Assembly (NCBI GenBank): GCA_964651525.1
Contig: CAZYWN010000011.1
Span: forward strand, 1 to 14,572
DNA from: an uncultured Candidatus Saccharibacteria bacterium
GTDB lineage: Bacteria > Patescibacteriota > Minisyncoccia > Phycocordibacterales > UBA2135
Direction: 5' to 3'
DNA: 14,572 nt
Below the pieces are notes generated by a model that worked only from the letters and a program-made list of their open reading frames with translations, was not told the DNA's origin and ran no database searches. This document shows, one piece after another, positions 1 through 14,572 of this stretch. How positions within the stretch are numbered: position 1 is the first letter of the stretch; each line of letters starts with the position of its first letter. The translations under genes and the position numbers were made by a program.

Positions 1-203
1 GGATGCTCATTTTTCATGCGCGCGGCGTACGCCGCCCTTGCTTCTTCAGGGCAGTAATGGTTCGCATAGTCATACCGCCCTCCGCCGTCACCAACAAAAG
101 TACAGCTGGGGCAGGAACACTGGTGCGCGGACTGCAGAGCCGGAATCCAAGGGATTTCCCCTCCGCACACGCCGCATTTGAGCGGTTCATGAATAAATGC
201 CAC
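1..203 (-). CDS. Partial small Cys-rich protein (3' end cut by window edge), putative zinc-ribbon-like, function unknown
   Basis: Not in the supplied track because it runs off the edge. GTG at 203 is preceded by AAGGAG with a 6-nt spacer and by two in-frame TAA stops. Translation VAFIHEPLKCGVCGGEIPWIPALQSAHQCSCPSCTFVGDGGGRYDYANHYCPEEARAAYAARMKNEH has a CxxC...CxCxxC...C pattern. The overlapping + strand track ORF 3..230 looks like antisense noise. Confidence 0.45.
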   Translation of the reverse strand, partial: MAFIHEPLKCGVCGGEIPWIPALQSAHQCSCPSCTFVGDGGGRYDYANHYCPEEARAAYAARMKNEH

Positions 204-300
204 TTTCTTCTCCTTGCTGGTGGGGAATAGAGATTATTACTGAAATCTATGATAAGCGTACTTTATGTTCAAAAAAAATCAATTCCGAACAAGTTACATT

Positions 301-384
301 TGGTGCGCGGGAGAGGACTTGCACCTCCACGCCTTGCGGCATATGCCCCTCAAGCATACGTGTATACTGTTTCACCACCCGCGC
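301..384 (-). tRNA. tRNA-Leu (anticodon GAG), class II with long variable arm, CCA encoded
   Basis: Reverse complement is GCGCGGG TG GTG AAACAGTATA CAC G TATGC TTGAGGG GCATA TGCCGCAAGGCGT GGAGG TGCAAGT CCTCT CCCGCGC A CCA. It has a 7-bp acceptor stem, a 5-bp anticodon stem, loop anticodon GAG, a 13-nt variable arm with GCC/GGC stem and a 5-bp T stem. The D-loop lacks the usual GG and the T-loop reads TGC instead of TTC (see findings). Confidence 0.8.
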
Positions 385-426
385 ATTTGACAGTATGTAG
401 TATATAGTATTTTGTATATCGGGTAA

Positions 427-461
427 AGCCCCGCCCCGCAATTGCGGGGCGGGGCTTTTTC
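427..461. terminator. Rho-independent terminator hairpin downstream of rplS (bidirectional shape)
   Basis: AGCCCCGCCCCGC (427-439), loop AATT, GCGGGGCGGGGCT (444-456): a 13-bp GC-rich stem. It is flanked by a T-run on the + side (TTTTTCT) and an A-run upstream. It sits 22 nt past the rplS stop on the minus strand. Confidence 0.75.
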
Positions 462-482
462 TCAAAAAATCCGGAATGATTA

Positions 483-941
483 TTATTTTTCTTCCGCGTC
501 GTTCTTTTCATTCGTGTCATTTCCTCCGAAGGAGGACCCGCCTTCGGCGGGCGATATTCGTGTATTCGTGTCGTGTTCTTTATACGAAACTGCCGCGAAC
601 TCCGCGAGTCCCTTCATCTTGCGGCGCGTATCTTTCGCCGACTTGTCGCGGATATAGTAGAGCTTCGCGCGGCGCACCTTCGCGCGGCGGACAACTTCAA
701 TTGTATCAATCACCGGAGAATAAAGCGGAAATATTTTTTCCACGCCAACTCCTGATGCGATTTTACGCACCGTAAAAGTGCCTCCGGCTTCCGTGCCGTG
801 CTTTCGCGCAATAACAAGCCCTTCAAACGCCTGAAGGCGAGTTTTACCCTTCTCAAGAATCTTCTGCCATACGCGGACGGTATCACCCGAGCGAAGGTCA
901 ATCTTTGCGCGTTCTTCGGTGTTGATGGGGGAGAATTTCAT
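483..941 (-). CDS. rplS: 50S ribosomal protein L19 (bL19) with an unusual ~40-aa C-terminal extension
   Basis: The 152-aa ORF carries the L19 core [83 protein letters not shown]. The tail [39 protein letters not shown] is encoded by repeat-like DNA. Confidence 0.95.
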
Positions 942-943
942 AA

Positions 944-1040
944 TTTAAGATTTATGATATAAGATTTAAGATTTTCCAAAACCAAAAAATAACGCAGAAA
1001 AAACTTTTAAAATCCTAAATCTTATATGTTAAATGCTAAA
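944..1040. repeat. Inverted pair of tandem heptamer arrays (TTTAAGA-type / TNCTAAA-type) in the rluA-family to rplS gap
   Basis: Left array is TTTAAGA TTTATGA TATAAGA TTTAAGA (944-971). Right array is TCCTAAA TCTTATA TGTTAAA TGCTAAA (1013-1040). Positions 957-975 pair with 1009-1027 (19 bp, 1 mismatch). Confidence 0.7.
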
Positions 1041-1056
1041 TTACCTTACCACGTCC

Positions 1057-1803
1057 CTATTCTAAACGCAAGCCAGGGAACTTTTTCTTCGCATATCGCG
1101 CCATATCATCCGCCAAGGGCGCCTCAAGGCGCATGCGGTTTCCACTCGGCAGAGAGAGGTTAATCGCGAACGCATGGAGCGCGAGGCGGCCCATTTCGGG
1201 AGGGCATGGATACTTTGGCGCGTAGAGCGCGTCGCAGAGCACGGGGTGCCCGATTGCCTTCAGGTGCACTCGTATCTGGTGCGTGCGCCCTGTCTTTGGA
1301 AATACGGAAAGAAAACTTTCCTCATCATTCCGCGCTTCGGTTTTATAGAGCGTCCGCGACTCGCGCTTCTCGCCGCGCGCGGTGGGAAGCACCGACTTGC
1401 GGCGAAAATCCTCGGGGCTTCTCCCAATGGGCATATCTATTTCCCCTTCGCGCTGTTCCACTCTCCCGTACACGATTGTTTTATATTCTTTCTCAATCGT
1501 CCTGTCCTGAAATGATTTTTTAAGAAATTCAAAGACCTTCTGTGTCTTGGCAAGTACCAAAACGCCGGATGTGTCTTTATCCAGCCGGTGCACAATGCCC
1601 GGACGCGGAATCGGCGCGCCCTTTGGCGTCCGCATCGGCTCCCCCACTCCTTCCATTTCCGGGTACCGCGCAAGCACCCAATCGGCGACCGTGCCTCCGA
1701 TGCGCTCGGCGGGCGGGGTTCCCTCCGCGCCGTGCACGAGCATTCCTGCGGGTTTGTTTATGGCAAGAATAGATTCATCTTCATATACAATAGTGGGTTC
1801 CAT
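1057..1803 (-). CDS. RluA-family pseudouridine synthase (no N-terminal S4 domain)
   Basis: The 248-aa ORF has family motifs AINKPAGMLVH, GIVHRLDKDTSGVLVLAKT and RTHQIRVHLKAIGHPVLCDALY. Confidence 0.9.
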   Translation of the reverse strand: MEPTIVYEDESILAINKPAGMLVHGAEGTPPAERIGGTVADWVLARYPEMEGVGEPMRTPKGAPIPRPGIVHRLDKDTSGVLVLAKTQKVFEFLKKSFQDRTIEKEYKTIVYGRVEQREGEIDMPIGRSPEDFRRKSVLPTARGEKRESRTLYKTEARNDEESFLSVFPKTGRTHQIRVHLKAIGHPVLCDALYAPKYPCPPEMGRLALHAFAINLSLPSGNRMRLEAPLADDMARYAKKKFPGLRLE

Positions 1804-1820
1804 AATGTACTATCGTAACA

Positions 1821-1860
1821 CAAAAAAGCCGACCCGCGCGAAGAAAATACGCGGGCCGGC
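1821..1860 (-). terminator. Rho-independent terminator after uppS
   Basis: On the minus strand, GCCGGCCCGCG / CGCGGGTCGGC forms an 11-bp stem (one G-U) with an 11-nt loop, followed by TTTTTTGTG. It lies between the uppS stop (1925) and the rluA-family start (1803). Confidence 0.7.
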
Positions 1861-1924
1861 AATGAATAAACCGACCGAAAAACGCGCCGGATGTCATTTC
1901 AATCTCCCTTCGGATGTGGTTTTT

Positions 1925-2617
1925 TTATTTTCCGAAATTGCGCTTGCGGCGCGCATACTCGGCAAGCACGCCCTGAAACTCCTCTTTGGTGAAGTCGGGC
2001 CAGAGCGTATCGCGAAAAATCAATTCGCTGTACGCGGATTCCCATAGGAGAAAATTTGAAAGTCGTATTTCTCCTCCTGTGCGCAAAATAAAGTCTGGAT
2101 CGGGGAAGCCTTTTCGGCGCGAAGAGAGGTGCTTTTCAAAGTCACTTTCCTGAAACTTAACCAACAGGTGAGGATAGTGCCCCCATTGAGCCATAAACGA
2201 AAGCGCCGCCTGGAAAATGTCCGCTCGCCCGCCGTAGGAAAGCGCAAGCCCAAGATGGAAAAGCCCGTTCTTTTCTGTTTTTTTCTCCGCTTTTTTGACA
2301 AGCTTTTTAATATCTTTTGGGAGGCGCCTTTGGTCGCCAAGAATAGAGAGCCGCACGCCTTCGCCACAGAGCTCATCAATCTCGTTCCCGAGCGCGCGAC
2401 GGAAAAGATCCATGAGGAGCGCAACTTCTTCCTCGCTTCTCTGCCAGTTTTCGGTAGAAAAAACATATGCAATGACGTGCGTAACGCCGGCATCCCGCGC
2501 CCACCCAAGAAATTCCTTGAATTTCTTGTAACCGGCGAAATGCCCGCCGCCACGCCTATTGCCGTCCAAGATGACGCCAATGCACTGCGGCGCTTCCTCA
2601 AATGAGCGGATTTCCAT
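1925..2617 (-). CDS. uppS: Isoprenyl transferase / undecaprenyl-diphosphate synthase
   Basis: cis-prenyltransferase motifs are present: VILDGNRRGGGH, FSTENWQRSEEEV, RTGGEIRLSNFLLWESAYSELIF, LWPDF, RKRNFG. The start is set at ATG 2617 (GGAGGAG 5 nt upstream) rather than the track GTG at 2620. Confidence 0.9.
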   Translation of the reverse strand: MEIRSFEEAPQCIGVILDGNRRGGGHFAGYKKFKEFLGWARDAGVTHVIAYVFSTENWQRSEEEVALLMDLFRRALGNEIDELCGEGVRLSILGDQRRLPKDIKKLVKKAEKKTEKNGLFHLGLALSYGGRADIFQAALSFMAQWGHYPHLLVKFQESDFEKHLSSRRKGFPDPDFILRTGGEIRLSNFLLWESAYSELIFRDTLWPDFTKEEFQGVLAEYARRKRNFGK

Positions 2618-2683
2618 CACATCTCCTCCATAGCGGATGTTTGTGGTTTACGTCTTTTGCTAAAATACCACATAGATATCATG

Positions 2684-2718
2684 TTGTCCATACTCCTTCC
2701 CGATGCTATACTCTCCTT
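2684..2718 (+). promoter_or_regulatory. Candidate promoter for tsaE giving a leaderless mRNA
   Basis: TTGTCC (2684-2689), 17-nt spacer, TGC-TATACT (hexamer 2707-2712), then exactly 6 nt (ctcctt) to ATG 2719. There is no Shine-Dalgarno. Confidence 0.45.
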
Positions 2719-3171
2719 ATGGAAAAAGGTGCTGACACGCATACTCGGGAAGAAACGACCCATCGCGCGAATGATTTTATAAAAGGTCTCGTTCCACGCG
2801 AAAACATGGCGACAGTCGTCGCACTCTACGGCGATTTGGGGAGCGGAAAGACGACATTTGTGCAATCCGCGGCGAAAGCGCTCGGCGTTGACGCGACAAT
2901 CATCAGCCCGACGTTCGTCATTGAGCGCGTGTATAAATTAAAAAACCAGCCGTTTGAACATCTCATTCACATTGACTGCTATCGCATAGACGCAAGCAAA
3001 GAAATCGCGCTTCTCGGCTGGGACGAAAAAATCGCCAATCCGAGAAACCTTATTTTCGTAGAGTGGGCGGAGAGGATAGAGGGGATACTTCCCAAAGGCA
3101 CGATAAGAATATATTTTGAACACGCGGGGGAAACAACGCGAAAAATAAAAATTCTAAATTCTAATTTCTAA
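2719..3171 (+). CDS. tsaE: tRNA t6A37 biosynthesis ATPase TsaE (YjeE family)
   Basis: The 150-aa ORF from ATG 2719 has the Walker A motif LYGDLGSGKTTFVQ, then SPTFVIERVY, HIDCYRI and FVEWAERI. The track start at 2602 overlaps uppS on the other strand and adds a non-conserved extension. Confidence 0.85.
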   Translation: MEKGADTHTREETTHRANDFIKGLVPRENMATVVALYGDLGSGKTTFVQSAAKALGVDATIISPTFVIERVYKLKNQPFEHLIHIDCYRIDASKEIALLGWDEKIANPRNLIFVEWAERIEGILPKGTIRIYFEHAGETTRKIKILNSNF

Positions 3172-3293
3172 TTTCTAAACCCTAAACAATATCAAAACCT
3201 AAATGTTCTAAATTCAAAACAGGTGTTTCAGATTTTGAGATTAAAAAATTTGAATTTGTTTAGGATTTAGAGTTTAGAGCTTAGGATTTCTAT
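3151..3293. repeat. Inverted pair of tandem heptamer arrays forming a long imperfect hairpin in the tsaE to polA gap
   Basis: Left array is ATTCTAA ATTCTAA TTTCTAA TTTCTAA ACCCTAA (3151-3185). Right array is TTTAGGA TTTAGAG TTTAGAG CTTAGGA (3259-3286). TCTAAACCCTAAACAA pairs with TTGTTTAGGATTTAGA (1 mismatch). An inner pair AAATTCAAA / TTTGAATTT is also present. Confidence 0.75.
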
Positions 3294-3318
3294 TATTTTG
3301 TGTGAAACATCACGCTCA

Positions 3319-5700
3319 ATGAAACAAATAAAACCAAAACGCCTTGTCTTAATAGACGCCCACGCCATCCTCCACCGCGCCTATCACGCGTTGCCTGAAT
3401 TCACTTCACGGACGGGAGAACCGACGGGTGCCCTCTACGGTCTCTCCGCGATGGTGATGAAACTCATCAACGATTTGAAGCCGGACTATATTGTCGCGTG
3501 CTATGACATGGCGGGGCCGACATTCCGCCACGAAGCGTACGAACAATACAAAGCGAAGCGCCCAAAAGCCGAGGACGATTTGATTCTCCAAATGAACCGC
3601 TCGCGCGACATCTTCCGCGCGTTTGACATCCCCGTTTATGAAAAATCGGGGTTTGAAGCGGATGATGTTATCGGTACGATAGTAAAAGAGACCGAAAAAG
3701 AGTGCCGCGCGGGCGGACTTGAAGTCGTCATCGCCTCGGGCGACATGGACACGCTTCAGCTTGTCTCCGGAAAAAACGTTACCGTCTACACTCTTCGCAA
3801 AGGAATTTCCGATACCATCCTCTACGACGAGGGTACGGTGAAAAAACGCTACGGATTTCCGCCCGCGCTTGTCGCTGACTATAAAGGACTTCGCGGCGAC
3901 CCGTCCGATAATATTATCGGCGTCCCCGGCATCGGAGAAAAGACGGCAACCGCGCTCATACAAGAGTTCGGCGACATTGAAACAATCTATAAGAAACTCA
4001 AAAAAAATCCTGATGAGTTTTTGGAGAAAGGATTCAAGAAAAGAATCGTGGAGATTTTGAAAGAGAACGAGGAGGAGGCGCTTTTTTCAAAAACACTCGC
4101 GACCATCCGCCGAGACGCGCCGATAGATTTCCAAATGCCCGCGGAAACATGGCGGGAAAGTTTTTCTCCTGAAAAAGTAAAGAAGCTTTTCCAAGAGCTT
4201 GATTTTAGGACGCTCGGCACGCGGGCCGAAAATCTTGTAACAAAAAAAGCCGCCGATGAAACATCGGAGGAAGAATTCCCCGAAAAGTTGCCGCTTGGGC
4301 GACCTTCCGAAGAGGCGGGAGACGATATCCTTCGTGAAACAGCGCTCGCCGTGTGGGTTCTTGACTCAAACAACATCGCTCTTGGGAAAGAAGGCGTCTT
4401 GGAATTCACGGGGAAGGAAACGCTTGCGGACGCGCGCGCGCATATCCTGTCGCTCTTGAAGAATCAAGGAACGCTTAGCGTCTATACGGACATGGAGCTT
4501 CCGCTCATTCCCATTCTCCTTTCCGCGGAAAAACAGGGCATTTTGATTGACGTCCCGTACTTGAAAGAACTCTCCGCGAAACTGCATACGGAGCTTGAAT
4601 CGCTTTCCCAGAAAATATGGACGCTCGCGGGAACGCGCTTCAATATCAACTCTCCGCAACAGCTGGGACAGATTCTTTTTGAACATCTGAAACTGGAACG
4701 GAAAGGCATCAAGAAAACCGTCGGCGGCGCCATTTCAACGCGCGAGTCGGAGCTCCAGAAACTGAAAGGTCAGCATGAAATCATAGAAGTGCTTTTGCGC
4801 TATCGTGAATTGCAGAAACTTCTTTCCACCTACATTGATAACCTTCCGGAGATGGTGGATGCCGATGGCCGTCTTCACACAACATTCGTCCAGACAGGCA
4901 CCACGACGGGGCGGCTTTCTTCGCAGAATCCCAATCTCCAGAACATCCCGATTAAAGGAGAGTATGGACGCGAAATCCGCCGCGCGTTCGTCGCGGAGAA
5001 AGGACACACGCTTGCCGCGTTTGATTATTCCCAAATTGAGCTTCGCGTTCTGGCGATTCTTTCAAAAGATAAGCGGCTTCTTGAAACGTTTGAGAAAGGG
5101 AAAGACATCCACGCGGCAGTCGCCTCGTCCGTGTTCGGCGTTCCCGAAGCGGAGGTGACGAAGGAGATGCGCCGGAAAGCAAAGGTGATAAACTTCGGTA
5201 TCCTCTACGGCATGGGCGTTACCAGTTTGCAGAAAAGTTTGGGCGGCACGCGCGAGGAGGCGCAGATTTTTTATGATAATTATTTCAAAAGATTTCCCGA
5301 GGTCACGCACTTTATAGAAGACACGAAGCGAACCGCGACAATCAAAGGATATACGGAGACATTGTTCGGGCGGCGGCGGTATGTAGAAGGATTGCGCTCG
5401 CCTATCCCCTATATCCGCGCTGGAGCAGAACGGATGGCGGTGAACGCGCCGATTCAAGGCACTGCCGCGGACATTATTAAAAAAGCGATGCTCGCTGTGG
5501 ATGCCGCTCTCCAAAAAGAAAACCTCGCAACGCGCGCGCACCTTGTTCTCCAAGTGCATGACGAATTGATTTACGAAATTGAAGACGAGGCGCTCGCGCG
5601 CGCGCTTCCCTTGATACAAAAAGAAATGGAGGGGGTCGTTCATGAAAAAATCCCGTTTGGCGTCAGCGTCGCGCACAGCAAGAATTGGGGAGAAATTTAA
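3319..5700 (+). CDS. polA: DNA polymerase I (5' nuclease plus polymerase domains; 3'-5' exonuclease motifs not evident)
   Basis: 793 aa from ATG 3319 (MKQIKPKRLVLIDAHAILHRAYHA). The 5' nuclease region has GFEADDVIGT and GIGEKTA. Polymerase motifs are A DYSQIELRVLA, B RRKAKVINFGILYGMG and C QVHDELIYE. No DxE (Exo I) motif is visible between residues ~300 and 430. Confidence 0.95.
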   Translation: MKQIKPKRLVLIDAHAILHRAYHALPEFTSRTGEPTGALYGLSAMVMKLINDLKPDYIVACYDMAGPTFRHEAYEQYKAKRPKAEDDLILQMNRSRDIFRAFDIPVYEKSGFEADDVIGTIVKETEKECRAGGLEVVIASGDMDTLQLVSGKNVTVYTLRKGISDTILYDEGTVKKRYGFPPALVADYKGLRGDPSDNIIGVPGIGEKTATALIQEFGDIETIYKKLKKNPDEFLEKGFKKRIVEILKENEEEALFSKTLATIRRDAPIDFQMPAETWRESFSPEKVKKLFQELDFRTLGTRAENLVTKKAADETSEEEFPEKLPLGRPSEEAGDDILRETALAVWVLDSNNIALGKEGVLEFTGKETLADARAHILSLLKNQGTLSVYTDMELPLIPILLSAEKQGILIDVPYLKELSAKLHTELESLSQKIWTLAGTRFNINSPQQLGQILFEHLKLERKGIKKTVGGAISTRESELQKLKGQHEIIEVLLRYRELQKLLSTYIDNLPEMVDADGRLHTTFVQTGTTTGRLSSQNPNLQNIPIKGEYGREIRRAFVAEKGHTLAAFDYSQIELRVLAILSKDKRLLETFEKGKDIHAAVASSVFGVPEAEVTKEMRRKAKVINFGILYGMGVTSLQKSLGGTREEAQIFYDNYFKRFPEVTHFIEDTKRTATIKGYTETLFGRRRYVEGLRSPIPYIRAGAERMAVNAPIQGTAADIIKKAMLAVDAALQKENLATRAHLVLQVHDELIYEIEDEALARALPLIQKEMEGVVHEKIPFGVSVAHSKNWGEI

Positions 5701-5821
5701 ATGAAAGATACCAATATACAAATGAGTACGAATGCAACGAATGAATACGAATACCGAGGATGCCACATTTGCAGCCATTAGTATTATTCGTATATATTCG
5801 TAGATTGGTATCTTGTATTTT
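5701..5821. repeat. Palindromic ACGAAT-word intergenic cassette, copy 1 (fills the polA stop to holA-like start gap)
   Basis: AAGATACCAAT (5705-5715) pairs perfectly with ATTGGTATCTT (5804-5814). The arms are built of degenerate ...ACGAAT / ATTCGT... words. Positions 5701-5752 match 13907-13958 at 47/52. Confidence 0.8.
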
Positions 5822-6541
5822 ATGCTTTATTTATTCACCGGCTCGGATAAAGAAAAAGCGCGGGGGAAATTCCGCGCGGATGTGAACGCGCTCCGCGCGA
5901 AAAAGCCGGACGCCTCGTTTGTTGAGATGGACGAGCTGTCGTTTTCCTCCGCGCGGATTCTAGAACTTCTTGCGACGCGCGGAATGTTTGAAAAAGCGGT
6001 TATCGCCGCGTTCAGAAATCTTTTGAATAACGAGGAAGCCGCCGCGTTTCTCGCAAAAAACGCGAAAGGGCTCGCGTCGTCGGAAAACGTCTTTTTGGTG
6101 TGCGAAGAGGACGCGACGAAAACCGCCCTTGCCCCCTTGGAAAAACACGCGGATAAAGTGTGGCGCTTCACGGCGCAAGCGGCGCGCAAAGAATTTCCCA
6201 TCGTTTTCCCGTTCGCCGAAGCGTTTCTCGCTCGCGACAAGAAAAAAGCGTGGATTCTTCTTCAAAGAATACTCTCCGAAAATATCCCGCCGGAGCAGAT
6301 TTTCGGCGCGCTTTTCTGGCAGGTAAAAACCGCGGCGCTCGTAAAAAAAGCGCAAAAAATGAACTCGGTCGGGGCACTCGGGCTGAAACCGTTTGTCCAA
6401 AGCAAGGCGGAACGCCTGTGCCGCGGCTATTCCGAGCAAGAGCTCACGGAACTTCTTGGAGAAATCGTTGGCCTCTACCATTCCCGCGAAGAAGGCGGCC
6501 TAGAACCCGCGCTCGCGCTGGAGCGGCTCGTATTGCGATAA
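5822..6541 (+). CDS. holA: DNA polymerase III delta subunit-like protein (short form)
   Basis: 239 aa from ATG 5822. The N-terminus MLYLFTGSDKEKARGKF and the C-terminal helical region (AFLARDKKKAWILLQRILSENIPPEQIFGALFWQVKTAALVKKA) resemble HolA layout. It has no P-loop and sits directly after polA. Similarity was judged by eye only. Confidence 0.6.
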   Translation: MLYLFTGSDKEKARGKFRADVNALRAKKPDASFVEMDELSFSSARILELLATRGMFEKAVIAAFRNLLNNEEAAAFLAKNAKGLASSENVFLVCEEDATKTALAPLEKHADKVWRFTAQAARKEFPIVFPFAEAFLARDKKKAWILLQRILSENIPPEQIFGALFWQVKTAALVKKAQKMNSVGALGLKPFVQSKAERLCRGYSEQELTELLGEIVGLYHSREEGGLEPALALERLVLR

Positions 6542-6627
6542 AACAAGAAAGCATACGGCGCTACGCGCCTAATCAACGAAGCAAATCTGTTTCGTTGATT
6601 TTTTGTTTCTTTGCTTCGTTGTTTTAT
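6538..6627. repeat. Nested-hairpin GCTTCGTTG-word module, copy 1 (between convergent holA-like and TrmB-like genes)
   Basis: Outer stem is ATAAAACAAGAAAGCA (6538-6553) with TGCTTCGTTGTTTTAT (6612-6627), 14/16 paired. Core AAGCATACGGCGCTACGCGCCTAA (6549-6572) is 23/24 identical to 11904-11927. It contains the hairpin GGCGC-TAC-GCGCC. Confidence 0.7.
6572..6605 (+). terminator. Rho-independent terminator for the holA-like gene (inner hairpin of the module)
   Basis: ATCAACGAA (6572-6580), 10-nt loop, TTCGTTGAT (6591-6599), followed by TTTTTTG. Confidence 0.7.
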
Positions 6628-7454
6628 TGCTTCGTTGCTTCGTTTTCTTCTTGCCGCGCGATAAGTGTCCGCAAAAGCTCATTCGCATCAATAGAGCGCG
6701 AATTGTCCTGCATAAACTGGAACAATGCGAGTATCATTTTCTGAATTTCTGAGTTTCTGATTTCAATGATAATTCCTTCATTCAACGCCAAAAGATAAAG
6801 AGATTTTTTGAATATAAACATCTGGCTGCCGTGCTCAAAATATTTCGGGTCAATAACGTTGAAACGCGTCGTTCGTCCTTCAAAATCCTTTGCCCACTCC
6901 GCTCCAAACTTTGCCGTCTGTTCTTCAAACCAATTTTCGGGAGCAATCGCCTCAACAATGAGGCGGTTGTTTTTTATTGCACGATTGAGACGGTTTGTTT
7001 CGGCTACGGAAAAATATTTTTCCCAGCCGATATTTGAGACGGACCCTTGGTAACCATACAACCGCTCCCCCTTATTTTCTTCTATAATCTCATGGAGAAG
7101 GGTTTTTATCGCTTTCTCGCCACGATGGATGACGATTGTCGCGTCCGCCTGCCCGTACACTTCTTCGCGCCCTTCTGGAATGCCTAAAAGCGCGTGTTTT
7201 GCATCAGCGATAGCGCGGTCTATATCGCGCTCTTCGCTAACACGCCAGCGTTTTTTGCCATCATGCGTGTGATATTCTGCAAGTCCCCTCTTTTTCAGGT
7301 TTTTCAGGATTGCATATACGGCAGGGCGTGATACCCCCGTTTGTCGGGCCAGTAAAAGCGGCGTATTCGCGTCGCCACGGAGCGCCAAAAGCGCCTTTTC
7401 TTCTTTGTCGCTTAGCCCAAGAGCCCTTAATTTGTCGTCTTTTTTCGTTGCCAT
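6624..7454 (-). CDS. TrmB-like winged-helix transcriptional regulator with uncharacterised C-terminal domain
   Basis: The 276-aa ORF has the N-terminal wHTH LGLSDKEEKALLALRGDANTPLLLARQTGVSRPAVYAILKNLKKRGLAEY, typical of the TrmB N-terminal domain. The last residues EENEATKQ and the stop are encoded by the GCTTCGTTG repeat words. Confidence 0.8.
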   Translation of the reverse strand: MATKKDDKLRALGLSDKEEKALLALRGDANTPLLLARQTGVSRPAVYAILKNLKKRGLAEYHTHDGKKRWRVSEERDIDRAIADAKHALLGIPEGREEVYGQADATIVIHRGEKAIKTLLHEIIEENKGERLYGYQGSVSNIGWEKYFSVAETNRLNRAIKNNRLIVEAIAPENWFEEQTAKFGAEWAKDFEGRTTRFNVIDPKYFEHGSQMFIFKKSLYLLALNEGIIIEIRNSEIQKMILALFQFMQDNSRSIDANELLRTLIARQEENEATKQ

Positions 7455-7489
7455 GCCTCAAGTATAGCAAAATCCATCCTATCTGTAAA
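7455..7489 (-). promoter_or_regulatory. Near-consensus promoter of the TrmB-like gene, leaderless geometry
   Basis: The minus strand reads TTTACA, 17-nt spacer, TGC-TATACT, 6 nt (tgaggc), then ATG (7454). There is no Shine-Dalgarno. Confidence 0.55.
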
Positions 7490-7504
7490 GTTTTTTAGAC
7501 AGAT
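7481..7504. promoter_or_regulatory. Inverted repeat ATCTGT-N12-ACAGAT, candidate operator overlapping the regulator's -35
   Basis: ATCTGT (7481-7486) and ACAGAT (7499-7504) lie in the divergent intergenic region. The left half-site overlaps the TTTACA -35 of the minus-strand promoter. Confidence 0.3.
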
Positions 7505-7572
7505 TGTAATACATAAAACTTCTTGATAAATAAGGAATTTTTGCGGGAAATATTCAAATACAATACAAATTT

Positions 7573-7601
7573 TTTACTGTCAATGCCGTACGTGGTAAAA
7601 T
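7573..7601 (+). promoter_or_regulatory. Candidate promoter for the two-gene membrane protein operon
   Basis: TTTACT (7573-7578), 17-nt spacer, TGG-TAAAAT (hexamer 7596-7601). The ~45-nt leader carries a GAGAGGGG Shine-Dalgarno before ATG 7652. Confidence 0.35.
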
Positions 7602-7651
7602 ATAGGCAGAAGAAGTCCCTTGAAGCACACCTGAACAGAGAGGGGAACATC

Positions 7652-8254
7652 ATGAACGGACTGATGCGGTTGTGGAAAGCAAACATGTTGACAACGATTT
7701 TGCAAGCGGTAGTTGCGGCGGGGTTCTACTATATCACCGTGACTTCGCCGCGCGGGAAGACGGAAGGAAGCGTCGAGCATGTCATTTTCACGCTTTTTGA
7801 GCTCCTTCTGGTTTCGCTTTTGGCGGGCATGCTCGTAAGCACCGCGATGATAATGGATAGGAAAACTCATGAGAAAGAGAAGGGCCGGTTCACGGACCTA
7901 CTCTTCGTGTATCCGGGCTGGGTTTCCGTCTTCGCGCTCTTTTGCGCTCTCTGGGCCGTTATGGCAGGCGCGTATGGAGCGGAAACATATTCCGTATTCG
8001 TTAAGGGGTGGAAATCCGGTGGTATTGGCGCCTTTCATGCGGCCTTTGACGTTTTCACGTTTCTGTTCGCCTTCTTGTGCTACGGCGGCATGTTCGCATT
8101 CCTGGGCATCGGCAGTTTCGTCTGCGTCCTCAAGGCGGCGGACGAAAACAATGCTCCGCGGTGGGTATATGGCGTAGCCGCCTTGCCCTTCGGCGCGGGT
8201 GTCATTGCGGGCGGCGCGCTCATCCTCACATACAACATACTCACCAGAAAATAA
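7652..8254 (+). CDS. Uncharacterised polytopic membrane protein (about 5 predicted TM segments)
   Basis: 200 aa from ATG 7652 (GAGAGGGG 5 nt upstream), in frame with track ORF 7523..8254. Hydrophobic stretches are separated by short charged loops (e.g. DRKTHEKEKGRFTD). I recognise no family. Confidence 0.7.
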   Translation: MNGLMRLWKANMLTTILQAVVAAGFYYITVTSPRGKTEGSVEHVIFTLFELLLVSLLAGMLVSTAMIMDRKTHEKEKGRFTDLLFVYPGWVSVFALFCALWAVMAGAYGAETYSVFVKGWKSGGIGAFHAAFDVFTFLFAFLCYGGMFAFLGIGSFVCVLKAADENNAPRWVYGVAALPFGAGVIAGGALILTYNILTRK

Positions 8255-8264
8255 GGAGAACCTC

Positions 8265-9146
8265 ATGAAACGCGAAACGCTCTCAATCGTTCTCTCGTGC
8301 ATGCTTGGCGCCTTTATCGGCGCGCTCGTGGCGCTCCAGCTCGGCGGATACTTCTGGTTCATCGGCGCGATTCTGGGCGGCGCCGTCGCCTATATAGCGG
8401 TGGATTTCCGCGATTGGGCCGCCGCCTTCCGTTACGCCTGGCGGCGAACCATCGCTTGGCGGCCATACTCGCCATACTGGAAGACGCTCGGCGTGGCGCT
8501 CGTCTCCGGAATCTGTGTGATGCCGACTATCATAGCCGCGACATATCTGCTCATCGTCTTCGTGGCGTTTGCGAGTGGAGTTAGGGGCCACGACTTTAGC
8601 GTCATTCTCACCGGCCCACTCGTTGCGTACATCTCGCTATTTCTGGCATTCATGCTTGGTGCTTTCCTCGCGCTCCCCGAAGTGCTCCAGTCAGTCAGCT
8701 TCAATCTTTATGAAGTACGCGAGAAACTCATCGGGAGAACGCCGACCCGTAAAGGATATAAAGCAAATCTTCTCGCTTTCCGGAAAAAGTGCTGGGGTGT
8801 TGCGAAGTGGGGAAACCTCGCAAGCGTCCTCTTTCTCTCGGTATTCGGCGTGGTGGGAGGCGTGGTATACTGCATCATCAAAGCACCGCGTATCACGGCG
8901 GCAACATGGCGCGGCGGCAAGGTGGCAAGCATTCTTTTCTTCGCCTTCGCCCGATACATGTTCCTCTACGCGCATTCAAGCCGGCGCGTGCTCTGCTTCA
9001 CAGACGCCGCGCTCGGCGCCGCGGCGGGGTATCAGTTCGGCAGTGCGCTCGCCGGTGCAGTGATTGGCGGCGCCCTCGGGCTCCTGAACTACGAGCTCGT
9101 CTCGGTGCGCTGGCTGGGGCTTGCGCCATACCGTGCGCGGAAATAG
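8265..9146 (+). CDS. Uncharacterised membrane protein with glycine-zipper-like TM segments at both termini
   Basis: 293 aa from ATG 8265. AAGGAG (8253-8258) overlaps the stop of the upstream gene, suggesting tight coupling. The N-terminus has GAFIGALVALQLGGYFWFIGAILGGAVAYIAV and the C-terminus has GAAAGYQFGSALAGAVIGGALGLL. The basic loops are Arg/Trp-rich. Confidence 0.75.
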   Translation: MKRETLSIVLSCMLGAFIGALVALQLGGYFWFIGAILGGAVAYIAVDFRDWAAAFRYAWRRTIAWRPYSPYWKTLGVALVSGICVMPTIIAATYLLIVFVAFASGVRGHDFSVILTGPLVAYISLFLAFMLGAFLALPEVLQSVSFNLYEVREKLIGRTPTRKGYKANLLAFRKKCWGVAKWGNLASVLFLSVFGVVGGVVYCIIKAPRITAATWRGGKVASILFFAFARYMFLYAHSSRRVLCFTDAALGAAAGYQFGSALAGAVIGGALGLLNYELVSVRWLGLAPYRARK

Positions 9147-9171
9147 CTTCTGTTCTTTTTTCTTTTCCTTA

Positions 9172-9227
9172 CACCGCCGTGTCAAGGTCCGTCATACGGA
9201 TCAAACACGGCGGTTTTTTTATTTTTT
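9172..9227 (+). terminator. Rho-independent terminator after the membrane protein operon
   Basis: CACCGCCGTGT (9172-9182) pairs with ACACGGCGGT (9205-9214) around a loop holding a small TCCGT/ACGGA hairpin. It is followed by TTTTTTTATTTTTT. Confidence 0.7.
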
Positions 9228-9260
9228 AGCGTTTTCTCTTTTTTTTGCTTCGTTGTTTTG

Positions 9261-9275
9261 TGGTATAGTATATTC
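9261..9275 (+). promoter_or_regulatory. Extended -10 box giving a leaderless start for the small-membrane-protein cluster
   Basis: TGG-TATAGT (hexamer 9264-9269), then 6 nt (atattc) to ATG 9276. There is no Shine-Dalgarno. Confidence 0.4.
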
Positions 9276-9476
9276 ATGCGGCTCAATCGGTATCAGATAG
9301 AACTTGTATCAAAGTATTTCGCCGATTTGTCTAAAATCATAATCGCGTCGGTGGTAATCGTTTATTTTGTCCCTGCACAAGGAGCCGTTGTGACGCCTTT
9401 GGTTTTTCTTGTAAGCATAGTGGTCGCTATTTCGTGCATCTTGATTGGGGTTTCCCTGTCAAAACAACTTATATGA
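9276..9476 (+). CDS. Small membrane protein (66 aa, 2 predicted TM)
   Basis: MRLNRYQIELVSKYFADLSKIIIASVVIVYFVPAQGAVVTPLVFLVSIVVAISCILIGVSLSKQLI. It is in frame with track ORF 9258..9476. ATG 9276 is preferred because of the -10 geometry. Confidence 0.55.
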   Translation: MRLNRYQIELVSKYFADLSKIIIASVVIVYFVPAQGAVVTPLVFLVSIVVAISCILIGVSLSKQLI

Positions 9477-9556
9477 ATTTTCTTTTGGTTTTTTATTTAA
9501 CTATCGGATTTTTTGCCACGGCATTTTATATCTGGGCAGTAAATCATAAAGAATAA
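9473..9556 (+). CDS. Candidate 27-aa hydrophobic micro-protein
   Basis: Below the track size cut-off. Its ATG overlaps the upstream TGA as ATGA (9473-9476), a classic coupling arrangement. The peptide MNFLLVFYLTIGFFATAFYIWAVNHKE is a single TM-like segment. Confidence 0.3.
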   Translation: MNFLLVFYLTIGFFATAFYIWAVNHKE

Positions 9557-9564
9557 TATTTACT

Positions 9565-9678
9565 ATGGAATGGACCTATACTTCGTTTGAGATATTTGGT
9601 GTTGTCGCCTCGCTCATCATGCTTGGCGTTATCTTCTTTTATAGACCTAAAAAACGAAAGAACAGCGAACTTTCTTAA
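9565..9678 (+). CDS. Candidate 37-aa single-TM micro-protein
   Basis: Below the track cut-off. MEWTYTSFEIFGVVASLIMLGVIFFYRPKKRKNSELS has a hydrophobic core followed by a basic tail (positive-inside pattern). It ends 7 nt before the next ATG. Confidence 0.35.
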   Translation: MEWTYTSFEIFGVVASLIMLGVIFFYRPKKRKNSELS

Positions 9679-9685
9679 AAAGAGT

Positions 9686-10042
9686 ATGCTTTCCATCTTC
9701 CCCACCCTACTTGCCTACGGGCTTTTCGCGCCGTTTATCATACGCATCGCGCTCGGCGCGCTTTGCGTGTATGGCGCGCTCACGCTCGCGAACGCTGACC
9801 TGCGCAAGGAAAAACACTCCCCCTATCTTTGGGGTGTACTCATACTCCCTGCGATAGTAGGAGGAGCGTTCGTCCTCACGGGGTTTTTCACACAAATCGG
9901 CGCGCTCATACTCATGGCGCGCATCGCGCTTGAAATCTATACTGTGCCGACGAAGCGTACTACTTGCATTCTTGCTTTCGTTATGGCGCTTTCGCTCCTT
10001 TTTTCCGGCGCGGGCTTCCTCGCGTTTGATTTGCCACTCTAG
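9686..10042 (+). CDS. DoxX-like small integral membrane protein
   Basis: 118 aa from ATG 9686 (in frame with track ORF 9587..10042): MLSIFPTLLAYGLFAPFIIRIALGALCVYGALTL... Four hydrophobic segments and the RIALG motif resemble the DoxX family, judged by eye. Confidence 0.65.
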   Translation: MLSIFPTLLAYGLFAPFIIRIALGALCVYGALTLANADLRKEKHSPYLWGVLILPAIVGGAFVLTGFFTQIGALILMARIALEIYTVPTKRTTCILAFVMALSLLFSGAGFLAFDLPL

Positions 10043-10099
10043 TGCCACGGCACTCGCAGAACAACGCAGATAGTAATGCAGAAAAAGACGCAGAAAAAT

Positions 10100-10127
10100 C
10101 AAAAAACCGCCAGAAGGCGGTTATTTA
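10100..10127. terminator. Bidirectional terminator between the DoxX-like gene (+) and tRNA-Lys (-)
   Basis: ACCGCC (10106-10111), loop AGAA, GGCGGT (10116-10121). An A-run lies upstream, giving TTTTTTGATTTTT on the minus strand directly after the tRNA. TTATTT follows on the + strand. Confidence 0.7.
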
Positions 10128-10128
10128 A

Positions 10129-10201
10129 TGCCCTCAGCAGGATTCGAACCTGCGACCGTCTCCTTAAAAGGGAGCTGCTCTACCGACTGAGCTATGAGGG
10201 C
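10129..10201 (-). tRNA. tRNA-Lys (anticodon UUU), CCA not encoded
   Basis: Reverse complement is GCCCTCA TA GCTC AGTCGGTA GAGC A GCTCC CTTTTAA GGAGA CGGTC GCAGG TTCGAAT CCTGC TGAGGGC A. It is a canonical cloverleaf with GG in the D-loop and a TTCGAAT T-loop. Confidence 0.95.
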
Positions 10202-10502
10202 ATGGAGGATTACATCATTTAAGCACATATTTTCTAATTTCTCCAGTTTCCGCACGTTTTTAATGACTTTTCCAGTTTCCAGCGTCTAGTTTTCTAGAAT
10301 CCAGAGTTATCCCCACCCTTCCCCTTGCGCGGGTGAAGCGGCGCGCGGTATGATTAAAAAGGATAGGAATAGAACCTCCTGAAGACAACGTGTCCCGCGT
10401 CAAGGGTTATCACTCGGTTTCTTTCTAGGGATTCTCTTCCATACAGTTCTTTCTGCTCCTTTACCCACAATCTAATATACAAAACATGTAAAATCCATGT
10501 TT

Positions 10503-10537
10503 GAAGGACCACCTCTCTGGCTGGTCCTTCTTTTTTT
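10503..10537 (+). terminator. Orphan plus-strand Rho-independent terminator with no upstream plus-strand ORF
   Basis: GAAGGACCA (10503-10511), 10-nt loop, TGGTCCTTC (10522-10530), followed by TTTTTTT (10531-10537). Confidence 0.65.
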
Positions 10538-10575
10538 ATGTGTCTTCCCTGTATTTCGACAACAATGTATTTTTT

Positions 10576-10647
10576 ATTCGCATGTGCGACATTCGTAGAG
10601 TCGCATTCCCCTTTTCCGACTCGATGTCGGAAAAGGGGAAGACGCAC
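10576..10647. repeat. Two-hairpin repeat module, copy A (downstream flank of the DUF502-like gene)
   Basis: ATTCGCATGTGCGACATTCGTAGAGTCGCATTCC contains hairpin 1: TGCGAC (10585-10590) with GTCGCA (10600-10605). Hairpin 2 is CCCCTTTTCCGAC-TCGAT-GTCGGAAAAGGGG (10608-10638), followed by AAGACGCACAAA. Confidence 0.8.
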
Positions 10648-10674
10648 AAAAAAGCGCCTTTTTACGGGCGCTTT
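10645..10674 (-). terminator. Rho-independent terminator of the DUF502-like gene
   Basis: On the minus strand, AAAGCGCC / GGCGCTTT forms the stem. The stop codon (10662-10664) lies in the loop. TTTTTTGTG follows, and that U-tract is the complement of the conserved A-rich tail of repeat copy A. Confidence 0.6.
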
Positions 10675-11303
10675 CCTTTTTTCACGAGAACAGCCACTGA
10701 TTCAAGTTCATCCGCTGCCGGATAATTACTCCCTCCGGCGCCGCAGGCGACTACGATACTGAATACTTCCTGCATGGTGAGCATCGGCAATGGAAACACA
10801 ACCTCGTTCCGGAGCGTATGGATAAACCCCGTGGTGAAATTGGGCGCTGTCGGTTCAAAACACCGGCAATACCCTTCCCGTGGATAACCGACAACGAACC
10901 CCATCTTCTCCGTGTTTTCCCTTCCTTCAGGAAAAAATATCGCCGACGAGATGAATATCGTCTTCTTGTTCTTGAAAATAGATGAAAATTGAGAAAGAGC
11001 GTCCCGTAAGAGCGAATAGCCGATAACAATTCGCTCTACCGGTTTTTCCACAAACCGCCCGAGGCGCGTTTTGGCAAGTACCCCAATGGAGAAACACAAC
11101 GCGAGCGCGATTGAGAACTCAAGCCCTTTCGCGACATACTCGTTTAAGGCGACTCCCATTGAGGCAATCTTTACCAACGGCCCCGTAATGAGCGATATCG
11201 TATTGAGGAGCATATTCAAAAGCGCAAAAGGAAACGACACCGAAAAAGCGATGATGAAGCCCCCTATCAAAGACGCAATGAAAAAATCCTTGATTCTTCG
11301 CAT
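10662..11303 (-). CDS. DUF502-family membrane protein
   Basis: 213 aa with N-terminal TM helices. The C-terminal block FEPTAPNFTTGFIHTLRNEVVFPLPMLTMQEVFSIVVACGAG resembles the DUF502 signature (PTTPNPTSG...VP...MS.E.A...SGG), judged by eye. AGGAAGG Shine-Dalgarno lies 7 nt before the ATG. Confidence 0.8.
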   Translation of the reverse strand: MRRIKDFFIASLIGGFIIAFSVSFPFALLNMLLNTISLITGPLVKIASMGVALNEYVAKGLEFSIALALCFSIGVLAKTRLGRFVEKPVERIVIGYSLLRDALSQFSSIFKNKKTIFISSAIFFPEGRENTEKMGFVVGYPREGYCRCFEPTAPNFTTGFIHTLRNEVVFPLPMLTMQEVFSIVVACGAGGSNYPAADELESVAVLVKKGKRP

Positions 11304-11351
11304 CTATGGCCTTCCTGCGATTGTGAAAAACAGGGTTGACATCTGGGGTTA

Positions 11352-11380
11352 TGTATAGCACATTTCCCGCGTGTTGGAAA
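11352..11380 (-). promoter_or_regulatory. Candidate promoter of the DUF502-like gene
   Basis: The minus strand reads TTTCCA, 17-nt spacer, TGC-TATACA, with about 45 nt of leader to ATG 11303. Confidence 0.3.
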
Positions 11381-11420
11381 CAACGCCCCCAACGGGCGTC
11401 ACGTCGCGTTCCCGTCTTAA

Positions 11421-11495
11421 ATTCGTATGTGCGACATTCGTAGTGTCGCATTCCGTTTTTTCGGACTCGATGTCCGAAAAAACGGAAGACACAAA
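11421..11495. repeat. Two-hairpin repeat module, copy B (upstream flank of the DUF502-like gene)
   Basis: ATTCGTATGTGCGACATTCGTAGTGTCGCATTCC is 32/34 identical to copy A. Hairpin 2 is CCGTTTTTTCGGAC-TCGAT-GTCCGAAAAAACGG (11453-11485), followed by AAGACACAAAG. It is in the same orientation as copy A. Confidence 0.8.
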
Positions 11496-11527
11496 GAAAA
11501 ACCTCTCCCGCGTGAGCGAGAGAGGTT
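11493..11527 (-). terminator. Rho-independent terminator of the 65-aa gene
   Basis: AACCTCTC-C-CGC GTGA GCG-A-GAGAGGTT forms a hairpin with a GNRA-type loop. On the minus strand it is followed by TTTTTCTTTGTG, which is the complement of the tail of repeat copy B. Confidence 0.65.
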
Positions 11528-11565
11528 TTCTGTCTGCAGACAGTTGAGACGGGTCGTAAGAGAAA

Positions 11566-11763
11566 TTACTGCCCTTCTACTGCTGGCACCTCTGCGGCAC
11601 CGTCAACGGCCGCGTCAGCCGCTGCCGCTTGGTCAGCCACGGCGTCCAAGGAGTTGTCCGCCGCAGGCGCTGCGTCGTCTTTCCCCATGAGGAAATATCC
11701 CCCGAGGACGACCAACGCCAAAACCGCAAAAATAGCAACGTTGCGATTGAGAAGTTTGTCCAT
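11566..11763 (-). CDS. Small N-terminally anchored protein with Ala/Asp-rich acidic tail
   Basis: 65 aa: MDKLLNRNVAIFAVLALVVLGGYFLMGKDDAAPAADNSLDAVADQAAAADAAVDGAAEVPAVEGQ. It has one TM/signal-anchor and a low-complexity tail. It has its own terminator, and I recognise no homolog. Confidence 0.5.
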   Translation of the reverse strand: MDKLLNRNVAIFAVLALVVLGGYFLMGKDDAAPAADNSLDAVADQAAAADAAVDGAAEVPAVEGQ

Positions 11764-11891
11764 ACTGAAAAACGATTTATATTATGTAGAGTTAAACACT
11801 ACTCTTATCGACCCTTAAATCCGGATTTGTAAGGATTCGTTGTTAGTATAGCAAAAAACATTCTTCATATGCAAGTTATACACAGGAAAGC

Positions 11892-11998
11892 AGCGAAGCA
11901 ATAAAGCATACGGCGCTTCGCGCCTAAGCAAAAAAGCAAATCGCTTCTTTGTTTCGTTGCTTCGTTGCTTTATTGCTTCTTTGCTTCATTGCTTTATT
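11892..11998. repeat. Nested-hairpin GCTTCGTTG-word module, copy 2 (divergent gap upstream of the SpoU-family gene)
   Basis: Core AAGCATACGGCGCTTCGCGCCTAA (11904-11927). The outer stem GAAGCAATAAAGCA (11895-11908) pairs with TGCTTTATTGCTTC (11966-11979), a perfect 14 bp. It is followed by GCTTCGTTGCTT-type words. Confidence 0.7.
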
Positions 11999-12031
11999 CC
12001 AAATTCAGGCCTTAAATGCTTCAATACCCAA

Positions 12032-12523
12032 ATGGGACAACAACAAAAAGAAATCAGGCGAGTATATGTCATATTGCACAACATCCGTAGCGTTTTGAAC
12101 GTCGGCTCTATCTTCCGCACCGCGGATGCGGCGGAGGTAGCGAAAATATATCTTACTGGATTTACACCCGCGCCGATTGACCGATTCGGACGAAAAAGAA
12201 AGGACTTTGAAAAATCCGCGCTCGGCGCGGAAAAAACCGTTGTATGGGAACAAAGAGAAGATTTTTTTCCTCTTCTTAACGAATTAAAAATGAAAGGGTT
12301 CCTCGTTATAGGGATTGAGCAAGCGCCAGAGGCGAAGGACTATAAAGAAATACGCGCGGAGTCCCCTCTTGCGTTTGTATTTGGTAACGAAGTCACGGGG
12401 CTTCCGCCGGAAGTCCTTTCCGTGTGCGATGAAATCGCGGAAATCCCGATGCGCGGCAAAAAAGAGTCGCTCAATGTCTCCGTCGCCGCCGGCATCGCGC
12501 TTTTTAGGATGCTTGACATTTGA
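12032..12523 (+). CDS. SpoU/TrmH-family RNA 2'-O-methyltransferase
   Basis: 163 aa from ATG 12032. The three SPOUT motifs are NIRSVLNVGSIFRTADAA, FVFGNEVTGLPPEVL and IPMRGKKESLNVSVAAGIALF. The track start 11957 lies inside the repeat module and is rejected. Confidence 0.9.
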   Translation: MGQQQKEIRRVYVILHNIRSVLNVGSIFRTADAAEVAKIYLTGFTPAPIDRFGRKRKDFEKSALGAEKTVVWEQREDFFPLLNELKMKGFLVIGIEQAPEAKDYKEIRAESPLAFVFGNEVTGLPPEVLSVCDEIAEIPMRGKKESLNVSVAAGIALFRMLDI

Positions 12524-12541
12524 CAAATTAAGCGGTAGCAT
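12513..12541 (+). promoter_or_regulatory. Weak candidate promoter for the 86-aa membrane protein gene
   Basis: TTGACA (12513-12518; a second TTGACA lies at 12520-12525), 17-nt spacer, TAGCAT (12536-12541). It overlaps the end of the SpoU-family gene. Confidence 0.25.
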
Positions 12542-12579
12542 ACTCGCAGACTCCAAAAACTTTCACAACGAGAACACAA

Positions 12580-12840
12580 ATGGACATTTTTGCCTTTTTG
12601 CTCGCTCCTATCGCTTTCGGCGCTTTTTTCGGATTTGTTTTCAGTTTTGTCCCTTCCATCGTCTTCCTTGTGCTTGTGTCGGCGGTCGGCGGCGGCGGCG
12701 CGTTCTGGGTTTTTGTTGCATCGTTCAATGAAGCGCAGGGCATCTTTATCGGCTTCCCCGTTCTGCTTATGGGCTTCGGTTTTGTCGCTTCGCTCTGGAT
12801 TACCTACGCCATCAGAGCACGCTGTTCCTCTCGCGCTTAA
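12580..12840 (+). CDS. Small hydrophobic membrane protein (86 aa, about 3 TM)
   Basis: MDIFAFLLAPIAFGAFFGFVFSFVPSIVFLVLVSAVGGGGAFWVFVASFNEAQGIFIGFPVLLMGFGFVASLWITYAIRARCSSRA. It is followed by a very strong terminator. Confidence 0.6.
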   Translation: MDIFAFLLAPIAFGAFFGFVFSFVPSIVFLVLVSAVGGGGAFWVFVASFNEAQGIFIGFPVLLMGFGFVASLWITYAIRARCSSRA

Positions 12841-12857
12841 ACCGCGCTTCTCATCCT

Positions 12858-12901
12858 AAAGCGCGCGGCGGGACTTTGTCCCCGCCGCGCGCTTTTTTTT
12901 T
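12858..12901 (+). terminator. Strong Rho-independent terminator
   Basis: AAAGCGCGCGGCGGGGAC ... GTCCCCGCCGCGCGCTTT forms a GC-rich stem of about 14 bp with a TTT loop, followed by a 9-nt T-run (12893-12901). Confidence 0.85.
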
Positions 12902-12994
12902 CCAAATCCCAGTTTCAGTTTTCCCTTTGCCTCTTGCCTGCCCCGTATCGGGCTTGCTCTGGTTCGGGGTCGCTTGTTTCTTGTCTCTCATTTT

Positions 12995-13036
12995 CCCCTA
13001 ACGCCTATCCCCTAGACCCTAGTGGCTAGTCCCTAG
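12995..13036. repeat. Tandem heptamer array (CCCTAG-type) abutting the 3' end of the LTD protein gene
   Basis: CCCCTAA CGCCTAT CCCCTAG ACCCTAG TGGCTAG TCCCTAG (12995-13036). The minus-strand TAG stop codon (13033-13035) lies in the last unit. Confidence 0.6.
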
Positions 13037-13902
13037 TACGACACCGAATCCACCACTTTCCCGCTTTCGTCCAAGAGAAGTATCGTCTCGCGTTCCGCCT
13101 TCCACAGTTCCTGGTCCCGCCCTAAAAACACGCGCCATTCGGTGCTATAGAAATCGGGGTCGCTTTTGTGCGTATCCACACACGCGCCGTAGTTTATGTT
13201 TTCCCCGACATATTCCTGGCAGAGCGGATCGTTTGAAAACGAGAGCGGGAGCGGCTGTACTTGCGCTTCGCATCTTCCAATTTTCTCAATATAGTTCACG
13301 CACGCGTCCGTAAGCCCGTTCGGTCCGGACGGTAGGTTCTCGTCTCTTGGATACGGACAATTCAAAGGAAGCCACGGGGAGAAATCCTGAAACTCCTCAA
13401 AATACCCCGTGCACAAGTTGAGACGGAATGAATATCCTTTAGGAGACCGCCCCGTCGTAATGAATGCGCGCCCGCCTGGCGAGAGATATATCGGCTGTTC
13501 CGGATTCATGCTTCCGGAAATAGGCGTGTATACGCCAGTGCCGATACCGGCGCTCTTTCCCGTTACGGAACTTTTCAGAGTCCACCCGCTGATTCTTATC
13601 GGCTGCGTGTTTGTCCGCGGAGCGCGGATTTCCACATATTCGCGGGTAGCGTCAGCGATGCGCGCGTTGCCTTTGCCGTAGAAAGAGACCGTGTTCCCCG
13701 CAGGCGACTTTTCAATAGTTTTTCCGGTCGTCGGGTCTTTCGTTCCCACGGGTTTCGGAATGTTGTAGGTCTCCCCCGTTCCTATAGGGGGTGGCGGCTT
13801 AAGAAAAGGGTCTTTGACACGCGGACTCCACGGCCCTCCGGCGGCAAACCAGAGTACCCACAAGAGCGCGAGAGCGAAGATGACAAATTTGAGTAAATCC
13901 AT
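13033..13902 (-). CDS. Membrane-anchored lamin-tail-domain (LTD) protein with Cys-rich insertion
   Basis: 289 aa from ATG 13902 (MDLLKFVIFALALLWVLWFAAGG signal anchor). LTD-like blocks are REYVEIRAPRTNTQPIRISGWTLKS and LWKAERETILLLDESGKVVDSVSY. They are separated by a segment with 6 Cys. The track start 13974 lies in the repeat cassette. Confidence 0.8.
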   Translation of the reverse strand: MDLLKFVIFALALLWVLWFAAGGPWSPRVKDPFLKPPPPIGTGETYNIPKPVGTKDPTTGKTIEKSPAGNTVSFYGKGNARIADATREYVEIRAPRTNTQPIRISGWTLKSSVTGKSAGIGTGVYTPISGSMNPEQPIYLSPGGRAFITTGRSPKGYSFRLNLCTGYFEEFQDFSPWLPLNCPYPRDENLPSGPNGLTDACVNYIEKIGRCEAQVQPLPLSFSNDPLCQEYVGENINYGACVDTHKSDPDFYSTEWRVFLGRDQELWKAERETILLLDESGKVVDSVSY

Positions 13903-14020
13903 GAAAATGAAAGATGCCAATCTACAAATAAATACTAATGCAACGAATGAATACGAATATACGATGTGTAACATTCGTAGTTATTTGTATCATTCGTACT
14001 CATTCGTATATTTGTATCTT
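13903..14020. repeat. Palindromic ACGAAT-word intergenic cassette, copy 2 (fills the murE-like stop to LTD gene start gap)
   Basis: Positions 13907-13958 match 5701-5752 at 47/52. The arms pair (AAAGATGCCAAT 13910-13921 with ATTTGTATCTTT 14010-14021, and onward, about 37/51 over the arms). The centre ATGTGTAACATTCGTAG (13964-13980) is 15/17 identical to hairpin 1 of the two-hairpin module. Confidence 0.8.
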
Positions 14021-14572
14021 TTATTTTACCACGTTTTTCAACGCGCTTCGCGCGATTTCGGCGTCGCTCCAGGGGATTTTCGTTCCATTGGGGCCCATAA
14101 TATACGGGTCGGTCCCCTTTCCGGTGATTAAGACAACATCACCCGCTTTCGCGCGGCGTATCCCCTCCTCTATCGCTTTTTCTCTATCAAGAATCTTGTA
14201 AATGTTTGGATTTTGGGCTTTGGGTTTTGGGTTTTGCGAGAACCCTGAAGCGACCTCTTCCATAATCGCTTCCGGGTTCTCATCATACGGGTCTTCGTTG
14301 GTCAAGATAATCTCATCACAATGCTCCGCCGCGATACGTCCTAGTTCCGGACGCTTCCACTTGTCCCGTCCGCCGCCGCACGCGCCAAGCACGCATATTT
14401 TCCGCGCGGCAGGAAACGCTCCGTAGAGATTTTCCAACGCATCCGGCGTATGCGCATAGTCAACATAAACGCTAAATCTCTGCCTCTGGCGCGCGCTGGA
14501 GCCCATTGGCAACTCCACTTTCTCAACACGGCCGGGGGTTCCCTTAAACTTTTCCGCCGCCCTTTTTATCAC
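14021..14572 (-). CDS. murE: Mur ligase C-terminal part, MurE-like (UDP-MurNAc-tripeptide synthetase), 5' end outside the window
   Basis: VDYAHTPDALENL, GACGGGRDKWKRPELGRIAAEHCDEIILTNEDP, DREKAIEEGIRRAKAGDVVLITGKG and WSDAE follow the MurE C-terminal pattern. The leading M in the track is an edge artefact. Confidence 0.85.
   Translation of the reverse strand: MIKRAAEKFKGTPGRVEKVELPMGSSARQRQRFSVYVDYAHTPDALENLYGAFPAARKICVLGACGGGRDKWKRPELGRIAAEHCDEIILTNEDPYDENPEAIMEEVASGFSQNPKPKAQNPNIYKILDREKAIEEGIRRAKAGDVVLITGKGTDPYIMGPNGTKIPWSDAEIARSALKNVVK
14205..14239. repeat. In-frame tandem heptamer array inside the murE-like coding sequence
   Basis: TTTGGAT TTTGGGC TTTGGGT TTTGGGT TTTGCGA (five units). 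On the coding strand it encodes SQNPKPKAQNPN in a normally variable loop before the DREKAI motif. Confidence 0.6.

Follow-up and report, generated by a model that had tools for sequence, protein, structure and literature searches.

The closest described counterparts of the elements analyzed here are the REPIN-RAYT systems and the MITEs. REPINs are short, dispersed, intergenic inverted doublets capable of forming hairpins; inverted copies of the repeat enclose a small nuclease-type gene, the repeat variants co-vary with the gene lineage, and gene-less copies far outnumber the gene-bearing ones. Our elements share these traits. They differ in the associated protein, which is a PD-(D/E)XK protein of the GxxExxY family (it matches only PF13366 and TIGR04256) rather than an HUH/Y1 (IS200/IS605-like) transposase, and in their arms, which are A+T-rich arrays of 9-10-nt words, whereas REP sequences are single G+C-rich hairpins. 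They differ also in placement, the copies lying flush between co-directional stop and start codons with the gene co-oriented with its neighbours. MITEs, e.g. Neisseria Correia/NEMIS elements and ERIC, are imperfect palindromes of ~100-150 bp that are multi-copy, intergenic and co-transcribed with their neighbours, a description that suits our elements as well; they have terminal inverted repeats, are small and non-coding, and occur in multiple copies. Correia ends can supply promoter boxes, and the start-facing end of our elements hints at such a role. Unlike MITEs, our elements show no target-site duplication (Correia duplicates TA), have no known DDE transposase partner, display an internal word periodicity and exist in a full-length form that carries a nuclease gene and has no IS derivation. 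As for the autonomous parent expected of a MITE, there is this full-length form together with possible intermediates (loci L049 and L075), its protein being a nuclease without known transposase activity.

Other systems resemble our elements in part. Homing endonuclease genes, free-standing or intron-borne and including the PD-(D/E)XK enzyme I-Ssp6803I, likewise place a small selfish nuclease gene between host genes, in host orientation, interrupting a symmetric site without target-site duplication; however, they carry no long word arrays and leave no abundant gene-less palindromes at many unrelated loci. The ORF-bearing intervening sequences of 23S rRNA also hold a small ORF within inverted repeats inside a transcribed unit, with a stem that brings the flanks together, but they lie in rRNA and are removed by RNase III, whereas our elements occupy protein-gene junctions and give no sign of selection for pairing. 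Integron attC sites, imperfect palindromes too, are of similar length and lie in the gaps of closely packed ORFs that share one orientation. In contrast to our elements, attC keeps structure and not sequence; by reading, our elements contain no R/L core boxes, no integrase lies nearby, and their neighbours are core housekeeping genes. TIGR-Tas guide arrays, which a literature search brought up, were set aside, as the 9-10-nt words here lack variable spacers and a Nop-domain Tas gene is absent from the surroundings.

The window, i.e. the whole stretch of 14,572 nt that we analyzed, contains two stop-to-start gaps, 5701-5821 (121 nt, copy A) and 13903-14020 (118 nt, copy B), each filled by an imperfect palindrome of one family. 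Both palindromes are probably gene-less, MITE/REPIN-like members of a dispersed and apparently undescribed family of GxxExxY cassettes of Patescibacteria (CPR), each sitting between two co-directional genes, after the stop of the first and before the start of the second. Copy A follows the polA TAA (5698-5700) and precedes the ATG of a holA-like gene (5822), in agreement with the public gene call; the Pfam domains flanking it are DNA_pol_A and DNA_pol3_delta_C, respectively. Copy B is bounded by two minus-strand genes, with the TAA of a murE-like gene at 14021-14023 and the ATG of an LTD gene at 13900-13902. The features are as follows, with E values from an nhmmer search with the arm profile.

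5699-5754, plus strand: stop-proximal arm of copy A, with five words (GATACCAAT, ATACAAAT, GAGTACGAAT, GCAACGAAT and GAATACGAAT) and the terminal motif at 5705-5723 (E = 3.7e-13)
5755-5763, no strand: centre of copy A, a 9-nt loop at the position of the GxxExxY gene in full-length members (compare loci L044, L073 and L013)
5764-5820, minus strand: start-proximal, inverted arm of copy A, with the terminal motif at 5796-5814 (E = 1.2e-11)
13905-13959, plus strand: start-proximal arm of copy B, next to the minus-strand LTD gene and 91% identical to 5699-5753 (E = 2.8e-10)
13960-13970, no strand: centre of copy B, an 11-nt loop, from the arm-profile search
13971-14023, minus strand: stop-proximal arm of copy B (in the sense of the minus-strand genes), with the terminal motif at 14002-14020, directly adjoined by the murE-like stop at 14021-14023 (E = 5.7e-13)

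Each arm is an array of four to five words of the form (G/A)ATACNAAT, 8-10 nt apart, that terminates in AAGATRCMAATMTAC. The initial annotation, which had described a palindrome recurring across two entire stop-to-start gaps, was right in its coordinates, its sequences and the recurrence itself, but the repeated word that it gave as ACGAAT is properly TACNAAT, with a free fourth base and with G/A and A/T preceding it. TACNAAT occurs 21 times in the window (5.3 ± 2.5 expected) and the terminal motif AAGATRCMAATMTACRAAT four times (0.00 expected). In copy A, AAGATACCAAT (5705-5715) and ATTGGTATCTT (5804-5814) are exact reverse complements of each other, and complementarity between the 54-nt arms 5699-5752 and 5767-5820 is 72%. 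The identity between 5699-5753 of copy A and 13905-13959 of copy B extends across 55 nt, the two copies are related in both orientations, and mean column identity among the four aligned arms is 77%. The contact with the flanking codons is tight. Copy A reads TAA, 4 nt, AAGATACC at one end and GGTATCTT, 7 nt, ATG at the other, its start side on the plus strand being ATTCGTAGATTGGTATCTT, GTATTTT and then the ATG at 5822, and copy B has 0 nt after the TAA and 8 nt before the ATG. Both copies thus have the features common to the family, namely two inverted profile-matching arms, the terminal motif and a flush position between co-directional stop and start codons. The window is 99.8% identical to GenBank contig JACOYP010000010.1 (a Parcubacteria-group MAG, GCA_016181795.1), and the element is present in both.

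We scanned one genome per species for the terminal motif, used as a degenerate 19-mer, and removed chance matches in unrelated phyla by word content. About 40 true copies were obtained from MAGs of Saccharibacteria, Paceibacterota, Doudna-, Yanofsky-, Harrison-, Nomura- and Portnoybacteria, and a one-arm profile run over the retrieved loci gave ~25 paired palindromes and ~12 solo arms; in all, independent assemblies produced by many studies yielded ~190 arms. Viral contigs yielded one lone motif and no array. In the short form, only 9-14 nt separate the arms. Outer ends and flanking ORFs are separated by -8 to +3 nt on both sides in most copies, so it is typical of the family, and no coincidence of this window, that a stop-to-start gap is filled. 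Among ~20 palindromes with assignable neighbours, most are between co-directional genes, two between divergent genes and none between convergent ones. Arm similarity between distant CPR lineages (49/58) is close to that within the window genome (50/58), which as a sequence comparison would fit strong constraint and would also fit an ancient, fixed host element.

The full-length form of the family measures ~470-540 bp and consists of a GxxExxY (PDDEXK_3) gene of ~125 aa between inverted arms. At loci L044, L073 and L013 the arms enclose such an ORF, which matches TIGR04256 (E = 2e-16) and PF13366 PDDEXK_3 (E = 7e-18). Family-wide, the arm end has the consensus (A/G)(A/C)GAT(A/G)CNAATATAC, after four to five TACNAAT words about one helical turn apart. 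In order to measure the association free of ascertainment bias, we collected 80 metagenome loci with the protein as sole query, of which 70 had at least 130 nt on each side of the gene. Arms were detected by the profile on both sides in 57 of the 70, on one side in 8 and on neither side in 5. By eye, the 13 exceptions mostly show word arrays that are variant or degenerate, as a rule on both flanks, built from words such as CGGAT/ATCCG, ATCCNAAT/ATTNGGAT, TACGAAC and AAACTACA/TGTAGTTT. No cargo other than GxxExxY was seen between inverted arms in the loci gathered for this work, which had been selected for the family. The gene and the arms interlock: the ATG falls within the last words of one arm, the N-terminus M-x-T-N-D-T-N is encoded by the words, and translation stops within the opening word of the arm on the far side. 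Among 60 full-length elements left after removal of redundancy, the nuclease gene points the same way as its left neighbour in 43 of 47 cases and as its right neighbour in 44 of 46 (~93%), and the core lies 1-3 nt from the upstream stop and 5-9 nt from the downstream ATG. We know of no insertion mechanism that explains such strict two-sided flushness to stop and start codons together with co-orientation.

From sequence and modelling, the nuclease looks functional and intact. D73, E83 and K85 are invariant in 36 GxxExxY sequences, the AF2 model has a pLDDT of 88.6, and Foldseek returned weak, generic PD-(D/E)XK matches, e.g. Cas4, lambda-exonuclease-like proteins, EndA and Hjc. To our knowledge, no 125-aa PD-(D/E)XK domain acts alone as a transposase. 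A PDB sequence search with the GxxExxY profile gave no match, PADLOC models found no defence-system match for the CPR protein P0018, and a PHROGs search of GxxExxY retrieved one family that is annotated without a function. PDDEXK_3 appears as "unknown", with multiple horizontal transfers, in the 2012 survey of PD-(D/E)XK nucleases (PMC3424549), the only literature on the family that our searches turned up, and no paper among those searched links GxxExxY to repeats or CPR bacteria to MITEs. The 20.7 kb covered of the source contig contain no GxxExxY gene.

Several observations concern the movement of these cassettes. At one junction, locus L133 is filled, with arms and gene between a TAA and an ATG, and its relative L131 is empty, reading TAA AATATATCT ATG; the flanks are 88-90% identical, L131 has its own element one gene further on, and the more distant L126 has the L133 site occupied. 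This empty/filled evidence comes from a single orthologous pair, which a precise deletion rather than an insertion could explain. None of 43 full-length elements has a target-site duplication of 3 nt or more, and 2-nt matches (4/43) are at about the chance level. The two arms of one element are more alike than arms of different elements (score 23.8 vs 19.4), with the partner arm being the best match in 12 of 68 elements, and arm similarity follows protein similarity with a Spearman coefficient of 0.54. When gene-less arms were compared with full-length elements, the one on their own contig was among the five best of 61 for 8 of the 12 tested (median rank 3/61). Arms and gene evolve as one unit. 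The 190-nt copies of L049 and L075 look like internal deletions in which the first and last codons of the gene have been joined. The polarity of gene-less copies, scored with a PWM against that of the neighbours, showed no clear trend (6 of 16), the variable word spacing making the scoring noisy.

Under the cassette reading that we favour, the conserved words would be recognition sites for the cognate nuclease, which would mobilize or maintain the cassette in the manner of RAYT with REPINs or of a homing endonuclease with its site. Hairpin potential would be a by-product of inverted word arrays, selected against in short copies. In compact genomes, only those insertions that spare the stop, the start and the expression of the neighbours would survive, and the start-facing end may have been recruited in part to give a leaderless gene downstream a -10-like box. 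We infer the nuclease-driven mobilization and the promoter role of the start-facing end from these patterns.

A homing variant of this scheme, which we consider unlikely, would take the gene-less palindromes as intact symmetric GxxExxY sites that are cut between the arms, the gene being copied in by repair over ~50 nt of arm homology and the palindromes spreading by other means. It would account for the position of the gene, always exactly between the arms, for the lack of a target-site duplication and for the resemblance of gene-less arms to the full-length element on their own contig; symmetric arrays would also suit an oligomeric PD-(D/E)XK enzyme, and L049 and L075 look like remnants of internal deletion. 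However, the sole polymorphic site differs by arms and gene jointly and not by the gene alone, and no site turned up at which one strain has the palindrome without the gene and another has it with the gene.

We give a similarly low probability to a host expression module, in which the hairpin would terminate transcription or be cleaved by RNase III after the upstream gene and the start-proximal end would serve as a promoter or re-initiation site for a leaderless gene. The predicted hairpins are indeed stable: the RNA of copy A has a folding energy of -32.6 kcal/mol (z = -3.6, with 0 of 200 shuffles as good) and that of copy B one of -34.3 kcal/mol (z = -4.8), with A+T-rich stems of 40-50 bp, and a U-rich stretch follows the stem. 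Yet neither window copy has a G+C-rich stem with a T-run, whereas canonical terminators of this G+C-rich type are used elsewhere in the window. When 19 gene-less copies were aligned, the full hairpin paired in 84.6% of cells, against 86.3 ± 0.6 in shuffled controls, and there were fewer compensatory changes than in the shuffles. The five N positions were complementary in 15 of 94 cases in gene-less copies (31.9 ± 4.1 expected) and in 71 of 171 in full-length elements (66.8 ± 5.4 expected). Complementarity at the N positions is therefore depleted in the short-loop copies, a deficit that instability or harmfulness of perfect palindromes would be expected to cause. Sense RNA folded less well than antisense RNA in 15 of 18 copies, and on this result and the deficit of pairs we rejected RNA-level selection for the hairpin. 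Since pairing is unselected and the words are kept, what is conserved is the words. The terminator or RNase-processing hairpin suggested in the initial annotation consequently finds no backing, and the covariation check that it had proposed fell below the shuffled controls; its view of a discrete recurring module that is no described RNA family held, with no Rfam match at E <= 1 over the elements even at permissive thresholds. Annotators should not call these palindromes terminators or riboswitch-like RNAs.

The promoter half of the host module has more in its favour. An outward-facing, -10-like TAGTAT, which arises when T occupies the N of the terminal word, is found at 30 of 51 start-facing arm ends (59%) and at 17 of 58 stop-facing ends (29%; Fisher p = 0.003), with the ATG 5-12 nt beyond the hexamer and most often at 8-9 nt; this asymmetry between the ends accounts for part of the pattern of arm-arm mismatches. 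In addition, tsaE and a TrmB-like gene start with TATACT, 6 nt and ATG, which suggests leaderless mRNAs, and the empty L131 site reads TAAAAT, 6 nt, ATG. A Shine-Dalgarno sequence precedes 3-4 of the 15 window genes, a rarity that suits leaderless starts and makes its lack beside the palindromes, highlighted earlier, an ordinary feature of this genome segment. On the other side, a scan for consensus promoters (-35/-10 boxes with 16-18 nt spacing) found none in either window copy, start-proximal ends included, and these copies carry TGG(T/C)AT rather than TAGTAT, with TATCTT or CATCTT 7-8 nt before the ATG. The promoter idea of the initial annotation draws some indirect support from the family-wide enrichment and the leaderless-looking starts nearby, and the boxes of the window copies themselves speak against it. 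The asymmetry may reflect host selection, either for a -10-like box that faces outward or simply for a start context rich in A+T, and start codons beside the palindromes may belong to leaderless genes. The host module also leaves the nested nuclease gene unexplained and does not fit the cassettes of unrelated words, CACAGAGG and AAACTACA, that have identical geometry.

The polA-holA junction in relatives bears on the same question. In L111, whose holA is 89% identical, a different palindrome, made of TAAGATTT words, occupies the same stop-to-start gap, and in L113 (holA 59% identical) the gap holds a palindrome of AGTATCT words with further arrays nested within. Sequence conservation among these relatives ends exactly at the stop codon and returns exactly at the ATG. 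Different word palindromes at one junction are more readily explained by dispersed repeat families in competition than by a regulatory site under conservation. The TAAGATTT family is present in the window as well, between rplS and rluD, and within 21 kb the source contig has two palindromes of TACNAAT words besides three or more of TAAGATTT words. Word families include TAAGATTT, TTCTAAAT, GCTTCGTT, CACAGAGG and others; as the cassettes with unrelated words share their geometry, this geometry is independent of the particular -10-like box.

It is very unlikely that the arrays are operators, coated by a host protein (e.g. a ribbon-helix-helix or nucleoid-associated protein) that binds helically phased words and insulates or co-regulates the neighbours without any mobility. 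The 8-10-nt word spacing, the strong conservation of the words, the N position excepted, across distant CPR lineages and the lack of selection for pairing would all agree with protein binding. Such an operator would not explain the near-obligate association with one nuclease gene family, the presence/absence polymorphism, the different word families at one orthologous junction or the functionally unrelated flanking genes (polA/holA, murE/LTD, rplM, fusA, TIM). None of the LexA, Fur, Zur, DnaA or parS boxes is known to resemble TACNAAT. Chance low-complexity sequence in an A+T-rich region (33% G+C), or an assembly artefact, is refuted for practical purposes by the four motif matches against 0.00 expected, the ~190 arms from independent assemblies and the presence of the element in the GenBank contig too.

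Beyond the gene-less cassettes of the window, we tentatively propose a wider reading, which we hold to be possible though somewhat less than evenly probable, in which GxxExxY (PF13366) genes are phylum-spanning selfish cassettes with lineage-specific word arrays (TACNAAT in CPR, CACAGAGG in Bacteroidota and Cloacimonadota, others elsewhere). These cassettes would insert without target-site duplication exactly at stop-start junctions inside operons, in host orientation, and would give rise to abundant gene-less palindromes that fill most intergenic gaps in some CPR genomes and possibly act as leaderless promoters, forming a nuclease-driven analogue of REPIN-RAYT with another enzyme fold. If true, this would provide a function and a genomic logic for a large family of unknown function, GxxExxY/PDDEXK_3, would explain how the scarce intergenic space of several streamlined CPR genomes is filled, and would add PD-(D/E)XK as a third enzyme class that makes dispersed palindromes, beside DDE (MITEs) and HUH (REPINs). 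The strict stop-to-start placement and co-orientation would represent a rule of insertion or selection undescribed for other elements.

Outside CPR, in Sphingomonas, a GxxExxY gene splits fabD from fabG, with only the upstream array visible. Inverted arrays of other words flank GxxExxY genes in a Cloacimonadota MAG, Bacteroides, Bernardetia and Treponema, the gene being co-oriented and tight between housekeeping genes. In Bacteroides finegoldii, the order is radA, GxxExxY and a gene for an FAD protein, with the words CACAGAGGA/CCTCTGTG.

A second dispersed family of palindromes, built from TAAGATTT words, occurs besides the TACNAAT family; it has no known cargo gene. In the window, in the source contig (L001) and in a close relative (L111), its copies occupy the following gaps:

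Window 942-1043: TAAGATTT-word palindrome, rplS-rluD gap
L001 19373-19483 and 20060-20222: TAAGATTT-word palindromes, two gaps around ruvA
L111 1555-1645: TAAGATTT-word palindrome, polA-holA gap

One of the two ruvA-side gaps is a start-to-start gap between divergent genes.

Further repeats were found at the junctions flanking polA, in the window or in the relative L113, and elsewhere in the window:

Window 3141-3297: palindrome in the tsaE-polA gap, left words TTCTAAAT/CCTAAA, right words TTTAGGA/TTTAGAG
L113 2135-2313: composite of 180 nt in the polA-holA gap of a relative (59% identical)
Window 6541-6660 and 11883-12014: G+C-hairpin element in two copies, 87% over 47 nt
Window 10576-10657 and 11421-11501: direct repeat on both sides of the DUF502 gene, 88% over 43 nt

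The tsaE-polA palindrome has the architecture of the other palindromes, with a third word. The L113 composite carries AGTATCT-word arms outermost, and inside them more word arrays, GGGATTTATGATTTGAGATTT and GTTGGGCATTGAGCGTTGGGG, along with the hairpin CCTGCCGGCAGG, suggesting that elements nest within one another's centres. The two-copy element combines the G+C hairpin GGCGCT(A/T)CGCGCC with arrays of GCTTCGTT words, and its first copy extends into the 3' end of the TrmB-like gene. The repeat flanking the DUF502 gene (ATTCGYATGTGCGACATTCGTAGWGTCGCATTCC) contains ATTCGTA words and is followed by the hairpin CCCCTTTTCCGAC...GTCGGAAAAGGGG.

Two segments of the window are missing from the GenBank contig (JACOYP010000010.1): 73 nt at about 11840-11912, which include the left arm of the second G+C-hairpin copy, and 59 nt inside the rluD-like gene (1245-1303), whose call is shortened to 194 aa in the GenBank contig versus 248 aa. 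The rluD-like difference reflects either variation between strains or a difference in assembly.

Among loci with GxxExxY elements, one arm of some full-length elements is duplicated, giving two tandem arms either upstream or downstream; in L156, L158, L172 and L178, a complete gene-less palindrome directly follows the full-length element. Variants and a GxxExxY gene in Sphingomonas are located as follows:

L121 311-485; L128 1324-1500; L142, L159 and L188: full-length-element variants
L208 (Sphingomonas parapaucimobilis plasmid NZ_CP155749.1) 482837-483265: GxxExxY gene between fabD and fabG

The Sphingomonas gene interrupts a fabD-fabG-acpP cluster that is otherwise conserved; words of the CGCGAAGG type precede it, and the gene overlaps the start codon of fabG.

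Two genes in the window begin with TATACT, 6 nt and ATG, without a Shine-Dalgarno sequence:

Window 2700-2721: tsaE start
Window 7452-7475: TrmB-like regulator start

Given these starts and the scarcity of Shine-Dalgarno sequences (only 3-4 of the 15 genes in the window), leaderless mRNAs may be common in the source organism.

Follow-up and report, generated by a model that had tools for sequence, protein, structure and literature searches.

A two-hairpin repeat beside intrinsic terminators in Candidatus Liptonbacteria, probably a new family of mosaic palindromic elements

REP sequences are imperfect palindromes of 20–40 nt in which GTAG or CTAC stands immediately 5′ of the stem. REPs and the BIMEs that they form are present in tens to hundreds of copies per genome, together with a RAYT gene that is itself flanked by REPs. 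PATEs carry similar sub-terminal hairpins at both ends, insert 3′ of a fixed target of 4–5 nt and have a cognate TnpA. Group IIC introns begin with 5′ GUGYG, comprise domains I–VI, end in 3′ AY and usually contain an intron-encoded protein. The attC site of an integron cassette is a single long imperfect hairpin with R″/L″–L′/R′ cores, located downstream of a gene that has no promoter of its own, is variably present and lies near an integrase. CPR/Patescibacteria have small genomes, which are mostly regarded as streamlined and as containing little mobile DNA.

The window analysed here, a 14,572-nt stretch of contig CAZYWN010000011.1, contains two copies of a module of about 71–73 nt, copy A (10576–10646) and copy B (11421–11493), which share the plus-strand orientation and lie on either side of a gene for a DUF502-like protein (213 aa; 10662–11303, minus strand). 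The module consists of ATTCGYATG, hairpin 1, hairpin 2 directly after it and GACRCA. In copy A, the 5′ lead is ATTCGCATG, hairpin 1 (10585–10605) reads TGCGAC / ATTCGTAGA / GTCGCA, hairpin 2 (10606–10640) has 15 bp and the loop TCGAT, and the tail is GACGCA. In copy B, hairpin 1 (11430–11450) has the arms TGCGAC and GTCGCA around a 9-nt loop, hairpin 2 (11451–11487) has 16 bp and again the loop TCGAT, and the tail is GACACA. Hairpin 1 of both copies has 6 bp and the 9-nt loop ATTCGTAGW, and hairpin 2 is a perfect stem closed by a 5-nt loop, the lengths of 15 and 16 bp including the outer TT/AA pairs. Both copies fold well beyond shuffles on either strand (z of −6.6 to −9.6). In a near-identical strain (GCA_016181795.1, contig JACOYP010000010.1), they are unchanged, and the two indels relative to the window lie elsewhere.

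An earlier note on this DNA had the position and common orientation of the two copies right, as well as their 32/34 identity over the first 34 nt with both substitutions outside the hairpin-1 stem; these are C/T at module position 6, 5′ of the stem, and A/T at position 24, in the loop. The identical TCGAT loop of hairpin 2 likewise stands, while the stem lengths given there, 13 and 14 bp, become 15 and 16 bp once the flanking TT/AA is counted. All differences between the two hairpin-2 stems are compensated, as had been claimed, and two of them are indeed C:G to T:A. The count of two C:G to G:C changes, however, depends on the placement of an indel: there is one such change, plus either a second one or an inserted G:C pair.

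We built a covariance model, R1, from copies A, B and a third copy, C, located in another genome. Since A and B are seeds of the model, they match it by construction (103.7 bits for A; E-values of about 1e-26 to 1e-29 for both copies). Independent support beyond chance comes from the lack of any other full copy in the window when R1 was run over its 14.6 kb with filters off, and from the non-seed copies, which were retrieved at E-values of 1e-12 to 1e-16. These are copy D at 50.4 bits (L005 and L006; also L029) and copy F at 59.6 bits (L022). The stem-agnostic pattern ATGTNNNNCATTCGTAGNGNNNNATTCC, in which the hairpin-1 stem and the whole of hairpin 2 are left free, had a single match in metagenome contigs, which is copy C (L002), and none in a genome collection from which the source genome was absent. 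A hairpin-2-anchored pattern matched nine loci of unrelated taxa in the genome collection; the best three of the nine scored 12.8–15.4 bits with R1 and the others were not reported by it, and we rejected all nine as chance matches, none exceeding 15.4 bits. In total, five full copies and one remnant (E) are known from four independent loci.

The source contig (34 kb) holds 2.5 copies in the roughly 30 kb examined, all within 1 kb, and R1 returned nothing more over the other readable part of this contig. Solo hairpin-2 units are absent from the loci of relatives that were examined, pattern scans of a viral collection gave nothing relevant, and BLAST against plasmid and phage collections gave no match. 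At the Rfam gathering threshold, only tRNA passed in the window; under relaxed settings, the best hit over the module was the L2-Alphaproteobacteria leader, at 28.3 bits against a gathering threshold of 37.8. A search of the literature on MITE or REP-like elements of CPR bacteria found nothing relevant. As far as sampled, only a narrow clade of Candidatus Liptonbacteria (Parcubacteria/Paceibacteria, CPR) has the family.

The additional copies occupy diverse surroundings. Copy C lies directly upstream of infC, in the orientation of that gene and in its 5′ UTR, with a strong promoter-like site (TTGCAA, 16 nt, TGCTATACT) on one side and the Shine-Dalgarno sequence and ATG on the other. An infC/L20-type leader, a candidate prompted by this copy, was rejected, five other infC loci having no module. 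Copy D, found in Ca. Liptonbacteria of the RIFCSPLOWO2 type, occupies the spacer between an acyltransferase gene and an aldehyde-dehydrogenase (Aldedh) gene that converge, within a predicted transcript as part of the Aldedh 3′ UTR. Its hairpin-1 loop holds an inserted GC-rich palindromic element of about 80 nt after CATTCG, and the same GC-rich element adjoins CGAATG twice elsewhere. Copy F is situated just downstream of the DUF502 terminator, in the orientation opposite to that of copy A; its hairpin-2 loop fits the consensus better when reverse-complemented (28.5 bits), and appears to be flipped, as is typical of DNA palindromes. The window also contains remnant copy E (10539–10561, minus strand; an inverted-repeat pair), of which only the 3′ arm of hairpin 2 and the tail survive (TGTCGAAATACAGGGAAGACACA, read on the minus strand); its ortholog in L022 is copy F, which is complete. 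In L039, hairpin 1 occurs alone, as a palindromic unit embedded in ACGAAT/ATTCG repeats, and positions 13904–14026 of the window form a larger, ATTCGTA-rich inverted-repeat element with a hairpin-1-like sequence at its centre. By hand count on the copy alignment, copy A is about 90% identical to C and about 84% identical to B. The five full copies have unrelated upstream sequences.

Both hairpins are really maintained by compensatory change. In an alignment of the five full copies, which was fitted to R1 and in which the insertion in D throws its hairpin 1 out of register, 98.1% of the pair cells form standard pairs, and double-sided changes affect 8 of the 21 pairs (13 cells). Five pair types are seen at one hairpin-2 position and three at another. 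Of 500 shuffles, not one equalled the observed values on four of five measures, and a single one did so on the fifth; slid-alignment controls were 41–57% paired. In hairpin 1 of copy F, there are two compensatory changes (G:C to A:U and A:U to G:C) and one change to U·G. The compensatory change described in the earlier note now has five copies behind it instead of two. To call the paired changes direct evidence for selection on pairing was nevertheless an overstatement, because compensated arms have explanations at the DNA level too: they are also expected where a mobile element uses its hairpins as single-stranded DNA, and template switching within a hairpin can create them in one step. Covariation in such repeats mimics that of functional RNAs, which calls for caution in RNA-motif discovery.

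The strand on which the hairpins might act is less clearly marked. Four wobble pairs are valid on the module plus strand versus one on the other strand, a bias that is not significant, and the plus strand has the lower folding energy in 4 of the 5 copies. For a possible closing helix, P0 (UGCGU/AUGCG), pairing is confined to the minus strand. Its two sides co-vary from A to B but no longer match in F; it hints at structure beyond the two hairpins.

The position of the copies relative to intrinsic terminators is their most regular feature of context. T1, the terminator of the DUF502-like gene (10650–10675, minus strand), overlaps the stop codon and is conserved in relatives; its U-tract (10648–10653, minus strand) continues into the reverse complement of copy A. 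T1 also scored as a plus-strand terminator-like site at 10651–10674. T3 (11497–11530, minus strand) is the terminator of a 65-aa gene (11566–11763, minus strand; 65–67 aa in relatives) and precedes copy B, into whose reverse complement its U-tract continues; T3 too is conserved in relatives, and the changes in its stem stay complementary. The earlier note had recognised T1 and T3 as terminator-like hairpins of the minus strand with mutually unrelated stems, and we concur. T2 (10503–10537, plus strand), a terminator hairpin (GAAGGACCA / TGGTCCTTC plus T7), ends a conserved non-coding region, and its U-tract continues into remnant E.

All six copies have 3′ ends in which RCA is followed by an A-run (CAAAAAAG, AAGAAAAA, TACAAAAG, TAAAAAAG, TAAAAAAAG and CAAAAAAAG). 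At five of these ends, a terminator hairpin adjoins the copy, the A-run being the complement of its U-tract: T1 for A, T3 for B, T2 for E and F, and the acyltransferase terminator for D. In copy C, which has no terminator hairpin beside it, an A-rich stretch ahead of the infC Shine-Dalgarno sequence provides the A-run. This A-run is present at the empty infC sites of L003 and L038, and since it already existed at the empty site of L003, it is flanking sequence and not part of the element. The A-rich tail, previously taken to be conserved as a whole, is therefore divided between GAAGACRCA, which is repeat, and the A-run after it, which is flank. As the GAAGACRCA end lies against the A-run, the element on the opposite strand directly follows a T-run. 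The post-terminator position on the strand of the terminated gene, one of the arrangements suggested earlier for A and B, holds for 5 of the 6 copies. The orientation and positional rules derive from four independent loci and are suggestive only. Hairpin 2 does not have the makings of an intrinsic terminator, being followed by GACRCA on the plus strand or UGCGAC on the minus strand and by no U-tract, and a terminator scan within the module flagged only hairpin 1 of B, weakly.

Every occupied site lacks that copy in close relatives. The infC leader site, occupied by copy C in L002, is empty in L003/L004 (94% IF3 identity), L038, L036 and L005. The acyltransferase/Aldedh spacer, which contains copy D in L005, L006 and L029, is a 63-nt spacer with only the terminator in L003. 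The spacer between the 65-aa and DUF502-like genes, occupied by copy B in the window, is empty in L020, L021, L022, L023/24 and L039, where T3 is followed by about 45 nt and then by a promoter-like site of the DUF502-like gene. In the window, this putative promoter (TTTCCA, 17 nt, TGCTATACA; 11352–11380, minus strand), assigned from the sequence and the alignment of relatives, is located downstream of copy B on the minus strand, which places B between T3 and the promoter; the site is conserved in relatives. Throughout the relatives, SpoU / 65-aa / DUF502 / conserved non-coding region / tRNA-Lys follow one another in the same order, and the DUF502-like gene is syntenic in those that carry no copies. 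The spacer downstream of the DUF502-like gene, on the other hand, differs in every lineage: in the window, it holds copy A, reversed, plus remnant E; in L022, it holds copy F, forward; in L039, it is here that the solo hairpin 1 resides; and in L020 and L023/24, it consists of unrelated hairpin-rich sequence. In L021, there is no downstream copy within the 27 nt past the gene at which that sequence ends. Since each site can be without the module and one copy lies in a 5′ UTR, its position probably reflects where the element inserts or is tolerated. Taken together, synteny and occupancy suggest an element for which insertion, inversion, decay and loss all occur.

Such behaviour invites comparison with REPs and BIMEs. 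These too are short extragenic palindromic units with compensated stems that form mosaics with other motifs, often lie at the 3′ ends of genes, in operons or between genes that converge, and can host nested insertions; furthermore, GTAG is kept in 5 of 5 copies of the module. This GTAG, however, lies in the loop of hairpin 1, 8–9 nt before hairpin 2, and not at the foot of a stem. The module also has no sequence similarity to REPs, its stems are AT-rich and perfect, its copy number is apparently low, and its host belongs to the CPR. Among the Pfam hits recorded for the genes of the source contig, there is no RAYT or Y1 transposase domain. With BOX, RUP, Correia/NEMIS and ERIC elements, the module shares a size in the range of about 70–150 nt, a modular and hairpin-forming organisation, variability between strains and co-transcription in UTRs, but it has no recognisable terminal inverted repeats or target-site duplication. 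Its ends, ATTCGYATG and GAAGACRCA, are not complementary in the manner of a MITE, and no duplicated sequence is seen around any of the five full copies.

The lack of terminal inverted repeats and of target duplication is a feature of IS200/IS605-derived PATEs, a likeness that we draw as a comparison and not as a test of membership. The module resembles them also in its sub-terminal hairpins, whose distances from the ends are 7 and 9 nt, and in its fixed orientation relative to the flanking T-run, as expected for single-strand transposition. It differs from them in having two dissimilar hairpins, where a PATE has similar ones at its left and right ends, and in that its flank is a loose, degenerate T-run instead of a defined 4–5 nt target. 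Insertion in one orientation directly after the U-tract of an intrinsic terminator is reminiscent of group IIC introns, and copy A begins with GUGCG on the U-tract strand. The other copies, however, do not have GUGYG there (GUGUC, AUGCG, GUGGG), and at 71 nt the module is too short for the ribozyme domains and carries neither domain V nor a reverse transcriptase; membership in the group IIC introns is excluded by size and 5′ ends. A group II intron fragment, a hammerhead-like ribozyme and attC were all rejected as candidates on size or missing core motifs.

The observations made here are the copies and their two-hairpin structure, the compensation in their stems, the polymorphic occupancy of sites among relatives and the rule on position; they are best explained by a new family of small, non-autonomous, REP/BIME/MITE-like mosaic palindromic repeats, which probably exists in this CPR lineage. 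A low-copy, non-coding two-hairpin element of about 71 nt occupies differing intergenic sites in different genomes, and would be one part of a mosaic repertoire to which the solo hairpin 1, the larger inverted-repeat element and the nested GC-rich palindrome may also belong. The formation of hairpins in single strands, be it in DNA during mobilisation or in co-transcribed RNA, would keep the arms complementary. The association with terminators would represent an insertion preference or tolerance and not a function in termination, and the flanking of the DUF502-like gene would be a by-product of two independent insertions behind two terminators of the same strand. As we identified neither a transposase nor terminal inverted repeats nor a target-site duplication, we infer mobility only from presence and absence; the copy number in the source contig is low for a classical REP or MITE.

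This family of repeats has to be weighed against a functional RNA structure that has spread or been recruited to gene ends and leaders and that, when co-transcribed, serves as a stabiliser or insulator against exonucleases, read-through or antisense transcription near terminators. We consider this unlikely, although several observations are in its favour: the stems stay perfect over sequence divergence of about 10–25%, copies C and D are within predicted transcripts, terminators adjoin five of the six copies, and the perfect stems would fit an RNA, as would the four wobbles against one and the better folding of the plus strand in four of five copies. Against it, the strand favoured by the wobbles is antisense to the flanking genes at A and B and post-terminator in L022, the wobble bias of 4:1 is not significant, close relatives are without the module at every site, and the flipped loop of F and the interrupted hairpin 1 of D are unexpected for a sequence-specific RNA function. 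A more specific proposal, made in the earlier note, is that the copies are plus-strand sRNA genes composed of two hairpins and a shared bidirectional terminator, antisense to the 3′ ends of the DUF502-like and 65-aa mRNAs. It agrees with the good folding of the plus strand and with the hairpin with a T-rich tail that comes after each module, T1 having scored in this direction, and yet is improbable. A promoter scan detected no promoter-like site upstream of A or B and inspection none that convinced us, the upstream sequences of the five full copies being unrelated; copy C is followed by the infC start codon and no terminator; and relatives with the same genes have no copies. In other genomes, moreover, this strand of the module belongs to the infC 5′ UTR or to a 3′ UTR or comes after a terminator, so that no constant transcription unit exists. 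An internal or upstream plus-strand promoter was likewise rejected, for although the loop TAGAGT/TAGTGT resembles the TAGATT near real promoters, it is part of no acceptable −35/−10 pair. Because the context is so inconsistent (5′ UTR, 3′ UTR, antisense, post-terminator), a dedicated sRNA or cis-regulator is unlikely.

Two further accounts concern the arrangement of A and B around one gene. Two structured repeats in the same orientation could be recombination sites, attC-like or similar, and the DUF502-like gene a mobile cassette, as the earlier note had also considered. This reading fails because the gene order is conserved without the repeats: L020, L021, L022, L023/24 and L039 keep SpoU / 65-aa / DUF502 with no copy upstream of DUF502, and the downstream copy is missing, reversed or partial. 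Moreover, the DUF502-like gene differs from the gene of an integron cassette in having its own conserved promoter-like site and fixed synteny, no GTTRRRY/RYYYAAC core is visible by eye, the module forms two separate hairpins and not one long imperfect one, none of the genes of the 34-kb contig has a recorded integrase domain, and A differs more from B than from a copy in another genome; we regard a cassette as extremely improbable. The same relationship bears on a local segmental duplication or gene conversion that involves neither mobility nor function and in which the proximity to terminators is coincidental. The confinement of all source-contig copies to 1 kb speaks for such an event. Related copies, however, reside at unrelated loci of other genomes (the infC leader and the acyltransferase/Aldedh spacer), and since A is nearer to C, in another genome and locus, than to B, the pair is not a local duplication bracketing the gene; as an explanation of the module, local duplication is very improbable.

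A bolder version of the mobile-repeat interpretation, to which we assign a rather small chance, is that the module is the mobile unit, or the pair of ends, of an undescribed single-strand-specific element of CPR bacteria that homes to the T-runs of terminators in a fixed orientation. Such an element would have no terminal inverted repeats and make no target duplication, and would be one of several interacting site-specific mini-elements; together, ATTCG-targeting GC-rich palindromes and inverted-repeat elements extending from stop to start codons could build the intergenic regions of reduced genomes. A new mechanism would be at hand only if terminator-directed, orientation-specific insertion is true.

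At least one clade of Liptonbacteria carries several families of short palindromic repeats, which turn over among close relatives, are found nested within each other and are concentrated at terminators and in intergenic spacers. In strain typing, these elements can serve as presence/absence markers. For annotation, they pose a risk, as such repeats create spurious ORFs. A 97-aa ORF at 10354–10647 of the window is spurious in this sense, created by the repeats.

Upstream of the tRNA-Lys gene lies a non-coding stretch of about 220 nt (10318-10540, plus strand) that is strongly conserved at two loci of relatives, L022 and L020, and contains a promoter-like sequence in which 18 nt separate TTGCGC from TATGAT. 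On the plus strand, the region folds into a long rod-like hairpin rich in G.U pairs, followed by a small hairpin and then by the terminator hairpin T2, which carries a compensatory change (A:U to C:G) in L020. The region has no match in Rfam and is a candidate for an unannotated structured small RNA. A 97-aa ORF with a GTG start (10354-10647, minus strand) traverses copy A of the two-hairpin module, the truncated module remnant E and T2, and also covers some of the conserved region; the NCBI record annotates no such ORF, and it is almost certainly spurious.

A group of inverted-repeat elements, about 122 nt long, is found in the window (5699-5821 and 13904-14026) and at two loci of Liptonbacteria, L005 (about 9800-9960) and L029 (about 6781-6984). 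These elements span exactly the interval from the stop codon of one gene to the ATG of the next, bridging polA to holA, infC to rpmI, and rpmI to rplT. Sequence is conserved at the right end of the elements (TAGATTGGTATCTT...ATG), where there is no Shine-Dalgarno sequence. The arms carry ATTCGTA/TACGAAT motifs, some of them paired at a spacing of 10 nt, an arrangement that was matched 11 times in the window against 1.9 expected. The centre of the 13904-14026 element resembles hairpin 1 of the module.

In the relatives' locus L039, the position that is orthologous to the copy A site of the window holds hairpin 1 as a solo unit (916-954), without hairpin 2. This unit has symmetric flanks (ATTCGTATG CGCGAC ATTACGAAT GTCGCT CATGCGAAT) and is surrounded by ACGAAT/ATTCG repeats. 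RIFCSPLOWO2-type Liptonbacteria carry a GC-rich palindromic element, CCTGCCCGCA...TGCGGGCRGG (L005, 5795-5874 and 9839-9874; L029, 6795-6878), which is not present in the window. As CATTCG/CGAATG adjoins this element in every instance, and one instance sits within hairpin 1 of module copy D, located in the acyltransferase/aldehyde-dehydrogenase spacer, the arrangement suggests a nested, site-specific insertion.

Compared to the NCBI contig JACOYP010000010.1, the window contains an insertion of 73 nt upstream of the gene for the SpoU methylase (11838-11910) and a 59-nt insertion within the pseudouridine synthase ORF (1245-1303), which is 248 aa long in the window versus 194 aa as called in that contig. 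The insertions make the window a close variant of JACOYP010000010.1, as opposed to the identical record. Three intergenic regions of the window hold arrays of TTGCTTCG-like sequence that repeat every 8 nt (6575-6668, 9217-9278 and 11929-12014). Two of these arrays are adjoined by a 47-nt repeat that includes a GGCGC-N4-GCGCC hairpin (6541-6587 and 11896-11942). Finally, a perfect palindrome, CTGTCTGCAGACAG (11530-11543), located between the stop codon of the 65-aa gene and its terminator T3, is kept in all six relatives examined.
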